Assembly (NCBI GenBank): GCA_965216875.1
Contig: OZ244207.1
Coordinates: 6,016,001-6,080,000 of the forward strand
Direction of reading: 5' to 3'
Length of the DNA: 64,000 bases
From: Rubripirellula sp.
GTDB lineage: Bacteria; Planctomycetota; Planctomycetia; Pirellulales; Pirellulaceae
Positions 1 to 64,000 of the stretch are shown piece after piece. Position 1 is the stretch's first letter; each line of letters starts with the position of its first letter. A model generated the notes under the pieces. That model had not been told where the DNA came from. It saw only the letters and a program-made list of their open reading frames with translations, and made no database searches. The position numbers were made by a program, and so were the translations under genes.

Positions 1-1
1 A

Positions 2-130
2 GAGTTTGCCATGGAAACCGGAGCGATTGTCTTTGTCAAAGCGGGAATCGATCACCACTTTCACGACATCGACGAAGATTTGAATGTCTTGGTTTTCTTC
101 TCCGCAACAAGAGTTCCCGATTCTGTGTGA
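2..130 (+). CDS. Cupin-domain protein, C-terminal fragment (truncated by window edge)
   Basis: Frame reads EFAMETGAIVFVKAGIDHHFHDIDEDLNVLVFF...*, matching cupin motif 2 (G-x-I-V-F-V-x-A-G-x-x-H-x-F). Confidence 0.7.
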   Translation, partial: EFAMETGAIVFVKAGIDHHFHDIDEDLNVLVFFSATRVPDSV

Positions 131-458
131 GCCGCACGCGCTAGCGCTGCAGATTGCAATCTTGGCGCCACCAGAGCAACTTCTTGCGCGGTGCTCGTGA
201 GCCGCCGGCCGTCAGGCCCGGGCCCTTGCCGACGCGCAGCGAGTTGTGGGAGTCATGCCCGGCCGCTTACGCGATCGCGGCTCAGCTGTGTGAACTTGGA
301 AAAGGATTTCCGATGGTGGAAGCGCAATTGCAATCCGTAGCACTAGCGCCGGGCCTCTCCGCGAGGCGTGGGAAGAGTGCAAGGCCCGACCCGCGGCTCA
401 GGCCGAGAGGACGCAGAGCGTCCAAGAGTGCGTTCCCACGCGGAGCGTGGGAACGAGG
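127..458. repeat. Mosaic cluster of REP-like palindromes
   Basis: Contains GTGAGCCGCACGCGCTAGCG, CCCGGCCGCTTACGCGATCGCGGCTCA, GGTGGAAGCGCAATTGCAATCCGTAGC and GAGGACGCAGAGCGTCC..TTCCCACGCGGAGCGTGGGAACGAGG; each recurs elsewhere in the window. Confidence 0.85.
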
Positions 459-554
459 TTGAAAGGTCGACCGTTTTGCTCGGGTGTCCGACGGTGTGCG
501 GCCAGCCTATAACAGCGGCGTGACTTTCGCGTGGATCAAGGGACAGGGTTACCA

Positions 555-1298
555 ATGCCGGCAACGAAAACCAAGAACGCTCGCAAGGCTGTCATCGCAG
601 CGGCAAAAAAGCTTTGCAATCAAGTCGATCAATTGCAATTCGGCGAGCCGGTCACGCATGTCTACAACCCGCTTCGCTACGCCTGGAAGGCTCACAAGAA
701 ATACCTCGACCAAGTGAGTGAATCGGGGGCGCGGGTCGTCTTTCTCGGGATGAACCCTGGGCCATGGGGAATGGCTCAAACCGGAGTGCCGTTCGGCGAA
801 ATCGCCGCCGCTCGAGATTGGATGGGAATCAACGTCAAAGTCGATCGCCCCGAAAACGAACACCCCAAACGGCCTGTCGAAGGATTCGAGTGTCCCAAGA
901 GTGAGGTGAGCGGACGGCGTTTGTGGGGATTGATGGCTGAAAAGTACGACGGGCCCGAAGCCTTCTTCGCAGATCACTTTATCGCAAACTATTGCCCACT
1001 CGTTTTCATGGAAGAATCGGCTCGCAATCGAACGCCCGACAAACTGCCCGCCGATGAACGCAAACCGCTTGATGAAGTTTGCGATGAACATTTGCAAACG
1101 ATCCTGAAGGCACTTCAACCAACCTTTGTTGTTGGCGTTGGCGCCTACGCTGAAAAGTGCCTGCAACGAGCACTCGACGCAACCTCCTGTGACGCATCGC
1201 TGTCGCGCATCTTGCATCCAAGCCCAGCCTCACCAGCGGCGAACAAGGATTGGGCTGGCACGGCGACTCGCCAACTCGAAGAAGCAGGGATTTGGTAG
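555..1298 (+). CDS. SMUG1-type (family 3) uracil-DNA glycosylase
   Basis: VYNPLRYAW, GMNPGPWGMAQTGVPFG, SEVSGRRLW and HPSPASP motifs. Confidence 0.92.
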   Translation: MPATKTKNARKAVIAAAKKLCNQVDQLQFGEPVTHVYNPLRYAWKAHKKYLDQVSESGARVVFLGMNPGPWGMAQTGVPFGEIAAARDWMGINVKVDRPENEHPKRPVEGFECPKSEVSGRRLWGLMAEKYDGPEAFFADHFIANYCPLVFMEESARNRTPDKLPADERKPLDEVCDEHLQTILKALQPTFVVGVGAYAEKCLQRALDATSCDASLSRILHPSPASPAANKDWAGTATRQLEEAGIW

Positions 1299-1331
1299 TC
1301 ACCCAAACCGCTGCCCTTGAGGCAGCACGGC

Positions 1332-2120
1332 CTACGACTTGTCGGTTGGTGGTTCTTGTTTGAACGGAAAGTCGGTCGGTCCGGTTCGCGCTGCGATGAT
1401 CTTTTGCCAGATCTTTCGACTCAGACCGGTCGTTAGCTGTTCCAGTTCGCTGACGGCGGCAACCGACGCGGCGTCATCAAATCGTTGGACGTAAAGCGAC
1501 GCGATCTTTCCCGTCAGTGCCAACATCTCGCTGCAATAGTCGAGGTATCGATTGAGTTGAAACGGAGTCATCGACTCTTTTGGCGAATGCTCCGTACGCT
1601 GCCAACTGTTGAGCACGCGCTCGGGGTCTTTGGTGAGCTGATGCATGTCGATCACATGAGCGATGGAGCGCAGTTCGTGAACGGCAGCGAGTGCCCGACG
1701 GCGTTTGATTCGCGTTTCGAAACTAATCAAAAAGTAGATTGCGATCACCAGAAAAATGATGTCGTTCAGTCCCGATTCAACGATCTGAATCAAGACAATG
1801 ACCGTCATCTCTTCTGTCACGCTCGGCCGGACCGCTTGCGTGATGATACCGACGATGATCGCTACCAACGTGAAGGCGATCATGTATCCCGCGATGCGAA
1901 TCGACAGAATCGGTCGGCTGATCCAAGCCGAACGATCGGAAGCTTGGCGTGCCAGATCATGTAGCTGGCCGCAAACACGTGAGAGTCCCGACTCTGGAAA
2001 CCGTTCGCTGATGCGTTGCTCAAGCGTTGCGACCGTTTCGATAATCCGGTCATCGCGCAGAATCAACAGCTGTTCGTCTTGTCGTCGCGTCGGTGCGTTG
2101 GATGTCTCAGGCTTGTTCAT
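1332..2120 (-). CDS. Conserved hypothetical membrane protein
   Basis: Two hydrophobic helices followed by HELRSIAHVIDMHQLTKDP and RYLDYCSEML blocks; start taken at the ATG for MNKPE. Confidence 0.75.
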   Translation of the reverse strand: MNKPETSNAPTRRQDEQLLILRDDRIIETVATLEQRISERFPESGLSRVCGQLHDLARQASDRSAWISRPILSIRIAGYMIAFTLVAIIVGIITQAVRPSVTEEMTVIVLIQIVESGLNDIIFLVIAIYFLISFETRIKRRRALAAVHELRSIAHVIDMHQLTKDPERVLNSWQRTEHSPKESMTPFQLNRYLDYCSEMLALTGKIASLYVQRFDDAASVAAVSELEQLTTGLSRKIWQKIIAARTGPTDFPFKQEPPTDKS

Positions 2121-2192
2121 CGAAATCAAGTTCTATTGCTTGGCGACTGGCGGCCAATGCGGTACTACAAACACACGCGTTCTCAAGATTGC

Positions 2193-2963
2193 CTACACCG
2201 CAAAGTACTCTTCGATCGCTTCTTGAATCACTTCGAATTGCACCGGGTGTTCAGACCATGTTTCAAGACACCCGGCAAGTGTATGGGCGCGGCGATCATC
2301 AATGGTGATCGTTCGGTAGCCAAGTTCGCGGATCGCATTCATTTCGGGGCGACCATCAGCGGTGATATCGACCACCATTCGCCCGGGATCACCTTGAGGC
2401 CAGTCGTCGACTTCCAGAATTGCAGGTTGGTCTGCAGCACCAGAAACGACAATCAACTTGGCTGACGCGAGGTCTTCCGCATCGGGGGCTTCAAGCAAGG
2501 GAGTAGGATCGTCGAACATCTCTTTGCCGATAAGGTTTGACTCGTCGTCTCCCTCAGGCAGACCTCCAAGCCAAAGTCGTTCTACAGATGCAGGCTCGAA
2601 AGTTTCGATATGTCGTCGCAAAATCTTGCCGAGATTCTCTTTTTCTTGCCAAGTCGCTTCCAGCTGTCCGGACTGAAAACAAAAACAATCAACATGGCCG
2701 GGCGGTTGTTCGCCCTCCGTTTGACGCCGGTCGTTCCAAGCTGCGGCCGCCTGGGCGAGCGTGGGGTCGAGAATCAAGCCGCGAATCCCCAGCACTTCGG
2801 CACCATCGAGCGCCTTGGGAATCTGGTCGGGCGCCACCTGAAAAGAAAGAACGCGCCAATCCAAATCGAGCGCGACCAGCGCGCGTTCAAGCGCGAACTG
2901 TGAGGGGTTTCCGGCGATGGGATGACCAAACACCGCAACGATCGGCTCGGTGGTACCGTCCAT
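2193..2963 (-). CDS. Shikimate dehydrogenase-like protein (degenerate AroE fold)
   Basis: N-terminus VAVFGHPIAGNPSQ resembles the AroE substrate-binding start; later catalytic motifs are not recognisable. Confidence 0.7.
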   Translation of the reverse strand: MDGTTEPIVAVFGHPIAGNPSQFALERALVALDLDWRVLSFQVAPDQIPKALDGAEVLGIRGLILDPTLAQAAAAWNDRRQTEGEQPPGHVDCFCFQSGQLEATWQEKENLGKILRRHIETFEPASVERLWLGGLPEGDDESNLIGKEMFDDPTPLLEAPDAEDLASAKLIVVSGAADQPAILEVDDWPQGDPGRMVVDITADGRPEMNAIRELGYRTITIDDRRAHTLAGCLETWSEHPVQFEVIQEAIEEYFAV

Positions 2964-3052
2964 GACTCAGACTGCAGGGGGTGAATCTCGTGTCCCAATC
3001 AAGATACCATTCAACACGGCATTGGACGAACCGGGTTTGACCGATCGAGCGA

Positions 3053-3910
3053 ATGAAGCCTTACCTCACCACCGCCCCGAAACTTGGCGTCATGACGATC
3101 GTGACGGTCGCGTTTTGGCATGCGCTCTTCGCCGTGTTGATTTTTTATCAACCCGAGCCGGTACTCTTCCCCAAGATCAACACTGCCGACCAATACGCCC
3201 GCATGACTCAAGCTGGCGTGGTCTACGGTCTCTGTGCGTGTGTCTGCTGGATTTCCAGCTCGTTGCTAATGATTTGGTTGCGATGGTCGGTTCGACTGGG
3301 GGCAGCTGCGGCGGGCGCCTTCTTGGTCCGATCCATCATCCCGATGAGCAACTACATCGAGTTTGCCATCTACTTTGGCGGGATGACGGTATCGCAGGCT
3401 GCCCTTTTCGGTGCATCCCGTGTTCCGCGTTGGCAGATTCGCTCGGCAGAACAGGTTGAATCGACCGGCCAGTTTTCAATCGGAGACATCATTTTTGGAA
3501 CCACAGCCATCGCGGTTCTGCTCGGCCTCGCACTCCAGTTCAAGCCGCCGATCAGTGATGGCGAATCGTTCTGGTCCGTGCTCGCAGCGATTTGGATTTG
3601 CCTGCCGGTCATTTCAGCGTTGGTGGCAACCTCATCGACCATGCGTCAAATCAGCGTGATGGTGCGAATGCTGCTGGCCGCAACGTTGATCATCGTCTTG
3701 GGGTCGCTGGGTATCGCGAGCCTTGAAATGGCGATGCTCGATGAAGTCATCGCCGCGGCGACAACGGAACCGCCACTGCTGTGGCTTTTCACGACCCTCT
3801 ATACCGTCCTTGTCGGAGTCAATGCCCTGTGCATCTTGACCCTTGGACTCGCTGGTCGGATGGATGCAAAGCGATCGCGTGGGATCGAAGAGGGACTCGG
3901 TTCACAGTGA
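3053..3910 (+). CDS. Hypothetical multi-pass membrane protein
   Basis: 285 aa with many hydrophobic segments and a QFSIGDI motif. Confidence 0.75.
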   Translation: MKPYLTTAPKLGVMTIVTVAFWHALFAVLIFYQPEPVLFPKINTADQYARMTQAGVVYGLCACVCWISSSLLMIWLRWSVRLGAAAAGAFLVRSIIPMSNYIEFAIYFGGMTVSQAALFGASRVPRWQIRSAEQVESTGQFSIGDIIFGTTAIAVLLGLALQFKPPISDGESFWSVLAAIWICLPVISALVATSSTMRQISVMVRMLLAATLIIVLGSLGIASLEMAMLDEVIAAATTEPPLLWLFTTLYTVLVGVNALCILTLGLAGRMDAKRSRGIEEGLGSQ

Positions 3911-3926
3911 GCCGCAAGGAGGCTGC

Positions 3927-4013
3927 CTCTAAGGCCCGGAGAGGGTTCGTATGGTTAACAACCTCCCCGGACTTTGCGTCCGACCCTCCCGCAAGCGGGA
4001 GGGTGATTGTTGG
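3927..4013 (+). repeat. Palindromic intergenic element, copy 1 (5' truncated)
   Basis: CTCTAAGGCCCGGAGAGGG..CCTCCCCGGACTTTGCGTCCGACCCTCCCGCAAGCGGGAGGGTGATTGTTGG; near-identical to 49673-49782 and to the reverse copy at 46210-46324. Confidence 0.9.
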
Positions 4014-4115
4014 CACCAAGATTCCGGCTAAAGCTCGGTACTACGAACGGAGGCTCACGTCCCTCGTCACCGAGCAGCTCTCGGCATGAGAACCGCCTCG
4101 AGGCTGGACGACAAA

Positions 4116-5501
4116 CTACCGTGCTTGTTGTTGAATCATGTTCAACAAATCGGCCGACGGATTGTTGAGCGTCATGACTCGTGAAGTCGATTCAGGCTGG
4201 TTGCGATCACGAACGATCACAATCACTTCCTGGCTGGAAGCCGCCGAAGGTTGCGTGATCGGTGCGGCGTTGACAGGAGCCGACAAGCTCGCCGGTACGA
4301 CAGCTGCCGTTGCAGGCGCCGCTGCGGGTGCCGACGGCACCGATGCGATGCGATCAACGGGAGCCGCTGCGGGGCTTCCTTGACCTTGATACAGATGCGC
4401 CAAGTCGACGCGATCGAGTTGCCAATTGACCGATCCAGGACCAGCGTAAATCCCAACGTCGCCCTTGTAGTCGGCTGAGTTGCAAACGCCGATCAAACGA
4501 CCTTCCGCGTCGAACAAGCCGCCGCCGCTGCGTCCATCAATCGGTGCACCCGCAATCTCCAAATTGGAAACGCCAAGGTGTTGGTTGTACTTGTTGATGC
4601 CGGTGATGCGAGTATCGCGGCGCGACGGATCATCACCGCGGTCACATCCAAAGCTAAACGCTGTTTGGCCGTTGATCACCTTTTCGGTGCTTGGGAGGAC
4701 CTTGACCGATTGCACCGGGAAGCCAGGTCGGATCACAACCAAAGCGATGTCTCGCGTGTCGGCGTCGTAGTCGACGACTTTGCCTTCGACCGTTTTGGTT
4801 TCGGCGCCGATGAACAAGTCGACTTCGATTTTGCCTTGACCTTGAGTGTCGCGGAACAAGTGACCACAAGTCAGCACGAGTGCTTCGGCGCCGTGCGTAT
4901 CGATGATCGTTCCGGTACCAACGCCATAGCCATGTCCATCGTGGACACGCAGTCGAACGGTTGCCGACTTTGCTTTCTCGACCGAATCAGCCAATGAAAT
5001 GCTAGGCATCGCTTCGCCAGCCGCAGGAGCGAGCGGAGCTTTCGATGTGAGCGTCTGGGGAGTGGGCGATCCGGCAACGGGTGCCAATCGCGTTTGGGGT
5101 GGCGCGATGCTGTCGAGTGCAGTCGGTGCCGACGGACGCGACTTGGCGCCGGTCTGAATCAATGGACCCTGTGGATTGATAGCGATTGCCGACCGAAGCT
5201 GGGTAAGGGACTGGGACCCGACCAATCGGGTGACCTCTTTTCCGCCCGAAACGACGACAAACGTGGGGGTGCTGCGGATGCCATAGCGGCGAACCAGTTC
5301 GTGTTCGCGAGCGACATCGACATGGCGAACGGGGATGCCAGAGCGCTCCAATTGCTGCAAAATGGGCTTCATCGCCCGGCATGGACCGCAATGATCCGAA
5401 GTGAAATTGATAAGAATCGATTCGGCTGAAGCAGCCGATGCACTGAAAGCCATTGCAAACAGAGTCATTCCGATCGCAACCGCGAACTTAGCGTTCCTCA
5501 C
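4116..5501 (-). CDS. Secreted thioredoxin + trypsin-like (S1) serine protease fusion
   Basis: Signal peptide (ASA-ES), HCGPC thioredoxin site, catalytic triad TCGH / DIAL / GRSGGG. Confidence 0.9.
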   Translation of the reverse strand: MRNAKFAVAIGMTLFAMAFSASAASAESILINFTSDHCGPCRAMKPILQQLERSGIPVRHVDVAREHELVRRYGIRSTPTFVVVSGGKEVTRLVGSQSLTQLRSAIAINPQGPLIQTGAKSRPSAPTALDSIAPPQTRLAPVAGSPTPQTLTSKAPLAPAAGEAMPSISLADSVEKAKSATVRLRVHDGHGYGVGTGTIIDTHGAEALVLTCGHLFRDTQGQGKIEVDLFIGAETKTVEGKVVDYDADTRDIALVVIRPGFPVQSVKVLPSTEKVINGQTAFSFGCDRGDDPSRRDTRITGINKYNQHLGVSNLEIAGAPIDGRSGGGLFDAEGRLIGVCNSADYKGDVGIYAGPGSVNWQLDRVDLAHLYQGQGSPAAAPVDRIASVPSAPAAAPATAAVVPASLSAPVNAAPITQPSAASSQEVIVIVRDRNQPESTSRVMTLNNPSADLLNMIQQQAR

Positions 5502-5788
5502 CCTCGTCCCTCCATGGATACGGGTTTTTCAATTTCATGCCGACACGGTCTAACCGACCGCAAAAAGAACGGTCGGTGGCCTCCTGCCAAAACCGTTCTC
5601 GCCGGGTGGCCGATCGTCCGCTAATCTTCTGCTCGGCGGCAAGGTCAAAGGGGCGCAACCTGAAGCCAACTTGAATCTTTTTTGAGTTTCACGACGCTTT
5701 TTTCCAAATTGTCGCCCCCCACCCTGCAGGCCCCTCGGCTGCTAGACTGCCCGACAGTTCATCACTGGTCAGGAACAACGATACCGAA

Positions 5789-7840
5789 ATGACACGACAA
5801 ATCCTCGTCACCAGCGCCCTGCCCTACGCCAACGGACCGATCCACATCGGCCACTTGGTCGAGTACATCCAGACTGACATCTGGGTGCGGTTTCAAAAGC
5901 TGCGTGGCAACCGTTGTATCTACATCTGTGCCGACGACACGCACGGCACGGCGATCATGATTCGGGCTCGCAAAGAGGGCCGAAGCGAAGAGGAATTGAT
6001 CGCCTCGATGAGCGAAGCGCACCAACGCGACTTTGCCGGATTCGGCATCGAGTTTGAACATTACGGCAGCACCAATAGCGACGCGAACCGCGAGATCTGT
6101 GGCGAGTTTTGGCAATCGCTGCGCGATGCCGATTTGGTCACCGAGCGAGTCATCGAACAGCTTTTCGATCCCGAAGCCGAAACGTTCTTGGCCGATCGAT
6201 TTGTGCGCGGCACCTGTCCCGTTTGTGGATTGCCCGACCAAGCTGGCGACAACTGTAATTGCGGGGCAACCTATAGCCCGACCGACTTGATTGACCCCAA
6301 GAGCACGCTGACCGGTGCGACGCCAATCTTGAAAGAAGCGACGCACCTGTTCGTTCAGCTCGAGAAGCTGCACGGCTTTCTATCTGGTTGGGTCGATGAA
6401 AGCGGTGCACTTCAAAAGGAAGTGGCGAATTACCTGAAGGGCCATTTCCTGGCCGAAGAACTTCGCGACTGGGACATCAGTCGGCCAGCGCCCTACTTTG
6501 GTTTCGAGATCCCCGACGCACCGGGCAACTACTGGTACGTTTGGTTCGACGCTCCGATTGGTTACATCGCGAGCACCAAAGAATGGTGCCAGGCCAATGG
6601 CGAATCACTCGATGATTGGTGGAAAAACGACGACTGCGAAGTCCATCACTTCATCGGCAAGGACATCACCTACTTCCACACGCTCTTTTGGCCGGGCATG
6701 TTGGAAACCGCAAAGTATTCGCTGCCAACCAAAGTGCACATCCACGGCTTCTTGAACGTTGATGGCAAGAAGATGTCAAAACGTGACGGCACGTTGATTG
6801 CCGCCGAGACGTACCTCAAACATGCCAAGCCAGATTACTTGCGGTATTACTACGCAACGAAACTGACACCGCGCGTCGAGGACTTGGACCTGCAAATTGA
6901 CGAGTTCACTGAAAAGGTGAATTCCGATTTGGTCGGCAAAGTCGTGAACCTAGCGAGCCGCGTCGGCAAGTTCGCAAACTCGACCGGACTCTCGCCCGAA
7001 TACCCCGATGATGGCGGGCTGTTTGAAGCGGCAGCCGCGGCAGGTGATGAAATCGCCGAAGCGTACGAGGCGTGTGATTATGCCCGCGCAATGCGGCGCA
7101 TCATGGAACTTGCCGATGCGGCCAATCCTTTCGTCGAACACGCCAAACCTTGGGAAATGAAAAAGGATCCCGAGCGACAGGATGAACTGCGCGATGTTTG
7201 CACCGTCGCACTGAACCTGTTCCGGCAACTTTCCATCTACCTCGCGCCCGTGCTGCCTGAGCTTGCAGCAAAGTGTGGCGAATTGGTTGGGGAAGAACTC
7301 ACTTCGTGGGAGCAAAGCCGCACGCCCCTGGTTGGCACTCCCGTTGCAAAATTCAAACGCATGATGGATCGAATCCAAACCGAGGACCTTCAAAAGATGA
7401 TCGAAGAAAGCAAAGAAATGGCCGACGCGGAAGCCGCGACCGATGCCACCGCAGAAACCGCAGCGAAGTACAACGACAGCGATCAGCCACTCAAGGACGA
7501 ACCGCTTGCAGATGAAATCACGATTGATGATTTTGCCAAAGTCGATCTTCGCGTTGCTCGCGTGCTTTCAGCCGAGCAGGTGCCTGAGGCGAACAAGTTG
7601 CTGAAGTTGACGCTGAGCCTCGGTGGTGACCAGCGCCGTCAGGTCTTTGCGGGGATCAAAGCGGCTTACGAACCTGAGCAACTGGTCGGTCGTTTAGTCG
7701 TGATGGTCGCCAACCTCAAGCCACGCAAGATGCGTTTCGGTTTGAGTGAAGGGATGGTCACCGCGTCGGGACCAGGTGGCGCCGACGTCTTCATCCTTGG
7801 TGTCGATGAAGGTGCCGTCCCAGGACAACGTGTCCACTAG
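5789..7840 (+). CDS. metG: Methionine--tRNA ligase with C-terminal tRNA-binding domain
   Basis: [19 protein letters not shown], Zn knuckle, C-terminal [11 protein letters not shown]...[15 protein letters not shown]. Confidence 0.98.
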
Positions 7841-7843
7841 GTC

Positions 7844-8004
7844 TTCCTCGTCAGCGGCTTTGGCGCTAGCCACCGGTGTTTTGCGCGCGGAGCACTGGTG
7901 GCGAGAGCCGGTTCGTGAAGAGGGAACCACGGATAGCACGAATCTCACGAATAAGAGCGAGAGAGTTTCTTCGTGAGCGGCTTTGGCGCTAGCCGCCGGT
8001 GTTT
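7844..8004 (+). repeat. Two direct copies of a ~38-bp REP-like unit
   Basis: TTCCTCGTCAGCGGCTTTGGCGCTAGCCACCGGTGTTT (7844-7881) and TTCTTCGTGAGCGGCTTTGGCGCTAGCCGCCGGTGTTT (7967-8004). Confidence 0.85.
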
Positions 8005-8030
8005 CTAGCACACGATGAACGAACACAGAC

Positions 8031-8852
8031 GTGCCGATGGGTCGAGCGATACAAGAGTTGAGACGGTACTTGCTTGACCGCATGGTGCTGCGCCCATCGC
8101 GCGACGAGCTTGACCATCGCCCCAAGCAGCGTGTTTGGTTGACATCGGCCGGTCGACCGCTGGAGTGTTTTGTTGAAGAAACGCGCAACGACGATGACCA
8201 ACCCGTTGATGTCTTGGTCCTAAAATTCCCCGGCACTGCGGGCCGCGCCGAACGCGCGTCCAACTTCCCGCTCGATTGGTTACCGATCGATCCCGAGCAA
8301 CGCGTTTCGATTTGGACGTGGAACCCACCGGGCTACGGCGGAAGTGCCGGCCGCGCAAGCCTGGGGCGGATCGCCGAAGCGAGTTTGGATTTCTGGGACA
8401 GGGTCACAACGAAGAAACTGGCCGAGTCGACCCGAGTTCTGTTGTGTGGCAATAGCCTCGGATGCGTCACGGCACTTCATGTTGCATCCAAGGTCGATCA
8501 TCAACGCTCGGGGCTCATTTTGCGTAATCCACCACCTCTGATTCCGGTCGTCAAACATGTGGCAAGTCGGTATCCGATGAGCCGATTGGTGAATCCAATC
8601 GCCGAAAGCCTTTGTGATCGGATGAACGCTACCGTCACGGCCAAGTCTGTCGAAATTCCGGCCGTCTTCATGCAATGCGAACTCGACTCGCTGGTATTGC
8701 CGGAATTTCAAGAGCAAGTGATCGATGCATTCGCTGGCCCCAAACGCATCGCCTTGCTCAAAGGCCTCGATCACGCCGATGTTACCATGGACGAACATGA
8801 GGAGATCGTTCGTGAATCGATTCACTGGCTTTGGGAAACGGTGTCGAAATGA
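8031..8852 (+). CDS. Alpha/beta hydrolase
   Basis: PPGYGGS, nucleophile elbow GNSLG, candidate Asp (ELDSLV) and His (GLDH); start 8031 or 8037. Confidence 0.88.
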   Translation: MPMGRAIQELRRYLLDRMVLRPSRDELDHRPKQRVWLTSAGRPLECFVEETRNDDDQPVDVLVLKFPGTAGRAERASNFPLDWLPIDPEQRVSIWTWNPPGYGGSAGRASLGRIAEASLDFWDRVTTKKLAESTRVLLCGNSLGCVTALHVASKVDHQRSGLILRNPPPLIPVVKHVASRYPMSRLVNPIAESLCDRMNATVTAKSVEIPAVFMQCELDSLVLPEFQEQVIDAFAGPKRIALLKGLDHADVTMDEHEEIVRESIHWLWETVSK

Positions 8853-9364
8853 ACAACGAAGCGATTGACATCGAGCGCGTCACGATCCGATATGCAACGG
8901 TGAAAGACGCCGCCGCCATCGCAAGCGTCTACAACTTTCACGTCGATGATGGCGGTTCCACATTCGACAACGCGCATTGGTCACCCGAGCGGATCGCTGA
9001 GCAATTGCCTCAGGAGTTGCCCAACGTTTGGTTTGTTGCCGAACAAGGCAAAGATCACCTCGGCTGGGCATCAGTGCGACGATACAGTGCCCGCTTTGGC
9101 TATCGGTACACATGTGAATCAGCGATCTACCTGGACCCGATCTCGTATGGAACCGGAGTTGCCGATGCGTTGCAAAACCGCATCGAGGCTCATTGCATCG
9201 ACCAAGGGATCCATCACGCCGTCGCGAAGATCGTGACCGACAATGTGCGGAGCATCGCCTTTCACCTGCGTCATGGCTATGAAGAAGTCGGCGTCCAACG
9301 CGAAGTCGGTCGCATGGACGGAAAATGGGTCGATGTCACGATCCTGCAACGCATCTTTGAATAG
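8849..9364 (+). CDS. GNAT N-acetyltransferase (phosphinothricin acetyltransferase / YncA-like)
   Basis: IASVYN, GYRYTCESAIYL, NVRSIAFH, REVGRMDGKWVDV; ATGA overlap with the upstream gene. Confidence 0.9.
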   Translation: MNNEAIDIERVTIRYATVKDAAAIASVYNFHVDDGGSTFDNAHWSPERIAEQLPQELPNVWFVAEQGKDHLGWASVRRYSARFGYRYTCESAIYLDPISYGTGVADALQNRIEAHCIDQGIHHAVAKIVTDNVRSIAFHLRHGYEEVGVQREVGRMDGKWVDVTILQRIFE

Positions 9365-9376
9365 TTGACTTTGCCG

Positions 9377-9577
9377 GCCGAACGCGCTAGCGTCGGGTCC
9401 TGCCAGTGATGGTGCGTGAAGAAATAACTGCCGCTTACAGGTGAGCCGAGACTCGCGTAAGTGGCCGGGCCCTTCGCTTGATGAACGCTTACCACCGCCC
9501 GTCATGCGGAGCATGACCTACGAAGAGGACGCGGAGCGTCCGGAGAGTGCGCTGCCACGCGGAGCGTGGTAACGAGG
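9377..9577. repeat. Mosaic cluster of REP-like palindromes between convergent genes
   Basis: GCCGAACGCGCTAGCGTCGGG, GGTGAGCCGAGACTCGCGTAAGTGGCCGGGCCC, GAGGACGCGGAGCGTCC..GCCACGCGGAGCGTGGTAACGAGG. Confidence 0.85.
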
Positions 9578-9596
9578 TCCGAAAAAAGATGTTTGA

Positions 9597-10649
9597 TTAC
9601 TCGGTCACGCGGACTTCGCTGAGCATACTTTTTACGGCGGCGGCAACCAGGTCGGAGGGCAACGCGTACGAAACGACTCGGCCTGCTCGTGCGATGTTCA
9701 GACCAACGATGTTGCCGGCAGAATCGAGGATTGGGCCTCCGCATTCATAAGGATCGAGCACCGTGTCGTGCTGGATGACGCGATCAAATCCCGTCAGCCG
9801 TTGATTACGAGGGCCGTTTACTTTGGAATCGTTTTCCGACTCCTGCATCATCGCAAACTCGCGAATGCCCGCATCAATTTCAATGATGTCAGTTTCTCGC
9901 GATTCGTTCGAGCGACGAATCGTCAAACGGACACTTTCTCCCGAGTATTTGCCACGCAAGATCGTCATGACTCCCTTGGTGCTTTCCTCTTTGTGGCCGT
10001 TAACCGCAATGATCAAGTCACCCGGTTCCACCCCCGCGACATCCGCGCCGCTCTCTGGCCAAACGCCTTGAACGAGGGCACGGGAATTGGTTTGTTCAAA
10101 CATGATGCCGAGCTTGCCTTGATTGGCAATCTTGCGCTCGGGTCCGCCAACAACGCCGATTCCGATAGGACGACCAGCACGCCCGACGCTGACGAGGAAA
10201 CTGGCGACGCCGGGTGCAGGAGTATCGAAAGAGGCCGGATCAAGTTTTACATCGCCGTCGATTCGCAAAAGCGCCAAATCGTTTCCGCGTCGCACGGCCG
10301 CGACGCGCGCCGGGAACATTCGGCCATCCGCGAGGCGAACACGAATCGGATCGCCACTCAATTCGCTTCGCTTGGTCAACAAGTATCCGTCTTCGGAAAC
10401 GGCTGTCGCCAAAGAAACGGGCCGGCCAGCGATCAGAACTTGCGCTACCGATTTGCCCACCTCGTCTGACAATGGGCGAACAAGGCGAACCATTTGCCCG
10501 TTGTCGCGACGTTGATCTGCCATCGAAGTGGCGGCACCAACAACAACCAGCAACGCGGTGGCGACAAATCGGAGTGGACTCAAGTTTCTCATTCGCAAAA
10601 CCATTCGTAAGTCAGATCCTGTTGTTTGCTCTGGATGGTTCGACTTCAA
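9597..10649 (-). CDS. Exported S1C-like protease homolog with an internal PDZ domain and altered catalytic residues
   Basis: Signal peptide; DGYLLTKRSE, NDLALL, PDZ (KLGI..GVEPGDLIIAVNG), HDTVLDPYECGGP. Confidence 0.85.
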   Translation of the reverse strand: MKSNHPEQTTGSDLRMVLRMRNLSPLRFVATALLVVVGAATSMADQRRDNGQMVRLVRPLSDEVGKSVAQVLIAGRPVSLATAVSEDGYLLTKRSELSGDPIRVRLADGRMFPARVAAVRRGNDLALLRIDGDVKLDPASFDTPAPGVASFLVSVGRAGRPIGIGVVGGPERKIANQGKLGIMFEQTNSRALVQGVWPESGADVAGVEPGDLIIAVNGHKEESTKGVMTILRGKYSGESVRLTIRRSNESRETDIIEIDAGIREFAMMQESENDSKVNGPRNQRLTGFDRVIQHDTVLDPYECGGPILDSAGNIVGLNIARAGRVVSYALPSDLVAAAVKSMLSEVRVTE

Positions 10650-11722
10650 TCACCGCGACCGATTTCAACTCGCACGGCAATCGGTTCATTGTTACGACGA
10701 AGCCAAATTCGAACGCGTTCGCCAGGCATCGTGTCCGCCACGGCCGCCTTGAGCGAATCGAAGTTAGAAATCACGCGGTCACCGAACTGCTCAATCACGT
10801 CGTCGACTTGAATGCCATAACGTTGGGCCGGTGAGCCGTCGTAAACTTTGACCACGCGTGCTTCGCCTTCAGTCGTGCCACGCACGCCAAGGACGGGCCT
10901 GAAACCGGGCAGGTATCCCCAGGCTTCACCCGCAGCCAGCCGGTCCCATGAAAAATCGTAGTTGTCGATGGGAACGTGCAGGTTGTCTGCGACGTCATTT
11001 CCAATTCGACTGTGAACGGCAATCAATCGACCCGCGATGTCAAAAAGTGGGCCACCACTATCGCCACCAATCAACGCACAATCGGTCACGATCGCGCCGG
11101 TACGCACATCAAGGATGCGACCAATCCGAGTCACCGTTCCTCGATCGGACTTGTACCCACCGGGATGCCCCGTCGCCACACACCACATTCCTGGAACGAG
11201 ATTCTTGCTCGTCCCAAGGGTTGCATGTGGCCATGGTTTGCCGTCGTTTTGGCCCGAATTGATTTTGATCAACCCCGCATCAACATTGCGGTTCATTCCC
11301 AACGTGGTTGCAAAAATCACTCGGCCATTGGAAAGCGTGACGCGAGCTTCCTTGTTGGGCCGCATCGCCACATGAGCCGCAGTCAAGATGTAGCCGCTTT
11401 CGGAGATGATGACGCCACATCCTTGCGCTGGCCCAATCTGGACGCTAACCGTACAGTGCTGTGCGACTTCGGCGACTCGACGCTGCTGTTTCTCGAGCTG
11501 CCTGAGCTGATCGAGTGACTCGGGGACACCGCCAGCGTTGAGCAAGTCGGTGAGATTCGACGGCAGGGAAACGAGCGTTCCATCCGATTTGGGTGCGGGC
11601 AATCCTTGAGCCGTCACGGGACAGGCCATGAAAGCGCCGCACACAACGAGGATGACCGCCAAAGATTGGGCTGTCCGCGATCGGGTCTTCCAACGACTTT
11701 GGCTCTGGTCTCGAATCAACAT
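10646..11722 (-). CDS. Exported S1C (HtrA/DegP-like) serine protease with C-terminal PDZ
   Basis: ILTAAH, VDAGL and GGDSGGP triad; PDZ PVLGV..GSPA..GIQVDD. Confidence 0.92.
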   Translation of the reverse strand: MLIRDQSQSRWKTRSRTAQSLAVILVVCGAFMACPVTAQGLPAPKSDGTLVSLPSNLTDLLNAGGVPESLDQLRQLEKQQRRVAEVAQHCTVSVQIGPAQGCGVIISESGYILTAAHVAMRPNKEARVTLSNGRVIFATTLGMNRNVDAGLIKINSGQNDGKPWPHATLGTSKNLVPGMWCVATGHPGGYKSDRGTVTRIGRILDVRTGAIVTDCALIGGDSGGPLFDIAGRLIAVHSRIGNDVADNLHVPIDNYDFSWDRLAAGEAWGYLPGFRPVLGVRGTTEGEARVVKVYDGSPAQRYGIQVDDVIEQFGDRVISNFDSLKAAVADTMPGERVRIWLRRNNEPIAVRVEIGRGD

Positions 11723-11933
11723 AATCCTCGGGAAGAAACGGTGCGGTGCGAAGTGATCCCGCGTGATCTACGGAGTCTTTCCGCGTGATCCTCGGAGAAT
11801 GTCCGCCATGGAATCGGCTAAAAACCACATCGTCCCAGGCGGCAAAAAACGGCCGGATTCGTCCGACGCTCTATTGTAGCCTCTGAGCAATGAACTTGAA
11901 AAAGTGAACTGGGTAACGCGAAATACGGAAAAA

Positions 11934-12812
11934 ATGGCTTTTTCACCGCAAAAACTGCTCGTTTTCGGCTGTGGCTATCTCGGGAATCGGATTGCTCGAA
12001 AGTCCGTTTCTGCGGGAAGCGTCGTTTGGGCGACCACTCGAAATGACCAAAAGGCCCAGAAACTCGCCAAAGACGGGATCGAGCCTTTGATTGTCGACTG
12101 GAACGATGCTCGCTCGTTGAGCCGTTTGCCGCAGGTCGACGGCGTCGTCGTCGCAGTCAGTTACGACCGAAAGGGACGGCTCGATCGGTACCAATCTCAG
12201 GTCGGTGGGCTTTCGCGTCTACTCGATCATCTCCCGAAATCGACCCCCATCAGTTACATCAGCACCACCGGGGTTTACCACCAAACCGGTGGCGTGTGGG
12301 TCGACGAAACCTCGCCGACACGGCCCCGACGCGAGGGTGGCAAAGTCCACCTGCAAGCCGAGCAGCTTCTTCATCGGCACCGACCAGGCGGCCCCTGGTC
12401 GATCCTCCGGCTCGCTGGGATCTACGGCCCCGATCGAGTCCCGCGGGCTGCCGACGTCATTGCTGGCCGCAAAATCGCTTCACCTGCTGGCGGGTACCTC
12501 AACCTGATCCACGTTGACGATGCCGCCGAGGCAGCGATCCGATCGCTTGAATCGCCAAGTGGGCGACTTTACCTGGTTGCCGACGACCAACCGGTCCTGC
12601 GACGGGCCTTTTACCAACAGATCGCGTCACATTACGGGGCAGCTGAGCCGAGTTTTGAATCGCCCGACGCGAAACGGAGCCTTCGCAGTGACAGCAACAA
12701 ACGGATTTGGAATCGACGGATGAAGCGTGAGCTGATGCCAACGCTTCGTTTTCCAACCTACCGACAGGGTCTTGTCAGTGCGTTGCCCCCTAAGCCGCGA
12801 GTGAAGACGTGA
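11934..12812 (+). CDS. NAD-dependent epimerase/dehydratase (atypical SDR, YeeZ-like)
   Basis: GCGYLG, ISTTGVY, LRLAGIYGP, NLIHVDD. Confidence 0.9.
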   Translation: MAFSPQKLLVFGCGYLGNRIARKSVSAGSVVWATTRNDQKAQKLAKDGIEPLIVDWNDARSLSRLPQVDGVVVAVSYDRKGRLDRYQSQVGGLSRLLDHLPKSTPISYISTTGVYHQTGGVWVDETSPTRPRREGGKVHLQAEQLLHRHRPGGPWSILRLAGIYGPDRVPRAADVIAGRKIASPAGGYLNLIHVDDAAEAAIRSLESPSGRLYLVADDQPVLRRAFYQQIASHYGAAEPSFESPDAKRSLRSDSNKRIWNRRMKRELMPTLRFPTYRQGLVSALPPKPRVKT

Positions 12813-12933
12813 CGCTCGACGAGAACCATTAATTATCGCAACCGTTGCTGAGTCAAATCGGCGGCAGGTTCCGATAATTGCGGCGGGTTCTTAGAATAGG
12901 GTCCTTTGACTCTTCCACCTTTCTACTGCTGAC

Positions 12934-13728
12934 ATGCTGGCTCGCAAACCAATTTTCCCTGGCGTTATCGAACTCAACTTCCAGGCAGGCGAAGTTTTTG
13001 GGTGCAACGTTTACCTGATCTACGACGCTGACGAATGGTTGCTGATTGACATTGGCTACGAAGAGACCGTGGATGACTTTGTCGAAATCATTCGGCAACT
13101 CGATTTTCCGCTTTCGCGTTGCAAGACCTTGGTCGCGACCCATGCGGACGTTGACCACATCCAAGGCTTGGCGAAGATCAAACAGTTGCTTCGGACAACC
13201 GTCACGGCACATCCCAACGCGGTGAAACCGCTGCAAACCGGCGACACGTTGTTGACGCTTGCCGAGATCGAAGCGCAAGACCTGAAGCTCTCGATGCCCA
13301 AGGTCGACATCGAACACCAAGTCAACGATGGCGACATCATCAAAGTCGGTTCGTTGGAGATCGAAGTTTGGCACACCCCAGGACACACGGACAGTCAACT
13401 TGCGTTTCGCATCGGCGACGTGTTGCTTAGCGGTGACAACATTTATCGCGACGGGTGCATCGGAGCCATCGATGCTCACCACGGCAGCGACATCAACGCG
13501 TTCGTTCAATCTCTCGAGCGGATTCGTGACAGCGACGTAAAATGGTTGGCACCGAGTCATGGGCCAATGTTCCGAAACGACCCCGACTTTATGAACAAGA
13601 CAATCGATCGCGTTCGCAGCTACCTGCAAATGGCCGACTTCGGGACACTCGCTGACAGCTGGCCTTTGATGGACCAATGGGAAACCGAAGTCGCCGACGG
13701 CGTCCTTCCCGAAGGTTTGGGCAAATAG
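12934..13728 (+). CDS. Metallo-beta-lactamase fold hydrolase
   Basis: LIDIG, THADVDH, HTPGHT, SGD, PSHG. Confidence 0.92.
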   Translation: MLARKPIFPGVIELNFQAGEVFGCNVYLIYDADEWLLIDIGYEETVDDFVEIIRQLDFPLSRCKTLVATHADVDHIQGLAKIKQLLRTTVTAHPNAVKPLQTGDTLLTLAEIEAQDLKLSMPKVDIEHQVNDGDIIKVGSLEIEVWHTPGHTDSQLAFRIGDVLLSGDNIYRDGCIGAIDAHHGSDINAFVQSLERIRDSDVKWLAPSHGPMFRNDPDFMNKTIDRVRSYLQMADFGTLADSWPLMDQWETEVADGVLPEGLGK

Positions 13729-13834
13729 AGCTCCTGAGCGGCCGGCAAATCTCAGCTTAAAGGGCGCAAGCTCAAAAAATCTCGAAAAAGAGCGCGCCAT
13801 TCGCTTTTCTCATCGCACTACGCTAGTAGATGCC

Positions 13835-15928
13835 ATGAGACTCATCAATCAAACGACCGATGACGGGTCGATTGCGGAAACCGATCGACACGCCCCTGAC
13901 CAAGTGGATTTGTCCGCGTTCTCGGATGCGGACCTGCTGGACGGTTGGCGCCGCGACACACTTCCCGGCGCCTTGGAAACGCTCGTCAAGCGCTACAGTG
14001 TGATGGTCGGCAGCGTCTGTCGGCGGCGATGTCGCAACGACGCCGATGCCGACGACGCCTTTCAAACAACGTTTCTTTATTTGGCGCGGAACAGCCACAA
14101 AATTCGGCATGCCGAACGCTTGCCCGGTTGGTTGCACCGCGTTGCTCAAAGAGCTGCGGTGGCGACAACCAAATCGTCGAAACGAGAGACCGAGCCGATG
14201 GTCGAACCGCCTGACAAACCCGACGATCCCCTGGATCGATTGAGCCAGCGACACGAAGCGATCGTGTTGGACGAAGAGCTGGCTGACCTGCCCGAACACT
14301 ATCGCACCGCGTTGGTGATGCACATCTACGATGGCTTGCCGTTGCAACAACTTGCCGACCATTTCCAAACCACCATTGGATCGGTGCGTGGTCGTCTGCA
14401 GCGAGCCAAAAAGATGCTGGCCCAGCGACTACGACGGCGCGGCGTCGTTCCCGTCCTCGCCTTCGCCGCTGCCAATGCGTGGACCCTTTCAAACTCGGGC
14501 GCAGCAGTTGCCAGCCAAACCTTCACGGCAACGACCGGATCCGGACAACTCCCCGATCCTCCGATCGAAACTTCTCTTCTCGAAAATCTCCTCGCACAGG
14601 GAGCACGTGCCATGCCTACGATCTACACCACCACTGGACTGGCCGGCGGCGCAGCCCTTATCGCTATCGCGCTGGCCACCGGCAACTCAACACATGGCCA
14701 GACAGGTGACCACGACATCGATGCTCGCCAAGACAAAACGATTCGAATGGAATCACCCCAAGTCGTCGCGCAAGCTAACGGCGGTGTGATGCCTGAAGTC
14801 GCAGTGACCGAAACCCTCCCCACCAATCCACCTGCGGCGCAAGGCCAAGCCGGCAACATGGGCGGAATGGGTGGAGGAGGTATGGGCGGTATGGGATTCC
14901 CGCCGCCAAATACGAAAGGTGCCGAGCCAGGCATGATGTGGTCCCATCGGCCCACACTGCCCAAGCCGACCTCGCCGGTCGCCAAAATGGTTGAATCCAA
15001 ACTCAATGAACAAACCAACATTCAGGTCCAAGGCACCATCAGCGAATTGGATCAAAAGATCTCCGAGGCAACCGGTATTCCGGTGTTGATCGATGATCGC
15101 GCGTTGATTTTCGCGAATCTCAGCGGCAAGGAAAAAGTCGCTTACACCGCCTCCAATATCCCTCTGAGAACAGCGCTGCGGAACATGCTGCGAGACCACG
15201 GCCTTCGTGCGATCGTTGAAGACGAGGGTCTGGTGATCACGGCAGACCACGCGGCTTTGGTTCAAAAGGGAATCGGAACATCGCGTTGGATCAACGTTGA
15301 TGATTCGGCGGCGGAACTCATCGCCAAACGTTTGGCAGAACCGATTAGCGTCGAGTTTGCCGACACACCGTTGGGCGAGGCGATCGCAACCATTTCCCGC
15401 GACAGCGGAATGCCCATCGTGCTGGACACACTCGCCATCGAAGAAATCGGATTCGATTCGACAACGCCGATCACCTTCGCGTTATCGAATATCAAACTCG
15501 GCAGTGCATTCAAGATCATGCTTACGGACCTTGAGATGACGCTCACCATTCGCGGCGAAACCGCCGTGGTCACGACGGTCGAATCGGCCAGTCAGCGACT
15601 TCTCCATCGGATCTACTGGCTCGAAAGCACCGGCATTGCGACAGATGATTACCAGTCCGTGATGAACCTGATCACCAACACGATCCAGCCCGAAACCTGG
15701 GAACAACTTGGCGGGAACTCCCGGCTTTCGCCTTTGGGCTCCAAACGCCCTGCACTCTTGATTAGCACAAGCTATGACGTGCATGAAGAGATCGAATACC
15801 TCTTCGAGACACTTCGTGAGACACACTTTGGTGTTGATCCCGTACTGGAACCTGTCCAAGTACCAATGCAGGGTGTTGGCTTCGGTGGTGGAATGGGAGG
15901 AGGCATGGGCGGCGGCGGTTTCTTTTAA
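13835..15928 (+). CDS. ECF sigma-70 factor with a transmembrane helix and a large C-terminal extension (STN/secretin-N-like modules)
   Basis: sigma2 DADDAFQTTFL..GWLHRVA, sigma4 GSVRGRLQRAKKML, TM segment GGAALIAIALA, then the repeated module I.LD..A...PL..AL..ML and IQPETWEQLGG. Confidence 0.9.
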   Translation: MRLINQTTDDGSIAETDRHAPDQVDLSAFSDADLLDGWRRDTLPGALETLVKRYSVMVGSVCRRRCRNDADADDAFQTTFLYLARNSHKIRHAERLPGWLHRVAQRAAVATTKSSKRETEPMVEPPDKPDDPLDRLSQRHEAIVLDEELADLPEHYRTALVMHIYDGLPLQQLADHFQTTIGSVRGRLQRAKKMLAQRLRRRGVVPVLAFAAANAWTLSNSGAAVASQTFTATTGSGQLPDPPIETSLLENLLAQGARAMPTIYTTTGLAGGAALIAIALATGNSTHGQTGDHDIDARQDKTIRMESPQVVAQANGGVMPEVAVTETLPTNPPAAQGQAGNMGGMGGGGMGGMGFPPPNTKGAEPGMMWSHRPTLPKPTSPVAKMVESKLNEQTNIQVQGTISELDQKISEATGIPVLIDDRALIFANLSGKEKVAYTASNIPLRTALRNMLRDHGLRAIVEDEGLVITADHAALVQKGIGTSRWINVDDSAAELIAKRLAEPISVEFADTPLGEAIATISRDSGMPIVLDTLAIEEIGFDSTTPITFALSNIKLGSAFKIMLTDLEMTLTIRGETAVVTTVESASQRLLHRIYWLESTGIATDDYQSVMNLITNTIQPETWEQLGGNSRLSPLGSKRPALLISTSYDVHEEIEYLFETLRETHFGVDPVLEPVQVPMQGVGFGGGMGGGMGGGGFF

Positions 15929-16027
15929 AAACCTCGCTCGCGACTTCTGGGAGATCGTCAGCTTTCGTTCCCTCGAGATTGCCGCGCGCTGACCAACCGT
16001 CCGGCCGACGCGCGTGCACCGAGCAAC

Positions 16028-17551
16028 CTACGCTGACAGATTCGATCCAACATCAGTGCGGTAAGCTGACCAAGCTGGCAAGAATCCGGCGAGCAGCGCC
16101 AGTCCCAACACGAGTGGCAAAATCGCAAGCTCCAAAGTGCTTGTCGTAAACAGCCCGATTTGGACGCCGGTTTGATCTTCGATTTGCCCGCTGTAACACC
16201 ACATGGCAAGGTGCGCGAGAAACCAACCAAGGATGCCTCCGATCACAGCGATCAATCCGCTTTCGCAAAGGATGATCGAAGTGACCGTACCGCGTCTGGC
16301 TCCGAGAGCACGCATCACAGCGATGTCGCGGCGGCGGTCATTCATCGAGTTGTAAATCGCAACCAGGACTCCAACGGCCGCAACAACGCAGGTGATCAGC
16401 GTGATGATCAGCAACGCCGTCATCAGCGGTCCGACAATCAGTCCCATGAGTTTGTTGATCTCGCCGATCGGCGCGGCCGCTTGAGACCAGGGCAGTTCAT
16501 TGATCGCATTCTGCATGGCGGGTGCAAACATCAGGTTGCCGTTGCGAACGAGAATCGCGGTTACTTCGCGCTCTGGTATCGAAAGCAAACGAAACTCGTC
16601 GGTCTCGTGATCACCATTGGAAGCCGCCCCTTTTTCAACAAGGATCTTTGTTTCGCCCTCTTCTTCTTGGAGCGTGACCAACCGAACACCGTTGCCGTCG
16701 CCAACGTTAGCTTGGTCATCGGAAGCCTCTTCATCACCCTCGGATGATTCAGCATCCTCGCTCGCATCCTCTTCGACCGTAGCGGACTCGTCCTCTTCGA
16801 TCGGCTTCGCGTGACCGTCCATCAGGTAAAAGCCTTCGAGGTTCACAAAGGCCGCGCGGTCATTGGGGGTGCCGGTTGGATCCATCACGCCCACGATGGT
16901 GAAACCCAAGTCATGGCCGTGACCGCTTGGATCACCATGCGTCGGATAGAACTTGTCGCCAACGCCAACACCCATGTCTTTGGCCACGCGCGATCCCAAG
17001 ACCGCTTCGAAGTAGCTATTCTCGGTTGAGAATTCGACGAATGCTCGGCCGTCGGCGAACGTGAACTCCTCATCCACATTGGGTCCGTGGCGAAGCTTTT
17101 CGAAAAAGCCAGGAACCGTACCCACGACGCGGTATTGGCCAAAGTAATCGCCCAGAGCAAGTGGAATCACATATCCACCTGAGACGTACGGCGCGTATCG
17201 ACCGCCCCGTTTGGCCAACTCCGAATCGCCGCCATACTTGGCGACCATCGCGGCGCGTTCTTCCTGCGTGAAGAACTCCATGTATTCACTGTAGGGAAGA
17301 TTCTCGATGGGCTGGCTGAGGTAGTAGACGCTGTTGAGCGTCAATTGCAGCGGGCTTCCTTTGGGGCCAACCACCAGGTTGTAACCCACCGATGCGTTAC
17401 GGGTGAACGCTTCCGAGATCACTCCGTAAATTGACAAGACCAGCGCCACCAAACCAACACCGAGGGCCAACGACAACGTCGTCAGCACACTCGAGAGAGA
17501 ACGATGGCAAAAGTTTCGCCAAGCGATTTGCAAAAGCGGCATGACAGGCAA
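16028..17551 (-). CDS. ABC transporter permease (MacB/FtsX family)
   Basis: IAWRN, LVVGPKGSPLQL, RRRDIAVMRALGA, LPAWSAYR; periplasmic THGDPSGHGHD. Confidence 0.92.
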   Translation of the reverse strand: MPVMPLLQIAWRNFCHRSLSSVLTTLSLALGVGLVALVLSIYGVISEAFTRNASVGYNLVVGPKGSPLQLTLNSVYYLSQPIENLPYSEYMEFFTQEERAAMVAKYGGDSELAKRGGRYAPYVSGGYVIPLALGDYFGQYRVVGTVPGFFEKLRHGPNVDEEFTFADGRAFVEFSTENSYFEAVLGSRVAKDMGVGVGDKFYPTHGDPSGHGHDLGFTIVGVMDPTGTPNDRAAFVNLEGFYLMDGHAKPIEEDESATVEEDASEDAESSEGDEEASDDQANVGDGNGVRLVTLQEEEGETKILVEKGAASNGDHETDEFRLLSIPEREVTAILVRNGNLMFAPAMQNAINELPWSQAAAPIGEINKLMGLIVGPLMTALLIITLITCVVAAVGVLVAIYNSMNDRRRDIAVMRALGARRGTVTSIILCESGLIAVIGGILGWFLAHLAMWCYSGQIEDQTGVQIGLFTTSTLELAILPLVLGLALLAGFLPAWSAYRTDVGSNLSA

Positions 17552-17557
17552 ACTCTT

Positions 17558-18238
17558 TTATGCGGCGGGAGCTTCTTTGAAAGCTCGGTTGATTTCATCC
17601 AGCTGGTCGACTCGGTCGAACTTCCCAGCCACTTCCATGCTGTGAGTGACCATCAACAGCGACACGTTTTCTTCTTGGCACGACTGGCGAATGAGCTGCA
17701 AAACCTCCTCGGCACTCTTGGGGTCAACGTTTGCGGTCGGTTCATCCGCCAACAGGACCTTTGGCTTGCTTGCCAGTGCCCGAGCGATCGCGACGCGTTG
17801 CTGTTGGCCAACCGACAATTGACTGGGGCGATAATGAGCCCGATCGGCCAAGCCAACGCGGGCTAACAAATCGGCTGCTCGCCCGTGATCGGTACCACCA
17901 TGGCCAAACGTCATCCCCAGGCGAACGTTTTCGATCGCCGAAAAAGCGGGCAGCAGGTTAAAGGTTTGAAAGACATAACCGATTGCGGAAGCGCGAAACC
18001 GATCGCGACCTTGCTCGCTGAGCATTGTCAATTCGGTTCCACCCACTTTGATGCTGCCGGTGTCGGGAACGAGCAGTCCGGCAATCAAGTGCAACAGTGT
18101 GGTTTTGCCACCGCCACTTTGACCGATCAGCGCAACCTGTTCGCCATCGGCGATTTTGAATTCGGCAACATCCAGGACAGTCAATTCGCCCCCTCCCGGT
18201 TGAGGGAAGCGTTTGACCAAGTCTTTGATCTCTAACAT
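17558..18238 (-). CDS. ABC transporter ATP-binding protein (LolD/MacB-like)
   Basis: GQSGGGKTT, LSVGQQQRVAIARAL, LADEPT. Confidence 0.95.
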   Translation of the reverse strand: MLEIKDLVKRFPQPGGGELTVLDVAEFKIADGEQVALIGQSGGGKTTLLHLIAGLLVPDTGSIKVGGTELTMLSEQGRDRFRASAIGYVFQTFNLLPAFSAIENVRLGMTFGHGGTDHGRAADLLARVGLADRAHYRPSQLSVGQQQRVAIARALASKPKVLLADEPTANVDPKSAEEVLQLIRQSCQEENVSLLMVTHSMEVAGKFDRVDQLDEINRAFKEAPAA

Positions 18239-18243
18239 GCGTC

Positions 18244-18747
18244 TTATCGTCCTCGCATCGCGCGTTGAAGTCCGCGGTCCGCGTCTCGTTTCTTGAGAGT
18301 TTCGCGTTTGTCGTGCAGCTTCTTACCTTTGACCAAACCCATCACACATTTGGCAAATCCGCGGTCATTGAAATACACGCGAAGTGGAATGAGGGTTAAA
18401 CCGCGTTCATGTGCCCGGCCGGCAAACTTTTGGAATTCCCGTTGGTGAACTAACAGTTTTCGAGGCCGACGCGGATCGTGGTTCCACATTCCGGCGTTGT
18501 TGTAATGAGCGATGTCGGCACCAACCAACCACAACTCGCTGTCCTTGACCCGTATGTGAGCCTCGTCGAGCGACAGCTTGCCTTCGCGCATCGATTTGAC
18601 CTCGCTGCCGATCAACATCATCCCGCATTCGATCGAATCGAGTATCTCGTAGCGGTGCCGAGCCTTGCGGTTGTCGGCGACCATCGTGATGTTCGGCTGC
18701 GATTTCTTGCTGGCCGATTTCTTGTCTTTCTTTTTCTTTTTTCCCAT
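18244..18747 (-). CDS. smpB: SsrA-binding protein
   Basis: NRKARHRY, GSEVKSMR, HDPRRPRKLL, GKKLHDKRE. Confidence 0.97.
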   Translation of the reverse strand: MGKKKKKDKKSASKKSQPNITMVADNRKARHRYEILDSIECGMMLIGSEVKSMREGKLSLDEAHIRVKDSELWLVGADIAHYNNAGMWNHDPRRPRKLLVHQREFQKFAGRAHERGLTLIPLRVYFNDRGFAKCVMGLVKGKKLHDKRETLKKRDADRGLQRAMRGR

Positions 18748-18956
18748 GACCGGGAAATTCTAGCGGGGGACGGTCGGTTGCCGTAGAGCGGGATGGAGGG
18801 CAATCCGAGCACCAATCTGTGATCGCGTGCTTGACCAGAGGCAGGCGGATCGCCACGGGCGCTGGACCGACAGCCCTTAGCCACATCGTGACGACCTACT
18901 ACAATGCGGTTCCAAGGTCGATTTGGTTCGTTAATTCCCCGAGAAATGTCCCGCTA

Positions 18957-19880
18957 ATGGTTTTTCGCCTCCCTGTCGTTGCTGATCCAGTCGAAAAATT
19001 CCCTGCCGGTGCCAGCGTCACCGCCACGGGACGGCTGCCTCGCTGGCTCAAACGGCAGGTCCCCAAGGGAAACGCGAACCATATGACGCAGGGGCTGCTC
19101 GATGAGCTGAACCTGGAAACGGTCTGCGACAACGCGAAGTGCCCCAACCGGATGGAGTGCTACAGCCAACAGACCGCCACTTTCATGATCCTTGGCAATG
19201 TCTGCACCCGGCCCTGTGGTTTCTGTGCCGTCCACCGAGGCCGACCCCCGCAGCTACCTGAGGCCGACGAACCGGCTCGCGTCGCCGAAGCCGCCGCCCG
19301 CCTCGGTCTCAAGCACGTTGTCATCACCAGCGTCACGCGCGACGACCTTGATGACGGTGGTGCCGAACACTTCTATCAATGCGTCGTCGCCGTCCGCGAA
19401 CGGACGGGTGCGACCACCGAAGTGCTGACGCCCGACTTTGTTCAGTGCAAACCGTCGCTCGCCCGCGTCATCGAAGCAAAACCAACGGTTTTTAACCACA
19501 ACATGGAGACAGTCCCGAGACTCTATCGCCGCGTCCGCGGACCCAAGAGCGACTACCGCTGGACGCTCGGCATGATGCGGAAGGTGAAAGAATACGACCC
19601 CGACGTCAAAACCAAGAGCGGGCTGATGCTCGGCCTGGGCGAAGAACGCGGGGAGCTGCTCGAAGCGCTTGCTGACTTGCGCGAGTACGGGGTCGATTAC
19701 CTGACACTCGGCCAGTACCTGCAACCTGGTGACAAGTACCTGCCGGTGGTTCGGTACGTTCCGCCAGAAGAATTTGAAGAGCTTGGCGAGATCGCCCAAG
19801 AAATGGGCTTCAAGAAAGTCGCCAGCGGCCCCTTCGTGCGAAGCAGCTACCATGCTCGCGACATGGCCGAAGACGAGTGA
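18957..19880 (+). CDS. lipA: Lipoyl synthase
   Basis: CDNAKCPNRMEC, CTRPCGFC, FNHNMETV, VRSSYHA. Confidence 0.97.
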   Translation: MVFRLPVVADPVEKFPAGASVTATGRLPRWLKRQVPKGNANHMTQGLLDELNLETVCDNAKCPNRMECYSQQTATFMILGNVCTRPCGFCAVHRGRPPQLPEADEPARVAEAAARLGLKHVVITSVTRDDLDDGGAEHFYQCVVAVRERTGATTEVLTPDFVQCKPSLARVIEAKPTVFNHNMETVPRLYRRVRGPKSDYRWTLGMMRKVKEYDPDVKTKSGLMLGLGEERGELLEALADLREYGVDYLTLGQYLQPGDKYLPVVRYVPPEEFEELGEIAQEMGFKKVASGPFVRSSYHARDMAEDE

Positions 19881-20094
19881 GCCGTACGCGCTGGCGTCGG
19901 GCCTTGCAGCGATGTCGGGCCTTGCCGCGATGTCGGGCCTTGCAGGGGATGGTGTGCAATAGCAGCGGCTAGCCTCTTGCCGATCAAAGGTGAGCCGTGA
20001 TCGCGTAAGCGGCCGGGCCCCACATCTCTTTACATGCACTCCAAAGGCCCTTGGCCTTACGGCCAACGGCACACGGGAATTGAGGACGCGGAAC
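19878..20094. repeat. REP-like mosaic including three tandem ~18-bp units
   Basis: TGAGCCGTACGCGCTGGC followed by GTCGGGCCTTGC(a/c)GCGAT x3 (19896-19950, third copy imperfect); GGTGAGCCGTGATCGCGTAAGCGGCCGGGCCC near 19989. Confidence 0.85.
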
Positions 20095-20099
20095 GCAAC

Positions 20100-21464
20100 C
20101 TAAAGCTCGCTTGCCGCTTTCTCAACGACATCATCCCAGCAACCCAACTCTGCCTGACGCACCAACTTCATCGTTGGGTACCAGCGAGTTGAATCGCCTT
20201 CGGTCAACCACCGCCAATCGGGAACTCGGCCGAGCATCACAGTCACGTCGGCACCAACCGCTCCGGCCAAGTGCGCAATCGCCGTGTCGGTCGTGATCAC
20301 CCCATCAAGGTTTTTCAGGATCGCCGCGGTATCGGTAAACGCGCCGTCGGTCGCATCGACATGGTCCGGCAGTCGTACGATTTGGTCGGCAAAGTCGCAT
20401 TGATCAAATTGCTCGCTACCAAACCCAAATTGCAAGTTTACAAGCTGAACGCCCTCGATCTGCGACAACGGCCTGAGAGCTTCCAGCGGCATACTGCGAT
20501 AAACATCGGCATGATGCTCTGGATTGCCTTGCCAGTTGATTCCGATCCGTCGCCCTGAGGTGTTTGCTTCGAGCCACTTCTTCCAGTAATCGATCAACGG
20601 CTGAGAAACGGTCAGGTAACCCTCGCCACCTTGATGAAGCGTCTCGGCAAACGCAATCTCGTGATTGATTTGGTAGTGAACGTCAACCACTTCGACCATC
20701 GACGCATGAAAATCGACTTGCGGCACAGCAATCTCTTTCGACAGTAGCCGCGTCACGCCAGGTGCCGAGGAAAAGAGGGCGACCATTTCGGGTGCACACT
20801 GCAAATAGACCTCGGCGCCCTGCTCAGCCAAAACCGACGCGCTGCGCACGAACTGAATCGCATCCCCGCGTCCTTGTTCGGCGTAGAGCAGCACTTTCTT
20901 GCCCGCGACGGGCTCGCCTCGCCAAAGCGGTGCGTGGGTCTGTGGCCGATACATGCCTGGCATCGCCCATCGCCAGCGATATTCGTTCCAACCCCGGTCG
21001 TAGTCGCCAAGCAACAAATAGATCACACCGAGGTTGCGATGCAGTTCGGCGTTCTTTGGGTCGACCTTCAAACCTTCTTCGTACCACTGCAACCCGCGCT
21101 GCACTTCGCCCGCCCAGACCCACAGTGTTCCGCGGTTCTTCAGCGCCGACAGGTAACCTGGTTGTTGGGCGAGTGATGTTGCAAAACACTCCTCCGCCTC
21201 CTCGACTTCGCCCAGCATCCTCAGCGAGTTGCCGAGGTTGTTCCATGCGATCGGAAAGTCGCTGCGGATAGCGATCGCTTGACGGTAGGCGTCAACCGAT
21301 TGCTCGAACTCGCGTTGATCAAAGAGGGCGATGCCAAGATAGACCAAGGCGTCCGAGTCCTTTGGCGAGACGGCAAGGACGTTTCGGTACAGCTTCTCGG
21401 CAGCGGCGACGTCACCCGACTGATGCAGCGTCCATCCGCGTTGCAAGGTCTGTTGGTTGGACAT
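20100..21464 (-). CDS. TPR-repeat protein with a C-terminal GT9-like glycosyltransferase domain
   Basis: Multiple TPRs (AWNNLGNSL), EQGRGDAIQFVR, IGINWQGNP, TDTAIAHLAGA, DWRW..WYP. Confidence 0.9.
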   Translation of the reverse strand: MSNQQTLQRGWTLHQSGDVAAAEKLYRNVLAVSPKDSDALVYLGIALFDQREFEQSVDAYRQAIAIRSDFPIAWNNLGNSLRMLGEVEEAEECFATSLAQQPGYLSALKNRGTLWVWAGEVQRGLQWYEEGLKVDPKNAELHRNLGVIYLLLGDYDRGWNEYRWRWAMPGMYRPQTHAPLWRGEPVAGKKVLLYAEQGRGDAIQFVRSASVLAEQGAEVYLQCAPEMVALFSSAPGVTRLLSKEIAVPQVDFHASMVEVVDVHYQINHEIAFAETLHQGGEGYLTVSQPLIDYWKKWLEANTSGRRIGINWQGNPEHHADVYRSMPLEALRPLSQIEGVQLVNLQFGFGSEQFDQCDFADQIVRLPDHVDATDGAFTDTAAILKNLDGVITTDTAIAHLAGAVGADVTVMLGRVPDWRWLTEGDSTRWYPTMKLVRQAELGCWDDVVEKAASEL

Positions 21465-21491
21465 GTTGGCAGTGCATTCCCAAGTGCGCAC

Positions 21492-21532
21492 AAAAAAGCG
21501 GTGCCCTTCCCGAAAAAGGAGAAAGGCACCGC
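21492..21532 (-). terminator. Rho-independent terminator of the sigma factor gene
   Basis: Minus strand reads GCGGTGCCTTT...AGGGCACCGC followed by TTTTTT. Confidence 0.75.
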
Positions 21533-21560
21533 GATTGTGTCTTAATTGCTCGTTTGGTCG

Positions 21561-23120
21561 CTAGTCCAGGAAGCCGACCAAATCTTGGCTGCGGCTTGGT
21601 TGTTGCAACTTTCGAACGGCCTTGGCTTCGATTTGGCGAATACGCTCGCGAGTCACCTTAAAGATGTGACCAACCTCTTCGAGCGTGTAGCTGTAGCCAT
21701 CGCCAAGACCATAACGCAATTTGATGATCTCGCGTTCACGATACGAAAGCGACTTAAGCACGTTGCTGATTCGGTCGCGTAGCATCTCCTGAGTCGCACC
21801 GATCTGTGGGCTTTCGGCCGTGCCATCAGGAAGCAAGTCGCCGAACTGGCTGTCTTCGCTGTTACCGACAGGGCGATCGAGCGAAATCGGGAACCGGCTC
21901 ATCGTCAACACGCGACGTGCTTCCTCGACCGTCACGTCGGCGCGACGAGCAGTTTCTTCGATCGTGGGTTCGCGACCGAGCTCTTGCAGCAATTGACGAG
22001 CAACGTTGCGAACGCGGCTCATCGTTTCGACCATGTGAACCGGAATACGAATCGTTCGGCTTTGGTCAGCAACGGCGCGGGTGATCGCTTGGCGAATCCA
22101 CCAAGTCGCGTAGGTACAGAACTTGAAACCGCGGCGATATTCAAACTTGTCGACCGCACGCATCAAGCCGGCGTTGCCTTCTTGGATCAGGTCAAGGAAA
22201 GACAAACCGCGGTTGCGATACTTCTTGGCGATCGAAACGACCAATCGCAAGTTACCTTCGCTCAACTCACGTTTGGCTTGTTGGTATTCGGCGTAAACCG
22301 AATTGAGCATTTTGACGCGATTGCGAAGCGAGGTTGGCGTTTCTTGGCAAGCGGTCAAGATTTGGCGACGTTCGTGCAGCAGCTTCTCGCGAACTTCGCG
22401 ACCGTGCTTGGTGCGTTTTTGGTCGGCAATCAAACGATCGATTTCGGTCAATCGATTCGAGAACTTCTCGAGCAATTCGATGCGAGTTTCGATTCGCTGG
22501 GTACGCAAACCGAGTTCTTCGATCAAGCGAACGGCGCGACGACGGCGGCGGGCCAGAGCTCGCCATGCTTCCGCACGACGACGCTGCGATGCACTTTTGC
22601 TGAGAGCCACTTTCCAATCGTGACGATTGCGTTTGAGCAGCGTTTGCAGGGTTCGCAGGTTGTGTGGCAGACGACCGATGATTTGCTCTTTTTCCAAGCG
22701 GTCGGTCACGGAAACTTGCACGGTACGGTCAAACGGAAGCTGACCGCGATAGACCTTTTTGAGCGTCTTGTAGGCTTCGACGAGAACGTAATGGTTCTCG
22801 AGCAACTTGGTGCGGAAACGGCGACGCGTTTCTTCGATGCGTTTGGCCAGTTCGATTTCCTGGCGGCGGGTCAGCAAGGGGATCTCACCCATTTGCGTCA
22901 AGTACATCCGCACCGGGTCATCCGACCACGACTCACTCTCATCAACGGCCAGCAATTCGTCAGGGCTATCCAGTTGGACTTCGCCTTCGGCCTGTGCTGC
23001 AATCGCGACGGCAACATTGTTGTCTTCGTTGTCGTCGACGGGCAACTTTCGAAAGCCGCCAGTGACAGCTTCGGTACTTTGTGCGGCGACGGCTTCGAAT
23101 TCGTCCAATATATCGAACAA
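21561..23120 (-). CDS. RpoD/SigA-family sigma-70 factor
   Basis: [53 protein letters not shown]; no canonical region 1.1 recognisable. Confidence 0.95.
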
Positions 23121-24305
23121 GAGAGGAACTCCTCGCGGAAGCGGTATGATTGCGTGGTGTAAGGGAGTGTTGACGTGCTTGGCAGCGAGTCCAATGGACC
23201 GATTGAATCCAAAATTCCGGGGCGACCTTGATTCTATTTGCGGCTGAACATCGGCCTGGCGGATCGCAGTGGGGCAGCGAAGGATCCGGCGTGAGGCACC
23301 AGGATGAAAGTAATCAAGGACGAGGCGGCGTTACGTTTGGTTCATTCGATTGGGGCTTGGCACGTGAGCATCAAACGGTGTTCAGCTTGGCTGTCAGTTA
23401 CAGCGAAGCATCGAGCGTGGTCAAAGGGAAAACAAAGTCAAACGAAAATATCAGGTTGGCAGTAAAAGTCTTGGTTCGTTTCGTATTCAAACGAGGCGCT
23501 TTTTGTTGAAACACAGCAAACGCCAGTTGGTTGTGGTATTCCCATTAGCAAAACACGTGACTGCTTGTCGCAGCGGTGATGACCTTTAGAAGGAGAGGGC
23601 TCGTGAACAGTTTTGCGAAAAAGCGAATCTGGTCGCGATTAACTCTACCACCCGTTATCTAATGCACCTTGTCACGTTCTGGAAATGGAAAAACTTTCTG
23701 TTTGGGGGAGTCGTTCGCAATGAGTCGTCACTGTCGAACAGAAAACCAACCACCAGACATACCGGTCGCACGTTTCTCTCAACTCAACCAAAAAACTCGC
23801 CCATGACTTTATGGAAGCAACTGCTGGAGAGTCGCGGGCGGAAGAGAAACGGGTCACGATCTACCGCTGCATCACTGCTAGCGCGGAAGTCAATTCCCCA
23901 GTTCCATCGATTGCGTCACCCAGACCTCTAAAAACCTGGTGCTCCAGCTGACTTATTCCAAGGTGTTGAACCAAGTTGTCAGCGATGACGTAATCGAAAA
24001 TGTTCCCCCCGGTCCGAAATCAATCTCAAGCCGTTGGCTTCGATGCCCTCCTGGCAGCACTCGGCGTTATCGACCACGCTAGATGTGACTCGATTCATTC
24101 GGATCACGTTGACGAACAAAACAGTTCGTTATTGTTGCCAGCTACCCTGTGGAGACCTCCAGGCCTTCGAGAACCGTCTTGTCGTTAGCTCTCTCAGCGG
24201 GCGCGGCATAAGTTGGGCGGTGGTGCCGTTTGCTGTCTAGGATTTTAGTCCCCACCAACGCCCGGTCCAGTCGTCTAAGCTTCAAATATTCTTCATTTAA
24301 GCATC

Positions 24306-24860
24306 ATGCATCTGCTCCCCTGCCCCTCCTGTGAATCGTCCATTGAGGTAGCCCCCTCCCAGGCGGGCAACCAAATAACTTGCCCATCCTGCGGCGCCTC
24401 CGTCCCGATCCCTAAACTCGGCCAGCTTCGCCAATTGCCCCGAGCTGAGCAGTCGGATCAGGTAAGGGACGCTGGTGCTGCTCGCGAAGCTGGGGGGGGC
24501 GGCGGATCGATAGCATTTGGGCTATTGGGATTGATTGCCACGGCAAGTTTATTGATCGCGGGATTCTGCGCCGTTCGCTGGGTGCTGATGGAGGTGCCTA
24601 CGGACACCGAATCGCACATCGCCGAGCTTCAAGCAGCCTACAAAGACCTCAAACCTGCCGAGTTGATTCGCGAATACGAGCAGATGGAAGAGTTCGGACT
24701 CGACATGCCGATGCCCTACAAATACCACACCGCACAGATGGAACGGGCGGTGTGGGGCCGCAATTCCCTGATCGCGGGCGGAGTGTTTTTAATCTCACTC
24801 GCCGCCGCCGTCATGCTCGGCATGACTCGCCCAAGAACTTCTGGCACGACGGACACTTAG
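24306..24860 (+). CDS. Zn-ribbon membrane protein
   Basis: CPSC..CPSC at the N-terminus plus two hydrophobic helices. Confidence 0.8.
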   Translation: MHLLPCPSCESSIEVAPSQAGNQITCPSCGASVPIPKLGQLRQLPRAEQSDQVRDAGAAREAGGGGGSIAFGLLGLIATASLLIAGFCAVRWVLMEVPTDTESHIAELQAAYKDLKPAELIREYEQMEEFGLDMPMPYKYHTAQMERAVWGRNSLIAGGVFLISLAAAVMLGMTRPRTSGTTDT

Positions 24861-24952
24861 GCAAAACGGAACCCAACGCTTGGGTGCGATGCGCCGTCGT
24901 GGCCAGTGAAATTTTGTCTGCTAGTTCAGGATGCCCAACCGAGCCTTTCCGA

Positions 24953-25741
24953 TCAGTCTTGCTTGCGTCTAAGCACGTAGACGACATCTTCGGTTGAATC
25001 GTCGACCGTGATCGGATCGCCAAGATCGTAGGCAAAGTCGTAGGTCGCGACCGATTCCCAGCACTTGCTCGACCGAATCAAACGGTTCATTTGTTTCGGT
25101 GTGTAACTGCGCAAAACAAGCTCGTCGACAATTCGAAAACTGCGCGACGGCGAATGCACGTCAAACCGAATACCAAATCGCTCGACGCGGTTTTCCACAT
25201 CGCGGTCATTGGTCCACATGTGCGTGCTAATCGACAGGTGACCACGTCGAGCCGACCAGGACTCGGTCTCACTCGGCGCAACCGCGGTTGGCGTCAGATG
25301 GACGCCAAGCAGGTACAACCCTCCTGGCCGCACCGCTTTGCCCATGCATTCAAGATGGCCCCGCGCAGCCGCCTCACTGGAGAGGTGACGAAAGCTATTG
25401 ATGGTGTTGAAAGCCACATCAAACTTGCGGCGGACTTTGAAGTCGGACATGTCATCGACAGTGGCTCGAAAGGGCATGCCATGACGTTCGAAGCGGGCGT
25501 TGCAGAATTCAACCGCCTTTGGATTCAGATCGAGACCACCAACTTGATATCCCTTGCGCGACAGTGCATAAAGCAATCGGCCCGTTCCGCAGGCTGGTTC
25601 GTAAAGCCACTTCGCTTTGCGACCTTCGAGGTATGCCTCTGCGCAGCCGAGGATGAATTTGACTTCTGCCGCACAGTCGGCTCCGAAGACCAAGTCGTAG
25701 TACTTGGGATGGTCGTAGATTGATTCGCTAATCGTTTCCAA
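24953..25741 (-). CDS. Class I SAM-dependent methyltransferase
   Basis: YEPACGTGR, GLDLN, FDVAF, VRPGG. Confidence 0.92.
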   Translation of the reverse strand: METISESIYDHPKYYDLVFGADCAAEVKFILGCAEAYLEGRKAKWLYEPACGTGRLLYALSRKGYQVGGLDLNPKAVEFCNARFERHGMPFRATVDDMSDFKVRRKFDVAFNTINSFRHLSSEAAARGHLECMGKAVRPGGLYLLGVHLTPTAVAPSETESWSARRGHLSISTHMWTNDRDVENRVERFGIRFDVHSPSRSFRIVDELVLRSYTPKQMNRLIRSSKCWESVATYDFAYDLGDPITVDDSTEDVVYVLRRKQD

Positions 25742-25809
25742 ATCACTTCCCTATCGAAAGTCATTGCCGGCAGTCGCTCGTGCGGGCAGCCCAAGATCCC
25801 GAGACGAAA

Positions 25810-26355
25810 CTAGCGGACCGGATCGAAACCAAGTGCGCGGCGAAGCATCCCGAGCTGTCCTGCATGAATGTGTTCGTGCAGCGGGCAAAACAGAACAGCG
25901 CCCAAGTTGACTGGGTAGGCGGCGTAGGGCATGTCGACCGGCCGGAGTAGAACTTCGGGTGTGACTTCGCAGAGTTGCTCCAGGCCGAGGCGGTGCACTT
26001 CGGACATCCGCTCGAGCAGCTCGGTGGGAGAAGGTTGTTTCGACGGATCGGCAGAGGGTGTCGATCCGCGACTGTAGGCCTTTCGGAACTTGCTGGGGAT
26101 GAGCTGCACATCCTCGGGAGTGCGGCCGCGGAGTCGGAAGAGGAGCAACCCGTACTGACTGACCGTCAGATGGCCGACTTGCCATGCGACGTTGGTAGGC
26201 AAGCTGTCGGGGATTGTGAACCACTGGTCGTGCGGCACCGATTCGATCAGCTCGAGGGTGTAGTTGCGAGCAAATTCGATTTGCCCAATCGCACCCTGGA
26301 GCATTTGGAGGGCAGCATCTTCATCGGGCAGCGCCCGTCCGTTTTCGTCACTCAT
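25810..26355 (-). CDS. DinB family protein
   Basis: WQVGHL and HEHIHAGQL metal-binding histidines; start taken at MSDEN. Confidence 0.88.
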   Translation of the reverse strand: MSDENGRALPDEDAALQMLQGAIGQIEFARNYTLELIESVPHDQWFTIPDSLPTNVAWQVGHLTVSQYGLLLFRLRGRTPEDVQLIPSKFRKAYSRGSTPSADPSKQPSPTELLERMSEVHRLGLEQLCEVTPEVLLRPVDMPYAAYPVNLGAVLFCPLHEHIHAGQLGMLRRALGFDPVR

Positions 26356-26384
26356 GCTAGCAAGCATAACGCCCCGCCCCCACA

Positions 26385-26694
26385 AGGGGACAGCCACCCA
26401 ACAATTGCCTGTCCCCGTCCAGGGGACAGGCACCCGATAGACACCTCACGCAGACAATCTGACTGTTAGCAATGCCTGTCCCCGTGTTTGAGGAAGAGTG
26501 GAACTCTAGCGAGCAAGAGAAAACAGGGGACACGCACCCAAGTTATGCCTGTCCCCTTGCGCCCCAAGCAATCACAGGGACAGCCACTTTGGAAAGACAA
26601 TCTGACTCGCAGTAGTGCCTGTCCCCATGTTCTGCGCGAGTCATGCCTGTCCCCTATAGGACGGCGCGGTGCAAGCAACTTATGCCTGTCCCCT
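26385..26694. repeat. Array of short inverted repeats GGGGACAG(G/C)CAC / TGCCTGTCCCC
   Basis: Six TGCCTGTCCCC copies and four (G)GGGACA.C.AC-type copies within ~310 bp; AGACAATCTGACT occurs twice. Confidence 0.9.
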
Positions 26695-26720
26695 GGCGCG
26701 AGGGAGGGTGACGGGGTTTG

Positions 26721-27152
26721 CTAGCCAGCTTTCTTGACTCGCTTCTTTCGCGTCGGCTTGGCGACGAGGCGGATTTCAGGGAAGACCGGACGGCCACCGT
26801 GAAAGGTTCGGCGACCATCGATACTGTGGTCAAAAACGAACGCTCCCCCTGGCATCCCCGAGCGTGGCGACACCCGCAAAATTGCGGGATGACCGCACTC
26901 GGTGCACTGGATTCGCAACCCGTGCCCGTCAAGCAACTGATGAATCGACTCAACCAGCTTCCGATTCTGCTCGATGTCCCCCATCGTCGTCCCGGTCAAT
27001 GACGCCAACTGCGCCTGAATCGTCAGCCGAACCGTGCGTTGCAGCCGATTGAGCTGCAATTCCAACTCCTTCAGCGTCACCGAGGCCTCGCCCTGAAGCC
27101 CGTCTGCCGGCAAATCGGCGTCCTTTCGCTCGTCTTTTGGCATCTGACTCAT
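26721..27152 (-). CDS. Hypothetical protein with a coiled coil, CxxC/His motifs and a basic tail
   Basis: MSQMPKDE...CTECGHPAILR..FVFDH..RTFHGG..KPTRKKRVKKAG; the N-terminal extension of the tracked ORF looks non-coding. Confidence 0.75.
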   Translation of the reverse strand: MSQMPKDERKDADLPADGLQGEASVTLKELELQLNRLQRTVRLTIQAQLASLTGTTMGDIEQNRKLVESIHQLLDGHGLRIQCTECGHPAILRVSPRSGMPGGAFVFDHSIDGRRTFHGGRPVFPEIRLVAKPTRKKRVKKAG

Positions 27153-27276
27153 AGAAAACGCTGAAAAAGCCCCAGGATAGTTGCCCCACCTGGCCAGGGA
27201 CCAAAGGTGTCGACCGTTACGAATAAAACCTAGACGACACGATTTGCCAAAAAGTGCCCGACATCTGTAGACGAGT

Positions 27277-27293
27277 TTATACAAATTGTATAA
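27277..27293. promoter_or_regulatory. Perfect 8-1-8 palindrome, putative operator
   Basis: TTATACAA-A-TTGTATAA in a divergent promoter region of otherwise GC-rich DNA. Confidence 0.6.
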
Positions 27294-27715
27294 CCTGTCC
27301 AGGACCGCTGCGAGGGAAACGGCATTCCCCCTCCAGAATCGGGGACAAAACGAGTCGCAGCTGCCACGCCTCTGTTGTCTTGCAGACCTCCGGCTCAAAC
27401 CCAATCCAACGTCTTTGCGGATCCGTGCAGAGACCAACTTGCCGCAACCAAGGTCTAACGCCAACAGAATCCCGACTTCAGGGGCGGAATCCCGATCTCT
27501 AAGACCTACGAGACCCGAAAAAGCCGCGAGTTGTGATGCAAAAAAGCAACACCCCGACCCAGGAAAAAACGCACTAGACGCCACAACCAATACGGCCAAC
27601 CAACCCAGGCCATGAATCTTGCCTTCCCGTCAAGGTCAACATGGCGGCAGATTCGCGGATTCACTACTGTCAAACCTTCCAAACCCGTTCATTTCCATAG
27701 GCATTCGAGCCACAC

Positions 27716-29794
27716 ATGTCGGTCAATCAACAAACCGTCGAGGAAACCAAAGCCCAGATCCGTGGGCTGGTGAATGAGATTGCGTCGCTTTCGAAAAGTG
27801 GTGCAACCGCGGAAGAGTTCTATCCCGAGCTTCTTTCGCGAGTCATCACTGCGCTTGCAGCCGCCGGTGGTGCCATCTGGCTTTTGGACGAAGATCGGCA
27901 ACTCAAGCTGCAGTACCAAATCAATGCCGAACCGTCGATCCTTGCTGATGACACTGACGATGCCGTTCGCCACACGCGGTTGATTCAACGCGTTGCCAAC
28001 AGCGGCCAGTCACTCTTGGTTCCTCCCTATTCGGGAACCACCGACGGCGACGCCGAAGGCAACCCAACTCGTTACCTCCTGTGCCTCGGCGCTCTCAAAC
28101 ACGACGGCCAAAACGATGGCCTGATCGAAATCTTCCAACGCCCCGACACCGCACCCGATACGCAACGTGGTTACCTGCGTTTCTTGCAACAGATGTGCGA
28201 ACTGGCGGCCGAATGGTTGCGCAGCCAAAAACTTCGCACGCTTGGCGATCGGCAAACGCTTTGGCAACAAGCCGACTCGTTCGCTCGCGCATCGCACGAA
28301 TCACTCGACCTGAAGGAAACGGCCTACATCGTCGCGAACGAAGGCCGACGATTGATCGGCTGTGACCGAGTCAGTGTCGCGATCAAGAAAGGTCGCAAAT
28401 GCAAAGTCCAAGCGATCAGTGGCCAAGACACGATCGAAAACCGCTCCAACATCGTCGCGGCACTCAACAACCTCTCAACGCGCGTTTGTGCCGCCGGCGA
28501 ACCTCTTTGGCATGACGGTTCCACTGAAGACTTGCCGCCGCAAATCGAAGAAGCGCTCGAAGACTACGTCGACCAGTCGTACGGGCGACACATTGCGGTG
28601 CTGCCACTTCGCGAACCCGAGCGAACGCTCGGTAAAGACGACGAACTGGGCGCTGCGGGTGCAATCGACCGCGACAATGCTCACCGCGGTGAAGTGATCG
28701 GTGCGTTGATTGTCGAACAGATCGAAACCGACATCCCTGCGGAAATCTTTCACGCGCGCTGCGACCTCGTTTATGAACATGGCACACGAGCGATCGCAAA
28801 CTCGCGTGCTCATACGAACCTGTTCCTGATGCCGATTTGGCGAGCACTGGGTCGAGCGACCTGGGTGCTTCGCGCTCGCACGCTTCCCAAAACACTCGCT
28901 GTCCTCGGATTGGTTCTGGCCGTCGTCCTTGGATTGGTCTTCATCAAAAAGGACTTCACACTCGAAGCTGAAGGCACGTTGACGCCGGTGGTTCGACACC
29001 AAGTCTTTGCCGGAATCGATGGTGAAGTGATCGATGTGTTGGTCGACCATGACGACGAAGTCAAACAAGGCCAAGTCTTGGTACGCATGCGGAACCCAGA
29101 CGTTGAACTGCAACTTCAGGACATCGAAGGTCAAATCCAAACGGTGCTTGCTGAAAAGGCCCGCGTCGAAGGCCAGCTGAGTTACCGCCGCGAACTCAAG
29201 CCGACCGAAGCTCGCGCGCTTGAAGCCGAACAGTACGAACTCGAAGTCAAGCACAAGACGCTGATTGAAAAGAAGCGTCTGCAAATCGAGCGTGCGAAAG
29301 AACTCGAAATTGTCAGCCCGATCGACGGTGTGGTCGTTTCGTGGGACGTCGACAAAATGCTTCGCAGTCGTCCGGTCACCACCGGGCAGGTCGTGCTCGA
29401 AGTCGCCGACCTCACCAAGCCGCTGTTCTTGGACCTCGAACTTCCTGAAAAGCGGGAAGGCCACCTCGACGAATTCATCGAACAACAAGGCTTGGATCAA
29501 GTTTCGCAAGATGGCGAAGAACCATCACTTGATGTCACTTACATCCTCGCCACCAACACCGATACCAACATGGACGCAACGCTGATGCTTAGCAGCATCT
29601 CGATGCGAGCCGAGCCTCATGATGAGCATGGAGCGATCATTCGCATGGAGGCCATCCCTGATCAGGAAAGCCTGCGTGAATTGAATCCCCGCCCGGGAGC
29701 CAAAGTGACTGCAAAGATTCACTGCGGCCGCCGATCGAGCGGATTCGTTTTCCTTCACGAAGTGATCGAGTGGTGCTACGCGTTCTTCTTCTAA
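27716..29794 (+). CDS. GAF-domain + HlyD-family membrane fusion protein
   Basis: Two GAF-like segments (AAGGAIWLL..GLIEIF; LIGCDRVSVA..IGALIVE), TM helix, lipoyl-like AGIDGEVIDVLV / SPIDGVVV halves around a coiled coil. Confidence 0.88.
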   Translation: MSVNQQTVEETKAQIRGLVNEIASLSKSGATAEEFYPELLSRVITALAAAGGAIWLLDEDRQLKLQYQINAEPSILADDTDDAVRHTRLIQRVANSGQSLLVPPYSGTTDGDAEGNPTRYLLCLGALKHDGQNDGLIEIFQRPDTAPDTQRGYLRFLQQMCELAAEWLRSQKLRTLGDRQTLWQQADSFARASHESLDLKETAYIVANEGRRLIGCDRVSVAIKKGRKCKVQAISGQDTIENRSNIVAALNNLSTRVCAAGEPLWHDGSTEDLPPQIEEALEDYVDQSYGRHIAVLPLREPERTLGKDDELGAAGAIDRDNAHRGEVIGALIVEQIETDIPAEIFHARCDLVYEHGTRAIANSRAHTNLFLMPIWRALGRATWVLRARTLPKTLAVLGLVLAVVLGLVFIKKDFTLEAEGTLTPVVRHQVFAGIDGEVIDVLVDHDDEVKQGQVLVRMRNPDVELQLQDIEGQIQTVLAEKARVEGQLSYRRELKPTEARALEAEQYELEVKHKTLIEKKRLQIERAKELEIVSPIDGVVVSWDVDKMLRSRPVTTGQVVLEVADLTKPLFLDLELPEKREGHLDEFIEQQGLDQVSQDGEEPSLDVTYILATNTDTNMDATLMLSSISMRAEPHDEHGAIIRMEAIPDQESLRELNPRPGAKVTAKIHCGRRSSGFVFLHEVIEWCYAFFF

Positions 29795-29876
29795 CAGCCG
29801 CGAAGAAGCGAACAACGCCACAAACCTAGTCTTTTCTCAATCGAGCCAACGTTTCTTTATCCGGAGTACACCCCTT

Positions 29877-30773
29877 ATGCGTACGTCTTTGCTGTCGCTT
29901 TCAGCGAGCTTGGTGATGGTCGCAACCGCAATGGCTCAACAGCCAATTTCGCCCGGTGTGAACGAAATCCGCGCAGAAAACTGCATGGTGCAGTACATCA
30001 ACAAAGTTGAAATCCCTGCACGGGCCGAAGGCACGCTGACGGCCCTCCACTTCGAAGAAGGTGCAACGGTCAATGTCGGCGATGTGCTCGCGGTCATTGA
30101 CGACACGGCAGCTCGCCTGGCGCTCAAGCTCAAGAAGGCTGAAGAGAAGGAAGCGATCCTGAATGCGGCCAATGAGGTCTACATCAAAGACGCGATCAAC
30201 ACCGAAGAGCTGACCAGCGAAGAGGCCAAGGCCTACGAAGAACTTCACGTTCAACGAGCCGTCCCACGCTGGGAAATGGAAAAGAAACGACTCGAGGCCG
30301 TTCGTGCAAAGCTCAAGATCGATGTCGCGAAGATGAACAAGAGCATTGCCGAAGCGCAAATGCACGCGAAATTCGCTGAAATGCAAATCGCTGAGTACGA
30401 ACTGACTCGACGACAAGTCACCGCGCCCTCGACCGGCTTCATCGAAAACCGAATCGCTCAGCTTGGCCAATGGGTGCAACAAGGCAGTCCGATCGCGACG
30501 CTGATTCAAATGGACAAACTGCGTGTCGAAGGTGACATCGACGCGCTGCGTTACGCAGGCCAAGTGCAACCTGGCACACCTGTGAAAGTGATGATCTACA
30601 GTCAAGCAAGCGACGTGCTTTCCTTCGATGCCAAGCTCGGCTTTGTCAGCATGGAAATCGACCTGCGAAATCGTCATCGCGTCTGGGTCGAAGTCGAGAA
30701 CAAAAAGATCGGCAACGAATGGATGATCAAACCTGGCATGCGTGCCGAAATCGTCATCCAAGTCCAACCGTAG
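29877..30773 (+). CDS. HlyD-family periplasmic adaptor with a signal peptide
   Basis: Signal AMA-QQ, IPARAEGTL..EEG, APSTGFI..GQWVQQG, IKPGMRA. Confidence 0.9.
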   Translation: MRTSLLSLSASLVMVATAMAQQPISPGVNEIRAENCMVQYINKVEIPARAEGTLTALHFEEGATVNVGDVLAVIDDTAARLALKLKKAEEKEAILNAANEVYIKDAINTEELTSEEAKAYEELHVQRAVPRWEMEKKRLEAVRAKLKIDVAKMNKSIAEAQMHAKFAEMQIAEYELTRRQVTAPSTGFIENRIAQLGQWVQQGSPIATLIQMDKLRVEGDIDALRYAGQVQPGTPVKVMIYSQASDVLSFDAKLGFVSMEIDLRNRHRVWVEVENKKIGNEWMIKPGMRAEIVIQVQP

Positions 30774-30869
30774 CCGATCGTTTTTCAGTTCGAGGGGAAC
30801 CAGCCCTCGACACACGTATATCTAAGACCAAAACCCGCTTCCTTTTCCTGACTCCACTGCCCTTCTCCG

Positions 30870-33107
30870 ATGACCACTCTTGCCGAATCACTCGTTAGCA
30901 GCTCATCAAGGCCGCTGACGGTGCGCAAGCGTCCCGACCTGTCGGCCAACCGACAGCGTTATCAGGGGACCGGTTATTGGGTCGTCAAGGAACCGGTTGG
31001 TCTGCAGTACTATCGTTTTCACGACGAAGAGTACTACATCTTGAACATGCTGGACGGGCACGTCAGCCTGCAGCAGATCAAGGATGGCTTCGAACAGCGT
31101 TTCGCGCCTCAAAAAATCACCTTTGGCGACTTGCAACAGTTCATCGGGATGCTGCACCGCAGCGGTCTGGTGATCAGTAATTCACCAGGTCAAGGCAAAG
31201 CGCTTCGCGAACGCGGTCGCAAGAAACGCAACAAAGAAACGCTCGGCAAGTTTGCCAACGTCTTTGCACTGCGTTATCGCGGGTTTGACCCCGAAAAGAT
31301 TCTCAACGCGATCCTGCCGTGGTTCGGATGGTTGTTTACCGTCCCCGCTTTGATCGGCGCAGTCTTGCTGTTCCTGTCAGCATCGCTGTTGCTCGCGACC
31401 CAATACGAGACCGTTTACACGCGTCTGCCTACCTTCCAGCAGTTCTTTGCTGCTGACCGCTGGTTGATCCTTGCGGTCACGATGGCGCTGGTGAAGGTGA
31501 TCCACGAATTCGGTCACGGCCTGAGCTGTAAAAAGTTTGGCGGCGAGTGTCACGAAATCGGCTTCATGCTGCTGGTCTTTACACCCTGTTTGTATTGCAA
31601 CGTTTCCGACTCGTGGATGTTGCCCAACAAGTGGAAAAGGGTATGGATCGGTGCAGCCGGTATCTATGTCGAAATGATCTTGGCGTCGATCGCCGCTTTT
31701 GTTTGGTGGTTTACCGAACAGGGAACGACGATCAATGACCTTTGCTTGAACATGATGTTCTTGAACGCCGTCAGTACCGTTCTCGTCAACGGTAACCCGC
31801 TGCTGCGATTCGACGGTTACTACATCTTGATGGACCTGCTCGAGATCCCGAACCTTCGCCAAAAGAGCACGCAGGTGCTGACGCGATGGTTCCAAAGCAC
31901 TTGCTTGGGTTTGGAACTTCAAGAGGACCCGTTTCTTCCCACTCGTGGAAGATTCATGTTCGGGATGTTTACCGTCGCCAGCGTGATCTATCGCTGGGTC
32001 GTGGTTTTCTCGATCTGCTGGTTCGTGATCAAAGTCCTCGAACCTTATGGACTGCAAGCCGTCGGTCGCATGGTCGCCGTGATCGGTTTCGCAGGCCTCG
32101 TTGCTCAACCCTTCATCAAAACTTGGAAATTCTGTCGTACTCCTGGGAGGTTGTCCAAAGTGAAACGCACTCCCCTGTTGATCACGATCAGCGTCGTTGG
32201 CGCTGTCATCGCAGGCGTTTGCTACATCCCGTTGCCTCACCACGTTGATTGTGCCTTCGAGATTCGTCCCAATCAGGCAGGCGTGGTGTACGCCGGTTCG
32301 CCTGGTCGCATTGAGTGGACGGTTTCGCCAGGCGACAAAGTCGAGGTAAACGACAAGATCGCTGTTCTTCGTAACCCTGATCTTGAAATTCGCCTCGCTG
32401 AACTCAAGGGCGAAGAACTGGTTGCAAAAGTCAAGCTCGAGAACATGTCGTTCCGCAGCCGCGAAGATGTCGCCCTGAAAGCTCAAATCGAAACTCAAAC
32501 GGAATTGCTGGAATCGATTCAGTCGATGTTGGCAAAAACCGAAGATGAAATCGATCGGCTGACCGTTCGCACCAAGCGAGCCGGTTGGGTCATCCCGCCT
32601 CCGTCACGTGCTCCGCAAGACCAGAACGATGGACGCTTGCCAGGTTGGACCGGCACGCCGCTGCACGAAAAGAACCGCGGCGCGACGCTCACTTCCGACG
32701 ACGTGATTTGCGAAATCGGCGCATCCAATACTTGTGAAGCGGTTCTGATCATCGAACAAAGCGATGTTCAACTGGTCCGCGAAGGACAAGAAGTCGATAT
32801 GAAGCTTGATTCGCGCCGCCTCGAAACCTTTCACGGTTCGATCAGTGAAAAATCAAACGAACCAATCGAATCGATGTCGATGTCGATGGCAAGCCAAACC
32901 GGCGGTGCCATGCAAACTGAAATTGATCCGACAACCGGACAGGTAAAACCACGGAACGTCTCGTACCAAGCGCGCGTCCCACTAGAGCCGTTGGAGCTTC
33001 CGCTTCGCCCCGGTTACCGCGGTGCCGCAAAGATTCATGTTGACCCCATGTCACTCGGCCAACGCTTATGGCGACTAATCACCAAGACCTTTGCCTTTGA
33101 GTTTTAG
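30870..33107 (+). CDS. PqqD/RRE-like + M50 (site-2) metallopeptidase + HlyD fusion
   Basis: YWVVKEP..YYRF..MLDG..LHRSGL winged-helix module; HEFGH and NGNPLLRFDGYY zinc ligands; C-terminal adaptor ending LRPGYRGAAKI. Confidence 0.9.
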   Translation: MTTLAESLVSSSSRPLTVRKRPDLSANRQRYQGTGYWVVKEPVGLQYYRFHDEEYYILNMLDGHVSLQQIKDGFEQRFAPQKITFGDLQQFIGMLHRSGLVISNSPGQGKALRERGRKKRNKETLGKFANVFALRYRGFDPEKILNAILPWFGWLFTVPALIGAVLLFLSASLLLATQYETVYTRLPTFQQFFAADRWLILAVTMALVKVIHEFGHGLSCKKFGGECHEIGFMLLVFTPCLYCNVSDSWMLPNKWKRVWIGAAGIYVEMILASIAAFVWWFTEQGTTINDLCLNMMFLNAVSTVLVNGNPLLRFDGYYILMDLLEIPNLRQKSTQVLTRWFQSTCLGLELQEDPFLPTRGRFMFGMFTVASVIYRWVVVFSICWFVIKVLEPYGLQAVGRMVAVIGFAGLVAQPFIKTWKFCRTPGRLSKVKRTPLLITISVVGAVIAGVCYIPLPHHVDCAFEIRPNQAGVVYAGSPGRIEWTVSPGDKVEVNDKIAVLRNPDLEIRLAELKGEELVAKVKLENMSFRSREDVALKAQIETQTELLESIQSMLAKTEDEIDRLTVRTKRAGWVIPPPSRAPQDQNDGRLPGWTGTPLHEKNRGATLTSDDVICEIGASNTCEAVLIIEQSDVQLVREGQEVDMKLDSRRLETFHGSISEKSNEPIESMSMSMASQTGGAMQTEIDPTTGQVKPRNVSYQARVPLEPLELPLRPGYRGAAKIHVDPMSLGQRLWRLITKTFAFEF

Positions 33108-33331
33108 CCAACCAGCCTACGCATCTCACGTGGCTTAACTAACTACCCGTATTTTGACACCAAACCATTGCCCAGTCGCGTTGCAGCGATACCGCCGTTC
33201 GGTACGATAAGAAGCGCGTCTTGGCGATTCCAAAAGTGGAGTAACTGTGTGCGAGGTGGGCAGCACCTTCATGACGACTTCAACGCCCGCAACATCGTTT
33301 CCCCTGCTTGCTAACGACGGACACAGACAAC

Positions 33332-33348
33332 CTGTTAAGCGTTAACAG
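33332..33348. promoter_or_regulatory. Perfect 7-3-7 palindrome upstream of the DUF3467-like gene
   Basis: CTGTTAA-GCG-TTAACAG. Confidence 0.4.
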
Positions 33349-33396
33349 CAAAACGTTTCGAAAACACTTTCAACCCTTTCTTCGGAGATCCCACTC

Positions 33397-33819
33397 ATGG
33401 CAGACACCAACGACGACAAGCCTCAAGCAGCCGCCGCACCCGCAGCAGCCGAGCAAGCTCAAACCCAACAACCTGTTCAAGTACAAGTTGAAGATGATCA
33501 CGCCGTAGCGACCTACGCGAACTTCTGTCGCGTTACCGGTTCGCCCGAAGAGTTGATCGTCGACTTTGGTTTGAACCCACAACCCATCGGTGTTCCTAAG
33601 GATCCAATCCAAGTCAAGCAACGCATCATCGTTAACTTCTACACTGCAAAGCGTTTGCTCGCTGCATTGCAAATGTCGGTTGCACGTCATGAGTCGGTGT
33701 TCGGCGTTTTGGAAACCGACATCAACAAACGCGTTCGTCCAGGTCTTGGCCAACCACAAGGCGCTGCACCACAACGCGCTCCTGCTGCTCCACCAGCGGC
33801 AGAAGCCAGCGAAGGCTAA
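33397..33819 (+). CDS. DUF3467-like protein
   Basis: YANFCRVTGSPEELIVDFG..RIIVNFYTAKRLLAAL..HESVFG; GGAG upstream. Confidence 0.85.
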   Translation: MADTNDDKPQAAAAPAAAEQAQTQQPVQVQVEDDHAVATYANFCRVTGSPEELIVDFGLNPQPIGVPKDPIQVKQRIIVNFYTAKRLLAALQMSVARHESVFGVLETDINKRVRPGLGQPQGAAPQRAPAAPPAAEASEG

Positions 33820-33860
33820 TCGCATTCGATCCTCCGGATCGACAAGTTCATGCAACAAGA

Positions 33861-33891
33861 GGCCGTGTCCACATAGGACGCGGCCTTTTTT
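33861..33891 (+). terminator. Rho-independent terminator
   Basis: GGCCGTGTCC-ACATA-GGACGCGGCC-TTTTTT. Confidence 0.85.
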
Positions 33892-33903
33892 CGTCCTCTT
33901 GGC

Positions 33904-33983
33904 CTGAGCCGTACGCGCTAACGTCGGGCCCCTCCAAGAGACGTAGGACGAGTGCAAGGCCCGACGCTAGCGCGTTCGGCTCA
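33904..33983. repeat. Complete REP-like hairpin (TGAGCCG family)
   Basis: TGAGCCGTACGCGCTAACGTCGGGCC..GGCCCGACGCTAGCGCGTTCGGCTCA; the loop resembles that at 340-402. Confidence 0.9.
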
Positions 33984-34067
33984 CAGGCGAATAGCGAGTG
34001 CCTTGGTCCAGCATGGTTAGAATGAACGTGCCCTTTTCGCTTCACTTTTCCACCTGCGAGTAACACC

Positions 34068-35699
34068 GTGCGAACGACTCTCTTGTTGCTGCTTGCGTTT
34101 GCAATCTTGATTGGCGACCGATCGGCAGCGGCAGACCGCGATGACATCGTCGCGGTCCATTGGCCGAAAAGCGCCGAGTGGCTCTCCAAGAAAGTCATGC
34201 TCAATTGCGACACACTCAGTCAGTTTGTGGACGAGATTACTCAACAAACCGGCGCTACGATCATTGTCGACGAGTCCGGTCTTGATGAGATAGGCGTATC
34301 ACTCGACACCCGTTTTCAGATCCGCGTGCCGCGCAATATCACTGTCGACGAAGCCTTTGCGCGACTCCTCAGCCAACTCGATGTGACGTACCAGCTTCAA
34401 GCAACCCAGATACGCATCGCGTCGATCGATGATTTGGAATACGAAGGTCGGCAACAAACCTATCGGGTTCGTCCTCTGCTGAGCGTTCTTGAAACCGATC
34501 GCTTCGATCAGATGGATCGCGACAGTCTGATCATGTTGATCGAGACGACGATCGCTCCCGACACGTGGGAGTCTTTAGGTGGCCCTTCCACGACCATCGC
34601 GCATCAAGACATGATCACCGTCTCGACCAGCGACACTGTGCATGTGGACATCCTGCGACTCCTTCAGACTTTGGCACAAGCTCGAATGCTAACCGCTGCC
34701 GAAGCTCGCCAATCGCCAATGTTGCCAATCGATCAAGTCGACTTTGACCATAGCGTGACGCTGGAGGACTTAGAAGCCAAGATCCAACTGAACTTTCCAG
34801 AGGATCCCGACAAGGTGCCACTCCAACGACTGGTCGAACAACTCAACCAGCAAACGCAGCTGCACTTTGAGATCAACAGCCGTAGCCTTGACGAGAGTGG
34901 GCTGCCGAGTGACCAGCCGGTCAAAGTGATCAAACACGCGACATCGATCAGCGACTTGCTTACCGAAACGCTCCGCGACCTCGATGCTACTTATCGGTGT
35001 TATGGCAGCACCGTCTTCATCGAGACGCTTGACTCAAGCGAAACCAACCAGCAAACGGTTGTGTACCCGATCGCCGACTTGGTCGCCCGTTCCGTGTCCA
35101 AGGAAGCGCCTCATCTGTCGATCACTCCCTTCCTTGGCCGAGCCAATGGAACTTACTCTGGCGGCCATTCGTTTTCGGGAAGCGACCAATGGCGATTCAA
35201 AGTCTTACGGGGCGTCGAGACACCTCATAATACGGTGCATCCAGACGACTTGACCGAACTGATTCAAAGAACGGTCTCATCTGAATCGTGGGAAATGTTG
35301 GGTGGCCCAGCAACGATGGCTTACTTTGCACCAGCATCTTCACTTGTCGTCTCAGCAATTGACGAAAATCACGCCAAGATCCGAAAGCTTCTGCAAGACG
35401 TACGCAAAGGCCGGACGCTCGGCGGACAAGTCGGTGCGCCGATCGACATCGGTTCGGAATTCGCCACCGTCGCCTTCAACCTGAAAGCGAATACAAAAGA
35501 GCTTGCCGACCCAGTGGACCTGATTCGCAAGAACGTCGAGCCAAGGATGTGGGAACAACCTGAGGCATCAATTCAGCTCAACGGGAACTTGCTCATCGTG
35601 CGCAATCGCATCTCGATCATCGGCAAAACACTCGACATGCTCGAGCGACTGCAATTGCTCCAACCGCCAACCCAACAACTGCCCGGCGGTATGTTTTGA
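34068..35699 (+). CDS. Exported protein with repeated STN/secretin-N-like modules
   Basis: Signal peptide; two copies of the module (IVDESGLDEIG..IAPDTWESLGG; INSRSLDESG..VSSESWEMLGG); ends GGMF. Confidence 0.75.
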   Translation: MRTTLLLLLAFAILIGDRSAAADRDDIVAVHWPKSAEWLSKKVMLNCDTLSQFVDEITQQTGATIIVDESGLDEIGVSLDTRFQIRVPRNITVDEAFARLLSQLDVTYQLQATQIRIASIDDLEYEGRQQTYRVRPLLSVLETDRFDQMDRDSLIMLIETTIAPDTWESLGGPSTTIAHQDMITVSTSDTVHVDILRLLQTLAQARMLTAAEARQSPMLPIDQVDFDHSVTLEDLEAKIQLNFPEDPDKVPLQRLVEQLNQQTQLHFEINSRSLDESGLPSDQPVKVIKHATSISDLLTETLRDLDATYRCYGSTVFIETLDSSETNQQTVVYPIADLVARSVSKEAPHLSITPFLGRANGTYSGGHSFSGSDQWRFKVLRGVETPHNTVHPDDLTELIQRTVSSESWEMLGGPATMAYFAPASSLVVSAIDENHAKIRKLLQDVRKGRTLGGQVGAPIDIGSEFATVAFNLKANTKELADPVDLIRKNVEPRMWEQPEASIQLNGNLLIVRNRISIIGKTLDMLERLQLLQPPTQQLPGGMF

Positions 35700-35722
35700 A
35701 GCTGAATCAACAAAAATCATCC

Positions 35723-35762
35723 GTAGGCCGGATCAAGGAGCGACAGCGACACAGATCCGGCA
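35723..35762 (+). repeat. GTAG-type REP, copy 1
   Basis: GTAGGCCGGATCAAGGAGCGACAGCGACACAGATCCGGCA. Confidence 0.9.
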
Positions 35763-35825
35763 ACAAACCTCGCCACCGGAAAGCGTGACTTCCCGCGGAG
35801 CTAATCAAAACGTTCGGCAGGAGCC

Positions 35826-37208
35826 TCACGCTCCCGAAAGCGTTTCTTTCCAACGGTCGATTTGAGCTCGGACTTGTTTGGGTGCGGTCGATCCGTAGCT
35901 GACGAACGCTTCGACCGCATTCTTGCTGCCAAGGCATTCGTAGATCGAGTCGTCAATCTCCTCGGCGTGTTGTTGCATCACATCGAGTGGCAACTCAGAC
36001 AACGGCACATCTCGTTGCATCGCTTCGCCAACAATCGCACCGACCAAGTGATGGGCACGCCGCTGGGGCATTCCCTTTTTGATCATCCATTCCATCAAGG
36101 TGGTCGCATCAAGGTAACCGCGTTCCAAACGACTGGCGATCGAGTCGCGTTGCAACTCGCTTCCCTCGACGATGGGTGCGGCCAATTCCAACATCGCCAG
36201 CACGGTATCAAACGAATCAAACAGCGGCGGCTTGTCTTCTTGTAGATCACGGTTGTAGGCGAGCGGCAAGTTTTTGACCAACAACATCAACGTTTGCAGG
36301 TTGCCCATCACTCGAGCCGACTTGCCGCGTGTGAGTTCGAGCGTATCGGGATTCACCTTTTGCGGCATGATGCTGCTGCCGGTACAGAAAGCATGCGGCA
36401 TTTTGATGAAGTTGAACTCGACCGTACTCCAAAGAATCCACTCCTCTGCCCAGCCGCTCAAGTGCGACGCGATCACGGAAAGGACGAATGCACTTTCCAT
36501 CATGAAGTCGCGATCACTGCTGGTGTCGAGGCTGTTGGCGGTCATACCATCGAACTCAAGCGCCTTTGCCGTTTGCTCGCGATCGATCGGCAGTGTCGTT
36601 CCAGCGACGGCGGCGACGCCGAGACTGCATTGATTGACCCGTCGTCGGCAATCGGCGATACGCTGGCGGTCTCGATCAAATTTCTCGATGTACGCGAGCC
36701 AATAGTGAGGGGCCAGAACGGGCTGGGCGCGTTGCAGGTGCGTGTATGCGGGAAGGATGACATCGAAGTCACCATCGCAGCGACCGAGAAACGCCTTTTG
36801 CAGGTCAAGCAACCGCGCGTCGACTTGATCAAGAGCTTCGCGGACCCACATCCGCACATCCGTACTGACTTGGTCATTGCGGCTTCGCGCGGTGTGCAAT
36901 TTGCGGCCAACGTCACCGATGCGATCGATCAATGCCTGCTCGACGTGCATATGGATGTCTTCGAGTTCCAGACGCAAAGGCAGCTTGTCCTCGTCGAGCT
37001 CTTTTTCGATTTCTCGCAAAGTGTCGCGGATCAATTCGAATTCGTCGGCAGTGATCAAGCCGACGTTAGACAGCATTTCGGCGTGAGCAATCGAACCACG
37101 AATATCCTGGCGATAAAGCCGCCGATCGAAGCTGATGCTCTCGGCAAAGGCTTCCAAACGCTCGTCGGTACTGGCGTGAAACACACCGCTGCGGGAGGGG
37201 CTATTCAC
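35826..37208 (-). CDS. argH: Argininosuccinate lyase
   Basis: EDIHM, LHTARSRNDQV, YTHLQRAQP, GSSIMPQKVNPD, YNRDLQEDK; GTG start at 37208 inferred. Confidence 0.97.
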   Translation of the reverse strand: MNSPSRSGVFHASTDERLEAFAESISFDRRLYRQDIRGSIAHAEMLSNVGLITADEFELIRDTLREIEKELDEDKLPLRLELEDIHMHVEQALIDRIGDVGRKLHTARSRNDQVSTDVRMWVREALDQVDARLLDLQKAFLGRCDGDFDVILPAYTHLQRAQPVLAPHYWLAYIEKFDRDRQRIADCRRRVNQCSLGVAAVAGTTLPIDREQTAKALEFDGMTANSLDTSSDRDFMMESAFVLSVIASHLSGWAEEWILWSTVEFNFIKMPHAFCTGSSIMPQKVNPDTLELTRGKSARVMGNLQTLMLLVKNLPLAYNRDLQEDKPPLFDSFDTVLAMLELAAPIVEGSELQRDSIASRLERGYLDATTLMEWMIKKGMPQRRAHHLVGAIVGEAMQRDVPLSELPLDVMQQHAEEIDDSIYECLGSKNAVEAFVSYGSTAPKQVRAQIDRWKETLSGA

Positions 37209-37323
37209 TGTTTGACTATCCCAATTGTGACTGGCTCTCAATAATGCGTCCGGCGGCTATTATCCTTGCAAGGGGCGAGATGACGACCCCGGATCCCACT
37301 CGAATTAAGAAGCACTTCCAACG

Positions 37324-40020
37324 ATGCCCATTCGACTGTTGTTGATTGCCCTCATGAGCCTGACGGTGGCGACCGCCGCCTCGGCCGTGGACGTGTTTGT
37401 GACCGCAACCACGGGCCAACCGTACGGGATCGCTTCGATCGAAATCCCGATCGATCGCCCCGTGCTCGGAAAGCAACTCCCGCCGATCGAAGTGACCGAG
37501 GAATCGGGCCGAGTCCTCTACCCCATCTCGGCTGATGTCCGCCAAAAGGTTTCGCGAGTCTCTTCGCGGCCGGTTCCGCAACCAGGTCGCGGACGATTGC
37601 TCGGACGAGTTGGCAACCTGATTCGGGAAATCACCGGCGGCGAAGAGGCGATGGAGCAGACGCTATCGCGACGCGTCTTCTTTTTGGTTCGTGGTAACGC
37701 GCCGGTCCGCGTGCAACTTGGCGATGCTTCCGGACCGATCGGCCAGTACGAAATCCAATTGACCAACGACGCTGCCGCGCGACAGAAGTTGATGAATGAG
37801 TGGTGGTCGTCCTATACCGCCGCGGCGCATCGACAAGCGGAAGCCGCAAAGTACCCGACCGTGGTCGAGTCCTATCTGGTTGCGATGCTTTCTGGACGAA
37901 CCGGCATGCCACTTCCGGATTGGTTCACAAGCACAGACGACGAAGACGACGCGTTGGTCGATACGCTCAAGTTGATCGGTGGTGCGCAAGGCGTCTCGGA
38001 CTCGATGTTTCGTCGCGCTGCTGCTGGGCACATCCATAACGAACAAGCGAACTTGCCGCTGCCTGCGGCGCCCAATTGGGCACCGATGTTTGAGGCAGAC
38101 AACCTGGACGACGTCGCCGTCGAACCGCTTGCCAAAGCCGTTCCGCCTGAGTGCTTTTACATTCGCTATGGCTCGTTTGCGAATTACATGTGGTTCCGCG
38201 ATCTCTCGCAAGACTACGGCGGAGACATATCGCGGATGGTCACGCTCAATGGCATCGCCGACGATTCCGCTGGTCGAATCGAGCGTCAACTCAACCTCAA
38301 AACGACCGAACTTTCGCGCATGCTTGGCGGCACGGTGATCGAAGATCAAGCGTTGATCGGACGCGATCTGTTCATGTCCGATGGCGCTTCGATGGGTGTG
38401 GCGATCCAAGCCAAGAACGTTTTCCTATTGCGAACTTCGCTAACGGCCGACCGCACCAAGCGCGCCGCGAGCGATGAATCGATCACGCTCAAAGACATCA
38501 CCATCGCGGGAAAGCCAGTCAGCTTCCTGAGCAGCCCCGACAATCGTGTTCGTTCCTACATGGCCGAACATGGCTCCGTCATTCTGGTCACCAACAGCAA
38601 AACGATCGTCGAGCGATTCTTTGCCGTCGCCGAAGGCGCGCCGTCGCTGGCCGACACCGCGTCGTTTCGTTTGTCGCGTCAACTCATGCCTCTGGAGCGA
38701 CAAGATTCGATCTTCGTTTACCTTTCACCAGCGATGCTGCGTGGCTTGGTGAGCCCCGAGTACTTGATTGAATTGCGTCGCCGATTGGTTGCCAAATCGG
38801 ACATCACCCTCGTCCATTTGGCGCGGCTCGCCGCTGCCGCGGAAGGGAATCGCGAGACGGGCATCGACCAATTAGCGGGACTCGGATTCCTGCCTGATGG
38901 CTTCGGTCGCCGGGCGGACGGTTCAGGTGTGATTTCCGTCGACGACACCGAAGTGATCGACACCATGCGCGGCGTGCGCGGAACGTTTCTGCCCATTGCG
39001 GATGCGAAAATCACTTCGGTGACTCAAGAAGAATCGAGTTGGTACCAGCGGGTTGCGGCTCACTACAGCAACGAGTTTCGCACGATCGACCCGATCATGA
39101 TTGGCGTGCAACGAGAAGAGATTGAAGGAACCGAGAACGTTGAACGCGTGACGATCCATGCCGAGATCGCACCCTGGGAACCTGAAAAGTACGGGTCGCT
39201 CGCCAAGCAGCTTGGACCGCCAACCAACGTGGCTTTGAAATTTGCTCCCGACGACATCATCGCCGTCCAAGCACACGTCGCCTCGGATCAACTCGGACCT
39301 CCGACACACTTGTTCGCGGCCGTGAAAGACAGCGTGCCACCCCGACCGGAAGACTTTGACGGCATCCTGAATATCTACCGGTCGCTTCAGGAGATACCGG
39401 GTTACCTGGGTGCCTGGCCCCAGCCGGGTGCACTCGACCGGCTTCCCTTGGGACTTGGCCGCGGTACACCGGTGGGCCCAAACATGAACCGCTTGATCGG
39501 CGGACTGTACCGCTACACGGCGGGAGGCTACAGCATCTTGTCGTTCCAACCGGACATCCTGCAGGCAAGTATCCCCCACATTTCGGCGATCAATGTCGAA
39601 GACAAAGCTCAGGTTCGATTGCATGTCGGCAACTTCTACGGCAGCCGCATCGAAGGTTGGGTCAATGGCCAACTCTACAAGCTGACCAGCGAAGGAAGCG
39701 GTGCTGGCGCCAATTACATGGGAATGCTGACTCGACAACTCAAAGTTGCCCCCGAGGACGTTCATGCGGCAGCGACCCGTATTCTGGGCACACCCATCCA
39801 ATGCACGCTCGGGGGGCAATACGAGTACTCTCCCTCAACGCACCAGTGGGTCAGTACGGCGTGGACGGCTTCGGCGTCAAGTCAGGGTGCACAGTTGACC
39901 GAAACGCCTCCGCCCGGGTACGTTTCGCCGGCGTTGAAGTGGTTCCGCGGAACCGACGCCACGTTGACCCAGTTCGATGACCGCCTTGTTGCCGATGCGG
40001 TGATCGACATTCAGCGGTAA
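37324..40020 (+). CDS. Large secreted hypothetical protein
   Basis: 898-aa ORF with a signal peptide (ASA-VD); no catalytic motif recognised. Confidence 0.85.
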   Translation: MPIRLLLIALMSLTVATAASAVDVFVTATTGQPYGIASIEIPIDRPVLGKQLPPIEVTEESGRVLYPISADVRQKVSRVSSRPVPQPGRGRLLGRVGNLIREITGGEEAMEQTLSRRVFFLVRGNAPVRVQLGDASGPIGQYEIQLTNDAAARQKLMNEWWSSYTAAAHRQAEAAKYPTVVESYLVAMLSGRTGMPLPDWFTSTDDEDDALVDTLKLIGGAQGVSDSMFRRAAAGHIHNEQANLPLPAAPNWAPMFEADNLDDVAVEPLAKAVPPECFYIRYGSFANYMWFRDLSQDYGGDISRMVTLNGIADDSAGRIERQLNLKTTELSRMLGGTVIEDQALIGRDLFMSDGASMGVAIQAKNVFLLRTSLTADRTKRAASDESITLKDITIAGKPVSFLSSPDNRVRSYMAEHGSVILVTNSKTIVERFFAVAEGAPSLADTASFRLSRQLMPLERQDSIFVYLSPAMLRGLVSPEYLIELRRRLVAKSDITLVHLARLAAAAEGNRETGIDQLAGLGFLPDGFGRRADGSGVISVDDTEVIDTMRGVRGTFLPIADAKITSVTQEESSWYQRVAAHYSNEFRTIDPIMIGVQREEIEGTENVERVTIHAEIAPWEPEKYGSLAKQLGPPTNVALKFAPDDIIAVQAHVASDQLGPPTHLFAAVKDSVPPRPEDFDGILNIYRSLQEIPGYLGAWPQPGALDRLPLGLGRGTPVGPNMNRLIGGLYRYTAGGYSILSFQPDILQASIPHISAINVEDKAQVRLHVGNFYGSRIEGWVNGQLYKLTSEGSGAGANYMGMLTRQLKVAPEDVHAAATRILGTPIQCTLGGQYEYSPSTHQWVSTAWTASASSQGAQLTETPPPGYVSPALKWFRGTDATLTQFDDRLVADAVIDIQR

Positions 40021-40299
40021 AGCCGAGACTTTTTTACAAGAACATTTTGCGTGCCTTATCGCGACCTTGTTTGGGGTTCGGTTTCTTTAGGCGCGATTAG
40101 AGGCGGTTGATTTCTCACTGTCGCCTCTTTGGGCAAATGCGCCCCCGTACATGGTGGTCCGACGACATCCAGTTCGCGTTGACGCACTCTGGGGGCGAAG
40201 TATAGTCCGAACCTCTACTTGGTCGTTTTCTCTGGCGACCAACGACGGAATCGCGGCCAAAGTTTGGCGGGCATTCCGCTCCCTCCATATCCAACACCC

Positions 40300-41946
40300 A
40301 TGCTTAAGATCATTCAGTCGCGCTCAGCGACCATCAAGCTAGACGTTCTCTCAGGTCTTACCGTCGCCCTTGCGCTCGTTCCCGAAGCGATTGCATTTGC
40401 CTTTGTCGCTGGCGTCTCGCCCATCATCGGCCTTTACTCGGCGTTCATGATTGGCTTGATCACGTCCATCCTCGGTGGTCGCCCTGGGATGATTTCAGGT
40501 GCAACGGGAGCGATGGCGGTCGTGGTTGTTGGTTTGATCACCATCCACGGAATCGAATACTTGTTCCCCGCTGTGATTCTTTGCGGGCTACTTCAGACCC
40601 TCATCGGGGGGCTGCGGCTGGGAAAACTGATTCGATTGGTGCCGCACCCGGTGATGCTGGGATTCGTCAACGGGCTAGCGATCGTGATCTGTATGGCCCA
40701 ATTCAACAGTTTTCGCACCTATGATGCGACAACCAAATCAATGGCGCTGCTGACTGGCACGCCGATGGCTTGGATGGTCGGCCTTGTCGTTTTGACGATG
40801 GCCATCATCTGGCTTTTACCGAAATGGACTAAGGCGGTACCCGCTTCGCTGGTCGCCATTCTTGCTGTCACTGGATTGTCGATCGCAATCAATGCGCAAG
40901 CATCCAGTGCCGGATCCGAAGGAACGCTCGTTGCCACCGTTGGCGATATGCTGCACAGCAATGCAATGGCTGCTGCAGCAAATCAAGGTGACGCCATCGA
41001 CATGGAAAAGATCGCGAGCGAAACGACGATCTCGGGCGGACTGCCGGTCCCCTTCTTTTTCGATCACGCCTTGCCGCCGATGAACATGGAAACGCTGTGG
41101 ATCATCCTGCCGTTTTCATTGACACTCGCGGGCGTGGGTCTGATCGAATCGCTGATGACGATGACGCTGATCGACGAAATCACCGAAACACGTGGTCGTG
41201 GGAACCGCGAATGTATCGGACAAGGCGTCGCCAACATCGTCTGTGGTTTGTTCGGCGGCATGGGTGGTTGCGCGATGATCGGCCAATCATTGATCAATGT
41301 GAACTCGGGCGGACGGACGCGAATCTCAGGAATCACTGCAGCCGTCTGTTTGCTGTTGTTCGTCCTGTTTTTCGCTCCGTTTATTCAACAGATCCCGATG
41401 GCCGCCTTGGTCGGTGTGATGTTCATGGTCGTCATCGGAACGTTCGAATGGGCGTCGCTTCGAATGTTTCGACGTATGCCACTCAGCGACGTTGGTGTGA
41501 TGATTCTTGTTGCTGGCTACACCGTCTTTATGCATGACCTTGCTTCGGCAGTGATCCTTGGCGTGATCGTTTCAGCTCTGGTCTTTGCCTGGAAACACTC
41601 GCAACACCTTGGTGCTCAAGTTCATCTCAATGAACATGGCAGCAAGATCTACCAGCTTCATGGCCCGCTCTTTTTCGGCAGCGTTGCCCACTTCAAAGAG
41701 ATGTTCGAACCAGCCTGTGACCCCGACGACGTCGTCATCGACTTCTATTACACCCGTGTGTATGACCAATCAGGACTCGAAGCGATCAACATGCTTGCCG
41801 AAAAATACGAAGCGTGCGGAAAACGTCTCCACCTGACGCACCTCAGCACCGAGTGCCGCGATCTGCTCGAGCGAGCTGGCGACTTTGTCGAAGTCAACCT
41901 CTCGGAAGACCCTCAGTACCACATCGCCACCGACCGCCTCGGCTAG
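40300..41946 (+). CDS. SulP/SLC26 anion transporter with STAS domain
   Basis: [45 protein letters not shown]. Confidence 0.95.
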
Positions 41947-41950
41947 AGTC

Positions 41951-41990
41951 GTAGGCCGGATCAAGGAGCGACAGCGACGCGGATCCGGCA
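41951..41990 (+). repeat. GTAG-type REP, copy 2
   Basis: GTAGGCCGGATCAAGGAGCGACAGCGACGCGGATCCGGCA. Confidence 0.9.
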
Positions 41991-42042
41991 GTCCTTCAAA
42001 TGTGTCTGGCGAGCGAGGCCACGGCACTGCGCGAGGTTGATC

Positions 42043-42077
42043 TACAAACAACGGCGGCCGGATGAATCCGACCGCCG
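42043..42077 (-). terminator. Probable terminator of the Cys-rich gene pair
   Basis: Minus strand reads CGGCGGTCGGA-TTCA-TCCGGCCGCCG followed by TTGTTTGT. Confidence 0.6.
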
Positions 42078-42111
42078 CTTCGATGATCAACTTAGAATGG
42101 GTGCTTAACGA

Positions 42112-42507
42112 CTAGGCTTCGTCTTCGCACTTTTCACATTTACACTTGCTGCAAGTGCATTCTTCGCAGTCGACGTCATCGTCGCTGCAGCAGGCGCAAC
42201 CGCTTTCGCAGCCTTCACAGCAGCTATCAGCAGCTTCCGCCTTGGTGCATGTGCCGCCGGCGCAACAGGACTTTTCAGCATCGGCATCAGCAGATGCCAA
42301 GGCCTTGTCGTCACAGCCGGTGCACTTGCATGCGGCGCATTGGCAATCATCGCACGACACCGAGTCGTCGGCACAACAGGTGCAACCAACTTCGCATTGG
42401 CCGCAAGCGCAAGCTTCGGGTGAGGCGGGGGTGCGATCAATGAACGCAGCGCCCGCGACAGCTCCTACGACGACAAGCGCGAGGAGCGAGAAAACAAATC
42501 GTGACAT
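42112..42507 (-). CDS. Exported Cys-rich metallothionein-like protein with two 33-aa repeats
   Basis: AAGGAG RBS 7 nt before ATG 42507; hydrophobic signal; 27 Cys in 131 aa in CxC/CC/CxxC patterns. Confidence 0.8.
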   Translation of the reverse strand: MSRFVFSLLALVVVGAVAGAAFIDRTPASPEACACGQCEVGCTCCADDSVSCDDCQCAACKCTGCDDKALASADADAEKSCCAGGTCTKAEAADSCCEGCESGCACCSDDDVDCEECTCSKCKCEKCEDEA

Positions 42508-42625
42508 GGAGAGTCTCCTTCGTGAAATCCCCCAGGTGGATCGATGCAGCATCTGCATGCAAGCAAAGTCTGCATCACAGGGGATCAAAGCAAATTGAAA
42601 TGAAAGTCGATTGATCGGGTTCGAC

Positions 42626-43093
42626 TTATTTCAACCAGCGACAAAGGAGAGAGCAGCGCGCAGAGGCATCATCAACAGGAAGAGATGCCCTCCAATCTGC
42701 AGCCGCGAAATGGGAAGCAGGAGCAGCGACAAGGTGGGGCACGGCCGCCCCGATCCCAGCATCGTCACTATCATCCGATGGGTTTGCTACGGTGCTTGGC
42801 GTTGCTTGGATGACAACGAGCTCACAGCACCGAAGTGCACACGAACAGTCGTCAAGCATCGGATCGGTTTCGGCCGCGACCTTCGCGCCACCGCTTTGGC
42901 AGCAGGCCGATTCGACTTCAGCCGAACAGCAAGCGGACTCGCGTTCGGCCTGATCCGACTGACAACATTCCGCTCCGTCACCACGTTCACAGCAACAATC
43001 GGCTAGCGTGAACGCTGGCCAAAAGCAGAGTGACACCACGGCCAGCCAAGCTGGCAGCAGTCGAATCGCTCGTGGGAGGAAAGTTCGCATCAC
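42626..43093 (-). CDS. Cys-rich hypothetical protein with an N-terminal hydrophobic helix
   Basis: 16 Cys, mostly in CC pairs; ends ARCSLLCRWLK. Confidence 0.7.
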   Translation of the reverse strand: MMRTFLPRAIRLLPAWLAVVSLCFWPAFTLADCCCERGDGAECCQSDQAERESACCSAEVESACCQSGGAKVAAETDPMLDDCSCALRCCELVVIQATPSTVANPSDDSDDAGIGAAVPHLVAAPASHFAAADWRASLPVDDASARCSLLCRWLK

Positions 43094-43260
43094 AATTCAA
43101 TGGTATGCGGTGCAACCAAAACAGTTCAAGACTTTTTCAGATAATGCCCAAAACCCCCAACAATCCGGCAGAAAAAAGGGATCAAGACGCTTTTTGGCGG
43201 GCCAATTAGCTGGAAAAGCAGGCTTGGAGGGCAAAAGAGATCTGCCCCTTTTCCCGCGAC

Positions 43261-44076
43261 TCAAGAGTGTCCTGACACCGTTTTGATGCGGTCAGCGATG
43301 GCCTGGGCCACCAGGGGATCGGGGCCGAGGTAGTCAGACAGCCGAAAGGCGATGTCGGGGAACGACTCAGCCGCTTCGCCAACCTGTCGAGCGATCGCCT
43401 CGAACAGACGCCCCGTAAAGAGTAGGTGCGGGTGGATGATGATTGAATCGTAACGGTCGTCCTCGGCCAGGACAGCAAGCATTTCGACAAGCGATGGGGT
43501 CGCCATCGCATAAAACGCAGTGTGAACTCCAGCAAAACCAAAACGCCTCGCCACCACTTCGCTCAGCACGCGCATGTCTGCCTGAGCACATGCGTCGCGA
43601 TTGCCACGTCCAACCATCAACAATACCGTTCGGTCGGGATCGTGATCAAACGCCGAGGCCGTCTCTTCGAGCCGTTTGACGATCAGATCGATCATCGCAC
43701 GGTGGCGTGAGATCGGGCGACTGTAGCGTACGGTCGGTGGTGACCACGACTTGATCCTCTCGGCCGACTCGCCCTGGCACCGAGCAATGATGCCGGGGAT
43801 ATCCTCCTTTGCATGGCCAGCCGCAAACAGAAGCAATGGCGCGACACAAATCTCGCTGACGCCACCGTCGATCAAGTCATGCCAGACTTCCGAAATCGTC
43901 GGACGCTGAAACTCAAGCAGGCAGGCACCAACCGGCAATGGATCGAGTTGCTCTGAAAGAAGTTCGCCGAGCTCAAAAAACTGGCGCGTCCCTTCTTCGT
44001 CCCGCGTGCCGTGGCCAACAAGAATCACGGCAGACTTGGTCTCGGCTTGAAGTTTGCTCGGATGCAATTCATTCAC
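43261..44076 (-). CDS. Sirohydrochlorin chelatase (SirB/CbiX family)
   Basis: LVGHGTR, LEFQRPTI, PLLLFAAGHAKEDIP, VGRGNRD, PHLLFTG. Confidence 0.9.
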   Translation of the reverse strand: MNELHPSKLQAETKSAVILVGHGTRDEEGTRQFFELGELLSEQLDPLPVGACLLEFQRPTISEVWHDLIDGGVSEICVAPLLLFAAGHAKEDIPGIIARCQGESAERIKSWSPPTVRYSRPISRHRAMIDLIVKRLEETASAFDHDPDRTVLLMVGRGNRDACAQADMRVLSEVVARRFGFAGVHTAFYAMATPSLVEMLAVLAEDDRYDSIIIHPHLLFTGRLFEAIARQVGEAAESFPDIAFRLSDYLGPDPLVAQAIADRIKTVSGHS

Positions 44077-44158
44077 TTCGGAAAGATTGTCGATGCGTCA
44101 CGTCCCTTGGTGCTTTGAAATTCCGTTTCACCCAGGGACGGCTACCGAGCATCGATCG

Positions 44159-44545
44159 TTACTCGACCAGGTCCGAGTCCTTGAAGCCCTTGGCATTCAG
44201 ACTGGCTAATGCAGCGTCGAGATCAAAGCCGGCCTCGTAAGCAACGACGACTTGCCGGTTATCGATCGTCCCTTCTTCCTTTTGCTCGTCGAGTTCCACC
44301 GATGTCACGGCTTCAGCCCCTTCAAGCGTCGTCTTCACTTTAGGGTAGCAGGCAAACTCGCAGTGCATTGCCGGCACACTGATCGTGAGTGTGCCAGCTT
44401 CTTCCATCACGCGATGACTTGCTGCAGTCACCTTCGGCTCTGCGGTTGCGGCTGCCTGATCGTTCTCGCCGGGTACGGTGGCGATTGCGATCATGATTCC
44501 AACAGCCGCTAAAACGGCGACGATATACGCCATCGCTTTCATCAA
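44159..44545 (-). CDS. Membrane-anchored or exported heavy-metal-associated (HMA) domain protein
   Basis: N-terminal hydrophobic helix; TISVPAMHCEFACYPKVKTTL. Confidence 0.8.
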   Translation of the reverse strand: MMKAMAYIVAVLAAVGIMIAIATVPGENDQAAATAEPKVTAASHRVMEEAGTLTISVPAMHCEFACYPKVKTTLEGAEAVTSVELDEQKEEGTIDNRQVVVAYEAGFDLDAALASLNAKGFKDSDLVE

Positions 44546-44807
44546 AAAACTCCAGTCATGTCAGGTAGTGAATCGAGCAACGAAGACTCTGTATTTCTTA
44601 TTTGAGCCTCGACCAACACAGGATGCTCAACGCAGAGAAATTCGGCAACCCGGATGATGAGTTTCACGCCGTTTTGGAGCGGCGCAAAACTGTGCAATCT
44701 GCAATGTATTCGTCTTGACGCCCGCGCGAAGAATTGCGGAATGTCCGCTCAGGATTTCGCCACTTTAGGAAATCCGCGGAAAAACTTCGAAAATCACGGA
44801 GCTTGTT

Positions 44808-46112
44808 TTGAAGTCGCGCCTTATCGCCGCACTTGCGATCGCAATGTGCTTTTGCACACACTTCGCATCCGCACAGCAGCCTATTCCGACCATTTGGCAG
44901 GGTGAATATGGGCCTACGATGCTGGTCAACAACACCGTCGCGCTGCCCGATCCCTACGCCACCGTGGGCGTCCCATCCCAAGCACCTTGGACTGGACTTT
45001 CGCTGATCCCTGCGCAAGCGCCGACCCAAGACCGCGTCTGGTACCGCATCGAGTATTTGCGTTGGAAAACCGACGGCATGGATGTCCCCGCACTGGTCAC
45101 GACCAGTCCTGCCGGGACGCCTCAAAACCAAGCAGGCGTGCTTGGCCAGCCCGATACAAGTGTGCTGTTTGGTGCAGGTGAATTGAACGGCAGTGCGGTC
45201 AACGGCATTCGAACCAACAGTGGTTATTGGTTCCGTGGCGGTCGCTGGGCACTGGAAACCGAGTTCTTCAAGCTTGCCAGGCAGAATGACGCCTTCGCGC
45301 GTTCAAGTGACGGGTCGGTCATTCTGGCTCGACCCTACTTCAATGTTCTCACTGGCGCTCAAGATGCATTTCAAATCGCTTACCCCGGATCGACCTCGGG
45401 AGCTTTGCAGGTCTTTTCCGATACCAAATTGCGATCGTTCATGATCAACGGTCGTGTCGCGATGCTGCCTCGCGGGCCCGTCTGCGATCCCTGCGGCCAA
45501 CCCGTGCCTCAAGATCAACTCAGTCTGCTCATCGGTTATCGCTACGCGAAACTCGAAGACCGACTCTCGTTTGCACATAACCGCGACACGCTTCCACCTG
45601 CGGCTGCTCGAAGTGAAGTGGTTTCGGAAGCGTTTGAAACTCGCAATGACTTCGGTGGTTTGCAACTTGGTTTTGTTCACCAAAAGAACTTCCGCCGCGT
45701 TTGGCTTGAATCCATGGTTCGGGTCGCCGTTGGAAACAACCGTCAACGCGCCTACATCCGTGGAACCACGACGATCACTGATGGAGCGGGTACGAGCAAC
45801 AACGTCGGAGGTGTCTTGGCACAACGCACCAACACTGGCGTCTTCAAACGTAATCGCTTCACGATGCTGCCCGAGGTGGGACTGACGCTTGGCATCCGAG
45901 CCACCGACCGACTGCACGCCACGATTGGCTATTCCGTCTTTTACCTACCGAACGTGATTCGGGCTGGCGACTTGGTCGACACCGACGCGAACCCAAACCT
46001 GTTCCCACCAGAAACGGTACCGTTCTCCGGCGCACTGCGTCCAAGATTTCGATTCATCGATTCGGACTACTACGCACACGGCTTGAACGTCGGCGGCGAA
46101 TTCCGCTTCTAG
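44808..46112 (+). CDS. Outer-membrane beta-barrel protein (planctomycete BBP7/DUF1551-like)
   Basis: Signal peptide, EYLRW..PALVTTSP, LARPYFN, amphipathic strands, terminal GGEFRF. Confidence 0.85.
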   Translation: MKSRLIAALAIAMCFCTHFASAQQPIPTIWQGEYGPTMLVNNTVALPDPYATVGVPSQAPWTGLSLIPAQAPTQDRVWYRIEYLRWKTDGMDVPALVTTSPAGTPQNQAGVLGQPDTSVLFGAGELNGSAVNGIRTNSGYWFRGGRWALETEFFKLARQNDAFARSSDGSVILARPYFNVLTGAQDAFQIAYPGSTSGALQVFSDTKLRSFMINGRVAMLPRGPVCDPCGQPVPQDQLSLLIGYRYAKLEDRLSFAHNRDTLPPAAARSEVVSEAFETRNDFGGLQLGFVHQKNFRRVWLESMVRVAVGNNRQRAYIRGTTTITDGAGTSNNVGGVLAQRTNTGVFKRNRFTMLPEVGLTLGIRATDRLHATIGYSVFYLPNVIRAGDLVDTDANPNLFPPETVPFSGALRPRFRFIDSDYYAHGLNVGGEFRF

Positions 46113-46115
46113 CAA

Positions 46116-46155
46116 GTAGGCCGGATCAAGGAGCAACAGCGACGCAGATCCGGCA
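46116..46155 (+). repeat. GTAG-type REP, copy 3
   Basis: GTAGGCCGGATCAAGGAGCAACAGCGACGCAGATCCGGCA. Confidence 0.9.
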
Positions 46156-46176
46156 AGATCAATACGCGGTCCACGC

Positions 46177-46413
46177 CTGAGCCGTACGCGCTAGCGTCGC
46201 GGGTTGGAGTCCAACAATCACCCTCCCGCTTGCGGGAGGGTCGGACGCAAAGTCCGGGGAGGGAACGCTCTCTAATCATGCAACCCTCTCCGGGCCTTAG
46301 AGCCCGACTCTCCCAAGGGAGAGTTTCAACATGCGCAGTTTCGAAGCCTGGTGGAAACGCAATTGCAGTCTGTAGCGTTAGCGTAGGGCCCGACGCTCGC
46401 GCGTTCGGCTCAG
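46177..46413. repeat. Nested element: TGAGCCG-family arms enclosing a reversed ~115-bp palindromic element (46210-46324)
   Basis: Left arm CTGAGCCGTACGCGCTAGCGTCG, right arm GGCCCGACGCTCGCGCGTTCGGCTCAG; the insert matches 49673-49782 in reverse. Confidence 0.88.
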
Positions 46414-47564
46414 GCGCGCAACACCAATAGCGATAGCTCGGGGCGACAATTGATCCGCATCAGATGCACGGCCCCAAGTCCTCTCGTCACGTGCAGCGTC
46501 GTCGGTGTCCGATAAAAATCACCCGATGCGTACCGACTGCCATGAAAACTTGGGCTGAGCAACGGTCCGGCCAACGGCAGACGCCCCTGGCCTCCGTGAG
46601 TGTGCCCTGCCAACATCAATGTGACGTCGTGCTCGCGAGCCCATGAAAACTGATCGGGGCTATGACTGAGCAGCAACCGCATCTGCTCATCACCGCGATC
46701 CTTATCAAGGGTCGGACGATCAAACCAAGGATGCTCGTTGCCGATCAACATGACGGGCACACCGCCAAGTGAAACATGCTTGGTTCGACCTCCGACATCC
46801 ACCCAACCCGCCTGCTCCATCGCACTGCGTGTGTCGCGTGGATCGGCGATTCGAGTGTCGTGGTTCCCCAATACAAAATAGCAACCGTCCGGCGCCGAAA
46901 CGCCTGCGAAAAGATCATCAATCCACCCGACACACTCTTGGGTGTCGATGATGTCTCCGGTGAGCGCGACCATATGTGGATTCCACTCCATCGCGCGCTG
47001 GACCGTATAGCGCATGTAGTCCGGTTTCACGTCACCAGTCAGATGGATGTCTGACAAATGAGCGATTCGGTAACCATCGAGGGCCGCTGGCAACCCAACA
47101 ACGGGAAGTTCGATCGTTTCGACCGATAGCTCAAAGATTTGATTGAGCGGCAGCGAGGCTTCGTATTTGCACTGCCGGGTTGCCGCGAGCGATATGCCAA
47201 CTTCCCTTTCAACGTTGACTGCCTCGACTTGGCGTTTTGCGTCAACCCATTCGATTCCCCAAAGGGGTCGCCAAAGCAACCAGGGCACACCCAGCACGAT
47301 CCATGCAGCCAGGCAAAGCCAAGAGTAGCCAAGCAACATGATCGGCAAGTCCGATTCGCCAGCAAGCCAACCGCCCCAAGATCGCCAAAAAAGCACGACG
47401 ATGATTGGCAGCACCAGCGCGTTGACGAAGAAGACCTTCACCATCCGCTTGACGCGTTTGCGTGGCCAGCCAAAACCGTTCACGCGGTTGTAGATCGCAA
47501 GGTGCAGCCCGAAATGGCCAATCACGACTGCAATCATCAGCAGGTATCGAATCCATGGGTCCAT
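46410..47564 (-). CDS. Membrane-anchored metallophosphoesterase (YkuE/YaeI-like)
   Basis: SDIH, TGD, LGNHD, LSHSPD, AGHTHGGQ. Confidence 0.93.
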   Translation of the reverse strand: MDPWIRYLLMIAVVIGHFGLHLAIYNRVNGFGWPRKRVKRMVKVFFVNALVLPIIVVLFWRSWGGWLAGESDLPIMLLGYSWLCLAAWIVLGVPWLLWRPLWGIEWVDAKRQVEAVNVEREVGISLAATRQCKYEASLPLNQIFELSVETIELPVVGLPAALDGYRIAHLSDIHLTGDVKPDYMRYTVQRAMEWNPHMVALTGDIIDTQECVGWIDDLFAGVSAPDGCYFVLGNHDTRIADPRDTRSAMEQAGWVDVGGRTKHVSLGGVPVMLIGNEHPWFDRPTLDKDRGDEQMRLLLSHSPDQFSWAREHDVTLMLAGHTHGGQGRLPLAGPLLSPSFHGSRYASGDFYRTPTTLHVTRGLGAVHLMRINCRPELSLLVLRA

Positions 47565-47628
47565 CAGCGATACCCACGACGTCGTGGCGATGATTCAAAC
47601 AAACAACTACGGACCATCGTCATTCGCA

Positions 47629-48138
47629 TCACAGCGCTTTTGGACGCATGAAGTGCATCAGTGTTGTCGGTGACGCCCATCGCAGCTCACACCACTGTTC
47701 GATCTCAACTTGAAAGATCGCGATTGCAGCGGTCGGCATGTCCATCGACTCATCAGCTAGTTCCGAGACCAAATAGGCTGTCCCCGGATTATGAGCGACC
47801 AACATCAAACACTCGGATGGGTCCCCGTGAGTCATCGCGACATCGAGCATCGTATCGGGCCGAGATAAGTACAGATCCTCGCGAAACGAAATCTGTGGCG
47901 ATTCATTCCACCGAGGCGTCATCAAGGCGACCGTCTCCTGAGTCCTCAGCGAGGAGGACGACAGGATCCGATCTGGAACGAGCTCCAAACCGGCCAGCCA
48001 ATCAGCCATTCGTGGTGCGGCATCGCGCCCCCGTGCGTTGAGTGGGCGATCGTGATCGCTAAGCGACGGATCGGCCCAATCGCTCTTGGCGTGTCGCATC
48101 AGGATCAGTGTTTTGGTCACTTTGGCGTCTTTTGTCAC
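47629..48138 (-). CDS. SixA-type histidine phosphatase
   Basis: MRHAKSDW, DHDRPLNARG, VAHNPG. Confidence 0.92.
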   Translation of the reverse strand: MTKDAKVTKTLILMRHAKSDWADPSLSDHDRPLNARGRDAAPRMADWLAGLELVPDRILSSSSLRTQETVALMTPRWNESPQISFREDLYLSRPDTMLDVAMTHGDPSECLMLVAHNPGTAYLVSELADESMDMPTAAIAIFQVEIEQWCELRWASPTTLMHFMRPKAL

Positions 48139-48342
48139 GGTTTGGCCATTACCCTAAGGTCAACTCTATTTCTAAGTCCAAATCGGCATTGTGAGCGTAA
48201 CATGCAGCCGACGCAAAGTACGCCTTCGGCAACGATTGCTATACTGCTTTGACAAATTTGGACGTCTTTTGCTGAACGCCGGGCTTCAAATCGCCGGTCG
48301 CTCTCAAAGCCTACATGCCTCACTTGTCCTGCTGGAAAATCG

Positions 48343-49671
48343 ATGAACCGTCTGACCTCATGTTTCGCGTTGGCCTGCTGTCTGCTCGTCACCTCCACTG
48401 CTCTTGCCGACAACTGGTCAGGCTGGATGGGCAACCAACGAGACGGAGTTTACCGCGAAACGGGCATTATCGACGAGGTGCCTTCGTCGGGGCTTGACGT
48501 CAAATGGCGAAAAGAGATTCATGGCGGATACGCGGGGCCCGCGGCTGCTGATGGCCGTGTCTTTGTGTTCGACTACGAAAAAGAATCGGGCAAGTCGTTT
48601 AACAATCCTGGTCAACGTGCCAACCTGAAGGGGAAAGAACGACTGACCGCCTTCGATTGGGAATCGGGCGAGCAGCTTTGGCAACACACTTACTCGTGCC
48701 CCTACAGCGTTTCCTACCCAGCTGGTCCACGATGCACGCCAACGGTCGATGGCGATCACGTCTACATCCTTGGTAGTGAAGGTGACCTGACCTGCCTTCG
48801 CGCGAGTGACGGTGATGTGATCTGGCATCGTCAACTCAAGAACGAATTCCAACTCGACGTGCCAATTTGGGGCTTCAGCTCGCATCCGCTAATCGATGGC
48901 GACTTGCTATACACCATGGTCGGTGGCCCAGGCCAAGGCATCGCCGCGTTTGACAAGAAATCGGGTGAAGTGCGTTGGAAAGCGCTCGATTGCAAGACCG
49001 GTTACTGCCCTCCCTCAATCATCAATGCCGGCGGCACACGTCAGTTGATCGTCTTTCATCCCGAAGGGATCGACAGCCTCGATCCATCGAACGGATCCAA
49101 GTATTGGAACATCGACGTCGAGCCTTCATACGAAATGTCGATCACTCGACCGATGGTCGAAGGCAATTTGATGTTCGTCAGTTCGATTCACAAGGAAGCG
49201 GTCCTGATCGAACTCGGCAAAAGCTCACCGACAGCCGAAGTGCGTTGGCGAGGCCAGCCGAAGAATGCCGTTCATTGTGCCAACAGCACCCCTTTGTTCG
49301 TTGGCGGTGTCATCTACGGAACCGACTGCAACGAAGGTTCACTGATCGCCGTCGACAGCAAAGATGGCTCGCGGTTGTGGACCACCTTTGAAGCAACCAA
49401 GCCAGGCGAAAAGCGTTTCATCAAGCATGGCACCGCGTTCCTGACCCGGGTTGGTCAGTCGGACCGATACTTGATCATGAGCGAAACGGGCGATCTGCAA
49501 ATGGCCAAGTTAACCAGTGATGGATTCGACGACCTCGGTCGCTTTCATGTTCTCGAGCCCACCAGCGAATGCTTTGGACGAGACGTCGTCTGGAGCCATC
49601 CGGCCTATGCCAACCAAACCGCATTCGTGCGCAACGACAAAGAAATCGTCGCCGTCAGTTTGGCCAAATAG
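48343..49671 (+). CDS. PQQ-like beta-propeller repeat protein (planctomycete type)
   Basis: Signal peptide, NWSGWMG, GPRCTPTV, SSHPLI, WSHPAYA. Confidence 0.9.
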   Translation: MNRLTSCFALACCLLVTSTALADNWSGWMGNQRDGVYRETGIIDEVPSSGLDVKWRKEIHGGYAGPAAADGRVFVFDYEKESGKSFNNPGQRANLKGKERLTAFDWESGEQLWQHTYSCPYSVSYPAGPRCTPTVDGDHVYILGSEGDLTCLRASDGDVIWHRQLKNEFQLDVPIWGFSSHPLIDGDLLYTMVGGPGQGIAAFDKKSGEVRWKALDCKTGYCPPSIINAGGTRQLIVFHPEGIDSLDPSNGSKYWNIDVEPSYEMSITRPMVEGNLMFVSSIHKEAVLIELGKSSPTAEVRWRGQPKNAVHCANSTPLFVGGVIYGTDCNEGSLIAVDSKDGSRLWTTFEATKPGEKRFIKHGTAFLTRVGQSDRYLIMSETGDLQMAKLTSDGFDDLGRFHVLEPTSECFGRDVVWSHPAYANQTAFVRNDKEIVAVSLAK

Positions 49672-49672
49672 C

Positions 49673-49782
49673 ACTCTCCCTTGGGAGAGTCGGGCTCTAA
49701 GGCCCGGAGAGGGTTTGTATGGACTATTCCCTCCCCGGACTTTGCGTCCGACCCTCCCGCAAGCGGGAGGGTGATTGTTGGA
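49673..49782 (+). repeat. Palindromic intergenic element, full-length copy
   Basis: ACTCTCCCTTGGGAGAGTCGGGCTCTAAGGCCCGGAGAGGG..CCCTCCCCGGACTTTGCGTCCGACCCTCCCGCAAGCGGGAGGGTGATTGTTGGA. Confidence 0.9.
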
Positions 49783-49834
49783 GCGCGCGTTCGCTAAAAC
49801 GCGCAGTTTTGAAGCCGAGTGGAAGCGCAATTGC

Positions 49835-51493
49835 CTATCGGGCGGGCGTTGGTGATGATTCAAGCAGTCGGATGATCAGAGGCAGCAACTGCTTCTTGCG
49901 ACTGACGACTTCATCAAGTTGATAGAGTTTGTCTTCGAGCTGCGGGTAGTTGATCTCTTCCCAACCCTCTGGTTCGCCGCTCATCAAGAGTAAGCTTCCG
50001 TTGCTCGCGATATCGGTCACGAGCAGTGCCGAGAACTCCAAGCGATGCTCATCAGCCAAACCGACCAACGCCTGCTCGAGTTCATCTTTACGTTGCCAGA
50101 ACAGATCGAAACCGATCTCTTCAATTTGCGATAACGAAAACCGACGACCGGTCTCGACAAACTCTTTACAGTCCTCGCGGACAACTTCTTCGGGCGTGCA
50201 AGATCGCAGTGCCGAGCCAACCTGGAAAAACTCGTTGGCGTACTCTTTCAAATCGACGTTGCAGTACTGCTGAAGCCACGCCAACAACTCACAATCGGTG
50301 TTGGTCGTCGTGGGCGAACGCAAGAAGAGCGTGTCGCTGATCATGCCCGAAGCCATGCACAAAGCGATCCCGGCGGTTGGCTCGATCTTGGCACGTTGAA
50401 ACATGCTGGCGACCAACGTGCAAGTGGAACCCACCGGTTCCATGTGCAAGCGAATGGGGTGACTTGAAGTGAGCGATCCACCGAGGCGATGGTGATCCAA
50501 AACCTCGACGATGTTCGCATCTTCGGCGCCTTGGACGGCTTGCGAAAGCTCGTTGTGGTCGACCAACACGATTTCACGTTTCGGCGGGTTCACCAAATCG
50601 CTTTTGCTAAGCACTCCGGTGAGTTTGCCACCATCGACGACGGGAAAGATCGTTTGCGGCGAACGAAACACCTGGCCACGGGCCGCTTCCACCGCCATTT
50701 TGGCTGGCAACGTGATGAAGTTTGGATCGATCACCGAGTCGATCAACTGTGCCGCTTTGATTCGCAGCGTTGTCGTTGCGGTATCAAACGGGCTGTTCAA
50801 GACAGCAACACCGCGGGCTTCGGCAAGCTGCATCAACCCGCTGCTGAGCTGATAGCCACCAGTGACCACCAGAGCGCGGACACCCATCTCGAGAGCTGGC
50901 AATTGAATGGTTGGCCGGTCGCCACTGACGACCAACAATCGATCCGCAGGAAACTCTTTAAGCCGCTCTGTAAAACCACCGGCGCTCATCGCACCCACGG
51001 TCACAATCAGATCTTCGTTGCGATCCGGCTCAATGGCATGCTGGAACGAACCATCAATCACCTCAACGATTTTGTCGAGGTTGCTGCGTACCTGCCGTGA
51101 CCGTGTTGGATCAACACCGCCTTGAAGCATCAGTTCAAGCAGATCCAACAGCGAAACGATGCCGACGATCTTGTCGTCGGCGTCAAGGACGGGGATCGAG
51201 CGGACTTCGTGCTCGTTCATCCGTTCATAGACTTCGTAGAAGACGTCCGAGTCGCGGGCGACAACGGGATTAGGATTGCAAACGTCTTCGATCTCGGGAC
51301 GGATGTCCATGATGATCTTGGGCGGTGCCAAGTTCGCACGTCGTAGCGCAAACTCGGTCCGCGCGTTGGGCGGACCACAGCATGCCGCTTCGGCATCGGG
51401 CCGAGTCGTGCGACGCAAAAAGTCGGCGTACGCCAAAGCGCTACAGATTGCGTCGGTGTCGGGGTTGCGGTGCCCAAAGACGGTGACAGTCAT
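49835..51493 (-). CDS. ppaC: Mn-dependent (family II) inorganic pyrophosphatase with CBS-DRTGG insert
   Basis: GHRNPDTDAICS, VDHNE, DHH, SDTL..SPT, SRKKQL. Confidence 0.93.
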   Translation of the reverse strand: MTVTVFGHRNPDTDAICSALAYADFLRRTTRPDAEAACCGPPNARTEFALRRANLAPPKIIMDIRPEIEDVCNPNPVVARDSDVFYEVYERMNEHEVRSIPVLDADDKIVGIVSLLDLLELMLQGGVDPTRSRQVRSNLDKIVEVIDGSFQHAIEPDRNEDLIVTVGAMSAGGFTERLKEFPADRLLVVSGDRPTIQLPALEMGVRALVVTGGYQLSSGLMQLAEARGVAVLNSPFDTATTTLRIKAAQLIDSVIDPNFITLPAKMAVEAARGQVFRSPQTIFPVVDGGKLTGVLSKSDLVNPPKREIVLVDHNELSQAVQGAEDANIVEVLDHHRLGGSLTSSHPIRLHMEPVGSTCTLVASMFQRAKIEPTAGIALCMASGMISDTLFLRSPTTTNTDCELLAWLQQYCNVDLKEYANEFFQVGSALRSCTPEEVVREDCKEFVETGRRFSLSQIEEIGFDLFWQRKDELEQALVGLADEHRLEFSALLVTDIASNGSLLLMSGEPEGWEEINYPQLEDKLYQLDEVVSRKKQLLPLIIRLLESSPTPAR

Positions 51494-51612
51494 GATGTCC
51501 GCTGGAAGTTACTCGGATTGGCGAGAAGAGTTTGTTGAAGGTTAGCAGTTTGCTACAGCTGCGCCATGTCGTCTATTCGTCTGCTACCGGCGGCCACTCC
51601 ACCATTTTCCTG

Positions 51613-52155
51613 TCACTTCATGATCTCGGTGGCGGCTGCGACAATTTGGTCCGGGTCACTCATCCGCCCCTCGCCTGCGGCGCGACAACTAAGCCAACCG
51701 CTCTCGGGGCCCACAAAGTGACACCCGTCTTCGCGCAATTGGTCAAGGTTTCGTTGGACCGAAGGCTTGGCCCACATCACGTCGCTCATCGCAGGTGCGA
51801 GCAAAACGGGGCAGCGCACTTGCAGGTACGTTGTGCTTACCAAGTCGTCGGCAACACCCCCAGCAAACTTGGCCATCAGGTTTGCGGTCGCTGGCGCAAC
51901 AAGCATTAGGTCGGCGTCGTCCGCCAGCTCGATATGGGCGCCCAGTGGCAGATGGTTTTCAAAGACTTGGGTTGCGACCGGTTTGCCCGAGAGCGCGGCA
52001 AAGGTGGGAGGCCCCACGAATTCGATGGCGGCCTTGGTCATCGCAACGCGCACGTCAAAGCCGGCTTGGACAAGGCGGCTGCAAACGATTGCTGATTTGT
52101 AGGCGGCAATACCGCCCCCGACGGCGAGCAGAATCGCCCGCCCTTGCTGGCTCAT
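51613..52155 (-). CDS. coaC: Phosphopantothenoylcysteine decarboxylase (stand-alone CoaC flavoprotein)
   Basis: GGIAAYKS, HIELA, APATAN, APAM, GWLSC..GEGRM; directly follows gmk-rpoZ. Confidence 0.85.
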   Translation of the reverse strand: MSQQGRAILLAVGGGIAAYKSAIVCSRLVQAGFDVRVAMTKAAIEFVGPPTFAALSGKPVATQVFENHLPLGAHIELADDADLMLVAPATANLMAKFAGGVADDLVSTTYLQVRCPVLLAPAMSDVMWAKPSVQRNLDQLREDGCHFVGPESGWLSCRAAGEGRMSDPDQIVAAATEIMK

Positions 52156-52424
52156 AGATCCGAAGCGTCCAGTTCCGGTCCTTCCGCAGCGGCGATGGTC
52201 GCATCCAAGTCGGCCACCGCTTGAACTTCGTTGTCCATGTTCAACATGATTTTGTCCTGCATGATTTCCTGCAGAACAATCGACATCTTGTCGTGCGTGT
52301 CAACGTTAACCAGGGCGCGGCTACCTTGATTGAGCTGAACCAAGCGCTTTTGAATCAGCGTGCTTAGCTTAAAGCGGCCACCGACCTTGTTAACGATCTC
52401 TTCTTCTTTTAGCTCTTCGAGCAT
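52152..52424 (-). CDS. rpoZ: RNA polymerase omega subunit
   Basis: KVGGRFKLSTLIQKRLVQL; position between gmk and coaC. Confidence 0.85.
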   Translation of the reverse strand: MLEELKEEEIVNKVGGRFKLSTLIQKRLVQLNQGSRALVNVDTHDKMSIVLQEIMQDKIMLNMDNEVQAVADLDATIAAAEGPELDASDL

Positions 52425-53011
52425 GAATGTCTTTCCTCTTGGTCTTCCAAAATCTGGCAGATCTCGGCAACCGCCGTTTCTACCGACCCATTGATGATTT
52501 GATACTGATATCGATGCATGTACCGCATCTCGGCACACGCCGTTTCCAGCCGGCGGGTGATCGACTCCTCCGTCTCAGAGCCTCGGGAGCGGAGCCGACG
52601 TTCCAATTCTTCCATCCCGCCCGGATCGATGAAGAGAGTGATGGGGGTGAACTCTTCATTTTCCAGGACATCCATTGCGCCTTGGACGTCGATCTCCAAA
52701 ATAACCCACCGACCCGCAGCTAGACCAGAGGCAACTTGCTCGCGAAGGGTTCCATACCAATGTCCTTGGCTGAAAACTTCCTTGCATTCAAGGAATTCGC
52801 CCGCGTCTTTGCGCTGTGCAAATTCGTCGTGAGTGAGGAAATGGTAGTGTTTTCCGTCGATTTCGCCGTCGCGGGGCGACCGCGTGGTGGCCGACACACT
52901 CAAACAGAGCGGCAGCTCACAATCTTCGAGCAATTTTCGCACCACCGTCGATTTTCCGGCTCCACTGGGGCCCGAAATGATGATCAGATGGCCTGGTTTG
53001 TCAGTGCTCAT
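52409..53011 (-). CDS. gmk: Guanylate kinase
   Basis: SGPSGAGKST, SATTRSPR, YGT, LEIDVQGA. Confidence 0.97.
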   Translation of the reverse strand: MSTDKPGHLIIISGPSGAGKSTVVRKLLEDCELPLCLSVSATTRSPRDGEIDGKHYHFLTHDEFAQRKDAGEFLECKEVFSQGHWYGTLREQVASGLAAGRWVILEIDVQGAMDVLENEEFTPITLFIDPGGMEELERRLRSRGSETEESITRRLETACAEMRYMHRYQYQIINGSVETAVAEICQILEDQEERHSCSKS

Positions 53012-53092
53012 GCCCTCCCCCTCTCTGGTGGATCCGGCGATTGGATGTCTTGTTTTATTTGTTTGAGCACCAAAATCGAGTGATCGCGAAGA

Positions 53093-54019
53093 TCACTCCA
53101 GATTCTGGACAAGTTCTCGCATCCGTTCAATTGCACATTTGATTTCAACCACTTCGGCCGACACATCCGCATCCGCCGCTTTGCTACCAATCGTATTGGT
53201 CTCGCGAAACATCTCTTGAATAACGAAGTCTAGCTTACGACCGGTTGGCTCTCGCTGGTCGCCCTTGTCACCGCTGCCGGCGAGCACCGAGGCAAACATC
53301 TTGAGGTGACTTTCGAGCCGCGTGATCTCTTCGCTGACGTCGGACCGGTCTGCAAAAATCTGGACTTCGCGGAGCAGGTCGACTGCCTGGACTTCGATTT
53401 TGTGTTCTTCAAGGGCGCGACGAATCTTGGTTTCGAGGCGCGTTCGATAGACGTCAACGCACCGCGGAGCCAAGGTGCTAATCGAAGTCAACCGAGTCCG
53501 AATCTGGTCGCAATCGGCCATCAACGACTCGGCCATATGGGCACCTTCGACAGCGCGCATCTCATTCAGATTGCCGATCGCATCGGTGATCACCTTGCTG
53601 ACGAACTGCCAAACCTGATCGCCATCGCGTCGCTCTTCCCGAGCCCCCGCGATCACACCTGGCAATGTCATCATCGCCGCCAGATCGATGGTCGTGGATG
53701 CTTCACCAACGGCCGACTGAACTTGTTTGAGTTGTCGACAGTAACCTTCAAGCAATTCGTGGTCGATGTTGGGCAAGTTGTCGCCGCTCGGGCGACGCCA
53801 ATGCACCGACAGTTGAACCGTCCCACGATGAATCAACGAACGCGCAAGCGTCTCGATTCGATTCTCGAGGAACGCAAGTGAATCGCTAAGCCTGGCGACG
53901 CACTTGAAGCCACGGTTGTTGACCGTCCGCAATTCGACCGACACGCGGCCGAGTTCACCTTCCCCAGTTGCATGACCCTGGCCGGTCATGCTGCGAACAT
54001 TGCTAAAGTCTTGGCCCAT
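53093..54019 (-). CDS. YicC/YloC family endoribonuclease
   Basis: RSMTG, RTVNNR, DVSEEITRL, GRKLDFVIQEMFRETNTIGSK, REL..NLE. Confidence 0.95.
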   Translation of the reverse strand: MGQDFSNVRSMTGQGHATGEGELGRVSVELRTVNNRGFKCVARLSDSLAFLENRIETLARSLIHRGTVQLSVHWRRPSGDNLPNIDHELLEGYCRQLKQVQSAVGEASTTIDLAAMMTLPGVIAGAREERRDGDQVWQFVSKVITDAIGNLNEMRAVEGAHMAESLMADCDQIRTRLTSISTLAPRCVDVYRTRLETKIRRALEEHKIEVQAVDLLREVQIFADRSDVSEEITRLESHLKMFASVLAGSGDKGDQREPTGRKLDFVIQEMFRETNTIGSKAADADVSAEVVEIKCAIERMRELVQNLE

Positions 54020-54025
54020 CGGCGA

Positions 54026-54601
54026 CTACTTGTCGTCCGTTTCTTCAGAGGTGTCCGAATCGGCGGCGGCGTTGTCGGCTGCTGCTTCATCGCCACCTGT
54101 TTCATCACCGCCTTCGGCATCGTCGCTACTGCCTTCGGCGTCATCGCTCGAAGCGTCGGCACTTTCACCGGAGTCAGCGTCGTCATCTGAGCCGCCAAGT
54201 TCGGCCGAAGGGGTGTCACCACCAAGGCTCGTGTCGCCGCCCAGCCCTAATCCGCCTGGCGATAGATCAAGTGCATTGGTGTCTTGAGCTTTTTCATCAC
54301 CAGGGCCTGCGGTCATGTTCGGCTTTTTGGAGATCGGGGCTGCGTGCGTGCCTTCTTTCCACATGGCAAATGCACAAGTGAAACCCCACAACGCTGCCAC
54401 CACGATGGTGATGTAGGTGAACGTGTCGCCTGCTTTGGATCCGAACGCGCTCTGACCACCAGGTCCGCCCAAGGCTCCAGTCAATCCGCCACCTTTGCCG
54501 CGCTGAATCAGGATCAGCATGATCAAGAAGACGGAAAGAAAAAGCATCAACAAGCCAAGCATTGCATTGGCGATCGATCCGAGAAAGAAGAGACTCATCA
54601 T
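54026..54601 (-). CDS. secG: Preprotein translocase subunit SecG with a long acidic tail
   Basis: LILIQRGKGGGL..SAFGSKAGD; follows tpiA. Confidence 0.92.
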   Translation of the reverse strand: MMSLFFLGSIANAMLGLLMLFLSVFLIMLILIQRGKGGGLTGALGGPGGQSAFGSKAGDTFTYITIVVAALWGFTCAFAMWKEGTHAAPISKKPNMTAGPGDEKAQDTNALDLSPGGLGLGGDTSLGGDTPSAELGGSDDDADSGESADASSDDAEGSSDDAEGGDETGGDEAAADNAAADSDTSEETDDK

Positions 54602-54647
54602 CTTTTCCAGTACGTTTCAGTGCTTTCGTTTAATCGGTTCTATTTGC

Positions 54648-55403
54648 TCAGGAAGCCGCGATGATGCCTGCAAAGTCTTCAGCTTTGAGACTTGCGCCGC
54701 CCACCAAGGCTCCATCGATATTCGGCTGGCCCATCAATTCCTTGGCGTTGCCAGGTTTGACGCTACCGCCGTATTGAATGCGAATCTGGGCTGCGACATC
54801 GTCACCGAACAATTCACCCAGCAATTTGCGGATAAACGCGTGAACTTCTTCGGCTTGCTCGGGGCTTGCAGTCTTGCCCGTTCCGATCGCCCAGACCGGT
54901 TCGTACGCGATCACCAAACCGGCTGCGCGAGCTTCGTCGAGGTCGGCGAGCGAACCGCGAATCTGCGTCTCGACCACCTTTTCCGTGTTGCCCGCTTCGC
55001 GGTCCTCGAGCGTTTCTCCCACGCAAACGATGGGAACGAGGTTCCCGGCGAACGCTGCATGTAGCTTTGCGTTCACATCGGCGTCGGTTTCGCCCATCAA
55101 GGCGCGACGTTCGCTGTGTCCAAGGATGACGTAGCGACATCCGACATCGGTCAACATGCCCGCGTTGACTTCACCGGTGAAGGCTCCGTCGTCAGCGGCG
55201 TAAAGGTTCTGTGCTCCCAGCTCGACTGGGGTCCCGGCAACCGCTTCAGCAACGTCTGATAGGTAGACGCTTGGCGGGCAAAGAGCAATGTCGACACTCG
55301 GTTCATCGCCAGCAGCAGCAACAACGCCGCTGGCCAAATCAACAGCGCCACTGCGGCGCGTGTTCATCTTCCAGTTACCAGCAATCAAAAGTCGGCGAGT
55401 CAA
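54648..55403 (-). CDS. tpiA: Triosephosphate isomerase
   Basis: [36 protein letters not shown]. Confidence 0.98.
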
Positions 55404-56437
55404 GCTTCGGTCTCCGGACGCGGTGAAATGGTTTTTCCAAGGAGTTTGGCCAACCCATTCATTTGGGCGACCAGTTCATCGTATTGATTTGGTAGCAGTG
55501 CTTGCGGCCCGTCGCTCTTGGCTTCCTCGGGGCAATCGTGCACTTCGATATGGACGCCGTCGGCGCCCGCAGCCAAGCCGGCCATGGCACAGGCAGGAAT
55601 ACAGTCGGGTCGACCGGTCGCGTGGGACGGGTCAACGATGATTGGCAAGTGAGTCAGCGTGCGAACGACTGGCACGGCTGCGACATCAAACAGGTTGCGG
55701 GTCGCTGCATCGAAACTCTTGATGCCCCGTTCGCAAAGGATCACGTTCGCATTGCCTTGCGAAAGCACGTACTCGGCACTCATCAACAAGTCTTTGATCG
55801 TTGCACTCATGCCACGCTTAAGCAGCACGGGCCGATTCGACTTGCCAACTTCCGACAGCAACACAAAGTTTTGCATGTTGCGTGCGCCGACTTGCAACAT
55901 ATCGGCATACTGCGAAACGAGGTCGACGCAGCGAGGATCGGTCACTTCCGTGACGACGGGGACATTGAATGTGTCGCCTACCTCGCGAAGGATCTTCAAA
56001 CCCTCTTCGCCAAGTCCTTGGAACGCATAGGGGCTGGTCCGTGGTTTGAACGCTCCACCGCGAAACAGGTTGGCGCCCGATTTGCAAACCGCTTCGCCAA
56101 TGCGAAGCATGCGATCGCGGTCTTCGACGCTGCACGGTCCGGCAATCATGCCGAGGTTGCCGCCACCGATCTTGACGCCGGAAACGTCGACCACGCTCGG
56201 TTCGGGATGAGCATCGAGTGATGCCAACTTATAGGGAGGCAGCACGGGAACGACTTGCGCAACCCCAGGAATCGCTTTGAGCGGCTCCTCTTGTAGCTTT
56301 TCCTCGTCACCGATGATGCCAACGATGGTTCGGTAGGTGCCACGGCTGAGGTGGTGTTGCAGGCCGAGCGCCTCGACACGCTGGAGGACGTGGTCGATCT
56401 GCTCATCCGTGGCTTGGCTCTTCAGGATCAGGATCAC
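55400..56437 (-). CDS. aroF: DAHP synthase (type I-beta, N-terminal regulatory domain)
   Basis: [41 protein letters not shown] start at 56437 inferred. Confidence 0.93.
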
Positions 56438-56821
56438 GGTGAGCGCACTTACTGGGGGTTGGGAATGCTTTGTATGAGATGGACGGGGCCAGTGAGATCC
56501 AACAGGCCGGGGCAAGACAGGGGGCACAACCTCGGGAGATTTCCGGGTTCAGCCGCAGAGTCTTCGTTATTGCCAAAATTAGGCAAGTCGGGCAATGTAA
56601 CAGCCGATGGCCAAGATCGTCGAGGCCAATGGACAGCTGTCTGGTACATTGGCGACGAATCGGGATGAAGAATTGCCGTTTGGGTCGTGTTCGGGCCGTT
56701 CCGGACCTGCTGGAACGAGTCTTCGGGGTCAGTCGAGCCTTCGGGGTCAGCACCCGGGCGAATCGCACCAGTGGAACTGGGCCAGTCACACCAAACGACG
56801 CGAAAAAGGGAGTCTTCGACG

Positions 56822-58117
56822 TTGCACATCAACCTGCTGAGCGGTCTCCTCGACGGTGGAGCGGCCAACGCAGCCAAACAGCTTCTGCGTGGCCTCAAAA
56901 AGCAGGGCGTCTCCTGTCGTCTCTATTACCCACCCAAACTGAAGGTCTCATCCAGCCCTCCAGAGGACGCCTATCCGGCGAAATGGCGAAATCGCCGCGG
57001 CTGGGGCGGCGTCGGTGACTATGTCCGTTTTCGGATCCACCGAACCGACTTTAAGAAGAAGGTCCGCGGTCGCCCCAAAGGCAACGAGATCTTCACCTCC
57101 CCCCGCGGTGCCCCACAAACACTTTGGCCACCGTCGAACCACTCGCACGCCGCGGATGACATCCTGCACCTCCATTGGGTGGCAAAATTCATCGACTACC
57201 CAACGTTCTTTGGCTCGCTGCCCCCCGAACTTCCGGTGGTTTGGACGTTGCACGATATGAACCCGTTTACCGGTGGATGCCATTTCGCCGACCACTGCGA
57301 ACGTTTTCGCAACGGCTGTGGCGACTGCCCTCAACTGCCGCAGTCGGCACCAAACGATATCTCCAGTCAGATCTTTGAAACCAAACGAAACGCCCTCTCG
57401 GGTGTGAATCTGCACGTGGTTGCCGCCAGTCGATGGATGCTGGAAAAAGCGAAAAGCAGCCCGATCTTCGGTGCTGCAAAGTCGTTTCAGCGAATCCCTT
57501 ACGGCTTGAGACTGGATGACTACACGCCGATTCCCCAGGCCCAAGCTCGCGCCGAACTCGGACTCGACCCAAACGCATTCATCTTTTCGTTCGGTGCGGT
57601 CGATATCGAAAACCGGCGAAAAGGAATGTGTCTCTTGCTGGATGGACTTCAAAAGGTCGCCGACCTCGAGAATGTCCAGGGTTTGGTGATGGGCGGCGGC
57701 GACCTGCCGAACATCGATACACCTCTACCGAAACTCAAATCGATGGGATTTGTTCGCGAAGTCGAAAAGCGAGTGCAAATCTATTCGGCGTGCGACGTCT
57801 TTGTACTTCCCTCGACCGAGGACAACATGCCGCTGACGGGGCTCGAAGCGCTCGCCAGCGGAACGGCGGTGGTCGGATTCGATGCCGGCGGCGTGCCCGA
57901 TTTCGTCCGACCTGACCAAACGGGACTGCTTGCCGAGTGCTTTGACGCTGCTGGACTAGGCGAACAGATCCGAAGACTTCACGACCATCGAGACGAAGCG
58001 GCACGGATGGGCCGGGTCGCAAGACAAGTGATCGAAGACGAATATGCCGACACACGCGAAGCGACTGACTACACCCATCTCTACCAGCGACTACTCTCAG
58101 AGAGCGGAAACCAATAA
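56822..58117 (+). CDS. Glycosyltransferase family 4 (WcaC-like)
   Basis: GGAANAA, LHLHW, WTLHDM..TGGCH, EDNMP..EA; TTG start after GGGAG inferred (tracked ORF begins at 56687). Confidence 0.88.
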   Translation: MHINLLSGLLDGGAANAAKQLLRGLKKQGVSCRLYYPPKLKVSSSPPEDAYPAKWRNRRGWGGVGDYVRFRIHRTDFKKKVRGRPKGNEIFTSPRGAPQTLWPPSNHSHAADDILHLHWVAKFIDYPTFFGSLPPELPVVWTLHDMNPFTGGCHFADHCERFRNGCGDCPQLPQSAPNDISSQIFETKRNALSGVNLHVVAASRWMLEKAKSSPIFGAAKSFQRIPYGLRLDDYTPIPQAQARAELGLDPNAFIFSFGAVDIENRRKGMCLLLDGLQKVADLENVQGLVMGGGDLPNIDTPLPKLKSMGFVREVEKRVQIYSACDVFVLPSTEDNMPLTGLEALASGTAVVGFDAGGVPDFVRPDQTGLLAECFDAAGLGEQIRRLHDHRDEAARMGRVARQVIEDEYADTREATDYTHLYQRLLSESGNQ

Positions 58118-58184
58118 CGCTCACCCAGCCGCTTGAGAACGAGCTGCCTGAGAAATCCCGTCATCTCTTATCCAGTCAGACACG

Positions 58185-58574
58185 ATGAACCAAAAGCCTC
58201 CCTCCGATCCCTCGGGTCCCAAGGTGCCGCCGCAAGTCGCTCGCCCTGTCGACAAGAGTCAGATCCAACAATTCGTGACGACGATCAAGAATGCCGAGCA
58301 ACAGGTTGGCGAACACATCATTAGCGCGCTTCAGCATCCAGGAACGGTCGCAGTGCTCACGACCGCGGTCGTCGGGCCGGACGGCCAACAGCGAGTGATT
58401 TCCGCGGCACTCGATCCGCAAAAGCTCAAGCTGGTCCAAGAAATCTTGACCGACGCCCAAAACGAACGTGTCGAAGAAGAGCCCTGCGTCGGCTTTCACT
58501 GCCTGGTCACCCCCAAAGAGCCCGCCGAAGCGGAAGAGCCAGACTCGAGCGCAGATCCCCCGAGTGGTTCCTAG
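58185..58574 (+). CDS. Hypothetical protein
   Basis: 129-aa ORF in a gene-sized gap with plausible composition and a PCVGFHC motif. Confidence 0.65.
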   Translation: MNQKPPSDPSGPKVPPQVARPVDKSQIQQFVTTIKNAEQQVGEHIISALQHPGTVAVLTTAVVGPDGQQRVISAALDPQKLKLVQEILTDAQNERVEEEPCVGFHCLVTPKEPAEAEEPDSSADPPSGS

Positions 58575-58782
58575 CTGCAGAGTGCGAAAGCCGGTTCGGC
58601 CCGCAATCTGCTTGCAAAGCGAATCGTCGTCGCGCATCACGCTCGCCAGTTCGAGTAGCTAAAATAACAGTCCCCCGGACTTGTTACGCCTGCCGGCCCA
58701 ACCGTCGACAACACATCGACCAGGTCCATCGGCACGCCACCACACCCACCGATAGTCCCTCACACCCACCTAAAGGATTTCG

Positions 58783-60159
<1,377 letters not shown>

Positions 60160-60183
60160 TCCCACCTTCATGACGCATTTTCG

Positions 60184-60217
60184 AAACGCCGGCTTGGACT
60201 CAAGCCGGCGTTTTTTT
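60184..60217 (+). terminator. Rho-independent terminator
   Basis: AAACGCCGGCTTG-GACT-CAAGCCGGCG-TTTTTTT. Confidence 0.9.
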
Positions 60218-60595
60218 GCGCCTGCGTGCGAGCATTCTGCTGGACCCGCCGCCGCAATGGAATGAGTGGCCACCCCCTCAAATTAACCCGCGCAACCTGC
60301 ACATCCAACACAGGCCAACGCAACCGCGATGACGCCTACATGTAGTCACCGCATCTTCATCAACCTGCGGGGCCTTCTCAAGCTAAGAGTTTCCTAAGGC
60401 ATCCTGCAGACCTTCATGGGCAGTGAAGGAAAAACAGGCGTTCAATCGCCGCTGGATCGCCGCACAATTTGGGGCAGCATGCATGCTGAGGCTTGCATAC
60501 ACAGCGATCACACTCCTCTTTCCCACGGCAGCTACCAGTGGGATCGCTCGGAGTCTGTCTGCACCTCACCTCCCAACACTTCCTGGGAGGCGTTC

Positions 60596-63500
60596 ATGAG
60601 GGATCTACAGCGCGAGACAGTAAGCGAAGAAGAATGCCAAAGCGTTCTTCGTGACCAGCTTGATCAAATCCACCGCCAGACGGACCGCACATTTGCTTTC
60701 CTTTTGATGGCCCAATGGGCGTTCTGTATCGTTTGCGCGATCATGGTCGCGCCAAACGGCCACACTGCCACGGTGATCCCTCCGAAGGTCGCACTTGCCG
60801 CTGCGATGGGAATCGGTGGTCTGCTCACGGTGATTCCCTGTGCGATTGTGTTCCTTGCTCCCGGGCGAATGTTCACCCGTATGATCCTTGCGGTCGCGCA
60901 GGTGATGTTCTCGTCGCTGATCATTTACTTGACCGGCGGGCGCATCGAATCGCACTTTCACATTTTCGGTTCGCTTGCCTTCCTGGCGTTCTACCGTGAC
61001 CGTTGGGTTTTCCTGCCGCCGGTTCTGTTGGTCGCGCTCGACCACTTGGTTCGCGGACAACTCCTTTCCGGATCGCTGCTTGGAGCGAACTACACTGCGC
61101 CCTGGCAAGCACTGGAACTTGCTGGCTGGGTCATGTTCGAAGTGGCGTTCTTGTTGGTTGGTGTCGCGCAAAGCCGCAAACAACTCGCGGAAACCTCACG
61201 ACTACAATGCTCGCTCACGATGGAACGCGACCTTTTGGAACGCCGTGTTCTCGAACGGACGTGCGAAATCGAATCGTCACGGGACTTTTACCGAGCGATC
61301 AACGACTCACTGAACACTCACATCTGCATCCTGGATGTCGATGGCAAAATCATCGACACCAACGCATCGTGGAAAGAGTACGCCTACGAATGCGGAGCCG
61401 ATCTGGCCACCGCCGGAATCGGGGCAAGCTACCATGCGATGTGCCGAGACACCGCCGGAATCTTGGGCGACCAAGCGGAACCGCTTTCAGGAATCTTGCG
61501 GGACATCATTGCCGGCAAACGGAAGAGCTTTGTTGGTGAGTTCCCCTGTCATGGTAGCGATGAACCGCGCTGGTTCCTGATCCGTGCCTGCAGCATTCCG
61601 CGAGATCGAAACGGTGGTGCGGTTGTCGTGGCACACGTCGACGTGACTTCGCGTGTGCGAGCACTTGAAGAAGTGCAAAAACAGAAAAAGCAGGCCGACG
61701 TCTTAGCCTTGGTTGCTCAAAACACCGACGACTCGGTCGTCGTGACCGACGAAAACGCCTGCGTCGAATGGATCAATGCCGGCTTTACCCAACAAACCGG
61801 TCGAGGGCTCGACGAGGTCAAAGGCACCAAACTGACCGAACTCGGACGCGGGCCATTGACCGACCTGATGACGGTCCGCGAAATCCAACGCGCCATCGAC
61901 CACGAACATGGCTACGACGCCGAAATCGTCAACTACACCAAATCGGGTGAACGCTATTGGGCCAGCATCGAACTGCGGCCCATTCGAAACGCCGAAGGCA
62001 GGCTAACCCGTTTCATCTGTATCGAACGCGACATCACCGAGACCAAGAAGGCATCCAAGTCGCTACGACAAGCAAAGCTACAAGCCGAAGTCGTCGCCGA
62101 AGAACGCGACCGTCAACGATTGTTGCTCGAGAGCATTCTGTTGCAGATTCCGACCGCCGTGTATTGGAAGGACCGCCACGGACTCTACCTCGGTTGCAAC
62201 CAAGCGTTTGCGAGCTACGCAGGGCTCACATGCACTTCCGAAATCGTGGGTCTTTCCGATCAACAACTCCCCTGGACTCCCGATCAAGCGGAAGCACTTA
62301 GCACCGGCGATGCCGGAATCTTCCGCACCGGCCAAGGCCAAAGCAACGTCGAACGAGACATCACCGATGCTGCCGGCGTGACACACACCGTGCTGACGAG
62401 CAAGACGGCATTGATCAATGAAAACAACACGGTGATCGGACTGCTTGGAAGTTTCCATGACATTTCGGAGTTGAAGGCTGCTGAATCGTCAGCCGTGTCG
62501 TTGGGACATGCAATCCGCAAGTCACCCAACGAAGTCTTCATTGCAGATGCCAAGACCTTCGAATTCGTCGAAGTCAATCAAGCGGCTTGTGACGACCTTG
62601 GCTACACCCGTGAAGAGCTGTTCAAGATGTCGCCACTGGACATCATCACCGCATTCACACCGGAAGAATTCCAATCCAAAGTGGGACCGATCGCCGAAGG
62701 CGAGACCGATCGCATGTCCTTTGAAACGATCCATCGCCGCAAAGACGGAACGATCTATCCGGTCCACGCCAATCTCAATCGCGCTGTCTACATGGATCGC
62801 GATGTCGTGGTCGCCTTCGTGACGGACCTGACCGAACAGAAACAGCTCGAAGCGCAACTGGCCCAGGCACAAAAACTCGAATCCATCGGACAACTGGCCG
62901 CCGGAATCGCTCACGAAATCAACACGCCGATGCAGTGTGTCAGTGGCAATGTTGAGTTTCTGATGGAGTGCTACGGGCGTCTCTTTACGGTCGTCGACGC
63001 ACTTTGCGGGCAACTCTTTGGTCCAGACAAAGAGGACTGGAACTCGCGTCGCGAAGAGTTGATTCAGATCACCAAAGACAACCGCTACGAACACATCCGG
63101 CGTCAGGCACCGATCGCGATTGAAGAGGCAGCCCAAGCGACACGCCGCATTACAAGCATCGTTCGTGCGATGAAGACCATGTCGCATCCAGGATCGATGG
63201 ACAAAACCGACACAGACATCAACGAACTGGTGCAGAGTGTCGTGACGATCTCACGAGCCCGATGGAAGTACACCGCCGATCTCGAACTCGACTTGGGGGA
63301 GAACATTCCTATGTTGCCGCTGCTCGCCACCAGCGTCAGCCAGGTGTTCATCAACATGATCGTCAATGCTGCCGATGCGATCGCCGAGAAGCTTGGCGAG
63401 AAACCAAAAGAGCTGGGGCACATTTGCATCAAGACCGAGCATGTCGACAACGGCGTGAACTTCATCATCCACGACGACGGTATCGGAATGGATGAAGAGA

Positions 63501-63796
63501 CGCAGCGACGCATCTTCGACCCGTTCTTCACGACCAAAGAAGTTGGCAAAGGAACGGGACAAGGCATGTCGATTAGTTACGACGCCATCGTGATGAAACA
63601 CGGCGGTCAAATTGATGTGCAATCAACGCCCGGACAAGGCACACGTATGACCGTGTTCCTGCCATCGGAACCAACCACTGGCTACCTCGATTCAAACACT
63701 CACCACGCTTCCAAGTCGGAAGCCAACCACGATCAAGCTGCCATGCCGCTGATCGAACTGGATGCCCCTACAACACAGGCTCCAGCAAGCAACTAA
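60596..63796 (+). CDS. Membrane multi-PAS sensor histidine kinase
   Basis: TM domain with HFH, four PAS-like segments, H box AHEINTP, N/G1/F/G2 boxes; GGAGG RBS before ATG 60596. Confidence 0.93.
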   Translation: MRDLQRETVSEEECQSVLRDQLDQIHRQTDRTFAFLLMAQWAFCIVCAIMVAPNGHTATVIPPKVALAAAMGIGGLLTVIPCAIVFLAPGRMFTRMILAVAQVMFSSLIIYLTGGRIESHFHIFGSLAFLAFYRDRWVFLPPVLLVALDHLVRGQLLSGSLLGANYTAPWQALELAGWVMFEVAFLLVGVAQSRKQLAETSRLQCSLTMERDLLERRVLERTCEIESSRDFYRAINDSLNTHICILDVDGKIIDTNASWKEYAYECGADLATAGIGASYHAMCRDTAGILGDQAEPLSGILRDIIAGKRKSFVGEFPCHGSDEPRWFLIRACSIPRDRNGGAVVVAHVDVTSRVRALEEVQKQKKQADVLALVAQNTDDSVVVTDENACVEWINAGFTQQTGRGLDEVKGTKLTELGRGPLTDLMTVREIQRAIDHEHGYDAEIVNYTKSGERYWASIELRPIRNAEGRLTRFICIERDITETKKASKSLRQAKLQAEVVAEERDRQRLLLESILLQIPTAVYWKDRHGLYLGCNQAFASYAGLTCTSEIVGLSDQQLPWTPDQAEALSTGDAGIFRTGQGQSNVERDITDAAGVTHTVLTSKTALINENNTVIGLLGSFHDISELKAAESSAVSLGHAIRKSPNEVFIADAKTFEFVEVNQAACDDLGYTREELFKMSPLDIITAFTPEEFQSKVGPIAEGETDRMSFETIHRRKDGTIYPVHANLNRAVYMDRDVVVAFVTDLTEQKQLEAQLAQAQKLESIGQLAAGIAHEINTPMQCVSGNVEFLMECYGRLFTVVDALCGQLFGPDKEDWNSRREELIQITKDNRYEHIRRQAPIAIEEAAQATRRITSIVRAMKTMSHPGSMDKTDTDINELVQSVVTISRARWKYTADLELDLGENIPMLPLLATSVSQVFINMIVNAADAIAEKLGEKPKELGHICIKTEHVDNGVNFIIHDDGIGMDEETQRRIFDPFFTTKEVGKGTGQGMSISYDAIVMKHGGQIDVQSTPGQGTRMTVFLPSEPTTGYLDSNTHHASKSEANHDQAAMPLIELDAPTTQAPASN

Positions 63797-63812
63797 ACGG
63801 GGACCCGACACG

Positions 63813-64000
63813 ATGACCGATCGCATTCTTTTCGTCGACGACGATCGAGCGCTACTCAATACGCTTGAACGCAACTTGGGATTCAGCTTCCCGATCACCA
63901 TCGCCGAATCGGGCCCCGAAGCGCTCGAGAAGATTCGAGACGGCGAGGGATTCGCCGTGGTCATGGTCGACATGCGAATGCCAGGCATGGACGGCATCGA
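63813..64000 (+). CDS. Response regulator receiver domain (truncated by window edge)
   Basis: MTDRILFVDDD...VVMVDMRMPGMDGI. Confidence 0.9.
   Translation, partial: MTDRILFVDDDRALLNTLERNLGFSFPITIAESGPEALEKIRDGEGFAVVMVDMRMPGMDGI

Follow-up and report, generated by a model that had tools for sequence, protein, structure and literature searches.

Operon layout and genomic context

Four co-oriented ORFs were called on the forward strand of the window, i.e. the whole 64 kb stretch of DNA that was analysed. In this order, they encode a GAF-GAF-TM-adaptor protein, a free adaptor, an RRE-M50-adaptor protein and a DUF3467 protein. The features of the locus are:

27716..29794, + strand: GAF-GAF-TM-adaptor (MFP) fusion, 692 aa; Pfam/NCBIfam domains; linked in 76 of 80 close loci
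29877..30773, + strand: free periplasmic adaptor (MFP), 298 aa; family match; linked in 79 of 80 close loci
30870..33107, + strand: fusion of RRE, M50 intramembrane zinc protease and adaptor, 745 aa; domains and AlphaFold model
30915..31178, + strand: RRE domain (residues 16-103) with predicted leader binding; its modelled structure matches 5v1u and 6jx3
31503..31517, + strand: HEFGH zinc-binding motif (residues 212-216); sequence and alignment
31794..31817, + strand: NPLLRFDG motif (residues 309-316); sequence and alignment
33397..33819, + strand: DUF3467 protein, 140 aa; family match, low-confidence model
33857..33891, + strand: intrinsic terminator, 14-pair hairpin plus U-run; folding energy against shuffles
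26721..27152, - strand: divergent gene of 143 aa containing CxxC; accompanies the operon in 68 of 80 close loci

Linkage was tested for ten window neighbours in 80 close loci, many of them on short contigs. The divergent 143-aa gene matched no Pfam or NCBIfam family. The strong terminator proposed in the first-pass annotation was corroborated by folding: the hairpin at 33857-33889 comprises 14 pairs with -25 kcal/mol (z -6.4 against 200 shuffles) and is followed by a U-run; a consensus terminator scanner did not call it. A promoter scan found 2 sites with 2.3 expected, neither of which is informative, and Rfam gave zero matches across 26000-35000. Contigs of one presumed-RNA sequencing run overlap parts of the operon, with level and strand not readable from such contigs, and two further runs gave no operon contigs. 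ABC ATPase, RND pump, TolC, SecA and RiPP genes are all missing from the operon, which upholds at operon level what had been noted earlier for all of these except SecA. The sole ABC-like ORF of the window lies at 17558-18238 on the opposite strand, 9.5 kb upstream of the operon.

Domains and structure models of the encoded proteins

Domain searches and the model confirmed the earlier reading of three adjacent adaptor genes, one with GAF domains and a TM helix, one with a signal peptide and one with an RRE and an intact M50 protease. The 692-aa protein carries GAF_3/GAF matches at residues 31-166 and 198-306, a hydrophobic helix at 392-410 and then a biotin-lipoyl/HlyD_3 region; tentatively, we take the GAF domains as a likely scaffold or regulator of an exporter. 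The 298-aa adaptor scored 104 bits for RND_mfp, above the cut-off of 94.9, and its N-terminus (MRTSLL...AMA|QQ), judged by eye only, resembles a signal peptide.

For the 745-aa protein, profile searches gave a weak PqqD match followed by Peptidase_M50 and HlyD. HEFGH starts at residue 212 and NPLLRFDG at 309, where the M50 pattern was read as N307-x-N-P-LLRF-DG. Invariant in 116 aligned rows are H212, E213 and H216 as well as N309, P310 and D315, and HExxH is present in 148 of 150 distant relatives. In the AlphaFold model (pLDDT 90.1), residues 18-103 form the three strands and three helices of an RRE and match the leader-bound RRE 5v1u (Z 10.6, rmsd 2.9 over 82 residues); a second leader-bound RRE, 6jx3, matches with Z 10.6 (rmsd 2.8-2.9 over 82-84 residues for both). 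Residues 196-392 match RseP (9j83, Z 9.4), with HExxH and NxxPxxxxDG in membrane helices as in M50 site-2 proteases. The last part has the adaptor fold and matches the MacA-type adaptor 4dk1 (Z 15.8), to which part the matches of a PDB sequence search were confined.

The fourth gene, earlier called DUF3467-like, encodes a full member of this family (E 1.4e-24) with a conserved core of 92 aa; its model shows three strands and a helix at low confidence (pLDDT 64.5). The co-occurrence with the trio, whose absence would have spoken against the first-pass proposal, was found in 74 of 80 close loci, and the gene adjoins the module in 47 of 60 family genomes and 4 of 10 proteobacterial loci. Among phylum genomes, DUF3467 was found in 25 of 39 with the protease versus 6 of 82 without. 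An Atlas search returned clusters of DUF3467 alone and no other family. Tentatively, we assign it a likely role in the cytoplasm, as chaperone or adaptor; nothing in the analysis points to the substrate role considered before.

Comparison with described systems

A module of SecA_DEAD, Peptidase_M50-HlyD, HlyD and GAF-HlyD proteins, with or without OEP, was described computationally in 2015 by Kamneva, Poudel and Ward (PMC4452313). According to the available part of that paper, it occurs in planctomycetes and proteobacteria, Methylobacterium extorquens AM1 among them, its genes may be dispersed over the genome, a pore role was proposed for M50 and an ATPase role for SecA_DEAD, and the biological role was given as unknown; an RRE, DUF3467 or cargo is not named in that part. 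The locus shares with this module a Peptidase_M50-HlyD protein with TM helices, a GAF-HlyD/biotin-lipoyl protein and a stand-alone HlyD/biotin-lipoyl adaptor, i.e. three adaptor-bearing proteins, together with the absence of an ABC transporter. It also shares a secondary SecA_DEAD protein without SecA_SW (wing/scaffold domain), which the module may have in the locus or elsewhere and which is an unlinked gene here. One difference is that both SecA and TolC are unlinked in the source genome. The four genes are the family-wide core of the 2015 gene set, and the gene set itself is already known.

With type I secretion systems (HlyB-HlyD-TolC; PCAT), the proposed system has in common the adaptor fold and would share a conduit of adaptor and TolC and very large cargo. 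PCATs cleave an N-terminal leader at the membrane. The proposed system differs from both by three different adaptors and a putative SecA-type ATPase in place of an ABC transporter, and from PCATs in that an RRE-bearing M50 zinc protease of the membrane stands where these have a C39 peptidase. Homologous loci with an ABC or RND transporter, which would have spoken against the earlier proposal, were sought; none is annotated in 10 of 10 distant plasmid operons, and a cognate ABC transporter was found neither there nor in the operon studied (search of the operons themselves). The analysis supports the earlier idea of an export conduit free of ABC proteins, with an RRE-M50 unit that is predicted to recognise a leader and probably to cleave it.

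A dedicated SecA paralogue for large adhesins with an atypical N-terminus is known from the Gram-positive SecA2/SecY2 systems. The present system would resemble these in having such a paralogue and large proteins with an atypical N-terminus, whereas SecY2 and Asp genes are absent from the locus and adaptors and a protease are found instead.

In the daptide protease MpaP, too, an intramembrane site-2 protease is preceded by an N-terminal RRE; the enzyme is reported (bioRxiv 10.1101/2023.03.08.531785) to remove a leader that carries the acidic-hydrophobic motif ELExMEAP. Unlike the 745-aa protein, MpaP acts on short RiPP precursors and has no adaptor domain.

Tagged giant proteins

In the source genome, 70 ORFs of at least 400 aa carry an LE-x-R-x-LL tag within the first 120 residues. 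By ORF length, they include 37 of 257 ORFs of 1000-2000 aa, 11 of 24 of 2000-4000 aa and 7 of 8 of at least 4000 aa, and a control window gave 0, 0 and 0 matches in the same three classes. These numbers are estimates with a few chance matches among them, since the greedy ORF caller chose shadow frames over two real operon genes. The tag region has no hydrophobic core (4 of 70 above 2.0). The closest tagged ORF is 50 kb away from the operon. The first-pass annotation did not name tagged giants, our likely cargo, as substrates.

The tags of these ~70 ORFs, which correspond to the Planc_extracel (PF07595)/LEPR-XLL (NF012209) motif, match the consensus RRLxxExLExRxLLA quoted in PMC8567305, where the tagged proteins are handled as surface proteins. 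The view of the motif as a putative export signal goes back to 2004, according to a citation in PMC8567305. The literature found names no export machine for it, and a literature search covering few subscription papers found no paper tying the tag to the module. The planctomycete motif has so far been without a machine and the 2015 module without a cargo.

In 9 of 10 proteobacterial plasmid loci, picked from 71 records for spread and not at random, a tagged gene of 3,300-12,900 aa lies inside the operon; one plasmid cargo (L162) has no tag. Among planctomycete genomes, tag matches were found in 22 of 39 with the protease versus 2 of 82 without, a tally which, like the other genome tallies given here, overstates independence due to the relatedness of the sampled genomes and which includes a marginal match in G016 (E 0.0049) and a match in G102. 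The latter is mid-frame, probably on a shadow strand, and was judged to be chance. The remaining 17 of 39 protease-positive genomes gave no match, for which short models are insensitive; some of these positives have other architectures (e.g. G097, 1265 aa). The likely cargo are proteins with this N-terminal tag.

A complex prediction of tag and protease reached 0.52, versus 0.04 for the best control, and returned no interface; at least 56% of contacts agree between runs and the partner pLDDT is at least 53. Of 157 solved pairs, 116 reach the mark applied, as do 2 of 215 mismatched ones; 18 of the solved pairs and both mismatched ones do so with scores of at most 0.60. As solved RRE-leader complexes exist, this pass may reflect likeness only, and binding of the tag by the RRE is weakly predicted from the model.

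Truncated SecA and candidate outer-membrane partner

The system had been called motor-less, a description that the genome comparison does not support. A truncated SecA without SecA_SW match is encoded at G000:C1:7640010-7642295, 1.6 Mb from the operon; all SecA2 family models stayed below cut-off. Orthologues of both protease and truncated SecA are present in 61 of 61 sampled Pirellulaceae genomes, the latter always with intact Walker A/DEAD motifs. The two genes are adjacent in 23 of 60 relatives, namely in 0 of 14 closest kin, where SecA is unlinked, versus 23 of 46 outside the closest clade. G116 has the genes arranged as SecA2-GAF-MFP-M50-DUF3467, flanked on both sides by tagged ORFs (L101/L102). 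Identities of protease and SecA to the source genome correlate (Spearman 0.78), a value that common descent alone could yield. Across 121 phylum genomes, a second SecA_DEAD match was found in 25 of 39 protease-positive versus 6 of 82 negative genomes; the other 14 positives showed none at the threshold. The observed co-inheritance suggests the truncated SecA as the putative motor of the module.

TolC is absent from the operon and present in 7 of 10 plasmid operons. An OEP search of the source genome gave 19 matches in ~12 genes; the best candidates for a TolC-type partner are large OEP proteins at G000:C1:4618952, 490612 and 134330, and a candidate OEP family also occurs in G003, a genome without the protease. 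Besides the operon copy, the source genome has five protease paralogues; a tagged giant is found at most 5.5 kb away from 2 of them, and 4 have an OEP gene at their locus.

Proposed export route and alternatives

With fair probability, the operon encodes those parts of a putative one-step exporter for LE-x-R-x-LL-tagged proteins that sit in the inner membrane and the periplasm and form its core; export and cleavage of these proteins we infer. The genome comparison suggests that it likely exports ~70 tagged, mostly very large surface proteins with the help of a SecA-type motor whose gene lies elsewhere on the chromosome. Such a cargo would begin with an Arg-rich stretch and the tag. First, the cytoplasmic RRE, whose fold the model shows, would bind the tag. 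Second, M50 would cut at or just behind it, near LL|A, given its intact motifs and by analogy to the daptide RRE-protease. Third, the truncated SecA would drive the unfolded chain with ATP, and, fourth, the three adaptors would form a mixed channel to the TolC-type protein. DUF3467 might assist in the cytoplasm and the GAF domains might act in assembly or control. In the source lineage, the operon would be the housekeeping copy serving dozens of scattered cargo genes.

In the broader view, towards which we lean slightly, this would be an unnamed pathway, directed by an N-terminal tag, powered by a SecA paralogue, free of ABC proteins and with an RRE and a membrane protease placed where cargo enters an adaptor-TolC channel. 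The operon would be the single housekeeping copy of Pirellulaceae and the long-missing route of Planc_extracel proteins, including chains of >8,000 residues. If motif and module belong together, most of the largest proteins of these bacteria would leave by one route that joins parts of SecA, type I and RiPP systems, and a short tag exporting giant proteins is possibly useful in biotechnology.

Alternatively, but rather improbably, cargo could be exported C-terminus first as in type I systems, with the N-terminal tag as a tether held by the RRE and released by the M50 cut, perhaps under GAF control; LapA/LapG is an analogue. Five SecA-less plasmid loci of the order TolC-adaptor-adaptor-protease fit this, as a P-x-[LF]-x-x-Q-like motif, judged by eye, recurs in their cargo C-termini, and so do one cargo of this type without N-tag and the hypothesis of a 2026 preprint that Chlorobium LEPRxLL giants leave via SapC/TolC/HlyD. 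In the source genome, however, the C-termini of tagged proteins are heterogeneous (35 of 70 inspected) and the N-terminal tag is what they share. Moreover, SecA motors drive their substrates N-terminus first.

That the machine works without an own ATPase, as in the first-pass reading, is unlikely. The RRE-M50 unit would then translocate by itself, driven by a proton gradient or folding, or borrow canonical SecA. This agrees with the motor-free operon and with a SecA-like match in just 1 of 80 close loci (many contigs short). The closed genome G026 has protease, adaptor, GAF-adaptor and DUF3467 with canonical SecA only and no tag match; likewise, no second SecA was found in G097 or on three module-bearing plasmids (search of the plasmid replicons), and that of G107 is degenerate, without Walker A/DEAD. 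The intact truncated SecA throughout the family and its frequent adjacency beyond the closest clade argue against it and for the SecA-powered route.

Quite unlikely, too, is a signalling function with GAF as the sensor of a cue, a membrane regulator as the substrate of M50 and DUF3467 as a regulator that binds nucleic acids in the manner of PC4/PUR. M50 proteases often act in regulated proteolysis, and the best fold matches of the DUF3467 model are COMM, PUR-alpha, PC4 and MRP; these are non-significant (Z ≤ 3.6, Foldseek E ≥ 0.18) for a model of that confidence, and three adaptors, TolC and giants in the plasmid operons would be left unexplained.

It is very improbable that the operon matures and exports a RiPP or small peptide in the way of the daptide RRE-protease: daptide_HExxH (NF041824) is the best NCBIfam match of the 745-aa protein at 188.7 bits, which is under the cut-off of 300, tailoring genes are missing at the locus, the ten neighbours compared across 80 loci include no conserved precursor or tailoring gene, nor is one annotated in the 10 plasmid operons, and the adaptor part has no counterpart in daptide enzymes.

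An 83-kDa PF02163 protein in the Tuwongella table of PMC8567305 is possibly RseP and was left out as evidence. Also detected in Tuwongella were a second SecA of 75 kDa and a member of DUF3467, which are putative counterparts of the proteins discussed here.

Operon and protease

The plus-strand operon (window 27716..33891) is real and conserved, and its four genes, domains, motifs and terminator were found by annotation and sequence checks as the first-pass annotation had described them. Most likely it exports large surface proteins, directed by their tag and powered by SecA2, a reading which we consider fairly probable. LapA/LapG, PCAT and SecA2/SecY2 serve as comparison systems. The interest of the operon lies in this mechanism, which is a proposal, and the locus adds a family-wide core copy, a clade-specific unlinking of secA2 and the size of a scattered cargo set.

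The operon belongs to a gene module that was described computationally in 2015. The accessible sections of Kamneva et al. 2015 (PMC4452313) describe a set lacking any ABC transporter, in which M50-HlyD, HlyD and GAF-HlyD proteins accompany a truncated second SecA; SecA was proposed as the ATPase and M50 as the pore, partners can be unlinked, and the role of the module is called unknown. The literature search found no paper joining the module to the N-terminal tag treated below, and the accessible parts of PMC10952558, PMC10868602, PMC3482391, PMC13723633 and PMC8277102 contain nothing on such a link.

The PqqD/RRE-like domain claimed for the protease was weak by Pfam (E 0.0025) but firm by structure. 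In the structure model (pLDDT 90.1), residues 16-103 aligned with two leader-bound lasso-peptide RREs (Z 10.6), residues 196-392 with RseP (Z 9.4) and the C-terminal part with MacA-type adaptors (Z up to 15.8). Since HExxH was present in 148 and NP-x-x-[RKQ]-x-DG in 145 of 150 distant representatives, protease activity has probably been kept. Relatives at 80-95% identity were Pirellulaceae. One contig (L014) with the entire planctomycete operon at 89% identity lies in a bin labelled Nitrosopumilus and is probably mis-binned. A 1265-aa protein (L105:8025-11822, genome G097) has about 550 additional residues ahead of M50-HlyD.

Tagged proteins as likely cargo

The source genome (G000) encodes six full-length protease paralogues; four of their loci have an OEP (TolC-type) gene, and two paralogues lie at most 5.5 kb from giants whose N-terminus carries an Arg-rich stretch and LE-x-R-x-LL. 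A pattern search for this tag within the first 120 residues gave 74 ORFs in this genome, 70 of them with at least 400 aa, and the tag was strongly enriched among giant ORFs compared to a control window. PF07595 confirmed 24 sites and NF012209 three. Basic in character (median +7), the tag region has no signal-peptide hydrophobic core. DUF4347 giants bear the same tag. Against a cargo role at this operon in particular, the tagged ORF nearest to it is 50 kb away.

Of 121 Planctomycetota genomes surveyed, 39 had the protease fusion. Pooling three tag models, matches were found in 22/39 protease-positive versus 2/82 other genomes, an association overstated by Fisher values because related genomes are not independent; against the link, 17 of the 39 gave no tag match. 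The five genomes whose sequences supplied rows to our own tag model were all positive by the public models already.

When a tag segment of 44 residues was folded together with protease residues 12-430, the score was 0.52 versus 0.04 for the best control; the mark was reached by 116/157 solved and 2/215 mismatched pairs, of which only 18 solved pairs, but both mismatches, reached it with a score of ≤ 0.60. At least 56% of contacts were shared between runs, and the partner pLDDT was at least 53. The predicted complex lends weak support to the pairing, and its score may show likeness only, because solved RRE-leader complexes exist.

Truncated SecA as candidate motor

The first-pass annotation had called the system motor-less, which does not hold for the genome as a whole. 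Three SecA_DEAD genes are present, one truncated copy being inside a paralogous operon. The other truncated copy is an orphan (G000:C1:7640010-7642295) whose Walker A and DEAD motifs are intact and which gave no match to the wing/scaffold domain. Orthologues of both this SecA and the protease were found in 61/61 sampled Pirellulaceae, whereby one best match (G158, 44%) may be a paralogue. The best matches were adjacent in 23/60 family genomes; in 11 they shared a contig but lay far apart, and in 26 they were on separate contigs. Among the 14 genomes at ≥ 80% identity none showed adjacency, versus 23/46 of the remainder. Genome G116 has the gene order SecA2-GAF-adaptor-protease-DUF3467, with tagged ORFs of 657-4713 aa on both sides. 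Most simply, secA2 would have become separated from the operon in the clade of the source genome, a direction that we infer.

Among the 121 genomes, a second SecA_DEAD match and DUF3467 each occurred in 25/39 protease-positive versus 6/82 others, tallies in which relatedness again inflates the Fisher values; against a SecA motor, 14 of the 39 gave no second SecA at the threshold used. The closed planctomycete genome G026 has protease, adaptor, GAF-adaptor and DUF3467, with module genes scattered (L103, L104), canonical SecA only and no tag match; this may be a system that truly runs without SecA2, or one in decay. SecA2 of G107 (L106:13157-15109), in the usual operon position, is degenerate and without Walker A or DEAD motifs, and no SecA was found on three module-bearing plasmids when that replicon was searched. 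On these grounds a SecA2-independent subtype may exist, which would preserve part of the motor-less idea for other loci, not for the Rubripirellula operon.

Plasmid operons

Ten of 71 plasmid records, picked for spread, were surveyed. Nine loci have a co-oriented tagged gene of 3,300-12,900 aa (tag by annotation in three, by NF012209 in two and read directly from the sequence in four); the tenth has an untagged 492-aa repeat protein. TolC was present in 7/10, SecA-like proteins in 4/10, DUF3467 in 4/10 and SapC in 1/10. The reported lack of an ABC/RND transporter extends to these homologous loci (pump annotated in 0/10). Cargos of L087, L089, L161, L162 and L164, which form a SecA-less TolC-adaptor-adaptor-protease subtype, share by eye a C-terminal P-x-[LF]-x-x-Q-like motif that is absent from the five GAF/SecA-type cargos. 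The SecA-less loci may represent another subtype whose signal is C-terminal.

Outer-membrane candidates and operon neighbours

A class-specific large OEP family adjoins module genes in four genomes (G074, G086, G096 and G000) and also occurs in G003, which is without the protease. Its members often neighbour the module, and two of them, encoded as orphans in the source genome, are candidate outer-membrane partners:

G000:C1:4618952-4621567, large orphan TolC-family protein
G000:C1:490612-492102, large orphan TolC-family protein

In 80 close loci, many on short contigs, the protease travels with the adaptor (79), the GAF protein (76), DUF3467 (74) and a small divergent gene (68), a SecA-like match being found in only one and an OMF match in none. 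The expected co-occurrence of DUF3467 with the trio was thus borne out. DUF3467 is present in 60/61 family genomes and adjoins the best protease match in 47/60; its structure model is poor and its structural matches are insignificant. SapC occupies the operon position at L085:22215-23036, where DUF3467 is absent, and both may be interchangeable accessory proteins. A tandem double-DUF3467 protein is encoded at G000:C1:2460162-2460680 (minus strand); similar proteins occur in other Planctomycetia, sometimes adjoining a single-domain gene.

The divergent gene gave no family match in family searches. It and further features around the operon are:

26721-27152, minus strand, divergent single-copy CxxC gene, 143 aa
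33893-33990, REP-like dispersed repeat that directly follows the terminator, 406 pieces in the genome by blastn
34068-35699, STN-domain secreted-type ORF, 543 aa, position not conserved
37324-40020, secreted-type ORF, 898 aa, travels with argH
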